In this document: positions 1 through 64,000 of the stretch, piece by piece
How the letters are laid out: each line of letters opens with the position of its first letter
Numbering within the stretch: the first letter of the stretch is position 1
Assembly (NCBI GenBank): GCA_035084275.1
Contig: CM068757.1
Location: forward strand, 3,100,001-3,164,000
Reading direction: 5' to 3'
Length of the DNA: 64,000 nt
Origin: Hydrolagus colliei
Taxonomy: Eukaryota
Notes under the pieces: generated by a model
The model's input: only the letters and a program-made list of their open reading frames with translations
Told to the model about the DNA's origin: nothing
Databases searched by the model: none
Program-made: the position numbers and the translations under genes

Positions 1-459
1 AGTATATAGAAGCCCTATACACATGTAATTCCATTGTTGTTATTGTAGAAGCATCACGTATTATAAGGAAGTACAGTATTTTATATCACACTATGATTGC
101 TCACACTGTTTGATATTGTGTTCGATATGGTGCCTTTCACGCTGGGGAGAACTTCTCAAAGCACTACACAGGATTTACATTTAAGTATAGTGATTGAAGT
201 GTTTTGCAGGTAGTGCAGCAGACAATTTGGGCATGGCAATGTCATGGATACAATAATCTTTCTAATACTCGCTTTACGTTTGTTGATGAAAAAAATCTTC
301 ATGAAAAGTGCCAACCACTTCCTTTCCCAAAGTAATTTTGCAGGTCGTTAATTAATGGGACATTGTCAAGAACTGCAACATTGCACATTTTAATTTCATA
401 ATGAACCAACCTCGTCAGCTATTCAAACTATTTGTAGCACATCTTGCAATATTTTAACA

Positions 460-990
460 TTAATTGCTAAGATTAAGCTATGTGGGTACATGACAAGATT
501 AAGGAAGACAAATAGCATTCAAAGAGATTTGCTCTAATTAAGCAAATGGGCGAAGAATCCGGCAGATAGATCTTGAATGTGAACAAATGTGAATTAATAC
601 AGATTGTAAATGGAACTGTGTACACCTGTTAAAGGACTGTCTATTAAAAAGGGGGAAATGAAGTGGGAATTTGGATGTGATTAGTGATTACTCACAGATC
701 ATTTCAAATTATTGTGAAGCTGATATCAACAATTATCATGAATTCTGATGGCTCGAAATGTCAAGACATTTTCCACAAGTTTGAACAGGCCATCGAGGAG
801 GGTATATATCACATATTTGCGTATTTATGAGTGCACGATCTTCAAAAAGTGATTGTTTATCAGCAAGGGTTCAGAGAAGAGCCAGATGTAGAACTCTAAA
901 TTATAAGGCGGTCACAAAACTGAAATTATTTTCATGAGAGAAAGAACGATTGAACAATTTAAGTCGTCAAAATACCAAGAGGTTCAGATA
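460..990 (+). mobile_element. Highly degraded CR1 RT remnant
   Basis: Frameshifted remnants such as ...CAAAGAGATTTG...AAATGGGCG...GAATGTGAACAAATGTGAA (LQRDL..KWA..NVNKCE-like) and GTTCAGAGAAGAGCC (VQRRA). Confidence 0.5.
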
Positions 991-3900
991 AATTCGCAAT
1001 AGTGCCCTTTTCCTACACACCACATGGCAATTACATTGCATATTTTCAAAATGGCGAAACTATTTTCCAGCAGTTCCCAATGGAGACGTTGGGTGTGATC
1101 ACACAATCAGTATCAAGCAAGGGCCACCACTGATGGAATACCTTCACTTGAGCGAGTAGAGACCATGTACTGGCACTCGGAAATCTCCTGGGTGCATGGA
1201 ATAGATTAAAACTTGGCAGACAATCATCCTGTCTGATGACCTTGCACAAACTGGACCCAACAGATTCCCGCAATCTCCTTACTGTTTGCACTGTTTGACC
1301 ACAGGAGCCAATGTAAGTGTTATGGATTTTTCCATGTTCAGAAAGCCGCAAGTCTGAAACCAAAACCCCTCCAAATTACTGCAAATTTACATCGGGACGA
1401 TTAGTATCTGATAAAGGAGAAGTGTGGAGGGGAGAAAGAGATGTGGGTTTGGGTTGGGGGGCGGGGAGGGGATGCGGGCTGGTTGGTGCTATAACGTTCT
1501 AGAACCAAAACGTGCACGTATTTTCTTTTCTATAGTGGATCTCCACCATTTATTCTGGTAAAATTAGATAAGCCTTCGCTGACTAATGACATGCAGAATC
1601 CTTTGCAGCTTTCAATCTGACACTGGGAGCTTTGGAAGATCAGGGTGTTTGATGGGGAGGTCAATGCCCATTTTTTAGGAAGAGAGAATGTAATACAGTG
1701 CAACCTTTGCATATCCACAGGGATTCCTGCATTCATCAGAACACAGGAAGAAAAACAAAACCACTGAATCAATAGGAATTGAAGCTTTCATTGTTTTTGG
1801 CACAGTCTGTATTCCTTCCTCAAATGACTCATGTTTCTAGAATCTAAACATTACTCATGCATCACAATAATGACAATTCATGTTGATAAGGTAACTGAAG
1901 ACTTTATTTTACCAGATTCCGTTTTTTTTGGAGGGCGGGGAGAGAAATTAGCAAATTTTAAAAAACTGATTTCCATACTTGGTGCATCTTCACATATGGG
2001 CCGACACACACACAAATTGTCTGGTGTTTAATCGTATTCCTGAAGCACTGGAGTGCTTCCGGAGTGGGCAAAGTAAAACAAATAATACTTGGTGAACGGG
2101 TATGAAATTTGCCCCCGTTGCATACTATATTCACTATGATAATTAATATGTTTCCCACCAGTGAGTTACTTTGAAGTGTAGTGATTTGGGATTATTGAAC
2201 TTCAGCAAAGGGTCACAATAGGAAAATAATATTGCCACTCAGCACTGATGCAGGTTGTACATGCCAAATCTTGTCCAGTGTACACAAGTCTATCCATTTC
2301 TATTGGTACTGTGAGCCAGAGTATTTCTCTGTGTTACATACACAGAGTAGGTTTGTGTGCTTCCATTTATATATCTCGTCCACTTTTGGAATAATGTATA
2401 ATTTTTTTTAAATAACATGGTAAAAGTCAGAAAAAGTGGGGGGAGGGAGTATCAATGCTACATTGAACTGTGCTGGAATAATGGAACATGTGTTTTAATA
2501 AGTACCTGCTCTTAACCTTGTCAGTAGGAAATACTTTGCGTAAAACCAACTGCTTTCATACCTGGCAGTTAGAGACAATCAGCATGTAGTGCATTGAGGT
2601 ACCACTTGAATAGGATAAACCATTTGTTTATCGCCATTGTCTCATCAACCCATGAGACCAAAACAATTGTGCAGTACACTGCTTCATTGCACCGCTGGAT
2701 GATGATTTACAGATCTCATTTGATTATATCTCGTCATTGGTTGCAAGGTCACGGCCTAAAAGATTACTTGTCAACACTTGTCTAGGTATCCAGCTGTTGT
2801 TTAATGGAATTAAACTCATTCTTTGATTCTGTCCAAACCAGTGTAAATGACTATTGTGCCTAAGAAAAGCTACACTTTTCAGTTTTATCATTGCACTTAA
2901 TATCACCGTATTTTGATTAAACTCTTACTGAACTAAGAAAATCTATAATGTTTTCACAGACACTATTCCTTTTCAACAGACAAGCTGCCAATAGCTCAAC
3001 TCGAGCCATTGTAGAAACAGCATGACAACATCATGCAACACTATGCAACATCCTTCAACGTTTGATTGCAAACAACATATGTGTAATATTGCATTTAAAC
3101 GGAAGAAAACATAGAGTTCTTCAAGTACTCACTTTATTTTCAGTCCGAACAAGCTACCATAAGATGCTCCACTTTGGATTCTCTCAATTAAGTTATCATC
3201 GCTGTTCATTGTTATCCAATTCTACAAACGTTTGTGGCTCGCTCAAGCTGAATCTAGTGGTGTGCGCCCTTGCCACCCTATATGATTCTGCTTCAAATAA
3301 AGTATTCCTTTGAAAGCCAGCACTCAAGATTATCTTACTCTCCCTTCCCCAACACTATCCACATAAGTTATTCTCATCACTGTCTTCCTGGGTTTCGCAC
3401 TTTGCAAACTTCAACTCTTCCAGAACTCCACACCCCTGGTTCTGTTCTGCACTTCTTTCATCCCGGACCTTAACAAGCCCCTTGGGTTCCTGTCTTGATT
3501 GATGTCATCGGCCGAGTTAGCGAAACATTTTGCAGGTCCCCACCCCACCCTATCCATGAACCATAGCCCAGAAAAGAGTCAATGTTTTCAGCAGAGGAAG
3601 TGAAAACATTAGAAAAAAATACCACTTCTTCCCAGTGACATTCATTATGAAAGAACGAATGTCCAACGTCTTGTTGATTATGATGTTTATTTCAAAAGCT
3701 CATCCAATTAAATGGTTGGTGAAGTTGAAAGTGCATTATAAGTATTAGTTGTTTAAGTCTTCACGGGAACAGAAAGACACCTTAACCTGTTTACTACCTG
3801 CATTACAATACATTGGTCTGAAACCTATTTGTGCTTTCAGCTTCTACTCATACAGCTGTATGTGTGTGTGCGCAAGTTATATTTATAAATTGATCTTGTG

Positions 3901-5213
3901 TCTGGTGGAGGATATAATGTGAGTGAACAGAACATTGTTGGCTGTCCCATGTCTGCCTATTCTTCTGGTGCATCCAATGAGTGTCATTGTTATGGTAGCA
4001 TGAGGAGGGCGTCCTTTGTGTGACAGACTGAGCTTGAAAGACTCACGGCATCACAACAATGCTTATCAGCTCAGTTAAACTAGCATTATAAGTGTCTGAA
4101 GAAATTGCACCAACAGCTGTTGCTCAATGGCTGTGGAAACCCAAACGCTGATTTAATCAAGTTTGGAGACATTAATTTTAGGAAATGCAGAATTTCTGTA
4201 ACTGCAGGGATGTTGAAAGGGAAATTGGCAGTGTAGAAAGCTAAGGAAGGTGACAGTGGTGGCTGTCGATTTATTACATTACAGTACTTGGATGTTGGAG
4301 AGCAGCTGTTGAACTACAACTCGAAGACTGCTCCTTGCAAATTTGGAAAGCAGGAAGACAAAGAAGATGATTTTATTTACCTTCCCATAAATAAGTTTTG
4401 TTGTTAACCATACCTGATGAGTTTTCCACTCATACATTTGATGCTCTGAATCTACACCATATGAGGCAGGTAAGTTCCTAGTGACCCTTTATGGGATAAA
4501 GATCATCTGGGTTCATCTGCTGCACCCTGATCTAATTGAAAAGGATTTGTTGAAGGCTCATTGCTCCACGTTTCCACTGTTTCTTTGATACAACAGAGAC
4601 ATGGGACACATTAATAAGCTACTTCTGTTTCCCTTTGATAATCAAAGTGCTTAGCAATTGCCTTGAGCACACAGAATAACAATATTGTAACGAATTGGAT
4701 TTTTATGTTGCCTTTTCTTTCACAGAAAAATAAATATCTTAGAGCACTTTGCACAATACAATTGATTAAAAATGAAGGTGATCGTGGGATAGACAAAAGC
4801 AGCAGCTAGTTTGTGCCGACAACATGCCATAAACAATGAGACTTGTTAATTAATTTTCATTGGGGCTAATTTCGATTATGAGGGGAATAGAAACTGGATG
4901 GATCACTAAAGATTTTTAATTTTAATAAATAATGGTTCTACTAGGGTGCTGAATGGCTGTAAATGTTAAAAAAGCAACCATAATATTTCAGAGATCTCCA
5001 TATGGCTAATGAATACTTTAATGAACTTTAATGTTACTTGCTGTTTTGAATGTGAAGGATGAATTTGAGTTCTTCCACAAACATGTACTGTATGTTGTAG
5101 AACAACTATGTACTTCTGATCTTCTTATAGCTTACAGACCTTCATATATCAATTAAATTCTTTGGAGCACTTTGAGATGCCTCAAAAACATGATGTAGCA
5201 CTATATCAAATGC

Positions 5214-5507
5214 TTGCATTTGGTATAGTGGTTTTCATATCTTCTAGACGTCTCAAAGCGCTTCACGGAATATACTGTAAAGTGAATTGCCTGTATATTT
5301 GTGGGCGAAATATGACAGCCAATTGCACACAGCAGTGTCCCAAAAACAGTCGTGGATTGAAATGACCAGTTTTATTATTGTGGTTTTTTTTAGGGATTAT
5401 TATTAGGTGTGTGGAAGAAGAAAACTTGCCCAAGGTTTCGCTCTGGATTCAAACACAGGCCTCAAGCTTGTAAGCCAAGTGCTCTAACCACTGAGCTACA
5501 GGTCTCC
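5214..5507 (-). mobile_element. Near full-length copy of the same SINE
   Basis: Reverse complement of the 10846 family; ends ...GTGCTCTAACCACTGAGCTACAGG. Confidence 0.88.
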
Positions 5508-5869
5508 ATCATTTATTCATCTATTATATCAGAGCAACAAGGCTTTTAGCTTTTTGGCGCAGTGGAGTTTTGCTCCAGATGGATGTTGTGTTTTAGATGA
5601 GAACCTTGTGCAGGAATCAAGAGCTGTGGGGCCAGGATTAGTGCCAACATGATGAACAACACAAACAATTGTAGAAGGGGTTGGAGTAATGGTGTTGAAT
5701 TCTATTTGCTACAAGGAAATTATTGCTCAGGCCATCTTTGTCTACTTATCTGAATCATGACCGAGAGCAAACTACTCTGTGGAAGGACGAGAGATAATCC
5801 ACTAGTTCATTGCTGTGGAATCTTAATCGATGAAACAGGAGAACACAGAGGGTGGTCGATAGATTGCAA

Positions 5870-5980
5870 AGATTACAAAGAATGTATAGCGTGGAAACAG
5901 GCCACTTAGCCCAACCAGTCATTGCCATTGTTGGTACTCCACATGAGTCTTTATCCATTTCTTGAAAACCTATTCTGATT
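5870..5980 (-). mobile_element. CR1 3' end remnant
   Basis: GAAACAGGCCACTTAGCCCAACCAGTC resembles the reverse complement of the CR1 3' terminal motif seen at 59221-59245. Confidence 0.55.
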
Positions 5981-8099
5981 TACTTTTATTAAAAGGGTAC
6001 TATTACTGATTTTGTACAATAAGTTTCAGAAATAGCCAGAGTATACCATTTTAAAAGGCTTCAAATGGATGCTTTTGTCGATCTTATGCTTGGTTAACCA
6101 CTGGGACATTGGTGGGGAGAAATTACAATATTAAGAAACCTTGTGTTTGATTTAGGGCTTTACAACATCGCTGAGACATTTCAAAGTGCTTCACAGGGTT
6201 TACTGTAAAATAATGTGATGGTGTATTCGTAGGCAAACACAACCACCTGGAACTAGATTTATCTTATTTATGTAACTTTTAAGACAGTCTTGAAGTTGGC
6301 AGATTCATAAAATAACTTTTCAAGGTAGTTTCTCCCTGAAGTTCTTTTTAAGAACTATTGGATATGGACTTTAAAATTAAGACTTAGATTCAACAATTCA
6401 CCAAAATTCTGGGACATCTAAACTATCATACAGTATATAGTAAATCTAAATCCAAGTGACATTTCTCCTCTTGAGGACATTTTTGGTGTGCAATATTAGA
6501 GCTTCAATATCCCATGCAGCAAGCTCCATCTATTAGCCATAACATCAGGGTAGTGATGAGGAGAGGTTAAGTAGTTTCCTTGGAAAATAATTGAACAGCC
6601 AATCATCCTGGATCACTCCAACACAACTCTGAGCACTGTTGGGTGAACCAAACTACTGTTTGGTTCAGTAGTTATCACTCTGACACCTTCCTACAGGGAA
6701 TCGTGTACTGGAGAGGCAATCATTGAAGTAGCAAACTTTTTTTTATATATATGAAACTAAATCTACAATAGAAAACCCCAAAGTCTTCAAATATCAATAA
6801 TTCATCAAACAAGCTGTCAATGTTACCTTGCCTGTGAGAATATGCTCCAATTTATTAACAAACTAAAATTAATTTATTAACTGAACAGATACATAACTAA
6901 CACGACGAGTGAAACAAAGGTAGAACGAAAATGTAGAGTCACTGGAAGGTGGATAGTAGTTTATCTGTATGCTGCCTTCAGGAATGTGTAGCTTGATAAA
7001 TCAGGTGATATAATTTGATTCTCTCAGGAGACAGGAGTGTTGGATTTTTGATAGGACATTATATGTCTATGTCAAATTCACCACGGATGTCACACAATCT
7101 TTCTAAATGATACAATGCTGTTGAATAATTGGACGGGAATATTTATTTTGCTATCCAAGAACAACACCCGACGGTGCCATCAATTTGACAAGCGAATCGG
7201 TCATAAATAAATAACCTGGTCATTCATTGCTCCACTTGCCTCTGAAAACTTCGGAAAGCGTTTAGTTCAGAGAAGTAAGAAGGTGAGGCAGACTCAGCAA
7301 GTTCCTGACTCGAGGAGGATGCTGTGAACATTTTTGATGGATATTAATCAGGTTTCCTTAACATTGCATTGTTCAGTGAAGCTATGTGATGTTACCCTCC
7401 GCTGCCAGTTATGGCAAATGTTTAAACTGCGACTGATTTGAACTCATTGAGTATGAAAAGCCATAAACCATGGTTTGCATGGTGACAAGTTTTTTTTTAA
7501 AACAAATTACTTACAGTTAGTTCCACATTTGAATTCACAGACATAATAGAATCCCCCCTCAAACCCCCCACCTTCCCCCTCGGATGCCCATTAAGTGACT
7601 TCGAAGGTGCACGTTTGGCTGAAGATTTACATTTAAATGGCAACCCAGCAGAAGGACATGAATGTACCAGGTGTTCATTTTTCTAAACTAAAATAAAAAT
7701 AATAAGCCCTTTACAGTCACGGTTAAAAGACAGAGAACTTGCCACGTCTCCTTGATGCGAACTGTTTGCTGCATTTAACAGTTGGCCAACAACAAAACTA
7801 ATGGAATTACTGATTGATTATGGAAAGAAAATACGAGCTGTTTTCAAATAAGCCTGTTTTCAAAATAAGCCTGTGAATGTCGGGGCCACTTAAACTTCAT
7901 TACTCAGACATCCTTTGATTAATTAGCAAGTATTTCTAGCTACCCATTACCCCCCAGCCTCTCATACAGGGTGACCAACAAGTCGTGATATCTACCCTAT
8001 TATCTGCCTACATATATAGATATTTGTTTTAAAAAATCTATCTATGTTTTTAAATTAGAAAGACGTATTAAGAGCATTGTGATAGCATCACAACGTTTG

Positions 8100-8526
8100 G
8101 ATCTGGACATCTATAATTGGACCAACACAGGGGAGGCTGTGCTTGATTATCTGAACGCCAGTCGCTGTCCTCCAGAGAGGGGGTGCTGAAATGCCCATTC
8201 CTTGCTTGACTCCCGACTTAAACTGCTGTAATAACAAATCCCTCGGGATAGCATGAGTCGCTGCGTTGAATAATCACAAGCTCTGTGGCTGACTGCTTTA
8301 CAGAGGAGTGCAGCCTCATTGCTCGTGACATCCGATATCAAAGACTGGGAACAAATCACACTCCAAGCTTCATCTACCCGACTGTCTGTCTGTCTTTCTG
8401 GCTGTCTGTCTCTGCAGATTTCTACTGGTTAAAACAGCCAACCTCTCTTTCTCTCTCTCTCACACACACACACTCCCCCTCTCTCCTTACTCAGTAGCCT
8501 GTGTTTGCTGAAGGGAAAAGGCAGAT
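8100..8526 (+). promoter_or_regulatory. Probable proximal promoter/5' UTR of the LUZP2-like gene
   Basis: Locally higher GC/CpG with (GTCT)n and (CT)n(CA)n microsatellites directly upstream of the start codon. The TSS cannot be determined from sequence. Confidence 0.45.
8161..8190 (-). promoter_or_regulatory. Candidate non-canonical (expanded-spacer) RE1/NRSE REST-binding site
   Basis: Minus strand reads TTCAGCACC-ccctctctgga-GGACAGCGAC: a perfect left half-site and a 9/10 right half-site, separated by 11 nt instead of 2. It lies about 340 nt upstream of the ATG. Confidence 0.5.
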
Positions 8527-8588
8527 ATGAACCTTCTCTACGCCTTGTGGTCTCTCCTCCTGTTCTCTGCCCTGGCTGCCAGCACAAG
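8527..8588 (+). CDS. LUZP2: LUZP2-like coding exon 1 (signal peptide MNLLYALWSLLLFSALAAST-R), 62 nt, phase-2 donor
   Basis: ATG at 8527. Hydrophobic N-terminus ending ...STR, like recalled human LUZP2 (MKFSPAHYLLPLLPALVLSTR). Donor AG|GTGGGT at 8589. Phase joins exon 2 in frame. Confidence 0.85.
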
Positions 8589-10297
8589 GTGGGTAAGATA
8601 TCACCATTCTCTTTATCTTCTCGCTGTGACATTAGCAACATTAATATAAGTGACTTAACCTGAGTATATAGTGGCATTGAATCGTTTGATTTTTGGGTGG
8701 GAGGGGGGATTCCCAAGGACAAAGCTCTGAGAGAGTGTCATTTGTGTTTTGAGACAATATTTGAAATACAGTAGTGTGTGTGATTTGCGTCGCCTTGGCT
8801 GGTGAGACTTACACGTCGGCAATCGGTGTCTTATCGATCACCAACTTAGTTTCAACCCATGCGTTTTGCTGTTTCCAATGTGGGGGGTTTGGGGGTGGGG
8901 GGGGGGGGGTTATTTATCTGTGTGAACACTCCACCTGCGATGAACGTTTGCATAACTCACGCGTCTCCACAAAGCAGAACTTTAACACATGGAACCTGAG
9001 TAAAATGGCTCAGATCAGACACGTTGGCAGAGATGCAAGTTCCTCAACTTGAGATGTTCCGGTGTATATTGCTCTCGTCGAACCGTCCAAGGTGCGAGTC
9101 AACGCTCACAGTGTATCGCGTCAGTTAGTCTCGAAATTAATTGGGAATTATCAGTAGATAAATGCCTGGCTCTGACCAATGGGCTCCACACAGTCAATTA
9201 AATGATTCTATCGTGCTTGGACAGCTCTTTGATGAATCGGTTCTGCTGGCTTGACTTCACAGGCTGTAGATGGAGCAGTTGGGTGGTACGTGGCATCTTG
9301 CCAGTTCCATTTGTCCAGACTTTGGTTTTTTTCCCCCCCTCTTAACATAAAAGTACAAATTCCCTCCTATGGAGGAATGATTGATTAAAGTCACTCTGTT
9401 TGGAAACAGAACTCCAAAAGGAAATCAGTATGCCATGTGCCATCAATCATCAAACTCCCCTGGACCTGAAATTCTGTATCCATTTCCTTCTGTGTTACAC
9501 GCAAAATAATTGCTGCTGTTTATTAAGCGACACTTTAGGGGGGGGGGGGGGGGGACAGAAATGACCAAAGTCAAAGAATGACTCTTGATTCCCTTCTCTC
9601 TTTCTCTCTGCACGATTCCAGTTTTTCTTATTGGCGTTTCAAAGAGGTCTGTGCAAATAGTTGTTAGTTTTAACCTCTCGAGTGCTGGACTGAGAGCGAA
9701 CAAATAGTTCCTGGAAAGTGGAGAGAGGAAGTGAGAGAGAGAGAGAGGGAGAGAGGTTTCCGAACAGAACATTCGCCCAATGTGATACATCAGTAAGATA
9801 GCCAGGCTGAGCACAGATCTCTGTACCTTGCTCCCCCTGGAATAAAGATTTTCTTTCTCTTGCATTGGTGTTGGACCTGCTGGATGTGGAAGTTCAGAAA
9901 AAGGGGAATACAAGGTGGAAATGTGGAAGTGCACTGTTGATTGATTCTACTGCTTACATTACCCTTAACTGATGTCAGTGCTGGCCCAGAGTGCAAGGCA
10001 AGAGAAAGAGATAATCCGTTATCAGCATGTTCTTGGTCAAACAGCTTGTTTCTAAACGTGTGGTTCTCAATGTGTGATTGATTGTTGTAATCGCCACTGA
10101 GCTGAGATCTGCTAGTTCAGTAAAACTAGGAAGCTCTGGACAAGGCTATCTTGCTTCTGTATTGCTCTGGTAATCTAAAGGGGCGCAATGTAATTTAGAC
10201 TTCACTGGAATCTTTCAAGTCGGGAGGACATCCCAGCATCTTAACAGAGCTACATTTCGCCTACAACATGTAGGATCAAATTAGCTTTATGGTGTTA

Positions 10298-10478
10298 CAT
10301 CTTGAAGACGCGATAAAGCTCTATGTCAAATTCAAGGATTATTATTATCATCTCAACGTCATGATAAGGCACTGTATCAAATTCAAGGAATATTATTATC
10401 TCAATGGCAAGGCACTATATCAAAATCAAAGATATTATCTCAACAACATAAAGCGCTATATCAAATGCAAGAATTATC
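10298..10478 (+). repeat. Four tandem degenerate copies of the SINE 3' tail (~40-50 nt unit)
   Basis: Repeated AAGGCACT(A/G)TATCAAA(T/A)(T/G)CAAGGA(T/A)TATTATT-type unit. Confidence 0.75.
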
Positions 10479-10845
10479 ACATAATAGTTCTACTATTTTC
10501 CAATTTGTTTTCAGAAGTTTCTCCAATGATAGTGCATGCCCCTTGTTAGAAGTTTCTGGTTTCCTTTGAAATGTCAAACATTTTACTCCTGTTTTAAAAT
10601 GCTAGACTGTATTCACTGAAGTGGAGGCAAACACACCAATATTTGCATCAAATACTCAATGGGAGTAAAACAATTCAGGTGGTATGTGTTTGATCATCAG
10701 TGCAGAGTTGTCCCAGTGAGACAAGCCAACATAATCAATCCTATCAGTTTCTTTCAGATTCTCATTCACATTACAAATATGTACTGCAGAAATGAATGTT
10801 GCATTTTTCTCTGTTTCTGATATTTTCACAAGGCAGTGCATGAGT

Positions 10846-11160
10846 GGATTCCTGTAGCTCAGTGGTTAGAGCACTTGCCTTACAAGCGTGAGACCTGTGT
10901 TCGAATCCAGGCAGGTTAGGGCGAAACCTTGGGCAAGCTTCCTTACTCCACATGCCTAATAATAATCCGTTAAAAAAAAACTATAATAAATTGGTCATTT
11001 CAATACATGACTGTTTGTGGGACACTGCTGTGCGGAATTGGCTGCCGTGTTTCACCCACAAATATAAATTCAATTCACTTTACAATATATTCTGTGAAGC
11101 AGTTTAAGACATCTAGAAGATGTGAAAAGCACTATATCAAATGCAAGGATTATTATTATT
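10846..11160 (+). mobile_element. Full-length tRNA-derived SINE (~315 nt; tRNA-like head, Deu-type body, L2-like tail ending in (TTA)n)
   Basis: A box TAGCTCAGTGG and B box GTTCGAATCC, body GTTTGTGGGACACTGCTGTG...AATTGGCTGCC, tail CTATATCAAATGCAAGGATTATTATT. More than 15 related copies occur in the window. It resembles the holocephalan SINE2-type family as recalled, not searched. Confidence 0.9.
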
Positions 11161-11476
11161 AGAAGTAAATTTCTTACGAGGTTGAAACAAATCCATTCAG
11201 AAGAATAAACTATCAGATCAGAGCAACACAATTAGTGTGAACTGGAGATGCATCTGTTTGTGTGAAATCACAGTAAAAGCATCATCTTAACTTTCTTCTC
11301 AGGTTGAAATCAATTCAACTACGATCCACGATAGGGAAATATATCTCAATGGTTTAAGAAAGCAGAAATACCAGATTAATTCCTATGAACAACTTTAGTC
11401 GGGGAAATTAATCAAATATTACAATAGTGATTAATGAAAAGACGTGACAATGCAAGAATTATTAAAGATATATCTT

Positions 11477-11630
11477 AATAATAATAATAATCCTTGCATT
11501 TGATGTAGTGCTTTTCACATATTCTAGACATCTGAAAGCGCTTCACAAAATATGGTGTAAAGTGAATTCACTGTATTTATGTGGGCGACAGGCAGCAGCC
11601 AATTGCGCACCAGCAGTGTCCCACAAACAA
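11477..11630 (-). mobile_element. SINE 3' half
   Basis: (AAT)n CCTTGCATTTGAT...CAGTGTCCCACAAACA. Confidence 0.85.
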
Positions 11631-12289
11631 TGTCTAACACATTCTTGAATGCTGCAGGATTTTGTAGGCAAAGTCAATAATTTACCTACCAAGATCTTAC
11701 CAAGATCAGAATTCAGCCATCTGACCCAAATGTGAGAGCGCCATTGACTGAGCTAGGTTGACCTGAACTAAGATGTTCAATAACATGTTGCAATAATGGA
11801 CAATTCTGTAGTTTTCAATGCCTGTGGATTCCCTAATAATTATCAGAAATACATTACCAGATAAATTACATGTCTTAGCAATGAGTCTGTCAGAAAGCAA
11901 AATCACAGCAATTAGCAATGATCTTGTCACTCACAGCTCCAAGCGAAGCTGAGCACATCCCAGAAGTGATTACGAAGCCCACCAACATCAAGAAAGTGCA
12001 CAGTTGGTAAATGTTTACATAAGAATAATGGATTGATTGTGATCATAAAGCAAGATTGCTTCCTCCAGGTTTTACATTAATATTATGTAGAATGCTAATA
12101 AATTAGAATGTATTGGTTCAATCGGTAATTTTTCCCCCAAATCCGAATTTTGCAGAAACCTTTTACCCTGTTTTTCGCTTGTCTTCCAATGGCTTTAATT
12201 ATTCCATTCTAGACTAACACTTTTTGAATTATGACTTTTTTTCAAGTTTAAACAGCGGTACAATTTAAAAAAATTTTAAAAATAAAAAA

Positions 12290-12392
12290 AAATACAGTCG
12301 ATTCACTTTACGTGGTATTCTGTGAAGTATTTTAAGACGGGTCAAAGACGTGATAAGGCGCTATATCAAATGCAAGTATTATTATTATTATT
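12290..12392 (+). mobile_element. SINE 3' tail fragment
   Basis: GGCGCTATATCAAATGCAAGTATTATTATT. Confidence 0.8.
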
Positions 12393-12578
12393 AGCAACCA
12401 TTGAACAGAAAAAAGAGAACGTCCTACAAACCGCTCTCTGTGACTAAGTCTACCACTGGCAGAGAGGGCAGTGAGCAGGATTATTCATGTGTTTGAATAC
12501 GCATGCATGGATCTCTGCCTTCTGGCGCACCAGAATAATGCAGAGCATTCTAATTGTGTATCCTCAAGGATTGGAAGG

Positions 12579-12579
<1 letters not shown>

Positions 12580-12618
<39 letters not shown>

Positions 12619-12636
12619 CACAACAATATATATATA
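12580..12636. repeat. (TA)n microsatellite
   Basis: Directly visible. Confidence 0.95.
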
Positions 12637-13748
12637 CAACAACCATTGTAATTATTTTTTTCTCTTGCTGGTCATCAGCAAACCTTCAAACAATTACTGT
12701 TTGATGAATTCCTTTCTGTGTATAATAACTAAACTGTATGGATTTTTTTTTCCTTCCACTGCTGAATGGTATTAATAATCATGCAGTTACGCCAGTGCTG
12801 AATTGCAGTTCCCAATCTCTATCAAATCTTATTGAATTCTCACGGAGAAAAAATATTTATTGAAAGATTCAAGGAACGTAATGCTGAAGTCTTTCACACT
12901 CTTATCACAAGATTCCTCCCTCATTCTAGCTGTCCAATTCCACACAACCTCCTTCAACTGGGAGGTCTCAATCGCTGTCTTCTTCACAACCTCTGACACA
13001 GATGCCGCTCAACATTTTTGGCCCATAAGTGAAGTCATTCCGAGTCAAGACAGACAAAGTGTCTCTATTTTATTCCCTATAGGGTCATATCAAGGCTTCG
13101 TGTCTGTGAGGCACATCAATTGATATCAGATGAAACTAATCAAATATCTGGCTGGAAAATGTAACTGTCACTCAATCCCTGGGCACAAATTCACAATGAG
13201 TTGACACGAATTGAATGTTTCAGAGAATAACTAAAACCAAATTAGAATTGTGGATGTGCTTGAATGTGTTATTGCTGTAACTCGATTTCTCTTTGTAACC
13301 AATAGGAGCATTCATTTACAGTCAAAAGGAACTGTCGGCGTAGCTTGTGATCTAACTGCTCTGCTTGTATACAGCAGCCTGATCCAGGCCTGCACTGAGT
13401 GTGAGTTTGGAGCTTGGTTACACAGGATTTTCTGCACCGATTTCCCCATCACAAAGGGTTTAGAAACTTGAGAAACGTCTTGCAATACTGTGAGAACACA
13501 GATAAGATTACTGAGTGTCAAACTGAGTGCAAAATTGACAAGAATCAAGTGTTGACAGTTCATAGGCACTTTTCGCTCTTGTCACAGAAGCCTAATTAAA
13601 CTCAGGCAAATTGCTAGCTCGGTCAGGATTTATATATTTTTTAAAACTTTCACAGGCACAAAAATCTCAGCAAAGATTTTCTGCTAACGTGGATAACACA
13701 TTTGCAAAGGTTCTACTGAATTACTCCAAGAATAGGCAGTGATTGATA

Positions 13749-13850
13749 TCTGACGAAGGGTCGTGGACCCGAAATGTTGATTCACTTTCCTTTCTCCATG
13801 GATGCTGCCTGACTACTGAGTTTTCCCAGCAACTTCGGTTTTAGTTTATC
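13749..13850 (+). mobile_element. Second copy of the hammerhead-bearing short element (degenerate), with a 13-bp TSD
   Basis: GTGATTGATATCT (13739-13751) and GTGATTAATATCT (13851-13863) flank the insert. The insert reads TCTGACGAAGGGTCGTGGACCCGAAATGTTGATTCACTTTCCTTTCTCCATGGATGCTGCCTGAC... Confidence 0.72.
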
Positions 13851-16363
13851 GTGATTAATATCTATCCAACAAAATACAATTCTGACTTTCAGTGAAAACA
13901 TCTGGAATAGATGTTTATCAATCACATATGTTAATTAACCCTATGCGAGCTGTGAATAGGTTTACTTATCAGAGTGTACTCGATCGACCCAAACTTCCTT
14001 GATGCCACCATCTTGATCATTTGTTTTTGCTGGCTGAAATCTAGTCAATAGTCTGTATCCACACATTTCTTTAAAACATCTCCCAAACAGATGGACAGAA
14101 TCAGGAGGAGGCAGATCATAAATAAATCATAAGAGAAGCAATAATGCAAAGGTACAGTAGAACATGTCTTTATGCTGCATGTCATTATAGGCAATAGAAA
14201 TGCACCTTCCAGCATTGTACAGTACTTGTAATTTGCAGATTTCCTTAGGTATTGAAATATGTTCTACATTCAATTGTAAACACGAAGAATTTTATTAAAT
14301 GTGTGTAAAGTCTGCTGGACTAAACAATGCTGATTATGGCCAGTGGACTGTATCAGTATCAACTTGCAATGGATTTTCATTATCTGTTTTGTTTCATCTT
14401 ATTGCCAGGATTCACAGTTTTGCTTCTATCTATATTTCTGATAAGTTTGCTGCGAGTATGGATTTTACCTAATAAGATCCAAAGCCGCCTCATTTCTCAC
14501 AAGAGCAAACTGTTTCTCTACCAAAGTAAGCCTTTACTTTAAATCTAATGAATGGATGAGATAAGAAGTTAAGGTTGGTCTCTCAGTGGAATGACTAACT
14601 CACTACCTCATAGATTTTTTCCAGCCTTCTTATTATTGCGCTATACTGTAGTTTCTAAGTATTCCCATTTGAAATCTGTAGCTTGAACCAATTTGTCGAA
14701 GCAGTAATGAGAGGAACAGAAATGTGAAATTTCCAGAAGCCTAATCTGTGATAGTACAATGCCTCCCCCCAACCCCCATGCCTTGGAGAAAATCATGGCC
14801 ACTCAAACTGAAATGAACGGCACTTACCAAATATTTAACATAGATAGATTTTGGGAAGAGTTAATGTGCACCTGCAATTTTTTTTCACAATTCCATGCTT
14901 TTGGTGAAATCAAGCAGGCAGTCTGTTGGTAGTTATGGGTGAAACACATATGAAACACACTTACGAGAAGGTATTTCCTCCAATTGCATAGTTAAATCTC
15001 TCCCGCTATGCATCACCTTCATCTGATTTAATCACAAACTGTCTGCAGAATCACAAACTAATGTTTTTCAATCACAACGCAGGACAAGGTTAGCAGAGCA
15101 ATTTATTTTTCCGAGTCATTGCGGTGACAGTTTTTGCTACAACAGTTCCAATGACTGCAAAAAGTATATGTTTTATTTTGTCCTGCAAATGGATGTGGTG
15201 TGCGTTTGCAATGAACAGAGACCCTAGTGGTTCTATCCATTTTTAGAACTTTTGGAAAACATCTGGGCTCCAATCTGAATTCCATTAATATTGGTTTCAA
15301 TGAAATATAACGTAGCCAGTGTGACATGCACTCCGACTGCGATGGGTTTGTATTGGGCATGGGCAGATCACTGAGCTATCTAATGGATTGATGTGTGCTA
15401 ACTTTTATTACCGTACGCCAGCAGGTGGTAAGGAGTACTGTCTCGGATGCTCTGTCAGAGGTAGTCTGTCAAGAGATAAATTGACCACCAGTTGCATGAA
15501 TCACATCATGTCACATCATGCAACGTTTGGGATGCAGCCGCAAAAGCATATTTAGTGATCATTTGTGTTTTAGGAAGTGATATCACTACAGCTGTGGGCA
15601 ATGGCTGATTAGTTATTCCTTGAAAGGTAGTGAGATCTCTAATCTTGCAACAAAAAAAACAACTGTTCTCGTATTTTCTACTGCCAACAACGGCCTTACC
15701 TACTGATGCAATATATAAACGTGAGCACTCTGGAGACTGGAGGCAGATCTCCCAAGGTGAATCTTCATCTTGCCTCTGGAGGGAACCGTACCCAGAACAG
15801 CAGGAAAAACTCTGCTCCTTTGTGTACTAAGCTCCTTGGTATTCTGAGCTGCCTTTGTCACAAACTGTACCCACAGACTGGGCAGGTACTGGACAGGACT
15901 CTGATATCAGTTTCCAAGCATGAACTTGCAATCACATAGGCCACGTGTCTTGGATTCTGCCTCATAAAGCAAGACAGCACCATGTGGGTCAGAATAAAAT
16001 TTGGATGGAATTGGTTCCGAAGTATCGCGAAGGATAAATAATGCATCAGAGAAGATTTAAAGCCGAGAGTTCAACGAAGATTTGAAATTCTGTGTAATTC
16101 CCGCAGAGGCAGGCCACAACACTGTAGGGTATGCGGTGTCGCCAATCATTGGAAATAATTTCCTCTGAGCTATATTCTGTAGGGATGTTACACTTAACAT
16201 GAACCCTGATAAAGTCACACATCTTCATCACCGGAGCCAATAGATTTTTATATACCGTGCATTCAAAAATGGAGGAAATGAATTTCCTATTGGACACATT
16301 TACATAAGTGCACCGATAATTCATAGAAAGAGGCTATTGGTCCCATCTTGCCTGTCCTGAAAC

Positions 16364-16740
16364 TACAACAACAATAACAACAACAACAAAATTACATATA
16401 TAGAGTGCTTTCAAAGGACGTTCCAAAGCGCTGTACAGTCAGTGTTTCAGATCCAAGCTGCGGTCGGGATCGGGGAGGGTGGAGAGAATGGAGGGAAAGG
16501 GGGGTGACTGATGGCACGGTCGAAGAGGAGGGTCTTGATGTGGAACTTGAAGGAGGCCATGGAGGGATTGTGGGATGGAATTCCAAACATTGGGGGCAGA
16601 GTGCCTGAACGCTCGCCCACCAATGGTGGGGTGGGTGGGTTGGGGGTTGGAATAGGCCAGAGCCCGCTGAGCGGAGGGAGCAGACTGGTTGGTAGCAGGA
16701 TAGGTGGTCCCACAGGGCAAGAAAGTGGAGGGCTTTAAAG
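16364..16740 (-). mobile_element. L2 LINE 3' end with (TTG)n tail
   Basis: Minus-strand frames give GGRAFRHSAPNVWNSIP and FKFHIKTLLFDRA; (CAA)n terminus on the + strand. Confidence 0.85.
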
Positions 16741-18390
16741 GTGAAAGAGATTTCCAGCTAGTCCCACTCCCCCGCTCTTACATCATAACCCTGCAAAAAA
16801 AAAACTTCTCTTAGATAAGCAAGGTCTTCTGTCTATGATCCAATTCTAACCCAAGCATAAGCTGCGCTATCATTCATTATCACTCCAAATGTATTAAAGT
16901 CCTGTGAATCAAATAAATTTATGTGTTTTGAATGGAAATTAATAATTAAATAACTCAGTTGATATGTTCTTGGTTAGTCATTTGAGTAAATGCAGAATGC
17001 TAAGTGGCCAAAATCTAGACTGATCACAAGCAGGAAACTAGCATCTTATCTGAACAAGGATTTTAAAGGATTGTACTATTGCTCAAGCGTCATCTGAAGT
17101 AGCTAAAGGAATGGAAATTGTGTGCAAAACTTGGATGTTTAAGTGCTTCCTTTCCGTTTAAGGCAAAGTTAGTCTTAGGGATTATCGTATGGAAATTTAA
17201 ATCCATAATCCTAAACTAAAATAACAAAAAAAGAGTTAAGAATTAAGACCAGTCGAAGGACTACCTGAAAAAGGCTGAACCGAGAGATTAAAGACATGAA
17301 CATTTAAAAATTCTACTGTCCTGTATTTGGAAAAGATTAAACAGACCAGAGGAAAGTGGACGAAAGTGAGACATTATGCTTTTTTTTAGTTTTTGCTGCA
17401 ATGAAGCAAATGCACCCCATCCACCCCCCACGACCTCACACACCAGAAATATTGCAGCAGAGTTTTTAACCCCTCTCTTTATCACCCTAACACGATGTAA
17501 CTCAAGTGGAGTGTGCAGTTGCAGGACACAAACCCTGCGGTACTGAGATTGAATTAGGGTACACAGTGAAGGTGGCAGGGAGAACACTCATACAAAGTCT
17601 ACAGTGTGAACATGATTGACTAAATTGGTAGTAGACATAAATTGACAATATAACTGGAGATGTAATGGTACAATCTCAATTATTATGCTTCAACTGTTGA
17701 TATTAAGAAAAGCTACAGGACATCATAAGCAAATTGTAAAATAGGCTTCAATCAAATGGAAATTGAACAAATCAACCAGAGGCATGTATGAAACAAATCA
17801 ATTCACACTCTTCTTTTAATGACTCTCTCAGCAACTCTGTACCAAAACAACTCTTCATATTTGTATTCAGATTGTTTAAATAAAACTAGGAAATAACAGA
17901 CCTTAACAGATTATTGCATTTATAACAGATCATAACAATCTGTGCATTTGATGTGGCACCTTTCACGTCAGGAGGACATCTCAAAATGTTTCACAGAATA
18001 TACTGTATAAAGTGTAGCGACTGTATTTTTGGGCAATGGTCAGTATGGCCTCAGTCCTCAGTTCAAAGAGGGTTTGTGCAGTTCAAGGCTATTCAATAAA
18101 GCTGGAGTTACATGTTCTTGGCTTGATGCACGCAATGCTGAATAGTCCCTGCTGCCACTCAATGTCAAAGCTAAAGCAGGAATGGTAGACAATTGAATGA
18201 GACACCACAAACCGATTGTCCCCCATGTCACCAACACTCAGCAGAAAGGAAAAGAGAAAGAGAGACACACACAAAAATTTGTAATAATGGTAAATAATAA
18301 ATAAGTTCCAACTAACAGAAATAGTGTTGCCTTGCTGCCATTAACCAGTTAAACTGAGACTGAGGCTCATAGAATAGCAATAATATAAGA

Positions 18391-18713
18391 AATAATAATA
18401 ATAATACTCCTTGTATTTGATATAGTGCTTTTTATGTCTTCTAGACGTCACAAAGCGCTTCACAGAATATACTGTAAAGTGAATTGACTTGAATTTGTGG
18501 GCAAAATGCGACAGCCAGTTGTGGACAGCAGTGTCCCACAAACAGTCAAGGATTGAAATAACAAATTTTATTATTGTGTTTTTTGTGGGGAGGGATTATT
18601 ATTAGGCACGTAGAGTAAGGAAACTTGCCCAAAGTTTTGCCCTGACCTGCCGGATTCGGACACAGGTCTCACTCTTGTCAGACCAGTGCTCTAACCATTG
18701 AGCTCCAGGATTC
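18391..18713 (-). mobile_element. Full-length SINE copy
   Basis: Tail, body and tRNA-like head are all present in reverse orientation. Confidence 0.88.
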
Positions 18714-19059
18714 TAATATCAGGAACAGCTTGCATTGATGCAGTACCATTCATGCAAATGAATGTCTCAAGCCACTCGACAAACAGAGGGGAGGGTATCT
18801 GAAAAGGGAAGTGACAGTTGTGAGAATACCAGATCAATAGAAACACAATGGACACCTTAATGAAGAGCAAAGCCTAGCTGCAGTGCAGCCCAATTGAAAT
18901 GATTGAGATCAATCAATATGATTTGCTGTATGAACAAAACAAAGTCATTCAAAAAAGGACAAATTATTAATGATTCCATTAAACTGCAAACATCTCAAAC
19001 TCAAGGTGGATCTATGATAACCCCAGGTCCAATCATATTAGATTGCATGAGCTAAAACA

Positions 19060-19200
19060 GTTTGCACAAAGCAATGTTCCACAAACAGCCACAAGCAATT
19101 TGATTTGGGAGATTGTTATCTATAATACAAGGAGAAGCTCCCTTCTCTTTTTGAATAGTGTCACGGGAACTTTTAACATCCAACTGAACAGGCAGATAAT
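19060..19200 (-). mobile_element. Deu-domain SINE fragment
   Basis: CCACAAACAGC...TTTGAATAGTGTCACGGGAACTTTTAACATCCAACTGAACAGGCAGA. Confidence 0.55.
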
Positions 19201-20184
19201 ATGTACAAAAGCACTGAGATAGTTAATTGAATTGGAATTTTAATTGACAACAAAACTGCACAATGCCTCAATGGACCATCTACACCAATTTATTCATATT
19301 GAACTGCAGAGATGCAAGACATTTACCAATGAACTCAAGTAAATTGAATCAATAGCAATAAAAACTTTACAAGAAAAATGATAGTTGCTTTATTAGAAAT
19401 TACTGGTAAGAGAAAATAAATTCAGGCGTGAAGCCTGTGGGCAGTGCAACTGTATTAAACATTGTCGTGAAAATACGGGCACTTTAACAGCATCACAACG
19501 TTAAACCAGATTGCATGCCAGTATGTGTTCAAACCCTAGTGTGAAAATTATGTCAGGCTTTATTGGTTCTGCCAGTTTTGGAAATCTAAATTAGCTCTGT
19601 GCTTACAAGCAGGAATTTCTGTTCTCCTTAAGTGGAATTTCTGATGACAGTGCACTTTTAAATTGAATAATTAGTGGAAACTCCAGACAGCAAGATTGTG
19701 AGCAATGAGAAGACAGGGCAATCTGGAACAAATCAATTTGCTGGCGAATATAGTAACTATCTCTCCTGTAAATAGACAAAAAGGGACAAAAAGAATATGC
19801 TGACCCACTGGAAATGTTAAAATGAAATTGAAACCATTTAAAAATAACTTGAACCCCCCAAAAAAATACAATGTAACCAAATGAAAATGATTTGAATGAC
19901 TAGAAAAATACTGAGGCTTCAGACTGAACCAAATCTAATCACTATCCACCTCTAAACAGAGGATAATTTTATCAACAGAACTTCCCTAGCTTCAGTGCTG
20001 TTGAGGATTCTAAACCCCAAGGTGCGAATCACGTAATCACCACTCCACAGTGATTAATGTATATAATGTTGTGAACAGAAACCTTTTAAGATAGTGAAAC
20101 ACAAATATATTGTTACTAAAACTGCTGGGGTTTTTAACGCACTGAACAATACAGTCTCTATGCTACATTAACTGCCACTGACTA

Positions 20185-20610
20185 TTCAGTGCCTTGGGAT
20201 GTCCTTCCGATGTGGAAGGAGCTATACAAATGTAATTTTGTATTGTATGTTTCACCCACAAAATAAACAGTCAAACAACTTTCCACTATATTCAGGGAAG
20301 TGCTTTGAGACGCCTCGATGATGTAGTAAGGCGCTATATCGAATAGTACGATACAATTTGTATTTATATAGTACCTTTCACATCCGTGATGTCTCAAAAT
20401 GCATCACACTGTTGACTGGGTTCTCAAACTGGGTAGGGGTGGGTGGAAGCTAAAGAGATTGGGGAGAGGAACGATGACTGAAAGCCCAGTCAAAGAGCTC
20501 AAACTGAGGCAGGCTTTGAACATCAGGAAGGGAGGAAAATCAAGGCTGAGGCAGGCTTAGAACATGAGGGGAAGAAGTGAGTAGGAGTGAAGAAGTTCCA
20601 GAGAGTGGAT
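20185..20610. mobile_element. Cluster of SINE/L2 tail fragments in both orientations plus an old L2 remnant
   Basis: Plus tails at about 20185-20245 and 20270-20345; minus tail from about 20355 running into purine-rich L2-like sequence. Confidence 0.6.
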
Positions 20611-22473
20611 TTTATCTTCCTTTCCATGTTTGTGCCTCGGAATTTCCCAGTTGACTGAGATCAAACAGCGTTTTGGATGAAACAGACCCTTAAGCCAATT
20701 AAATGCTTAATTTGCTTGCAGATTATCAGTCCTATTGTCTTTGCAGTGTGTTAGTTTCTGCTGGAATCACCCACTTCCCTGGTAACCTGTTCTGGTTGTG
20801 CTATGTTAGGTGAATAATTGTTTTTAGTGATTTTCATATAAAATAACAATTTCCATCCATATAGCACACAGCACATATATACAAAGACAACAACAGAAAG
20901 CAGTTATATGAAATTATGTTTTTTTCTATTGGAAAAAGTAATAAGTGCAAATAACAGGTCAGTTTCAAAAATGTCCAAAAATAATTTTTTCCAAGAAAAC
21001 ATTTGTTGGGTTGAAATTTCATAACGTATGAAATGCAATTTGAAATGCTACAGATTTCATCCCCTTTTCTTCCAAAAAATATAAATTTGAATAAACAACC
21101 CATTAGAATTCTCTTATGATAGAACAAATCAGGTTTGTGTAAAAATGTTTTCATGTTCCTGTGCTATGCTGAATCAGTTAGAGTAGCTTTTCTGGTTCTC
21201 AATAGCTCATCTCTTCACTGCCTCCTGTGATCTTTGATTTGGAGAAGTCATTAACACACATAACTTCAGATTCCGGCATGTATCTTTGCCTCAAGCTAAA
21301 GTTGTTGGGACAATTCAAAGGCGCTGTGAAGTCTTTATTATGCATTAAGTGAAGTCCTAGGAAAGGATGAACCTAAAAGCCTAATGTATGAATGCAAGCA
21401 ATTTTCTTAGACAGGAACTCCATTGCCACTAAAATGCTGTCACTTCCAACTTTTTACAGCACATCATGCCAGTGTCCCAGAAGCCAGATGTTTGCACAAT
21501 CATATTTCTATGATCCATCATTCTGTAAATGTTACCTGTGGCGAATCTTTGGTAAACAATATTCAAAGAGAATAGCTGTAACTCTCATCAGAAATACTAT
21601 AATATTAGCCATGTTTTCTTTTGAGAATTGTTCTGTTAAAGCAGGAATCTGCTGTCACAAGTGATCTGTTGACAAAACCTGGGATCCTTTTCCCTGCGTA
21701 ATTTAGAATAAGTAGATACCGTCCATTTGAAATTTGGTGTTTGTTTTAGAACTCAGCTTTTGAATTCATATCACGTCTAATGAATATATATAGATATATC
21801 TATATATACAGTAATGGGAATATTCTTAAAATGTGTTCATATGCGATTGACGGTTTCATCAATCATACTGATACTTTATGGTTCTTTTAAAAATATGAAG
21901 GAGATATACTGCTATGTGTCAACGGTAACATTGGGGGAACTGTAGCAGATTGACAACAACTGTGCAGCTGTAAGTTCTTAAACACTGAATTGGTACTATT
22001 ATTCCAATTCAGCAATTTTCCCGAAGGAGCAATTTGTTTTTACACACAACCTGCCAGGCAAAAGTGCCAAAGTTCATCCAGCAACCGAGGTTAGCTTGCT
22101 AGGCGTGGAATAAGCAACACTACACATAATTTAATTGGAGATCGGTGGCGACATCTGTTCAGCACTAAATCTAATTCAAGACTTGCTTTTGTGATGACTT
22201 TGGTGAAACTTGATCTTTCATGATGTAAAATTTGCAAACGCGTTGAAACGGGTGCAGGATGACGCAGTGTGCTAAGCGGCGGCGGACGCAGGTGAAACTT
22301 TATTGTTATGAGGTAAACTGAGTACGGACACCACAGGATTGATTACATCGGTGGGTATAGCAGCGTGAAGCTCAAGCTCATGTTCATAGAATAAATCACC
22401 TAATTGCTTGGAGCTCAGTTTGGATCCAATGGGACAGCTAGAGAAGGAAATAAAATACCCAGTGAAACTATTC

Positions 22474-22760
22474 TAATAATAATAATCCTTGTATTTGATG
22501 AAGCGCTTTTCACATCTTCTAGACATCTCAAAGCGTTTCACAGAATGTACTGTAAAGTGAATTGACAGTACAATTGCGCACAATGACGACCCACAAACAG
22601 CCGTGGATTGAAATGACCAATTTATTATTGCTTTACGTTCGAGGGATTACTATCAGGTGTGTGGAGTTAGGAAACTTACCCAAGGTTTCGCCCTGGCCAG
22701 GAAACAAACCCAGGTCACTCGCTTGCGAGATGAGTATTCTAACCAGTGAGCTACAGGATT
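22474..22760 (-). mobile_element. SINE copy with an internal deletion
   Basis: Tail and head present; part of the body missing relative to the 10846 copy. Confidence 0.82.
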
Positions 22761-23711
22761 GAGGCATCTCGACCGTGTGATAAGCCGCTATCCCAAATGC
22801 AAGGATTGTTATGGTGTGGAAAGCAGGCCGAATGAATCTGAATGAAGAATTTCAGATAAGCAAATCGAGGGGACGCTGATGAAAACTCGGACCCCCATGG
22901 AAGTCAGTCCAGAAGTTCACAGCTTGCTAACAGACTCAAAATTCAAGAGTAAAAGAAGACTGGGCTACCGGCTAGGATTCTTGGGAAATAGACAGACCTG
23001 GCACAATGGGATAATACTATTCCAATCTGTTGGTCGTCACTGGATTTATTCACTGACATAGCTAAACCAGCACAAATGGCATTTACAATGGTTAACAGTT
23101 GGGGACATGTTGAGTTGTATGAAGGTGATACAAGCAATCAAAGGGGAATAAGTGCACAAATCCAGGCGCTATGTAACAGGATGGCAGCTTTGTGTTTTAT
23201 TTTTCTGGATGAGAACATTTTCTTTCACAGCAAATATCATTTTGCAAGGTTAACCTTCTTTGAAGAAGAGAAGCAGGTAGGGATGTAGAGAAATAGAAAA
23301 TGAAAATCCAGAGTTAGGGCTAAAGAAGGAATTGTCAGGACAGGTAACAGAGTCTGATGCTTGGTAATTCTTTTATATTTGTATAACAATGACTCTGATA
23401 TATTGCGCAGAGTGCTGCTGTTCACTGGCTTTCATGTTAGAAATAAAAATGTAAAATTTTAAATTGAAAAAAAATGCTTGTAATGAAAGTACCTCTGTCA
23501 TGTCTGTTTGGGTCACCTATCAATTTGATTAGAGCAGCTTTGATAGGAAAATGGAAGCTATTATTTTATTGGCAAAGCAGATTATGGCTAAATCAGCACA
23601 CCTACTAATTTGTAATGCAAATGAAATTAGCATGAAATGTCGTTCAGTCAAAAATATCAACCGAGATCAACATTTGACAATGATAAAGGATGAATCTCAG
23701 TTAACTGGTCC

Positions 23712-23741
23712 ACTCCCTCCCCCCCCCCCCCCACTGCCCCC

Positions 23742-23772
<31 letters not shown>

Positions 23773-23778
23773 ACACAC
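23712..23778. repeat. Poly-C tract followed by (CA)n
   Basis: Directly visible; a similar C-run plus (CA)n occurs at 27684-27727. Confidence 0.95.
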
Positions 23779-23938
23779 GTCACCTTCATCTCATCAGTAC
23801 AGTACAATATTTATACAAAATTATTTTATATTAAACACAATTTTTAACCACCTTTGAGTTTAACTACTTGATGCATTTGAATATGCAAACTCATTACTCT
23901 AACCTAGGAATGCACGTGTTGATATGAAACCTACCCAT

Positions 23939-24145
23939 GGAACCTCCTGCAGCTCAGTGCTTAGAGTACTCGCCTTACAAGCGTGAGACCTGATTTCGAA
24001 TCCAGGCAGGTCAGGGCGAAACCTTGGGCAAGTTTCCTTACTCCACACACCTAATTCAATAATAATCCCTCCAAAAAAACCCACAATAATAAAATTGGTC
24101 ATTTCAATCCACAACTGTTGTGCACAACTGGCTGCAGTGTTTTGT
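23939..24145 (+). mobile_element. SINE 5' part, truncated where the hammerhead-bearing palindrome begins
   Basis: tRNA-like head CCTGCAGCTCAGTGCTTAGAGTACTCGCCTTACAAGCG...TTCGAATCC; no tail. Confidence 0.85.
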
Positions 24146-24152
24146 CCCGGTG

Positions 24153-24273
24153 GGTCAGGCAGCATCTATGGAGAAAGGAAAAGTGAGTCAATATTTCAGG
24201 TCGAAGACCCTTCGTCAGAATCCGAATCATAGACCCAAAACATTGACTCACTTTTCCTTTCTCCATAGATGCT
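24153..24273. mobile_element. Inverted (head-to-head) dimer of the same hammerhead-bearing element, abutting a truncated SINE
   Basis: Arms 24161-24202 and 24232-24273 are reverse complements (32 bp perfect, then 3 mismatches in 10). The minus arm retains CTGACGAAGGGTCTTCGACCTGAAA. Confidence 0.75.
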
Positions 24274-24398
24274 ATTATTTGCAAGGCAGATTATATGGAC
24301 ATATCTTATTATTATCATAAAATAACCAACACTCATTCGCCAGAGTTGAAATTCTGTATAGCCCGGTTATATTAAAAAATATATCTTTGGCTAATAAA

Positions 24399-24524
24399 CT
24401 CTAAGAGAAGGAAACCCGATCATCAATCTTTCCCTCTGAATAGTTCTGCTTGACCTGCAAGTTGCTCCCAGCGATTTCTGTTTGTGTTTCAGATATCCAG
24501 CATTTTCAGTATTTTACGTTTTTG
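24399..24524 (+). mobile_element. Old, degraded relative of the same Penelope-type terminal repeat
   Basis: ...gttctgcttgacctgcaagttgctcccagcgatttctgtttgtgtttcagat... resembles the GATGCTGCCTGACCTGCTGAG...CCCAGC...GTTTT 3' part of the younger copies. The ribozyme core is eroded. Confidence 0.45.
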
Positions 24525-26049
24525 CTTACTTTGGTAATTCGGGAATGGGCTACTTATAGTATTTTAAAAGCGTGAATCTGCCCAGTCCACGGTTTCTGTG
24601 ATTGATACTTTCCATTTCAGGAAGACATTCATTGCTATCAATTTAACATGCACCAATGCACTTGAGTGTTTTTGTAAAATAAATAATAAAACACTAGGCA
24701 TTGCTCTAATGCTCCACAGCCAATATTTAAAATATAAATTGAAAAAATATTAGTTTGCTCGCTCTTTCCACACGTGCACAAAACTTACCCTATTCATCTT
24801 AGACGTCTTTGGCTTCAATAGATGAAACGCACACATATTTGCTCTGCTGCTATTATTTTCTTAGGAGGTACAATATCTCTCCTTTACTATGCTCGTACCA
24901 CATATTCAGTTCATTTAAAAGTTTGTACTCTACGATAAAATAAACAGGATGCACTGTAAAATATTAAGGCACTTTATTGAGGTTTTGGATTGAGGTTAGA
25001 AGATGGCTATAGCTATGAAGAGCTTTAAACCTACCTAGGATTGAATTGGGGAAATTCCTAACTCTCATTTTCCTGCCACCTTTCAAATCCTTCCCACCAG
25101 TTTAGTTGAAAAATTTCCTTTTAGACTGAATCATCTTGGATCCTTTAGGGAGGTGGTGATCGAGCGATGCTGAAGATACTATTATATACCAATGCCATGC
25201 AAAATAACACTTGGAATTGAAACGAGGGTGACAGAAGAAAGAAAATAATAAACAAGACTGTTCGCTGCCAGAGAAAACAAAAACTACAATGTAATTAGAA
25301 AGAAGACTTAAGATAATAAAACTCAAACGTATGTAATGAAATTGAAATGCTTCAGAAGCATTTCGGAACAACAGGAAAGAAGAAAGAAATCAAATCCGAA
25401 GACAGAAGAGGTTGACAGAAGACTTGTAGCTGAATAATAGCCATCTTATTATTTTAAAGAGACATTTGCACAAGAAATAATCCTCAAAACTCCAAAACTC
25501 TTCATACCAAAGATGGAAAAAAGAAAATGCAGAATTTAAAGAAAATGCGGATTATTTTTTCCCCCAAGGAAGAGAAACTTGGAACAGGAATTTTAGCAAT
25601 TCATTGTTAAATGCCATCAATTTTCAACATGACATAAAAATTGGAGTTTTCCACTCAGAAAAGACGCAACTTCAAGCTGTTTCGCTCTCCCCCAAGACAA
25701 AAAATAATTTCCAAATAGTAAGTGCATTTTCCAAGCTACCAGTGATTTAAAATGGGCTTCCAGTCTACTAATCTCACTTTACAATAGATATGATACAACC
25801 TATAAAAAAGTAAATGCTTCAGAAATCAATCTCATAGCTTTTTTTTTGGTCTCACAATAGTGATTCCTTTTTCTTGAAGATGTCAATCTTGTGGTTTGCA
25901 AACTTGAAACACCACAGGGTTTGGGACTAAGCATGCAGGGAGAGTGTTATCATCAGGGTTGCATATTCAGACTTATTTGCTTGTTTTATTTGAGAACAGC
26001 AGTTAATGGAATCCGCTGTTGACAGAAATCAGGAAAGACTGAGTAAGCT

Positions 26050-26620
26050 GAGTAACACAATTGGTAACCAATTGTGTTGGACAAGGTGTTGGAATTTTTA
26101 ATTAGGATGAATGCAGAAAGCGAGCCAACTTTAAGGCTGACGATTTGGAGCTTGGGAGGACAACAATGTTCAGAAGATTCAGAAACCATTGTCGTGTTAT
26201 GGGTGAAAGGGAATGTGAGAGAGGGAGCATTGCAGTGAGGAAAATGCTCAATGTAGCACACGCCCGAGCAAAGCATCACCTTTCAGATGACAAACCTTCT
26301 CTTGAGGTTCTGTCCGGAGGGCAAAAAATGCCTTTCCATATACTGTATTGAGCTTTAAGTAGAATAGAGGTGTTGGGTTTACAATTAAAATGGTCTGAAC
26401 TGGATTACAGATATTTCTTACACAGCAGTGGGTATTTGAAACAAATGCTTATTAAAAGCAACTGATGCCACATCGATTAACTCTGATCGAAAATAACTGT
26501 TTGTATCTATGAAAATGGCAATGGAGGGTGTATGGATTGTGAAATAATCAAATACTCCACAGAACACAGAATGATTTGTCTGCATCTAACAGGAGAGAGC
26601 CTGGATTGAGAAAGAAGAAG
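26050..26620 (+). mobile_element. Degraded CR1 remnants
   Basis: Segments resembling CR1 ORF2 (…GKVLE..IRD… near 26075-26110; FFTQ..V..WN-like near 26410-26450). Confidence 0.4.
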
Positions 26621-27527
26621 AATGTTTTGTTTGATCGCTGAAGATGTGATCCCCATGGACCTTGTCTCATTCCATGGTTTATGTTCCTACGAAAGTTTCT
26701 GAATGGGAAACAAAACATTGGCTTGGAACAGAAAACCGTACATCTTTGGGGCTCCTGCAATGGAAATGCAAGGATTCCACTTGAGATCAGAGCAGGTAAT
26801 AAGGCCCAAAATGTTGATAAACATTAAAAGGAAAGGGTGAAGCTTCCAAGCAGAATTGTTGAAATGAACGGCAATAGCTTAAATTTCAGACTTTCACGAT
26901 AAGGAGAAAAAAATCCCTTTGGGGGGATTGAACACCTGACTGTGTTACGCAATGCCAAATTTCAGTCAGGTTTTATAGAGAAGTTGTGTGTATCTGTTGA
27001 TAATAAAATGCAGACTGATTGATAATGGAAAAAAATATTTGCCATTCTGGACGACATGATCATAAAATGAATGGAGAACCGTGAATCAATTTAAAGATCC
27101 ACAGCTTTACTTTCCCTGTGTGCTTCTGTTTACTGAACCGTCTGAAAACCAATAAGCACCCTTTTCAAGGAAGGGAGAGAAGATATTCATACAAAAATAA
27201 ATACATTCAACCTTAAGATAGCTTGGAACCTTTTGCACCATTGAATCCAAGGAATGGAACTCCAAGGATGCGGTACATTTCACACCAGCGTTGGAGAAAG
27301 ATGCATTCAAATCTCCCAATAGTCTTGGAAGAAATTCAACACCATCATTACAGCAGAAGCAATAGCAAATCTATTGCTCTTTGTTAACTTAGATATACAT
27401 GTGCCCTAATTTACATCCTGTTTATTGAGGCTGATTGTGTGTTTAACAAGACAATTTGCTTTCGACACCTAAATTAAATAAACAGTGCACAGCCACTGAA
27501 GGGTGAATATGGACTGCTTTGCTCAAT

Positions 27528-27632
27528 CGGCTGCTGCGTTACATCCACAAAATATACCGTCAATTCATTCTACAGTATATTCTGTGAAGCGCTTTGATAT
27601 CTTTAAGACATGAGTCAAATGCAAGGACTATT
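27528..27632 (+). mobile_element. SINE 3' fragment
   Basis: ATATTCTGTGAAGCGCTTTGA...CAAATGCAAGGACTATT. Confidence 0.75.
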
Positions 27633-30600
27633 AATATGTAAAGGTGGATAGAACGTATTCCTCTCTTTCTTTCATTCTATCTTCCCCCCCCCCCCCCCCC
27701 CCCCCCCCACATACACACACACACACCTACACCTCATGGAAATTGAAGTCCAAAGAAGATCAATATACTCATTAAAATGTTATTGGATAATTGGAGGGAT
27801 GGCTGATTGTTATTTATTTTCATGCTTTGGATGCCAGCCAGTGATACACTGAATGTGCATCCAAGAGCTCTCCCATCACACCGCCGGCTATCTTGCCCTT
27901 CAACTAAAAATGCAGCACAGATGAAGCTCTAATGTATTCACTCGTGATGCCAAAGCAGGAAACAATTAACAATTCTTCTGTACTTGAAACTATGTAAGAC
28001 CCTAATTATAACCCAAGTATTTAATTATTCATTCTCGAGGGTTTGCTCGGATGTACTGAGGGCAAATGCCAAATTTCTTGATTTAAGTTGATAACTAATC
28101 CTTACATGTGTCAACCGGGGATGAGGAATTCCAGTTCCTGTTTAATTTAAATTTTAACCTACATCAGTTTCCATTTCATTTTTTTTAAAAAAAACACAAG
28201 AGTGTGTACAATGACTCATCTTACAAATTTGCATTCAAGTATTTTTTATTTTGGATCTCCACACAAGCTCAACCCCATGAAGTCATGATTGGTATCTGGA
28301 CTCAGACAATGAAGCACCTTCTGGCTGACCTTCTGGCTAGGTTTTTGTACATGGAAATAAATGTCATCCTCAGCGGTTATTAAAACACTTTTCAGCAATC
28401 AAGTTATATTTTCACCAAAAGCTTTTTACCTTTGGAAATATTTTTTTTAAACCAATATTTTGCTGGTTACTGAAGCAGACAGAGATACGTTGATAGATTT
28501 TCTGAAAGCTAAGAGAACGATACTCATCTCAAAAACTGCTGCCAAATATGTGTATCAATCAGCTGGACCTGAAATTTGGCATGTTATCAGCTTAAAGCAA
28601 GAATCCCAATACTGTTACACTGCTTTAATTGTGAATTGTATCATATCATTCAATATCAAATGCATAAAGCATCAACATGTGCATCAAGGATTACAAATTG
28701 TAACTTGTTAAATTCTAATATTCTAATGTACTTCATAAATAATTCAAGTTTACAAAGACAATGTTCAAATCCCAGTATACTTGCTTTATGTAACTAACAT
28801 TGAATCAAATGTCAATTAAGACAATATTCATTAGGGAAATAGTAAAAGTTTATAATGTCTTTATGTGTGTTTGTATAATATCTGCAAAGTGCATATTTAT
28901 AGTTAAGTATGATGATCAATTTAGAAAACTACAAGGTTAGACTGTAATAAAATTATTTATTTGTTCATTTTAATAACCATCTTTTCTTATCTAAAGCTCT
29001 TTTATTTCTCGCATCTACTTTTGTGAACATCTTAACAAGCCAGTGGGCAAGTCAAGTTCTCAATCAAGCCTGCTTAGAGAGTTGAGCTGACACAAGACAC
29101 ATGCTTGCCTGAAGGAGGAAAGGATTGAGTGTGCAGGGATGTTTGACGATTCAAATTAAAATTCAAACATTTCATCCTTGATATTTAACTCAAATAGTTC
29201 TGGAGTTAGTGTAATTTGGAACCCATCCAATTTTCCATTGACCCAGTTCAGTAGGGAATTCGTAGCTCAAACCAGTTCCTTTTAACTTCTGGGACTATGG
29301 ATTGAATCCAGTCTAATGATGAAACAACAGATCTTGCTATGGCTCCAAATGAAATTAGTTTGGTCATTTTAATCTTACTTTTTAGCGGCACAGATACACA
29401 GTGCAAAATTTTCCATATACTAGGATTATATAGCACCTATAGGATTTGTATAGCACCTTTAATTTTGGGAGGAAGTTCCAAAGAGCTGGATTAAACTATT
29501 AATCTTGATTGGTGACGCAGCAATTGGCTGGCATGTGTGTACATTATAGGATGTCCTTCTCAGGATAGGGATTTGAGGTTAGGGGCAAGGATAGATATAA
29601 AGCGTTTTTTTTATTCTGCCTCTTATTCATACCATATATGGGATGATTGGATTTCCCATGAGGGAAAAGTTCTTATGTTTATCAATAGCATGTTTTGACT
29701 TGAACACAGATGAAACTGTTTATTTTTATTTTCCACACTTCATATCCCATAGTCTGGATAGCATTACTTCCATTCCAGATAATTGCAATATTTATTAATC
29801 AAACAATATTTATTAGTCAACTTGTGAATCATCAAGGACTATTCTATTAATTATTATTCAAAATGATTGGTTTGGTATACAAATACTATAATTTGTCAAT
29901 TATGGTATAAGATGTGGTATCCATCATTTTTCTAATTCCTGCAACTGGGCAACCAGTCAGAAAAATGCTTCAGGGTGATTCAATTTCTACATAATTTCAG
30001 TTATTTTGGCATTTCCTGGCCACTCTGTCACTCCTTCTATAAGAGAATCCTCTCTCTGAATTTTCATTCTACTAAAATCAGAAGTCCCGCTTTTGCAGCC
30101 TGAACTGCAATGTCAGAAAGACTCAGTCCTTGGAACACAAAGAGCTGTCAACATCAGAAATGTATTTGGAAACTTAAGTTCAAAAAGAACGAGACACATC
30201 ACAAACCAATTCAAAAATTTGGAGTTACCATTAGAGTGAAATGCAGTGGAATAGGCCATGACTTCTGACTGCAAAGGAATAAGCCCTGACAAGTCTGGTT
30301 AGTAACAAGCCCATCGTTGTGGCAGACGGAATATTGTACCACTTTGTCTGCGCATTGCGGTTCTGCATGGAGCTTCTCACTCTCGTTCTCTTCACTTTAT
30401 CTAATGCTGCCATTTGCCTCCTGTTACCACTGGTGTACTGGTGCCTATGGTTTTATTCATAGTTTAAAATTTTCTAAATGCATCAGAAGACTTTTCACAG
30501 AAATGATGCTAAGTGTTTCAGACAATTCCCATTTTGTTGGAATCGCAGAAATAACTGTGTCTCACAATCAAAACCATTTTGTTCAATCATCAGTCTGTCT

Positions 30601-30654
30601 CCTTTCTATTCCTCCCTTCTTTCTCCTCACCTTGTCTCCACAGTGATCCCATCA

Positions 30655-30866
30655 AATAATAATAATTCTTGCCTTTGATATAACATCTTTGAGATGTACT
30701 GAATATACCGTAAAGTGCATAGTATATTTTATGGGTGATATGTGGCCGCCAATTTCCCACAAATGTGTCCCACAAACAGCCCTGAGTTGATTGACCAATA
30801 TATTATTATTATTGTTTTGAAGGAATTATTACCCCCCAATTGCTGTCACCATGGAGCCACAGGAAT
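30655..30866 (-). mobile_element. Degraded SINE copy
   Basis: (AAT)n tail, GTGTCCCACAAACAG body and a remnant head GAGCCACAGGAATC. Confidence 0.65.
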
Positions 30867-31143
30867 CTATAATGTAACTCAAGACTTTAACTGTTCCAAT
30901 TTTTTCCCAATAAAACAAGATTTTTTTTAACCAGCACTATTTTCCACATTTGCGTCACATTTTACAATTAATACAAAACATTCAACGGAATCCAATTGGA
31001 AACAAGAGAGATCTTTTTGCATGCTGATTATTAAAAAATAGTAATTTTTTTAACATACCTCTTTGTGGCATTTCCATCATTTATCACACATGTCATCAAA
31101 GGCTGATCTTGGCCTTTGACAAACATCTATCATTATGGTGAAG

Positions 31144-31470
31144 CAACAACAACAAAATTACAGTTGGACGTCCCAAGGCGCTGGGCAGTCATTGTTTCAG
31201 ACCTGAGCTGGGGTCGGGGATGGGGAAGGTGGAGGGAAAGGGGGGAGGCATTTGGAGTGACCGATGGGACCGTCGAAGAGGAGGGACTTCAGGCGGGACT
31301 TGAAGGTGTCTAGGAAATGGGTGAGGCTGAGGGATTGTGTGATGGAGTTCCAGAGTTCGGGGGCAGAGTTGTTGAATTGAATCCTCTGGGTGATGGGGAG
31401 CCAATGGAGTTGGACGAGGATGGGGGAGATGGGGATCACAGCGCTTTGATATATGTTCATACTAGATGAA
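31144..31470 (-). mobile_element. L2 LINE 3' end
   Basis: ISPILVQLHWLPITQRIQF...APELWNS...FKSRLKSLLFD; homologous to the 16364 copy. Confidence 0.85.
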
Positions 31471-31991
31471 AGGTACTTGCACTGTTTAAGCGCAAGTTGT
31501 GTGTGTCTTGCTCAAGGCTGAATGTAAACACTTATGTACTTTTCCTATTGTAAATTCCCTGCTGAGGTCAAAAAATATACAATTCCATTTAGAGTTCTTA
31601 CTATAGATGCGGTCACTCAACAGTTATATTGCATTAGATTGTGGACTATGTAATAGCTTGGCTCAGTAGATGGCATATTTGTCTCTGGGTCAGAAGGCTT
31701 CTTCCTCATGTTGGTTCAGACAAGATATTCTGCTCAAAAAGATGGAAAGATTTCTGCACGCCATCTCTCAAAGGATTTTGCGCAAAACTCTTGCAGTGCC
31801 CTTTTCAAGCAATAATCAGATTGTGGTTCATCTCCGCGTGACTATTTCCTTAGGAGTTTAAACAAGCAGAGGAGTTATCTTATGTTGTGCCAGAATACTC
31901 TCATCATTTACTGAGCAGCTAATATATTTTCTGATCCAAAACTTTCAGGCTTAAAACTATAGCACTACAAAGATGAACACTTGTTCTTATT

Positions 31992-32235
31992 ACAACAACA
32001 ACAACAAAATTACACTTGCATAGCGCCTTTCACGTCAGGAGGACTTCCAAAGGTGCTGGCCAGTCATTGTTTCAGATCCAAGCTGGGGACAGGAAGGATG
32101 GAGGGAAAGAGGGGGATTTGGAGTGACCAATGGGACCGTCGAAGAGGAGCATCTTGAGGCCAGGGAGGGGGCAAGGCGGAGGGACTGTGGGATGGAGTTC
32201 CAGAGGTTAGGGGCAGAGTGGCTAAAGGCTCGCCT
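31992..32235 (-). mobile_element. L2 LINE 3' end
   Basis: Same (CAA)n AAATTACAC...GTTTCAGATCCAAGCTGGGG sequence as the 16364 and 31144 copies. Confidence 0.82.
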
Positions 32236-33240
32236 GAGAGAAAGGAGATATTTGCGAGTAAAGATTGTCCCTGAATTTCCTCCTGTTTTGAATTTGCGGG
32301 TAGATTTGCTGCATTTTGAATTAAGCTCTGCTCAACAACTCATCTCTGAACTGTGAGCCCTTCAGTCAAATAACTCAGTAGTGTTACTGATCATTCGCTT
32401 AATGCATCAGTATCTGGACAGCCTTCAATTTCAAAATTGCCTCCAAGACTTATTTAGTACCACACACTCAAAAAAAACGCATCTTCAGTCATGTAAAAGA
32501 ATAGCACAATTCAGCAATATTGGTGTGTGTGTTCTAGCATGAAAACAGCAAGAGATTTGGCAGGTTCCGTATATTGCACAAACAGAATGTCCATTGCAAA
32601 ATAAAATAATCCATCGAAAAAATTGTGATATCATCAATACCCACACACAATCTTTTGAGCAGTGCTCACCCTAAACAAATGTTTATTGTAATGGTAATTC
32701 TATCAATCTCTCAGATCCTCTCCAGAAATAACATTAATAAGAGTACAACAGAGATAGTGTCCAAACTCTTAGAGGAATCAATAAAAACTGGTTACATAAT
32801 AGAATATTTGACAATATCTGAAGCTCGAATGTTGATTCGGTTTCCTTCGGAGTATCTAAACCACTGTTTGGCCATGCTTAGGAGTATCTAAACCTGATAG
32901 AGTTCCACATTATTTTAGACAGTTTCATTTGTCCGGGAGCATGGAGCGTGTGCTGTTTACCCAGAGAGACATGTCTTGCTAATGTAATCCCAGAAAGCAT
33001 TAGGCATAGACTGGTAAGAGCCAAGACTTGATTTGGTCAAACACTGCCAGATTAACCAGCTAAAATCACTTTGCTAGTCGTGGCGAACACTGCCTGGCAA
33101 GCTTCCCATTGCCTGTCCAGCAAGTCTGCACATTAGGACTTTGACTTGCGGGATTGACAAGAACAATGTGGGAAGAATTCCCAGTGACTTGTCTGTTCCT
33201 CCAAGTCATGCCAGCACGTCAGGCTAACTTGGTCTATCAT

Positions 33241-33344
33241 ATAAAAAAAACTGAAATGGCCGGGAACGCTCAGCAGGTCAGGCAGCATCTATGGAGAAAG
33301 GAAAAGTGAGTCAACGTTTCGGGTCCACGACCCTTCGTCAGAAC
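33241..33344 (-). mobile_element. Short Penelope-like-element-derived insertion carrying a minimal hammerhead motif, flanked by an 11-bp TSD
   Basis: TGGTCTATCAT occurs at 33230-33240 and 33345-33355. Minus strand reads GTTCTGACGAAGGGTCGTGGACCCGAAACGTTGACTC...GATGCTGCCTGACCTGCTGAG...TTTTTTTTAT. Homologous to the copies at 13750 and 24153. Confidence 0.75.
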
Positions 33345-33345
33345 T
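33309..33345 (-). ncRNA. Minimal type I hammerhead ribozyme motif (predicted)
   Basis: 5'-AGUU CUGACGA A GGGUC-GUG-GACCC GAA ACGU U / GACU-3': conserved CUGAnGA and GAAA core, 5-bp stem II, 4-bp stem I (AGUU/GACU) and a palindromic ACGU mini-stem III. Confidence 0.6.
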
Positions 33346-34157
33346 GGTCTATCATCAACAATATGTTGGAACACTACCGACTGGTTCATGAACCAGACAA
33401 CAAGAACAACAACTTGGATTTTTATCGCGCCCTCCATGCCGAACGGCATCTCAGAGCACAGACTACAGGTCATGTGGGAGCAAGCTCATCCCCAAAGAGA
33501 CCCTGCTTACTGCAACCCGTCTCTCCATCGCCCTGGCGGATATATTTTCACTGCCATATGCTGTACTGACGCACATCCATCCAGGGGTTTACTCGAGAAG
33601 GTTTGTAAGGGTTACAATATGTTTCAACAAAAAAATCTTGACATAATCAAGTCAACTGAGCTGAAACTATGTAAACAGTGTCTGAAGTACACTAGCATGC
33701 AAATATAGGGAGGACTACTTTACTGCTTTATTACTTGGCTAGTCCCTTGTAAATATTTCCCCCGTTTGATTGTTTCAATGATACGACAGAATTGAAACTG
33801 TTGACGGCAGTGTTGCCTCGTACAATTTAAATGACCTCTCTACCATATGCGCAATGTCTATAACGATGGCACAATACAATTCCTGACAGTGCCAGGAAAA
33901 TTTCTAATTGTCAAAACAATGGTCTCGTGTGAGTGCAATTAAAACGAGCCTTGCAGCACTCGTGGAGACCTCTCTCCGAGTAAAAACCATTCGCTTCCCG
34001 TTCGCAAGGATGCCAGTGGTCACGTGGAAAAGCAAATAATTTGTTAGAAGTCTTGAGTCGTTGAAAATTGAGTAAATTAAAGGGGATAAGCAGTTTCAAC
34101 CAGGCCCTGATCCATATTTCACACCACTGATTTTGTTTATTGTTGTTGTTTGATTGC

Positions 34158-34345
34158 CCCCGCCCCACCCCTGCCCCTGGCCTTCCCCCCACCCTCTTCT
34201 TCTTCCCTTACTCCCTTTCCCCACTTTCTCTCCCCCCTTTTCCCCTTATCTCCCTCTTGCCCCCCTCTCCCCTTTTCCTATCTATTGTTCCCCACTTTCG
34301 TCTTCCTCTCCCCCTTTCCTCTTTTCCCCCTTTCTCCCCTGGCCC
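34158..34345. repeat. Polypyrimidine low-complexity tract
   Basis: About 190 nt, mostly C/T on the + strand. Confidence 0.9.
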
Positions 34346-34347
34346 TA

Positions 34348-34512
34348 TTTTCACGACTGTTTGTGGGACACTGCTGTGCGCAATTTGGCTGCCGCGTTTT
34401 CGCCCACAAATATACAGTTAATTTTCCTACTTTCCTTCCCCAAACTCTGTGAAGCGCTTTGGGACGTCAATAAGACGTGGAAAGCGCTATATAAACTAAA
34501 GGATTACTTACT
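34348..34512 (+). mobile_element. SINE 3' half preceded by a C/T-rich tract
   Basis: GACTGTTTGTGGGACACTGCTGTGCGCAATTTGGCTGCCGCG...GCGCTATATAAA. Confidence 0.82.
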
Positions 34513-35124
34513 TATTGTGATCCACAAAACAGATTTTTTTTCAGACTAACATTCTGCTGTGTTTGTATTGCCTCCAAATGCGTAGCCACTAAACCTTACA
34601 ATGTAAGCTGGTGGAGCACTTTGAGATGTCCTCTGGCCATACAAAACACAGTATCAAATGTCACGCTAATTGTGATGATGATGAATATTATTGTTCAGTT
34701 TTCTTTTGAAGACTGGACATGTTGCAACTGTGCAACCTTCCAAATGTGACCTTACTAATAATCCACATGAGGTTATTATAAAGTCCTTTAAACAGTCAAA
34801 CGCCCTCAAGGTGCAATTGAATATTTTTTTTAATGAAATGTCTCGCCGAAAAGCTCGGAGTGAAATCTAATTGGAATTCCACTAATGAAAACATTGGATT
34901 TCGATCAGAAAGTATTAAAGCAGAGAAAGAGAAAATGTTGCAACTTCTCAGCTTCTGTCACACACTGAACCAGCCAGCCAGCGCAGTGTGTGACTGTGTG
35001 TGGTCATTTACACAGTGAAGCATAACTAACGGAACAGTCATAAGGATCAGGATCTAGGACGTGTTCTCCCGACTCCAAAAGCCCAGCTCATGCCAATCCC
35101 CCAACTCAGAAGTAGATACAGCAG

Positions 35125-35740
35125 ATTGATACAGCATAGAAACGGGTCATTCGGTCAACAAATCTATCCCAGTGTTTAATATATTCCACATGAGCTTTTG
35201 AATCCACTCACCTATTCTGTTCTCTTTCATGTAACAATAATAATAGTCCTTGGATTTGATATAGGAGGTTTTTCATGTCTCACAGATAGCTCAAAGCGTT
35301 TTATAGAATATACAGCAAAGTGAATTGACTGTACACTTTGTGGGCGAACTGTGGCAGCCAATTGCACACAACAATGTCCCACAAACAGTCGTGGATTGAG
35401 ATGACCCAAGTATGCACCAAGTTTCTTCTTCAAATACTTCAATGCTTTTTGCTTCAACAATAGCTGTAGCCAACAATTTCCACATTCTCACTGCCCTCCG
35501 CATGTGAAGAAATTCCTCCTGCCCTCCCTTTGAGATCTGCCCCTGGCTACCATATATTTATAGCCCTTCCTTGTCGAACTCACCAACATATGAAAACAGC
35601 TTTTTAACATCCACTTTATCAAATCCTTTAATCATTTTGATGACCCGTTCGGTCTCCTTAGGTCTTGCCTCCAGAAGGAACTGTTACAACCTGTCAATCT
35701 ATGCGATCTATTCATCCCAGGTAAGTAACATCCTTGCAAA
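35125..35740 (-). mobile_element. CR1 3' region interrupted by a SINE
   Basis: ATAGAAACGGGTCATTCGGTCAAC terminal motif. After the SINE, the minus frame gives [10 protein letters not shown]...[13 protein letters not shown], a CR1 C-terminus-like sequence. Confidence 0.65.
35232..35408 (-). mobile_element. SINE 3' half nested in a CR1 3' end
   Basis: Family body and tail in reverse; CR1-like sequence on both sides. Confidence 0.8.
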
Positions 35741-36245
35741 GCTTCCGTATGAACACCCAGCTGATCGATGTAGGGTCAAAATAATGTTCCTGAAATGGAT
35801 GGGGGAAAATGAAGGAAGAGATGTGTTTGGGATGTGTATAAATATGCCATGGTACAATATAGTCTGGAGGCAGGCGAGAGCACTCCAATCAGAACTGTTT
35901 TATTAGGGAATAAATTCTGAGCAACTGCCTTGTAAACATTGTTTTATTCTTACTCTTTCAAACATGTCACATTTTATCATTGTTGCAGCACTTTGACTCT
36001 GGATTCTCTCAGCAGACGCCCCTCTGTCACAGGCACGATAGTGCGCTGTGCCATTCTGAGTTGAATTGCACATAAGCAGCATAGCAAGGAGCAAACGCAC
36101 TAAGGAACAAAATGCTTTGGAGGACTGTTCAGAAGTCCGACAGAGATGTTTGTGGTGAATACATAAATTATGTGATATTCTTTCCAACGAAGGTTCATCC
36201 CTGAATTCGAGTAACTGGATTTTAACCAGGAGTAGCCGGGTTTGC

Positions 36246-36246
<1 letters not shown>

Positions 36247-36279
<33 letters not shown>
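36247..36279. repeat. (TG)n microsatellite
   Basis: Directly visible. Confidence 0.95.
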
Positions 36280-36285
<6 letters not shown>

Positions 36286-36639
36286 ATTATAATTTTTCCA
36301 GCGAGCTTGTGACATGAGAAAACCCTTGAATTTTTTATGTTGATGATGTGGATGTAAATTATATTGCATGATAGAATTGATGAGCGAAAGTGCATGGATC
36401 ACAACACACAATCTGTTACCAGTGACAAGAAAAGACATATTCCAGAATTTGAGGAAGACATACATCTTGAACACACCAAATCACGAGAGTGTAATGGAGC
36501 ATCAAGGTACAATATACTAGCAGCATAAAGACTAGGGGTGGGGGAGGAGTGGTGAGCCACAGGTTTCTTTGGAGCGAATAGTGGATGTGTGTGTAGATGG
36601 ATGAATATTCTGGGATTGCCCATCAGGGTGATCAGAAGA

Positions 36640-36950
36640 AAACTACTCCTTACATTTGATATGGTGGTTTATCACAATATCATGGCATTTCAAAATGGTT
36701 CACACGATTTGGAGGCAAATGCGGTAGCCAATTTGGTTGCAGCAATGTTGTCCAAATAGCCACGGAGTGAAAGACCATTTTTATATGGGGGGTTGATTGA
36801 TCAGGACACCGGGAGATGTTCCCTTCATTTTTGAGCAGTGTTGTGGAATCTTCAGCTTCCCTCTGAACAGGTAGACTGGACCTCCTTGGTTTAACGTCTC
36901 AGGTGAAGGACATCGCTGCTGACAATGCATCTCTTCCCCAACACTATTAA
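36640..36950 (-). mobile_element. Deu-domain SINE fragment
   Basis: CAGGACACCGGGAGA...GGAATCTTCAGCTTCCCTCTGAACAGGTAGAC...GGTTTAACGTCTCAGGTGAAGGAC is the reverse of the Deu core. Confidence 0.6.
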
Positions 36951-37666
36951 TGTTATCTAATCCTATGTCCTCGTCCTATTAAAATCAATGATGCAAACTA
37001 ATTTATAAAGCTTTCCTGTATCAATTTTATAACCAACATCAAAATATTAAAAGAAGTTTTTATGTGAAGGCTTTCTTATTGGAATGGTCCAAAGAAGACC
37101 TATATTTATAACTGATACAGCAGACAATATTGTCTCCTCGCTAAATTTAAGATGTTCTAGTTTGGCACTTACCATGGAACTATCACACAATGAAGAGACT
37201 GCTTTGATGTTACAACTCTTCAAAGAGGGAGGAAAACAGCCAGAACTGTGACAACACTGAACATTATCAACCCAAACAAACACGGCCAAACCTGAACCTG
37301 TGCAATCATAATACAGTATTGATGTACCCAGTAAAGTACCCTTGTGAGAAACACAAAGCTCACAATTGCAAATTTCACAATACCCTTCATTTACACGAAT
37401 GGCACTATCAGTGTTGTTAGGTTAATGCTTTAGTTAAATGTGGTGAGAGGAACATAGTGTAACTGGCCATTGACAATCGCTTTGATCCACCTTTCAATTA
37501 AGAAGGAACAGTGGGCTTGCTAATGTCAGTCGGTGTTCAAGCACAGCCTTCTTTTCATGATTCCATAGATTAATTTGGGTTTTGAATAATGAACTAAATC
37601 CTTTTCACATTGATATATTTTGATCAATTTCTGTTACAATCATTTTTGGGTGGCAGTACATGGAAA

Positions 37667-37713
37667 TCTGTCTGTCTGTCTGTCTGTCTGTCTAGCTGGC
37701 TGGCTGGCTGGCT
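37667..37713. repeat. Compound (TCTG)n(GGCT)n microsatellite
   Basis: Directly visible. Confidence 0.9.
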
Positions 37714-40700
37714 AAAAAAGGACGTGCTTCACAAATATGACGGGAGTAATCTTAGTACAAAACATACAGTAAGTCTTTGAGAAATTTCTAAAGAGCACCT
37801 TTGTTACAAGGATGGGAGCAATATGACTGGGTCTCCATTGGTATTAATGGAGCAGCAGTTTTGAGCCCTCAGTTAATCTGATTCATCTTTACAATATTGC
37901 ACAAAAAAGTTGCTGATTGATCTTCAAAATTTTATTACAATGCTTAGTAATGATCCCATTAATAATATATCCAGTTTGCAGTCCTCGGAGACCTATTGAA
38001 TGAAGTTTAATTTGCCAAATGTAGCCCTGTCATTTCTTAAATTCATTTGCAATGATCTCCAGCCAGTAAATTGATGCACTGTCCTGCTCTGCTAAAACCG
38101 TAGCATTTACAGATCCTGCATATATTTGTGCATTACTAAATAGCACATTTAAAATTACTTCAAATCCATTCGTAATAGCCCATTAATGGGAATTAGGCTT
38201 GTATACAGCTGTTGCAGAGGTCAGGGATCATGTTTTATGGATGAAAAGTGGTTGATAGCTTTGAAATTGGTCAATGGAGATTCACTATTCAGTTCATTCG
38301 TACATTGTCCCATTGGACCTCACTGAACTTCAAACACAGTTAGGGAACAAATTTATCAGTGAAGATCTAAGCATAAAACAGTTCTAATTTTAGTGGGCTC
38401 TTGCTCCCACATTACTGCACTCCTAAAATGCACAAGATCCTTCCTGAAAAATTATGTGTCAGATCTGAAGCATTTATAGCATTATTGGATGTTTGTTTTG
38501 GAGGCTATTTAAATGCACAGAGAACACTGTACTGCTTTACGCACTATGTATATGAAGTGGTGCCAAGGACATAAGTTTTAATAGTAATGTAGGACTGGAG
38601 CAGTGTTTAGCATATCTGCACATAATACTGAGAAATTGATAAAGGCAATATACTCCTGTTTACTGGTGTGTGTTTTTGGGGTTCAGCTGGGTATCTCACA
38701 CATGTGGAAATCCATCAGCGTGCAGAAGAATATCTAAAACAGACTGAGAGTTCCACACGTACATGCCAGCTACATCTGAACAGTTTTCCGCATCTGGAAC
38801 GGATTGCGCTTTGTACACTGTGTTAGGTTTTTGTTATAACAATCGTCCTTGCATTTGTTGTTGCGCATTTCGCATTGGGAGGTGGACTCAAAAATGACTC
38901 AGAATTGCTTTGGAGTACAGTGCACAGATTGTTATTCGATGAAAGCAGCTGGAACCTTCGTGGGTATGGTATCGATGCACATAAAGGTTGCTCCATTCAT
39001 TTGGGATTCGGTTGTTGGTTGTAGGATGCAAAAAGAATGCCTGGAGCCAGAAATGTTGACAGTGGTCAAGCTTATTTCTCGACAAGAAGCATCAGATCAT
39101 TATATGCCATTATCTGCAGTTTACAGCTATTTCTCATCAATTACTAGTCTGTGCTCCGAGAATTTCAGCTGAAATCACTGTAATTGTTAGTCTGTCCCAG
39201 TTCAGCCATTATATCTTGAGCCTGCCATGCACTTTGTTTCCTATGGTTTTCTTATTTACCATTCAAACATGTTCCTTTTATGTAACAGACGAACAAATGT
39301 TTGCTAGTATTGAGTATGAGAAGCTAAACAAATATGAATTAGTTAATGCCTGATCCAGAGAGAGAGAGAGATGATTCAACATTCATAAGGATGAATGTAA
39401 AATGCCGTATGATATTATTTAGAGTCCAACAGCACAATATTTGTTAAATTTTATTGCCTGTGTACAGGTTGTGCCCATTCATATTTATCATACCATTGAA
39501 GTAATTGCATTACCTTGTAAAGTCCAAAGCTTATTAAATTCTCAATGTTAAATACAAATGTGATATGCACAGTCTGGGAACTGGATTGTCATTCAAGCTG
39601 CACATCAGTCAAGATGCACGTTTCTCAAAGGGCAGATTCAAACACTGCAGTACTGTGCAGAATGAGTAATAACCTGTGGTTCAGTATTAAGAGTCCACAA
39701 CCTGCACTGAGCTGGAGACTGGCAGAAATCAACACGTAGGGCTGATTTTGTCGGCCAATATGCCTCGCTTTCTTCGCATAAGTGCAAGGTATTGGCGTTG
39801 TAGATCACTTGGTATGCTGCTTTGTGATGCCGTATCAAATATTAAAGTTAACATACCACAGGACTTCTGATACACTTGGTAATGTGTGGCCTATTGCCAG
39901 GAAGTAATGCTCAAGGAATCTAATTTCTAATATTCATTACGGGCAGCTCTATCTATCAACCAATAGTGTACTGGGATAAATTTTGTGGTACTGCATTTCT
40001 TAATTGAGAGGTCCAAACGGGAACTCCTGCTGGCAGCTGGAAGTGTAACGCACACTTCACTCCTACTCAAGAGGAACCTGCTCCAAAAGTGAATTAGGTT
40101 GGAGTGATGTACCCAACGTGTAATAGATTTCTTAATCAAGACATTAGATTAGGAAACACAGCAAAATTGTCCCCATAGTTTCCAACATGCATCAACATGC
40201 ATCAAGATATTTGGCACATCCAGGTTATAAAGTGGTAAAGTGGTATAATTTTTGGTTGGCCCCGACAAAAAAAATAATTGTGCACATAGCATAAATGTTA
40301 ATGTGCATGTTTTAAAACACTTTAATCATTCTTAAAATATTGTCTTTTAAGTAACAGACCAACACATGTTTTCTAATACTGTATTAAGTGGGAGAAGGTA
40401 AACAAATTCGAATGAATTAATGCATGACCCAGAGAGAGAGATAAATGATTCAACTCCTAAGGACATTGTGCGTATCGCACTATTTTTGTTGCATCTCTTT
40501 TGGAATATTTATTCCAGCCAACTTGTTTGTTGGTAAATTTATATATTATAAAAAAATTGAATGGTACTCACTCTGGCATTGAGGGTTGCTTTAATGTCTT
40601 GCTCTGATGAAAGCACTCTCAATGTTGAATTGAGTACACTTAGTGTTTTCCACATCGAGGCCACAGCTGAGCCAGGAAATCATAATAGGTTTTAGGTCCA

Positions 40701-40861
40701 GCAAGAAAGTGAAGCATTTATTGGATTGTATTATGATTCGAATTACACAATATTCAATTGCTGTACAGATTAGCAATAGCACCTAACTAAGGGCTAATGT
40801 TGTATGGTAAAGGATCACTGCACCCTCTAGCTAGGAGGAGCTAGAACCATCTCAGCCTTTA

Positions 40862-41025
40862 TAATTCTAATCCTTGCATTTGATATAGCGCCTTATCACG
40901 TCTCCGAGGCATCTCAAAGAGCTTCTCAGAATATACTGTGAAGTGAATTGACTGTATAGTTTGTGGGAGAAATGTGGTAGCCAATTACACACACCAGTGT
41001 CCCACAAACATTCATGGATTGAAAT
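40862..41025 (-). mobile_element. SINE 3' half
   Basis: TCCTTGCATTTGATATAGCGCC...CAGTGTCCCACAAACA. Confidence 0.82.
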
Positions 41026-42799
41026 GCACAGAGGAAAATAAAATACTAAACTTGGGGCACAACCAACATCCTATAATTTGCTGTATGTCATTTAAAGTAT
41101 CCCTAGACAAGCAAATAAACAACGAGCACGTACAAATTAAATACGTATTGGGGCCTGTTTGTTCTGTTGAGGACTCTTACAAAACTTTCTGAAACTTTTT
41201 AGCAAGTTTGGGTTATAGCTCTGAAGTTGCCAGCTATGGGTTCTAACTGTAAACGTAAGAAATTTGTTAAATTATACTGGATTCTCAATCACTGCCATGT
41301 GCAGGATATTTTGATCATTTTCCCAGTAGTAATTGCTTTTTCGTTTTGGTTTGTTAACATTGCCCATCATTATTCCTCACGTTAAAACCTCTGCACGTTT
41401 AATCATTCGAGCATTTGCATGTCGTACAGATGGAATATGGTGGAACTTATCCGTATTTCTTTGTACTGTATATGTCAAATTAAATTAACTTGACCTCACC
41501 TTGTCGCTGGGGATGAAAGGATTGATTCAAATTCAACAACAAATTTTATTAGTTCAGCTAAAAATAGGAATTTCTTCCGAATTAACTTCATAACAGAGGA
41601 GTGACATTTAATATTTCCAAGACCCAGGCAATCACTCAGACATTGGGGATAGTGATATTAAGTACATTGTCATCTCAGTGACAGATCATCGTCAACTTTG
41701 AGAGTTTTCAGCTTGATGGGATATGGCATGTCCCTGTTAACTCGTGGGGAATGAAAAAGCTAAGTCTAATTGCAAAAAAACGTAAGTGCTGAAGAAAATG
41801 TACGACAATAAAGTTGACTTTTACATTGTGAAGCATAGAGGCAAACTAAGCAATTACAAGATTTATGTAGAAAGTGACCTCTATATATTGACAAGTAGGT
41901 AAAGGCTACTACATTTCACCTCTATTTATATTAATTCACTTCCCCTTTGATTTGAATGTTACAAACAAAATGACACTTTTTCCTCCCTCAATGTGAAAAC
42001 TGGCTTGATTAATTTCCCCGCAATGATAAAAAATGATATTCGTATAATTTTCATGGAACCCATGCTAGAAATACAATTACTGTCATCTCCCTTGTTATCT
42101 CTTGAAGTCATACTGGAGTTTCAATTTATTATTTTCCTTTACCAAGTGATATTACTGCCTGCCAAATATACCAGGATTTTCAACGAAATGAATTCATTGC
42201 ACGACGGTCCAAGTCTGTTCATCAAAGTTTAATTTAGTTCAATCTTTCATAACTCATTTTAAATTTGTATCAAATGAATAGAAAAGCATAAGGTGGTCTT
42301 AAATCACATTTAATTGATACAATAGGATGCACAAGTGACTTGTTTACTTCTGGAGAACCACAGCTTGCTCGTGTCCTGAAATGCAATGTAAGTCAACCAT
42401 TTCTAGATATTCACAGTGGATTTTCCCTTTTCCTTTAAGAAAGAAGGTTTATTTTTTTTAAATATTTAAGTTGATATCATTGCTCCACTTTCAGCAGTGA
42501 ATTCAGTAGTTTTTTTTAAACCATGACTAATTTCATGAGAAGCTTGAGTCAGTGTTACAAATCTCATGATCCGCATCACAAAGCACATCCAGCCATTATA
42601 GACAACCATTAGAATTGCGGTAAATTAAGCCTCTAATTGGGGAAACAAAAATGACTCATGTATAGCAACATTATGAGTGGGATACATTGTCTATAAGGCC
42701 ATAATGTGCTTGAGGATGCTGATCATGAAATCGGTATCTCCATGACTTTCATCTCAAAAACCTGACCAGAATAGAGAAGTAAATGTTCAGCAAGTGCAA

Positions 42800-43010
42800 G
42801 CACTAATAAAAGGAGCATTCACCACATCAAAACAATTTTGTTGAGGCAGAGTCCATAAATTCTTTAAAAAAGTAATTGGATACTTGAAAAAGTAAGGGTT
42901 ATAGGGGTGAGTGAGCGGAATTACATGAGGAGGCTCATATGCAGAAAAACGTTAAGAGCAGATATAATGGGAACAAATGGCCTGTCTCTGTTTGGGTCAC
43001 ATTTTATGAT
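42800..43010 (+). mobile_element. CR1 3' end remnant
   Basis: GTTGAGGCAGAGTCCATAAATTCTTTAAAAAAGTAATTGGAT...ATGGGAACAAATGGCCTGTCTCTG. Confidence 0.6.
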
Positions 43011-43456
43011 TGTAATGGTTTTACATTTGCAGAGAGATCAGACATTGTGGGAGTAATGTCTGATGAGGACAGTGACTAGACGATAAGAATGGCTATGAAC
43101 AGCAATACCCATTTTTTTTTAACTGACCATTGATCCCTTAGCAGGTCTGAGTAGAGAAAATAGTTCTCCGTAGAGGTAGGTATTCAACAAGTTGAAAAGT
43201 AATACAACAACAAAATTTATTTTCAGAGTGCCTTTCACGTCGGGAGGCCATCCCAACATGCTGGGATGCCTAAAATAACAGACATACAGAAGTGGACAAT
43301 ATGATCTTGAAAGAGTCCAAGACACTAGTTACCATTTCTCTGTCTAGTTTTAATGGCAGTTGAAGTACAAAGAGCCGCTAAAGAAAGCGCAAGTAGGACA
43401 TTGTTGGTATTGTTTGATATTTAACACCCAGTTTTTTTTATATTCCTTCCTCATAG

Positions 43457-43574
43457 ATGGGGTTATGAAGATTTGGAAAGAAAACTTAAGCAGATTTCTA
43501 TGGAAAAAAGCAACCTTCTCCATCAGCTTTCAAAAACTGCAACGGAACTGGAAGGAATTAAAGGGAATCTTCAG
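43457..43574 (+). CDS. LUZP2: LUZP2-like coding exon 2 (R-WGYEDLERKLKQISMEKSNLLHQLSKTATELEGIKGNLQ), 118 nt
   Basis: Polypyrimidine tract plus TAG acceptor (ttccttcctcatag). Donor CAG|GTTAGA. Aligns without gaps to recalled human QDYEELEKQLKEVFKERSTILRQLTKTSRELDGIKVNLQ. Confidence 0.9.
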
Positions 43575-44699
43575 GTTAGACACTTGGTGTTGCAAAATCT
43601 TCAAACTCATTAATCACTGCATGGCACATCATTCGCAGATTCCTGATCTTAGCCTCCAGTTTTCACACCACATAAGTATCACTAAATACTACACTGGGAA
43701 AAATTTGTAGAATGGATTTAGTGGAGAAAGGAAACATTGAAGGAATTATCCTCAAATTTTTTTTCCAAATGGATAATGTGCAACTCATTCACAGCACTTC
43801 AAAGAGAAATTGTAGTGAACTAATGGGTTTATTCCCAAACAATAGTTGCTTCAAAGCAGAGAGCTGCCGAGACCAAATCTGATACATTTCTCTAACCAAA
43901 CATCAGACATTTCTTTGCTGTTCTGTTTGGAGTTTGCATTTCTTAAGGCAGGGAGTGCATGTGTCTGAGAATAGAGAATAACTTCCTTTATGTACAAGAT
44001 AAAGCACTTCCAGGTGCTGTACGGATACAGCTGCAAGCATTTTATTCCTTCCGAATATTCCCTTATCTTGGTACTGTACCTGCAATCCTGTTCACTTTTA
44101 CCCAATAGCTTCCATCTGTACTGACTGAATCGCATTTGCCAATTACTGGCAATTAGTTCTGCTGCGAATTGATTGCTTTTACTAATGAGGTAGAGATTGT
44201 TCCTATCCACTTCGTGAGCACCCCTTGATGATCATAACTGAAATTATTCTGCCCAAATAGGATTCAAATTTTGTCAAGAGTCAAAGAGTATTGTGTTCTA
44301 TTCCACTGCACACTATTATGTGCGCACTATTATGTTACCTTTGTGCTTCACGCTAGATTTTCATAAGAAATAATGGCAAAATTGGAGCTGGCATTACCAC
44401 AGGAAGTGAAACTATATTATTTAATGTAATTACCTCAAAACCTTGGGGCATTTGCGTTACCTGCCACTTTACAGACCTTGAAGTTATTCTCTACTACCTA
44501 ATAAAGGCAGAAGTAATGAAGCCGTAATCATGTCGATTCTTCTTCTCCATAATCTTCCTGGAACAATTTGGCCTCTTTGTATTCCACTGGAGACGTGCAG
44601 GAAATATACCAAGTAAAGTGCCTCAATTACTTGCTATAAAACTACTTAGTAACTGCAGTCAGCAATCCAACTTGGGCTGCTGCAAATTCAATCACAAGA

Positions 44700-45300
44700 T
44701 TTGGTTAAGATGCAGAAAGTCCTTTAGCCCATCAGATCTCCCTTTCCAGCACACTCGCCCTTCTATCTTCCCACCACAGTTTCAAACTTTTATTTAAAAA
44801 AGAATATACGACACTAGAATTTGCTAGCCAAAAGAATGTGAAGGTCCACCTAGTTTGCCTTTGACCATCCTAGCAGTTGCTTGACATGGCATGCCCCAAA
44901 CTAAATACTGTATCTGGAGGTATTATTATCTAGTATAAATCTATCTAATTTTTTCTTGAAACAAATTACATATTCTGCCTCCACTGGGGACCTGTTTGTA
45001 TGTTTGCTACTTGCTCACTGAAGTAATGATTGTGCAGATTTGTTCTGAATTCACCTCCCACCCCACTTCAATCAGAGGCTGTGTCCTCTGGTTCTACTGT
45101 TCAGTATATTAACAACAGTTTATTATGATCTATATGATCTAATCCCTTCTGAATTTTAAAGACTGTAAACCATGTCGCCCCTCAACCTTCTCTCGCGCAA
45201 ATCCAGTCCTCCATGCCCTCAATCATTTTGGTGGCCCTCCTTTGTATCCTCTCAATCACTGCAATATCTTTTGCTCTCAATTGCTTCAATATCCTTTTAC
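44700..45300 (-). mobile_element. Degraded CR1 3' remnants
   Basis: ATCTATCTAATTTTTTCTTGAAAC...CTGCCTCCAC and AAGACTGTAAACCATGTCGCCCCTCAACCTTCTC (antisense RRLRGDMV.VFK). Confidence 0.55.
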
Positions 45301-47335
45301 AGATGTACTCTGGCCTCAGTTACCCTTCTTGACAACCGGACCCAGTCACCGTTCACAGCTTTACACACGCGGAAGAAAACAAACTGCTTAGAAAGTTGTC
45401 AAATAAAATATGTCGGGCAGCGGAGAGAAAAAAAAGTTGGATATTTTACTTTACTAATGTTGACAAGTCCATCTGTTCCAACAATCCTTTTTCAGATCAA
45501 TTCTGAAAACAACTACCCCACCTACACTGTGTGCTGTGCCAGTGGTTTGGTTTTCATTATTCAGGCTAGAATAGTATTGTCCACCCCTTATTCCACTCTG
45601 AGATTCATCATTACTATGGAAGCACGTCACTGTCATTTGGTTTATCCATTATTATGTGTTGTGGGTGTCAACTGCATGAATGCACATAACAGTCCGCAAC
45701 ATCCAAATATTCATGACTAAATTTAATTGCATGCACAAAGCGGAGGCGAGATATTGTTTCATTAGGAATTTCATATTTCCTGGTAAGAAAAACAATAATA
45801 GACATATTCCTCCCGATTTTGACTTGTGTTTGTATGTAATGGCAGAATTCATATTGTATTTATGTGTAACTCAAAATATGTAAATCAGTAAAAATGATCG
45901 TTTTTGATTTAAGCAAATCTGATCAAATATTAAATAGTTGTTAGATTTTTTTTCTCAACACAATTCCTGTAAAAAGCATCCAACATTCTCGTTCAAATGG
46001 ACTAGAATGAATGCAGTGCAGTTCTGCCTGAAGGATTAAAGCAATCTGACAGTAGACTTCAACATACTTTGTAATGGGATTTCAGCTATAATGAGACATA
46101 ACAAGAGTAGAAGTAATGAATAATTTATAGTTAAGCCTTTTCCTTCTCTGACTTATACTGTAAATACTATTGATGTTGTCTAGGTGCACATGCATTACAG
46201 GAAGTATTGAGTTCCAATTTCATGCAATAAGATATACAGTAAAACATCCTGTTGTAAAGTTCTCATTCACTTTTAAAGCAATAAGGCTTACATTTAATGA
46301 GCATAGTTATTGAATTCTGCTTTCAACAATTTATGTCTGCAACCAGGCAGTATGGTGGTATTGCCAACAGATTTGAGATGTGCCTCAATTTCTGCTTTTA
46401 TTTATAATTTAAAGTGATTTGTACTTGTTTGTAAGTGACTATATCTTAATAAAACTGCATTAAATTGTGAAACCTAACTTCCCTTTTTGCTTTCCTTTTT
46501 TTTAAATATATACTAAACTGGATGATGATCAGCTCACAATCAAGATACTTTATTTCAAAATTGTTTTTAAAGACAATTTACAGTGTCAAATATGCAAGAA
46601 CATTTGCTTTAGGAATACCAAGACTGTTTGGATCTGTGAAGCTCTATGCTCTAGAATATTTATATAGAAAATATATATTTTATTGGATTTGCTTAAGTTA
46701 GCACCTCGGGAGGTCCTCCCTATGTGAAAGGCGCTATACAAATGTAACTTATTGTTAGTCGTAGTCTGACTGGATATGCGTTTAATCTCAGAATGGTATA
46801 TTGCCTTACACATCTCATTGATACGTACATCTTCTGTAATTATTCCAGAAATTTGGAAGTTAATTAGAAACAAATAGCATCGACTAAATCATTGGATGTC
46901 AGAGTCATTAAAATGCTAAATCATTTGGTCGTATTCCTTTTCACACCAGTATTATGAAACAATTAAATTATACACGATTTGCATGTGATTACATTTTTAG
47001 GAGGTTACCATCAGCATAAACGTCCTTCGTTTTTCAGACAGAAACATTTCCCAATTTTGTTTTTGTGGGGAAAGTGCAGAACAATATTTTGCACTTATTG
47101 TGACACCATGAAAGAAAGAGGGACGTCTTTGTTTGTGAGAAATTTACATTAGCTTGGCAGAGTTGTACTGTGGTATTCGATATGAATGAATTACTGTTCA
47201 ATAAATATCTGTTTAAAATCTGATTTTTTTTATTTGTTAGAGAAAACATTAACTGTGTAAATTGCTCTGTGATGACAATCTCATTCATGTAATCTTTCTT
47301 CACTGTCATTTTTTCCCTATCTGAAACCCGATCAG

Positions 47336-47406
47336 TCCTTGAAAAGTTATGAAGCTGTTGCCAAAAATGATGTCCAGAAACTTTTGGAAATAAGTCAGAA
47401 GCAGAA
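47336..47406 (+). CDS. LUZP2: LUZP2-like coding exon 3 (SLKSYEAVAKNDVQKLLEISQKQ-K), 71 nt
   Basis: Acceptor atcag, donor AA|GTAAGT. Matches recalled human SLKNDEQSAKTDVQKLLELGQKQR. Confidence 0.92.
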
Positions 47407-47797
47407 GTAAGTCCCAGTTTTCTTTCCTGCTATTATCGTCAGAATTATTAAAAGACTTTGGAAAGTTAGTTAGATTATTTCCACTGGTGGTGAAAATACA
47501 ACAAGGGTCCATAACACTCAAGATTACTTGAAGCCTTAGAGGAAAGGTTTAAGATGTGTGACACATTACTGAAAGCGATTATTGTATCAGAACCAATTAT
47601 ACATTTAAAAAGGAATTAATTAAATCATGGATGTGTACACATTTATAAACAGTGTGTGGAAAGAGAACAGAAGTGAGATTAGAGTAGATAACTTTTGTGA
47701 TGTGAAGTCCAACCACAACAGCTTCCATCAGTACAACAATTCTGTGATTCTATGCATTGGCAAAGGCGTATCTAATGTAAGTCATATCATCTTATTA

Positions 47798-48012
47798 TAA
47801 TAATAATGCTAATAATCCCTGCATTTGATATAGCACTTTTCACGTCTTCTAGATGTCTCAAAGCGCTTCACAGAATATACTATAAAAAGTGAATTAACTG
47901 TATATTTGTATGGTGAAACGCAGCAGCCAATTGCGCACAGCAGTGTCCCACAAACAGTCGTAGATTGAAATGACCAAGTTATTATCGTTTTTTTGAGGGA
48001 TGATTATTATTG
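47798..48012 (-). mobile_element. SINE 3' two-thirds
   Basis: Well-preserved tail and body; no tRNA head. Confidence 0.85.
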
Positions 48013-48579
48013 TGTCATGAATGGAGGTAAATATAGCTATGTGCTGCCCTTAAGAACAGGAATATTGGGTTAAAGATATGTTAAATGTGCGCTGAAGTAA
48101 GAAAATACACTGGTAACTTCTTTTCAGTGAATGAAATTTCACTAGCCTGAAAATATTATTTTATAATATTCGATGATATCAATGTGTAAATTATACTGAT
48201 TGTTAAATGGTCTTCTCTTGGCCCGCATTCTTGTAACATTAGTGAAAGCTCAATTTCTTTGAAATCTGCTCCAAACATAAATGTTGCAACTTTTACACAG
48301 CGTCAAACAAAGTTTCCAGTGGAGATTGAGTAACTTCTATGTGGTTATTATGTCACCGCAACTTAAATTTTTTAACACAATGAGCTCCATTGCTGATTTG
48401 ACTTTTACAACAGTGATAATAATCACTTACATTTGGGATAGTGCTTTTTGTGTTAGGCGGATATCTCCACACACTTCACAGCATGTAGTGTAAAGTGCAG
48501 TGACCGTGTGTCTTGTGAACAAACGAAAAATAAATAAACTTTAAAAGAGTTATCAGAAATACAGTCGAAGCTCACTGTA

Positions 48580-48706
48580 ACTGCTGTGCGCAATTGGCTG
48601 CCGTGTTTTGCCCCCCAAAATATAGTCAATTAATTTTATAGTATATTCTGTGAAGTGCTTTGAGATGTGGTAAGGTGTTACATCAAATGCAAGGATTATT
48701 ATTATT
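48580..48706 (+). mobile_element. SINE 3' half, in tandem with the next element
   Basis: CTGCTGTGCGCAATTGGCTGCC...CAAATGCAAGGATTATTATTATT. Confidence 0.82.
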
Positions 48707-48710
48707 ACAA

Positions 48711-49158
48711 TGGAGTCCTGTAGCCCAGTGGTTAGAGCACTCGCCTTTCAAGCGAGAAGCCTGGGTTCCATTCCCGGCAGGGTGAAACCTTGGGCAAGTT
48801 TCCTTACTCCACACGCCTGGTAATATACCCTCAAGAAATGAAACAATAATAATTTGGTCACTTTGGACTATTTGTGGGACACTGCTGTTGTGACTGTGTC
48901 TCATTGTGGTACACACCATATTGTAGTGACTTTATGTCTCAGTACCGGATACACTGTGAAGTGTAGTAACTGTGTGCCTCAGTGTAGGATACTGTGTGTC
49001 TCATTATGGTTACGAACTCCAGGATAATGACTGTGTGTCACAGTGTAGTGACTGTGTGTGTATCTAAGTACAGGATATATTCTATCCAGTGCCTTGGGAC
49101 ATTCTCCCAACGTGAAATGGGCTATATAAATGTAAGTTTGTTGTTGCTGTTGTTGCTG
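48711..49158 (+). mobile_element. Composite: SINE head/body + degenerate minisatellite + L2-type tail ending in (TTG)n
   Basis: tRNA-like head 48711-48780 and body to 48888. GTAGTGACTGTGTGTCTCAGT-like repeats 48889-49080. Tail CAGTGCCTTGGGACATTCTCCCAACGTGAAATGGGCTATATAAATGTAAGTTTGTTGTTG. Confidence 0.65.
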
Positions 49159-50757
49159 TACAGGGCATTCACAAATCATTGAGCAAACCTTAACTCACAT
49201 CTGGATTACATATCATTTGGGAAACTCGTATCCTGTGAGTTCCAGTAATTGCGGGGAAGGTGAAACATTTCTCTGTGTGTATACAAAGAGCTGAAGCAAA
49301 AAGCATGGGTTGAAAAGACTTGTCTGTGGCTATTGTATTGCAACCATTACTTCAAAGCTTATTGTTGTCAGTGAAAGTGAATTATCAGAGAGCTGTCGTA
49401 CTTCTCATGAGAAAATGTATTAAGCCTTTCAGAAGCTGAGGCAGGATCTAGCTATTGGACATTTTTCCTTTCAGTGGCCTGGCTCTGATCTTAAAGTCCG
49501 ATGATCATTTTGTTATTTATAAAGAGGCAACACTATCACCTTATTAGGTTTATATAACGCTGGGGTTTAGCTAATGCTAAATGTGGGTTTCTTGGTATGC
49601 AGAGACACGCAATTTTTCTTCGCAACTTGAGGGCATACCCATCACCAGTCTCTGCATCCCTATTGAGAGATCATTAAGATACGATGTTAACAATAAGAAT
49701 TTTGTTTGAAAGAGTTTAACATGGAGATTGCGAAAGCTTTCTAAATTTGCAACTGGAGTACAAGCCCCTTGTTGTAGTGAGATATCTGGGGGACAAATTG
49801 GCTATGAAGAGGATGTTTTTATACATTTAAAAAAAATCCCTCCTGAATATGCAAACCTTTCAGCTCTAGCAGAAACCTAACCCTGGAGGAGAAGGTTTCT
49901 GTTGCATGGCTGAGATTGGTTTGTGAAATGAGTTCAATGTGCACGAGGCTGCAAGGCATATGAATAAGTTGCATAGGAAAATTAGGAACCAAGAAAAATT
50001 GAATAAACTACAGTTGTTTTTCCTTCACCCAATGGTTATCCTACTGCAGACACAAAGGCACTACAAAGCAAGCCCCTGAATTTGACACTGTTGGACTGAT
50101 TTACTCATTTTCTTTGCTCGGAGGCTGCGTTCACATCTTGCCGAATGACAACAAGGATCATAAGCAAATTAGACTTGTTCATCATTAAGCCATTTGCAGT
50201 TTCGCCGCAAGGGTAACCATGACCCAGCCAGTTAATGTCAACAATTTCATAGAATTTAAGCAATACCAGATGAACCATACTTTAGACCAATAGTGAGTTC
50301 AGATCCATCCAGAAAATGAACAAAAATACCATACCGTGCTAATTCTGCAATCCACTTCACTTATATTTCTTGTTGTTCTATGTGTGCGAGAAATTAGATA
50401 ATTGAAACTTAATCTTATATCAAAGCTACAAGTCATGGGCATTTCATTTTTGTTCTGTGTGGATCTATTCCAGATCATATATAGAATCTTAAATATTAAT
50501 AACAATAAATATAACTCCTCGCCAAATGTTAAAATGCCTGAAAAACATCAATATTTTGTTCTCCAGTATGCCAATTGATGTTACGTATTCTGTACATGCT
50601 CCAAAGATATGATCAAGTTTCCCACTGTAAATAGCAAAGCAGTTGCAATACTAAACGGTTTGCAGCAAATATAGTGCTTAATATGTAACGTGGACTTCCG
50701 AAGGTTTTCTGCACTGCAGACAATATTTAGAGTCATCAGTTCCTTCTTTTCAATCAG

Positions 50758-50839
50758 GGACGAAATGAAATCTCTGCAGGAAGCCCTACAAAAGCAGGTC
50801 AATGAGGCGGCATTGAAAGCAGAGAAACAGCAGGCTGGG
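50758..50839 (+). CDS. LUZP2: LUZP2-like coding exon 4 (DEMKSLQEALQKQVNEAALKAEKQQAG), 82 nt
   Basis: Acceptor ttccttcttttcaatcag, donor GGG|GTAAGC. Matches recalled human EEMKSLQEALQNQLKETSEKAEKHQAT. Confidence 0.93.
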
Positions 50840-51018
50840 GTAAGCTATCCGAGACATGATGCTTAGAATCATTTCCTGGCTCCATTGCGCTAAAGAGATA
50901 AAAACTGCAGCTTTTGTAAAACTTTCTTTTGGTTTTTTTTGTAATTGTTCTGTTCAATGCTGCCGTAGTGGTGTTTTCGTTATGTAACTTTAGTGTTAAT
51001 GGTCTGGTCCCATCACAG

Positions 51019-51081
51019 ATAAACTTCTTGAAAGCAGAAGTGGAAAGGAAGACCAAACTGATAAAAGATTTACAGCAAGAG
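51019..51081 (+). CDS. LUZP2: LUZP2-like coding exon 5 (INFLKAEVERKTKLIKDLQQE), 63 nt
   Basis: Acceptor cacag, donor GAG|GTAAGA. Lies inside track ORF 50929..51123. Matches recalled human INFLKTEVERKSKMIRDLQNE. Confidence 0.95.
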
Positions 51082-51274
51082 GTAAGAATGTGGTTATCTC
51101 TGCGAGGCTTCCTGAGGGTTTAGGCGAAAAAAAAGATAAGCACTCGACAGGTAAGCCCTTCAAGTGTCATGTAAGTGTGGATTCCCACTTTGTGTATCGC
51201 AATTGGAGCTTGCGTTGTGGTGAATGGAGTACAAAGTGTGCTGTGCCTTCTCATCGTGAAGTGTCATTTAGATG

Positions 51275-51600
51275 TCATCAGCCTGGCTCAATTTGGCAGC
51301 TCTCCATCTCTTGATTCAGAAGGCTGTCAGTTGGAGCTCTGTGTCAGGACTTTGAAATCACAGGGTGAGGCTGGCACTCGAGTGTATGCCAGGGATTCAC
51401 TGCATTTTGCTGGAGTAGGAGTCCTTAAGATGAAGCATTAAATCGAGATATCGTCCTGAGTAGTTGGATGTTCAGGAAGATCGTATGACGCTGTTCAAAA
51501 AAAGGCAGTTTCTCCTGGTGTCCAGGCCAACAAACTCCCAAATAAAATGATTTACTCATGTCATGGCTGATTAGCGCTGCCAATTTTGAAAGACAACCAT
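51275..51600 (+). mobile_element. Older Deu-domain SINE (SacSINE1/AmnSINE1-like)
   Basis: tRNA-like start GCCTGGCTCAATTTGGCAGC..., then GATGAAGCATTAAATCGAG...GGATGTTCAGGAAGATCGTATGACGCTGTTC...TTCTCCTGGTGTCCAGGCCAAC, resembling the recalled Deu core. Confidence 0.6.
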
Positions 51601-52989
51601 TTGGGGATCGAAATTTAGTGTTGTGTGTATATATAGTAAGTATGTAAATTAAGGTTATACACTTATCACAATGATATAACACACGTTTTGGCATTATTTG
51701 GAGAATGTATTGTCAAAGTAATCAGAGGAAGGAATGATAAAGTTTAAGAAAATGCCTCTCTTCTTGCACACGGGATAATAATTCTTGAGCTAGGAGATGC
51801 AAGGTGTAAATACAAGTGGATCTCGCTAACATTTCTCTTGCAAGACCTCAGGCACAACACTGATAATATACCAATGTCAGATTTTCCTAGAACAAGATTG
51901 CTTTAATTAGAGTTGAATTATAGGTTGTCTGCGGTTATAGATATGTCCTTGGAAACCATCTTAAGATTCCCTAAATTAATTTCCCTTATGGCCATTGAAA
52001 GCCTTTAGAATTTTCAGAAGTGTCCTACCTGACTGGATTCAAACCCCTGTCCCACAGGGAATTACTGGCTCTTTAAAGTATCTCTATTGGAAAAAATGGA
52101 AATGCTTGAGTTTGTGTTAAATGTGAATAATAATTCCTCCATGTTACTACCATGCAAGTACTCAACTGTTCACTTGTGATTGATGCCACTTAAAAACACA
52201 ACTTAGGGGGTGTTTTGGAATACTTATGCCTTTGAGTATTTAAAACAGACATTTTACCATCTGCTAAACACGTAATGAATGGCACTTTCAGCTTAATGAT
52301 AAAAATCACTATGCTAATGTTCAGAACTGGTCATGGTTTATAAATATTGATGCAGTAGATATTTCAGATTAATGTTGTACCTGTGCCATCTTCTACAGAG
52401 CACAAAAAAGTCTGAATGAAATAAATCATTGTAACAGTTAAGTTTATGCGGGGAACTTATCAGGACAGAAAGCCAGCTGCAGAGACTGAATTCAACAATT
52501 TGCCAAATGCTCCAAAGCTCTAAAATGCTTAGAGCTTAAGTAAAGTAAACATGTCCAAAGCCACACAGGAATCCGCAACTCGTGATTGGATCGATACCCA
52601 AAGTGAGTCTGTTCAGAGTCACTCGAGTCTAGACTCTAGTACAAGTGTTGAAAGCGGTAATTCACTTTCAAAGCTATCCTCAAACTTCCCCTCTTCAGCT
52701 GTTGTTTCCTATTAGATTGGCTGTATTCCTATGAGCCTTGGGCTTGATTTTGAGATTGGTACCCAGTCTCTACTTTCTGACGTTGCATGTTGACTTGATT
52801 TCTGGAACACCTTATACAAGGTGGAAAGTCATTGCAAATTGCTTGTTGGCACCTGAGCTCCAAAAACCTCTCGTGATCTAAAAAAATGCTCTTTTTCCAT
52901 TCACTCACCCCGCGTGTTCTGGTTGGTTGTGTCAACCAACCAGAACCAGCCAAGGATCTGTCCATCCCTCATTCCCTCCATCAGGTTTT

Positions 52990-53210
52990 AAAATTGTTCA
53001 GGTTAGATTTTGAGCCAAGGTGCCGTCCGGCTACTCTGCTGATTCAGGTGGAGGTTAAAGATCCCATGGGAGTATTTCCCATACGTTGGTCCATTAATCC
53101 TCCCTCAACTAGATTTACCAAACCCCAGATTAACTGGTTATTCACCCTGTTGCTATTTGCGATTGTTATTGACACAGATGAGCTGTTAGCCGTGCTCACG
53201 ATAAGGTAAC
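52990..53210 (+). mobile_element. Deu-domain SINE fragment
   Basis: CAGGTGGAGGTTAAAGATCCCATGG...CCCTCAAC...CAGATTAACTGGTTATTCAC. Confidence 0.6.
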
Positions 53211-55106
53211 TCTACTTCCACTGGCATGGCTTCTTGATGACAAATATAAACCAATTAATTTATAAGCAGCAACACCTACATCGATAGGTTTGGAAACATT
53301 TATTTGCTAACTAGCCCTGGAACCCTGGACATGTAACTTTCTGATTTACTTAAGATGAATTGTTTGCTTCTCTATCCCAATTCCAATCCTTTGCAACTGT
53401 TTTCTTCATGTTCGTGTTGCATTCAATCCATTTGATCCGATTGAACCTCTGTTTCTGCACCCCCCACCCCTACCCACTGATCAGCACTTTCATTTCTGCA
53501 CCTTCAACAAATTTACTCCTGCTCTGAGATTTTAAGTAGGAATTTTACTTCTACAATTCAAATCTTGCAAATTGATGGTGAAAATATAAAAATGAATTAA
53601 AACGCAGCCCAAGAATCTCGTTTCAATGTCACAATAATGTTTTGCTGCGTTTAGCTCAGATTGCATTCATAAATAAAACATTTTTACTGGGGTAAACGAT
53701 TTAAATTAAGGGCTGCATTTCAAGAAACCCGTGACCAAACCATAAAGCAAATGGAACTTCACTTATAATTTGAAATATGACCCAACTGACTAGTCAGTCA
53801 TTCTGAATATTCAACAGGTTGAAGCATGTGATGGAGAAAGAGTCACCTCTAATCTGCATTGCTAACAGACGCTTTCTTATTACCCATTTATACTTGATTT
53901 GATGGAGAAATGAATGCATCGACACCACAAATCAAAGCTTTTGCTTTTTTTTTACAAACTCTATGAATTTTGCCCTCCAAAGTCATTCTGGCATGAAGCA
54001 GCATGACTTCAGGGTGGATTGTGAGATTAAACAAATTACGAGGCAAAAAAATGTACACATTTATATATATATATATATGTGTGTAAATTTCTCCTAGAGT
54101 CAGTCTCCTCATTACCATAGTGACATTGTCATGAAGGAACATGTTGTACGAAAGCAACATAGCAATGGGCACATGAAAAGAGCATGCAGGTTTTCGGGGG
54201 AGTTGACACTGACAGTAAGCAAGGCCTCTCTCTCTCTCTCTCTCTCCCCACTGAATTCAGATTCAATTCAAATATCAGATCATCTCATTCTTTGATCAAG
54301 TTTTGGAATTTTAGTTCCATCCACTTTGTGATTCATGTGGTCGTAAAAGGGACTGTTTTTGCTGGTGCTGTTTCAAAGAAACCTGAGTCTATCCCCTGGT
54401 TTCTGTTCAACTCCAAACCAAAAATTTACCCCCGCAATGATGAGGCTGCTCATCTCATTATTGTGTAGGGGACATTGGGGGCACAGCATTGGGTAGCTTC
54501 TGTGTGTATCTTTACAACAGTCATTTCAATTCCAATCTATTATATTTTGAGAAGCACATCAAAACTCCGAGAGCCCACCCTGTATGAAGGGAACTATATA
54601 AATTCTCGCCGTTACTTAATTTCTAACATGGACTTTTTCCATCAAATCATTGAGATTCCCAGATGAACACATTTCACCTCTTCTTGGAGTAGCTAATTCT
54701 TTTGTTTCCTCAAATTGGTTTAATTTATCAGAAGGGTGAGAGATTTGATTGAAGAACGACATCAAGATCATTTAGAAGTCAACGTGTCCTTATTGGGGGA
54801 AATCAAGAAATCTCCTTTCAGAATTGTTGACCCATTAATTTAGATGAGGACACAATGCATCTAGAATTATGAAAAAGTCTCAGTTGACAATATTGGACAT
54901 GGTTGATGCCACTGGGCCAGTCAGAAAGTCAAATGTTTAATTCAAGCAGAGCCTTTAAGGAAAATCTTCACCAAATGGCTTTCACTCCCTGTCTAACTTG
55001 CAACAGAACCAACACTAAGTTAGCAAAGCGATGTTGAAATATTTTCCCTTGCATATTTTTCACAATTTCAAATTGTTTTACTTGCTGAAATAATTATCTT
55101 GTGCAG

Positions 55107-55169
55107 AATAAAAGCCTGAAAAACAAACTTCTATCTGGAAACAAGCAATGCGGGATTCACGCAGAAGAG
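55107..55169 (+). CDS. LUZP2: LUZP2-like coding exon 6 (NKSLKNKLLSGNKQCGIHAEE), 63 nt
   Basis: Acceptor tcttgtgcag, donor GAG|GTACGA. Nearly identical to recalled human NKSLKNKLLSGNKLCGIHAEE. Confidence 0.96.
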
Positions 55170-55276
55170 GTACGATTAGTTTAAGTTTTTTGGATACGCT
55201 TGAATAAGTTAAAAATATATTTGGGCATTTTAATGAGTGCTGATACCTTCTATTCCTTCTTATCTTCCTTGTGCAG

Positions 55277-55339
55277 TCCAAAAAAATCCAGTCACAGCTT
55301 AAGGAGTTACGTTACGGGAAAAAGGATTTGATATTTAAG
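55277..55339 (+). CDS. LUZP2: LUZP2-like coding exon 7 (SKKIQSQLKELRYGKKDLIFK), 63 nt
   Basis: Acceptor ccttgtgcag, donor AAG|GTGAGA. Nearly identical to recalled human SKKIQAQLKELRYGKKDLLFK. Confidence 0.96.
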
Positions 55340-55707
55340 GTGAGACTACCGATTATTTCAGGAGGCATGATTTGCATAGGTAAGGTGCAAGTCCATGATA
55401 AGACTTCTCATTTTTCTTTACACACACATATGCACTGAAATGCCGCAGTGTCTGCTATATTCAATGCTTTTCCAGGAAACTAGACAAATTCTTCTGAGCT
55501 ATAGCAGCAAACTGCAACTGATAATAATGAAATCGACTGGCAGGCATTTCTGGAGGAGTTTCAGCTTGCCAGCTGATGATCTTGACAGAGCTTTTATTTT
55601 AAATACAGCCATTACTTATAAAACCCCCCAGTTAATTTGGTCAAATCATGCGTACATTGGTGTTGTACTTCGCAATAAATCCAATTAACTTATCGGGAGG
55701 CATCAAA

Positions 55708-55838
55708 GTTGGTCGTTTTCAATCCACAACTGTTTGTGGGACACTACTGTGTGCAATTGACTGCCGCGTTTCGCCCACAAAATATGCAGTCAATTCACTT
55801 TACAGTATATTCCTTGAAGCACTATGAGACATCTAGAA
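55708..55838 (+). mobile_element. SINE body fragment abutting an antisense L2 fragment
   Basis: TTGGTCGTTTTCAATCCACAACTGTTTGTGGGACAC...GAGACATCTAGAA. Confidence 0.8.
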
Positions 55839-56070
55839 TTCTGAATGATTTGCAGCCTGTGAAGCGAGGAGCTGGGGAGGCCGACGAGGAGAGAGTTCCC
55901 ATAGTCGAGCCTGGTAATAATAAAGGCGTGGACGAGAGTTTCGGCGGCGTGGGGGGGTGGAGGGGTGAGGTAGTGGCGGAGTCTGGCAATATTACAGAGG
56001 TGATGGAAGGCTGTGCCGCTCATGGAGCTGATGTGGGGGAGGAAGGATAGTTCGGGGACAAGCAAAACGT
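55835..56070 (-). mobile_element. L2 LINE ORF2 C-terminal fragment
   Basis: Translation LSFLPHISS...[12 protein letters not shown]...[24 protein letters not shown]...LQIIQNS is typical of L2-clade ORF2. Confidence 0.88.
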
Positions 56071-57889
56071 GCAGACTCCTGGGCGTCTTGCTCGACTTCT
56101 GGAACCACCTCGGGTGAAGTTACTGCGCGCACGAGGAAATTTAGGGAGAAAGGTAGAAAATACTAAATGTATATAAGTATTGGAAACCCTATATATAAAT
56201 TGAGACAGTTGATGTAAAGGGATGAACGTTTTACCTCTGGAAAGCACGAGCACAATAGTTGATCATAATAATGATATCAAGAATTCTTGCATTTGATGAG
56301 AGTGCCTCATCCCATTATCAGGATATCCGAGAGCGCAGAGCAGGATTTACTGTGCACTGGAGTGACTAGGTTTCAGGCAAAACAACCAATTTGCGCACAG
56401 CTGTGCCTCACAAACAGCCATAAAGTGAATGACCAAATTTGAACTGAGGGTCTGTTGGGCAGGGACCATAGACTATAATTTAAGTGAAACAGAAATGATT
56501 GGTGAATTACTCCTCTTTAAACATCAGTGAGGAAATCAAGCTAAACTGCTTGGGAATGAAATGATCTTTGATTTCCATAATCAACACCAGTTTGGGCTGC
56601 AATTGACTAGTTTCTTGATTTATGTTTTGAACAGAAACAAACAAGATAAATGCTGGAATTGCGAGACTCCAAAGCTTATATTGTTTTTCAATTTCACAGT
56701 CGGCTGATTCAGGGTGAAATTTATGACCAAATTTATATAATATATTAGACTTTGCATTTGCATTCTGCCTTTTCATGTCGGTGGGCATCCTAATGTCACA
56801 CAACTGATGGGAAAACCTTCTTTGATTTTGTCAGTTATACATTTTCACTGACATATAGGTACTTCCTCTGTGGCACCACAAACACAGTTGAGCTAACTTT
56901 CTACCAAACATCCATCAGATCTGTCACAAAGCTTGTCCACTACACCCAGTATATGAATCCACCAGTCAGCGGCAATTTGTGGCAAGGATTAGGAAGGTGA
57001 TTCATAGAAATTACAGTGCATCCAGGACCATTTGATGTATTGGGACAATGTTGATGTTAGCATCTTTTCTAGAGCTGCACAATCTAATCTCAAAGCCTCT
57101 TGTATCCCCGAACCGTTTTTGATATAGATCATCCTGAAACATTGTGTTGACAATTGCTACCTTCCCCCATTTGTTGCTGCAACTCTGAGCCAAAGTTTTG
57201 CTGAAAAGCACCTGTCTCAGAAACAACAGATCATATAAGTAGGGGTTTAAAAGCGCATCAACTTTTCGATACGTTTAGGGAAAAATATCTGACATGGTCA
57301 GACGCATATATGTGATATCATAGTGAATTTCTGTCTAATTTTGGCCAAGCAGTTCCCACAGGCTATAAAGGTTATAATTCAACCTTTTTTTGTTTAATTC
57401 AATTTTGATTAAACAAAAGGTAATTCAGGAGGCACTTAGAAATTCACAACATCATTTCTTGCCCTTAAGATGTAATGGATGACAGAAATGATGAAACATT
57501 ATTTTAGGAGAAATAGGAAGTTGTGCCCCATTAATCCTGCAGACAATAATGAATTAGCAAAAGGATTAAGATGAGGCATTGTGCTCTTTTGTCTTAAAAT
57601 ATTATCATTCTTTTTGGTAGTAAATCAGCTGAAATCTAAAGTCATTTTGACTTTTAAATTGGCTTTTTTTAACCCTGACTTTAACACTGCAGACTTACAG
57701 ATATGAAAATTGGTCAATTTTGTGGATTATGCAGTCACTAAATTATTACTAAGTGTACATTTTGACAACGCTCGATATTAAATTCCCCGTGGAACAAATT
57801 TTCCCAATGTTTTCTTGTGGAAAAACTCTTTAGACTCTTTAGATCAACTTTCCAAGTGCATATCACACCTTAATTGAGTACTGTAATGT

Positions 57890-58196
57890 GGAGTCCTGTA
57901 GCACAGTGGTTAGAGCACTCGCCTTGCAAGAGAGAGACCTGGGTTGAATTCCAGGCAGGGCAAAACCTTCGGCAAGTTTCCCTTCACTACACGCCCAATA
58001 ATAATCCCTCAAAAAAACTATAATAAATTGGTAATTTCAACACATGACTGTTTGTGGGACACTGCTGTGTGCAATTGGCTGCCATGTTTCAGCCACAAAT
58101 ATACAGTCAATTCACTTTAAAATATATTCTGTGAAGAGCTTGGAGACATCTAGAAGACGTGAAAAGCGCCATATCAAATGCAAGGATTATTATTAT
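57890..58196 (+). mobile_element. Full-length SINE copy
   Basis: GGAGTCCTGTAGCACAGTGGTTAGAGCACTCGCC... through ...CAAATGCAAGGATTATTATTAT. Confidence 0.9.
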
Positions 58197-58519
58197 ACTT
58201 GCACAATTTACATTCACTCAGAACATTTCACATCAGGACGATATCTCAACGCACTTACCAGTGCTGGCTGGGCACTCGGGCTGGGGGTGAGAGTGTGAAA
58301 AATGACTCAAACCACAATCCAGATGTTGAAATGTAGCCTGATCGAGAGGATGGGTGGAGTGAGTGCAATCTATGAGCAGAACCTGATCCATTCGACTAGC
58401 AATTATACACAAACATTATTTTACAGTCTCTGTTTTGCCACTGCCTAGAATTGGAGTTCACGTCTAGTTATGGTTACTCACAGGAATGCAGTATGGAGCC
58501 TGCAAAGCTTTTGACTCCA

Positions 58520-59275
58520 CTACCTGTTTAATATATATTAATGATCTGGACTTGGGTGTAGGGAGCACAGTTTCCAAGTTTGCAGATGATACTAAGTTAG
58601 GGAGAATAGTAAATAGTGAGGAGGATAGTAACCATCTGCAAGAAGATATAAATAAAATGGTAAAGTGGGCAGTTACATGGCAGATGAAGATTAACGCAGA
58701 GAAGTGTGAAGTGATACATTTTGGGAGAAGAAATGAGGGGAGGCAATATAGGCTAGATAGAACAATTTTAGGGGTGTGAGGGAACAGAGAGACCTGGGGA
58801 TTTGTGTTAGCGACTCTTTGAAGGTGGCAGGACAGGCAGACAGAGCTATTAAGAAGGCATGTATGGGATACTAGGCTTTATAAGTAGGGGTATAAGAGTG
58901 GTATAATAGGGGTATAAAATCATGAGGGGATTCGACAGGGTGAATAAGGAAAAACTGTTTCCACTGGTGGGCGAATCTGTGACTCGGGGTTACAGATTTT
59001 AAATAGTTTCAAAACAAAGCAGAGGGGAGCTGAGGAGAATTTTTTTCACTCAGTGGGTTGTTCGAATCTGGAATGCATTGCCTGAAAAGGTGGTGGACGC
59101 CGATTCGATAACAGCTTTTAGAAGAGAATTAGATCTTTATTTAGGGAGAACAGGTCTGTTGGGTTATGGTGAGAGAGCTGAGCAGTGGGATTGAGTTGCT
59201 CTTTTCAAAGAGCCAGCAAAGACTAGATGGGCCGAATGGCCTCCTTTTGTGGCGTAAAATTCTATGATTCTATGA
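58520..59275 (+). mobile_element. 5'-truncated CR1 LINE (RT C-terminal part plus 3' UTR) with an internal deletion
   Basis: Translation IYINDLD...SKFADDTKLG...LQEDINKMVKWAVTWQMKINAEKCEVIHFG is a typical CR1 RT segment with the FADD motif. Ends in ATGGGCCGAATGGCCTCC...TTCTATGATTCTATGA. Confidence 0.92.
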
Positions 59276-61177
59276 AATAATGAGACTGGTTAATCATTGT
59301 AAAATAACCCCTCATGATAAGAGTAAAAACAGTAGAATATTTGGGGCACTTCTTCTTTGGAGATATGGTAAAGGATATTTCCTACAACAAAACTGCTCAA
59401 GTATATTCACTCTTAGAAATGCTGCAATGATATTCTGCAGGTTTCATTCCATTATTCCAGCTAGGGAGACACTATTTGCAGAAAATGTGAATCACACATT
59501 CACACTGTGTACTTTTCTTTTTAGTTAGGAGAGAAATCATACCCCTCTCCCCCCTCCCTGTGCCCCCCCCCACCCCCAAATGAAATAAAGTCTCAGCATT
59601 CAAAGCATGCATTTGTACGTTGGTGGATGGCGAAACAGCCTCTTATAGATGTGTCTCGATTTAGAGTTAAATAGCAACAGCTTAAAAATCAATGGTTCTA
59701 TCATAAAACACATTCAGTTCCATCTCCAACCTCCCGCAGCCCAAATCTTCACCTCTTGCAGCCTAGAAAGTAGCTCATCTCAAATGTGCAGAGTGACACT
59801 TCCCAGGTTTCAGGAAAAAAAACAATCTCCTGGGGGAAAGGTTAAAGATAAGCTTTGGAGAGCTCAAGCACCAGAGAATAATTTGCTGCAGTTCTGCGTT
59901 TGCATTTAAATATCTTTAGTGTGTCCAATTATTTTCCGTTTTTTGGGGCTCCCTATTGGCATTAACATATTGGGACCAACACAGTACATTTGCATGCAGA
60001 CCGATCATTTTATAATTACTACATATTATCCATAATGCAAATTGCAGGATTGGTGAGGTAGGTAGGGGGATTCATAAACGTGAGAGAGCTATTGGAGAAA
60101 GGATATAATTATTTGTTTGACACTCAGGGTCAAGTGTGGCAATGAGCCAAGGTACTGTATTTATGCGGTATATAAAATGAAATGAAGCCGACATCAAGGC
60201 ATTCAGCAACATTTACAGTATCTTTCTTCTGCCAATGAATGCAATGGTGTACAAGAGCAGACTCTCTCTTTGCTCGAGGATGGGGACTAACTGGCAATGC
60301 TGTGTTTTTATTAAACCAATGATGTGACTGTATAATAATCAACCGAGCAGGCGGAGAGTTGCTACGCTTGCTCTGGCAATGTCCCCGGATTCTAATCTCA
60401 GAACATTGCCAATTTAGCACCAATTAGTACCACATTAGGTTTTTCACTATGAACACGTGTCCACCGGGGATTGGGATGATACTGTACACGATTACGCCAT
60501 ATGCAGTAGTATTGACAACCAACAGAGAGAACTAGGGTTTCATTACACTAATGTGTGCTGGATTCTCAGTGGTACAGAGGCAGTTTTTGAAACCATCAGG
60601 TATCATCAGCATCTCCTAGTTTGCTGTTTTTGACATGCAGCACATTTCAAACACTTTTTTGATTTCCATGCATTACCTCAAAACGAGTTTAATTGCAGCT
60701 TCAAAAACTATGATCAAGATTTGATGCATGCTGTTGAAAGTGGGTGGTATTGGAAAAACGCCACTGCCGTCGCAAATTGATGTCAGGATTACCAAACGAT
60801 TTGAAAGTTGTAAATATTTTAGTGCTGGAAGCCAGTTCATTGATGTCAAAACTCTGTGCTTCCATTGTTAGCGCCGGTGCACAGTAGACTCACACTGTAA
60901 GGGAATCGACACTCAACCATGTTGCTTTCTAATGGGGCTGCACTGTAAATTCAACATGTTCATCAGATGCAATCTGTACATCACAAGAAGCATAAGTAAA
61001 TTCAGCAAGCAACAGCAATATAATGATTTCTGGCACTGTGCAATTATCAGTGGGTGAAAACTATACCAAGCTGTGATGGACAGACAGAATTTGAACTACT
61101 CTGTGCTGAAGTGAGTAGAATATGTTGTTGCTGGGGAAGTGTAATTTATTGCAGCTATTTTTTTCTCCCCCTTCCAG

Positions 61178-61252
61178 GCACAGCAATTGACTGATCTGGA
61201 ACGTAAATTGTTAGCAGCGAAACAGGAATTGGAAAAGACAGCAGGAGATAAG
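61178..61252 (+). CDS. LUZP2: LUZP2-like coding exon 8 (AQQLTDLERKLLAAKQELEKTAGDK), 75 nt; gene continues beyond the window
   Basis: Strong acceptor ttttctcccccttccag, donor AAG|GTGAAA. Matches recalled human AQQLTDLEQKLAVAKNELEKAALDR. No later exon or in-frame stop recognised before 64000. Confidence 0.93.
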
Positions 61253-64000
61253 GTGAAAAAAGTTTATGAATGAGGGCACTGAGTTTTCAAACTCTGACAG
61301 TCATACACTCTATTATTCCCCTGGGACTGCTGTGCGATATTTCTGCTGTAACTGATGTCCAATAACTTAATTTACCATATTTACCTGAATCTAAAGCACC
61401 CTCGCAAATCTAAGGCCAAAGAGATTTTAGAGGATTTCGGGGGGAAATAAAAGGAACTTTGCTACAATTTTAAAGAATCATTAGTTTTAAGTCGCAGACT
61501 GATTTTGTGTATTTTGTGAGTACTGTATAATCTGTGAAGCGCTTTGAGACATCTTGAAGACGTGACAAATGCAAGGATTATTATATATTATATCTTTTTT
61601 TTTGTCTCACCTGTCACACAAAAATCCCAGCTTCAATGAGGCAGGATTGCAGAATATACAGACTATAAACGGGCAAAGGGGAAAGAGAGTGAAAATATTG
61701 TTCAGTCTTGAAATACGCCCATTATTTTTTATCTGGTGCAAGTTTCTGACCTTGGACCCTGACTGTGACAAACGCCTAAAGTCTGTTCAGTAGGGATTTG
61801 CTCATACCTCTCGCTGTAAACAAGCACAGTGGTATGCTGCTCTCCCTGTCGAAAACCTACCAAGCAGCAAATGTTGTCCAAGAATTTCTGTTCACCTTCT
61901 TGCATAAATCCTACCCTTTGAATCATTGCTGACACCTATATTTTTTTGTGTGTGGGGAGAAGGTTATTTCCAAAAAGGGATTGCCAAATCTTATTTGGAA
62001 GAAATCAGTTATAATTGAGACGCTACTGATGTGTCAAGAGTATTTGATAGATTCTGAGGTGGCTTTTGACTGTACCTTATACGGTACCAAAGTATCAGGC
62101 ATTGAGGCAGACACACAAGGAACGTCATCTACTCCCAGTCAAGTAGCATTGCTGCTGAAATCACTACCTCTATCCCATTAATCAGAAAGACTCCTTAACA
62201 TGCCACAGCACTACAGTGGAGGTAAACCATTGTGAATAGAATAAAGATAATACATGGATGGCATTTATCTACAATTTGTCAAAGAAACGGCAGATTGCTG
62301 CTGATGCTGGTGCACAATGACATTATGTCCGGGAGTATAAATCACATCAGTCATCCGGATTAAAACTCCAACACGACTTGTATACATTTCAAACAACTGA
62401 TCAATCACCCACTGGAGGTGATGCTGCAATGGTAGCAGCATCAATTTCTCCGAGTCGCCTCCCTCTGGATTTGCCTTGTGTTGGCAATCTACAGTATTTC
62501 TAAAGTTTATCCAACCTGTTGAATAAACACTTAAAATAATGTGTTTTTTTCTAAATTTCACCTTGCAATTTTTGCAGAGTTAGGAATACAATAATGGGCA
62601 TGAAACAGCTCTCATCTTGCATGCTGTTTCACTGGAGAAAAACAGCTATTTGGTGACTGCTTCCCACGCATAATTGCTAAGATAGGATCGCATGGAATTG
62701 ATTTACAACAGTCAAACATAATCCACACCCATCCCATTTCCATGAGCTGTTAGAATCCACAAAGTACTGTGTTGCCTCTCAAGGATAACAAGCATCCATC
62801 TTTTTTGCCACTGAACTGCGATGCAAGTCGCAAGTCAAAGATTGGTCATTAAGTGCGTGTGTTGCATTGCATTTAAATGAAGAGATACGACTGATCTTCT
62901 CACCATTCCATTATGTCCATTAAAAACAAAAAGACAGAGGAAAATACAACCAGTTTAAAAACGGCAGTAACATATCAACCTTTGCAGAGCCTTTGGACAA
63001 ATGACTTAGCTTGTCTCAGGCTCCACTTTCTAACTAACGATCTAATGATCAAGTCATCTCTCATCATAATCTAATTAACTGAAAGATAGCAGTTGAGAAA
63101 CAAAAACAGAGCACAATCCTATCAAATACCAACCAGCAAATCTACCTTTGGCATTTACCAAAAGGGCAACAAACATCATTTATTCCTTCTCCCAAGAAGA
63201 TCCTCAACTATCAAAGCAACAGAAATTTTAGTTCGTTCGCAAGATTTATTACCAATCCAGCAGAAGTGTTCCACTGCCTTAAGAATAGCCCACAGATGCA
63301 TTTCCTTGCATTCAATGCTTGATCATCTCAACTCTAATCATACACCCTATGCAAATGCTGGCTGTTTATTGCATCTGCAACTTGAAATTGATCTGCTCTT
63401 TCCCGACTTGCTAGTGCTCAATCCTCTCATTCACAGGAGACCTAACCAATATTTGTGATGAAACTGCAACCTTAATAGAGATCCAGTTGGGTGCAGGTAA
63501 TGGGAGCCGCGGATATGATTTTTGATTTGTGGCTAAACCAGAAGATCTTAGTGTGTCCACAGAGAGAGAGAGTGAAAGAGAGAGAGAAAAAAATGCAAAT
63601 AAGATGTCATACCGTCTTTGGAATATTACAAAATCACACTGAAATACAAATGTACGCAGACAAATAATAAATATGAATGCAAAAATGAACAAGAAAAAAA
63701 AACTAAATTGATTCCGCTTCAACATTTATATACTGTACAGTAAAGCAGAATACAATGTACCCATGTCTTCAAAAGGAATTCCCAATTCTGCATCTACATG
63801 AAATACAGAGTTTCAGATGAAAAACTATAGAGATTTTCCTCCTGGGTGTGAATGCAATGTGGTCCTCCACTGGTTTGACTTCCAACACATCTATTGCATA
63901 CCATCATATCCTCTCCTTTGATCTCTTTGATAGCATTGAACTGTCTAGACATCCTACCTCATTCCTTTGGCAGCAGATATGGGATTTAAAGAACAAGTGA

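Follow-up and report, generated by a model that had tools for sequence, protein, structure and literature searches.

The 104-nt insert at positions 33241-33344 of the analysed window (the whole stretch of DNA, 64,000 nucleotides in length) consists of a hammerhead ribozyme and about 68 further nucleotides on the minus strand, and raises the question of how so short a sequence came to be pasted into the genome and whether the ribozyme took part. A preliminary description, made from the letters of the window, presented this stub as a non-autonomous retroelement moved in trans. At a probability of roughly 0.55, we read it instead as a dead-on-arrival piece from the terminal repeat (pLTR) that belonged to a Penelope-like element of high abundance; the reverse transcriptase and endonuclease of the parent would have pasted it in from uncut RNA, and its hammerhead is predicted not to cut unaided.

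The minimal type I hammerhead motif occupies 33309-33345 on the minus strand, and its letters are exactly those given in the preliminary description. Stem I is formed by 33345-33342 (5' strand) and 33312-33309 (3' strand). The core CUGACGA lies at 33341-33335 and is followed by an extra A at 33334, stem II comprises 5 bp with a GUG loop (33333-33321), and GAA at 33320-33318, ACGU at 33317-33314 and U17 at 33313 lead up to the predicted cut between 33313 and 33312. The motif has the type I order with CUGAnGA, GAAA and an NUH triplet, and displays an extra base between positions 9 and 10.1, a G10.1-C11.1 pair, a 4-bp helix I and a palindromic 15.2-16.2 with no helix III. The minimal hammerheads of metazoan Penelope pLTRs are alike in all of these details (PMC4209133; statements from cited works refer, here and below, to the sections of them that were covered), and helix II measures 5 bp in the stub against 7-8 bp in the schistosome families of that work. 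A loose scan of the window (CUGAnGA, stem II of at least 4 bp, GAAA) returns five matches, whereas 100 Markov simulations averaged 0.94 and attained five in a single case; the stub's family accounts for three of the five matches. Rfam reports no hammerhead locally at E values up to 1, nor in the window at the gathering score, and because the motif is without helix III, this miss is no evidence against a hammerhead. The ribozyme had been called intact, and the motif is indeed complete, but its completeness is unremarkable: if the four essential CpG letters decay independently, about 60% of copies should still have all of them. Within the window, the whole motif is kept in one of the four hammerhead-bearing arms.

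The insert was said to lie between perfect 11-bp direct repeats, and this holds to the letter, with one copy of the target-site duplication at 33345-33355, on the 5' side of the stub, and the other at 33230-33240, on its 3' side. An exact 11-bp repeat no more than 5 nt from both ends occurs in 7 of 20,000 random 104-nt intervals of the window. Together with the features of the motif, the repeat supports the view of a Penelope-type minimal hammerhead carried in a short retro-insertion with duplications. The first A of stem I falls within the duplication, which may reach 13 bp (33343-33355) if a 1-nt indel is allowed, with up to 5 letters common with the parent sequence. Owing to this overlap of duplication and parent letters, the 5' junction can be placed no more closely than about 33342-33347. 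Across four organisms, contig pieces cover approximately 33246-33347. The earlier caveat that the element starts at the 5' stem of the ribozyme, and not at the cut site, fits the copying of uncut RNA (PMC11167929), with the exact start to be read within the latitude of the junction. An integrated cleavage product is ruled out, as the insert contains sequence from either side of the cut site. The two ends of the stub are not complementary, and terminal inverted repeats are absent. The reported lack of Pol III boxes agrees with our scoring, in which no B box occurs in the stub within one mismatch and the only A-box-like match, at one mismatch, lies inside the ribozyme core; the standard box consensus was applied.

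The stub belongs to a family that is present in all four organisms examined and has three separate insertions in the window, the 33k stub included. A second stub, of about 99 nt, lies at 13739-13863 on the plus strand with a 13-bp duplication containing one mismatch, and starts inside the ribozyme core, without the 5' strand of stem I. A composite at 24.1-24.5 kb, around which no duplication was found, contains a head-to-head inverted pair of family arms at 24153-24273 (24153-24220 on the minus strand and 24232-24273 on the plus strand, with decayed cores) and the 3' part of a family copy with an extra tail of about 30 nt at 24446-24510 on the plus strand. The tailed piece resumes almost exactly where the arm 24232-24273 ends. 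The intervening 24274-24445, about 170 nt of AT-rich sequence with only a 5-letter inverted match at its ends, may be a later insertion into one family copy.

Over the family core, the summed contig depth amounts to about 59,000 times (X1) and 65,000 times (X5) the flank depth, both in organism A, and peaks near 120,000 times flank; such depth is not a copy number and conveys the order of magnitude only. The family probably comprises tens of thousands of similar stubs. In the window, insertions occur once per 21 kb, which leads to the same order as the depth estimate, and the abundance appears to lie above the 4,000-9,000 given for coelacanth and Xenopus (PMC4209133). Compared with the family majority, the 33k copy differs at five places among those listed, all of them in its 3' part. 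Variants at non-CpG positions are frequent in X5, where 33290 is affected in 27% and 33326 in 25% of depth.

The anatomy of the family points to its class. Penelope-like elements are marked by 5' truncation, which is heavy and the rule among them, by an optional tail of 30-40 nt, an adjacent inverted copy, duplications of 8-10 bp and a pLTR hammerhead (PMC8557442, PMC3846280). In the family studied here, an optional tail-type extension of common sequence begins before 33246 in eight of eight runs and recurs at 24446-24510, while this tail of about 30 nt is absent from the 33k and 13k stubs, the former ending in the short form of the family. Head-to-head inverted arms occur at 24153-24273, and most of the opposite-strand joints seen in the contig runs lie within 33336-33347. 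Target-site duplications measure 11 bp (exact, 33k) and 13 bp (one mismatch, 13739). A longer upstream form also exists, with one common upstream sequence behind 33347 in all eight runs (agreement 0.51-0.71). The endonuclease-bearing Penelope/Poseidon and Neptune elements share the 5' truncation, tail, inverted 5' copy, duplications and pLTR hammerhead, and also have microhomology at 5' joints and solo pLTRs; rotifer solo pLTRs are mentioned without duplications, whereas the stubs here have their own (PMC8557442, PMC3846280). Penelope/Poseidon and Neptune units code for a protein frame, and the stubs are left without any. On this non-coding anatomy, the stub is most likely a truncated pLTR piece of a Penelope-like element. 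Its mobilization by a Penelope reverse transcriptase with a GIY-YIG nuclease, as proposed earlier, is likely in view of the tail, inverted arms and duplications, though no parent frame was found: among the 148 longest of the 177 window frames of at least 66 aa, none matched a Penelope-type domain in Pfam. The single reverse transcriptase match in the window, RVT_1 at 58468-58776 (plus strand, E = 4.8e-06), is CR1-like by look and unrelated to the stub.

The kind of sequence is already known. Solo minimal hammerheads of truncated Penelope-like elements were described in 2014, mostly as single dispersed motifs that number thousands per vertebrate genome (PMC4209133), and pLTR-derived retrozyme monomers are reported from vertebrates (bioRxiv 10.64898/2026.07.22.740005). 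The covered text of PMC4209133 names no cartilaginous fish and describes no fixed 5' edge at helix I. The literature on Penelope, hammerhead ribozyme and cartilaginous fish gave no match.

The notable part is the clustered 5' edge of the family: stubs often begin where the parent RNA is predicted to start. Unrelated flanks follow behind 33344 in 290, 230, 105 and 279 contigs of X1, X6, X9 and X5, respectively, with an agreement of 0.34-0.36, and behind 33345 in 255 contigs of X5, with an agreement of 0.35. About 23% and 35% of the RNA reads that reach the edge continue upstream. The 5' ends scatter by several bases, as seen in the 13749 copy and the 24220 arm. The edge as marked by the loose ends, 33341-33347 on the minus strand, reads as an initiator-like CCA(+1)GTTC with A+1 at 33345, and can likewise be taken for a CAG 3' splice site. 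The common upstream sequence, which is a 30-letter column-wise consensus only, carries on the minus strand a TATA match of six letters in eight at -30 in addition to the initiator match at 33345, a combination found at 0.16% of window positions. The TATA and initiator motifs applied are the usual consensus forms. The upstream letters suit a splice acceptor just as well: a pyrimidine tract (12 of 15) and a CAG stand directly before the core, for which the background is 0.23%. A putative TATA box and initiator are known from a rotifer pLTR (PMC8557442, PMC3846280). We found no description in the literature of stubs fixed at the front edge of the ribozyme; supplements and repeat databases may have one.

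The ribozyme is likely idle at the 33k locus, to judge from its modelled folds. In the predicted monomer fold, G5-G8 of the core pair with CGUU at the cut site with a probability of 0.88-0.99, and stem II is predicted to form at only about 0.27 in a 300-nt context. The active swapped dimer has a predicted energy of -14.5 kcal/mol, against -21.6 kcal/mol for two monomers and -28.3 kcal/mol for a misfolded dimer. For a lone hammerhead, the prediction is a rod-like, inactive fold that would not cut on its own. Published solo minimal motifs show no detectable cleavage and their dimers cleave weakly (PMC4209133), one of nine Xenopus retrozyme dimers cleaved (bioRxiv 10.64898/2026.07.22.740005), and cleavage by the anole hammerhead needs protein (PMC11167929).

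The letters of the ribozyme vary in a way that suggests little restraint. Among the variants listed for X5, G12>A stands at 13.8% against 14.2% for its partner change C11.1>U, and G8>A at 9.9% against 14.2% for the tolerated C7>U. Neutral decay following the insertion would leave such a pattern at the catalytic G8 and G12; G8>A stays somewhat below C7>U, a gap that could come from slight selection or from clipping in the alignment. That the intact ribozyme matters at this locus finds no support, given the CpG-rate decay of the catalytic letters and the inactive fold in which the solo motif is predicted to be locked. A paired-change test on five window pieces, a small set, found none of nine stem pairs altered on both sides. 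One-sided variants that keep the pairing comprise 33329, in 35% of X5 depth, and U-A for U-G in the loose-end consensus of organism D. A stem swap of A-U for G-C appears in five of eight column-wise consensuses, in which the linkage of letters is unseen, and CpG decay explains part of it. The change of ACGU to AUAU in the 24220 arm was considered as a compensation and rejected, since CpG decay on both strands yields the same letters.

Transcripts of the family were sought in raw poly(A)-selected reads from one sample of organism B, covering 27-30% of two runs. The family occurs there in both orientations about equally, at approximately 430 and 360 per million records. Read ends do not pile up at the cut site or at the 5' edge at 33345 in these reads, though a library of fragmented poly(A) cDNA would scarcely reveal them; no reads in the sample extend beyond the ends of the 186-nt stretch. 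An opposite-strand joint at 33341-33343 is covered in the RNA of organism B (X21) by 47 reads with 17 starts. The joint, right at the front edge of the ribozyme, corresponds to a perfect head-to-head family palindrome, whose transcripts in organism B would form double-stranded RNA.

If the stub is a pLTR piece copied from uncut parent RNA, its ends would follow from the course of copying. The TATA-like box would set the start of the parent RNA about 30 nt further on, at 33345, where stem I begins, and this box would be left behind upstream of the RNA start. The enzyme would nick the target DNA and, some 100 nt downstream within the RNA, begin to copy from the first of two internal start sites; use of the second would add the tail of about 30 nt. 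Copying would proceed to the 5' end of the RNA, where the cDNA would join via a few common letters and leave a duplication of 11-13 bp, and the stub would then decay neutrally. Spanning the RNA from the first internal start to its 5' end, the stub would thereby leave out the TATA-like box. We infer all four steps; directly seen are the motif, the duplication, the family, its two 3' ends, its clustered 5' edge and longer upstream form, the inverted arms and the decay at CpG rates. The PAc (Poseidon) element of the green anole (Frangieh et al. 2024, PMC11167929) is alike in having its hammerhead about 100 nt upstream of two internal starts, an uncut RNA as the main template and no RNA-seq ends at the cut site. 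In PAc, copying sets in at nt 111-118 of the RNA, immediately past the hammerhead, and the tail is the stretch between the two start sites (PMC11167929). The pLTR of PAc reaches about 145 nt upstream of the hammerhead, and stubs beginning at the front edge of the hammerhead are undescribed in the covered text of that work.

The alternative that survives best, though we regard it as unlikely, is that the stub is an ordinary 5'-truncated copy of the 3' terminal repeat of the parent, with an edge set by a 3' splice site at the CAG or by a hot spot of joining and inversion. Heavy 5' truncation, the rule in Penelope-like elements (PMC8557442, PMC3846280), speaks for it, and the inverted-arm joints cluster at the same place as the 5' edge; random truncation, on the other hand, would not cluster. 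The pyrimidine tract before the CAG and the intron of the D. virilis Penelope, which ends at the 5' side of helix I (PMC4209133), argue for splicing, but copies of a spliced RNA should carry a common first exon, and the loose ends at 33344 and 33345 agree only at 0.34-0.36. A stall of the polymerase at the hairpin was rejected as the cause of the edge, since we would infer a stop near 33308, on the wrong side, and not at 33345.

Carried over to the family, the model of the preliminary description becomes one of self-propagating but non-autonomous units, about 100 nt in size: an internal Pol II promoter or read-through would supply the transcript, and a Penelope enzyme would re-insert it in trans. 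The very high abundance and recurring ends of the family are in keeping with this model, and mobilization in trans by pLTRs has been published, as have non-autonomous Penelope-like elements (PMC8557442, PMC3846280). The internal, TATA-less promoter of the D. virilis Penelope (PMC2377424) implies that stubs could be transcribed, which makes self-propagation possible. The frequent non-CpG variants suggest several source lineages, but such subfamilies could equally be lineages of the parent. A distinct self-propagating element finds no support in the runs, as the longer forms continue into the common upstream stretch and into the tail in eight of eight; moreover, catalytic letters decay at CpG rates and the TATA-like box lies outside the stub. 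We hold it doubtful, and rather improbable, that the stubs are a hammerhead-headed mini-retroelement lineage driven by Pol II, with an internal promoter and its own initiator at the first base of the ribozyme, and re-inserted by Penelope enzymes. Were this so, Penelope-like elements would have a SINE-like partner counting tens of thousands of copies in this fish lineage, and the fixed ends of its copies would mark, in the genome, both the RNA start and the two internal reverse transcription starts that have so far been shown only in vitro.

It is very improbable that the stub is a solo monomer of a tandem non-LTR retrozyme spreading by cleaved and circularized RNA. Animal non-LTR retrozymes resemble the stubs in being short, non-coding, pLTR-related hammerhead repeats with many solo monomers and weak activity (PMC7229834; bioRxiv 10.64898/2026.07.22.740005), and monomers derived from pLTRs are common in vertebrates, including the one cartilaginous fish sampled (bioRxiv 10.64898/2026.07.22.740005). 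A circular template could also yield ends away from the cut site. Retrozymes are, however, defined by tandem units, circular RNAs and mostly canonical type I hammerheads with helix III and loop contacts (PMC7229834), whereas the 33k locus is solo and its motif minimal. No unit-length head-to-tail joint occurs among the joints listed (15 of 56 in one analysis of the runs and 15 of 29 in another), and the ends fit a pattern of start and tail, not circular permutation. A non-Penelope repeat, such as a SINE or DNA-transposon fragment that came to resemble a hammerhead by chance or capture, is hardly credible, for although the scanned window frames contain no Penelope frame and Rfam gives no match, the stub has neither B box nor terminal inverted repeat, the family has the tail and inverted arms, and the stub displays all four further features of Penelope minimal hammerheads that one copy can show or come near to (an additional base following A9, G10.1-C11.1, a palindrome at 15.2-16.2, and related copies; PMC4209133).

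The age of the insertion can be approached from other organisms. The preliminary description had suggested looking for an empty site in related species, and an empty-site-like contig is present in X9, from the related fish organism D. This contig joins 33215 to 33343 by 11 letters, against 127 in the window, and is 116 letters shorter, against 115 expected for the insert and one copy of the repeat; its length on the right side is not displayed. It has the form of the site before the insertion, though possibly it is a paralogue, because the host sequence is itself a moderately repeated, decayed element. In organism B (X6), a contig matching 32900-33288 crosses the left junction of the insert, which makes it likely that the insertion predates the split of organisms A and B.

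The host element is recognized at 32980-33229 by its raised contig depth and stop-filled frames. In X1, depth over 32880-33229 and 33356-33385 rises to about 130 times flank, in keeping with a decayed, moderately repeated element. Its broken minus-strand frames look like a DIRS-type reverse transcriptase, a look that Pfam searches of seven host-flank segments left without support, as they returned nothing informative. At 33386-33466, only 30 nt away from the stub, is a fragment of another repeat of very high copy number, with depth up to about 25,000 times flank in X1; it is likely the 3' end of a LINE or SINE.

The single 33k locus, one decaying copy of a very common repeat, matters little. 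The family, on the other hand, could serve to test the insertion mechanism of Penelope-like elements, of which little is understood so far. Should the stubs span the parent RNA from an internal reverse transcription start to the 5' end, thousands of copies would confirm an uncut template in vivo, and the promoter would be mapped without an active element. Counts of hammerheads in genomes of this sort would, in that case, mostly count dead stubs and not working ribozymes.

Relatives of the stub were also searched for in other collections. Viral contigs contained none in both scans. Prokaryote genomes gave none in one scan and five bacterial matches of 21-29 letters in another, which we take as chance, and metagenomes gave none in one scan and, in another, two loci sharing the common core only. 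These two metagenome contigs, L001 (2726-2753) and L002 (2726-2753, minus strand), contain an identical stretch with a hammerhead-like core CUGAUGA, a 5-bp stem II and GAAAC. Both contigs are AT-rich, L001 has almost no open frames, and they are related to the stub family in the core only. The window itself is rich in another abundant repeat, a tRNA-derived SINE family with heads at 10851-10915, 48714-48785 and 57892-57963 (three Rfam tRNA matches) and a related copy at 23945-24150. The inverted stub pair at 24153 adjoins the end of a copy of this SINE.
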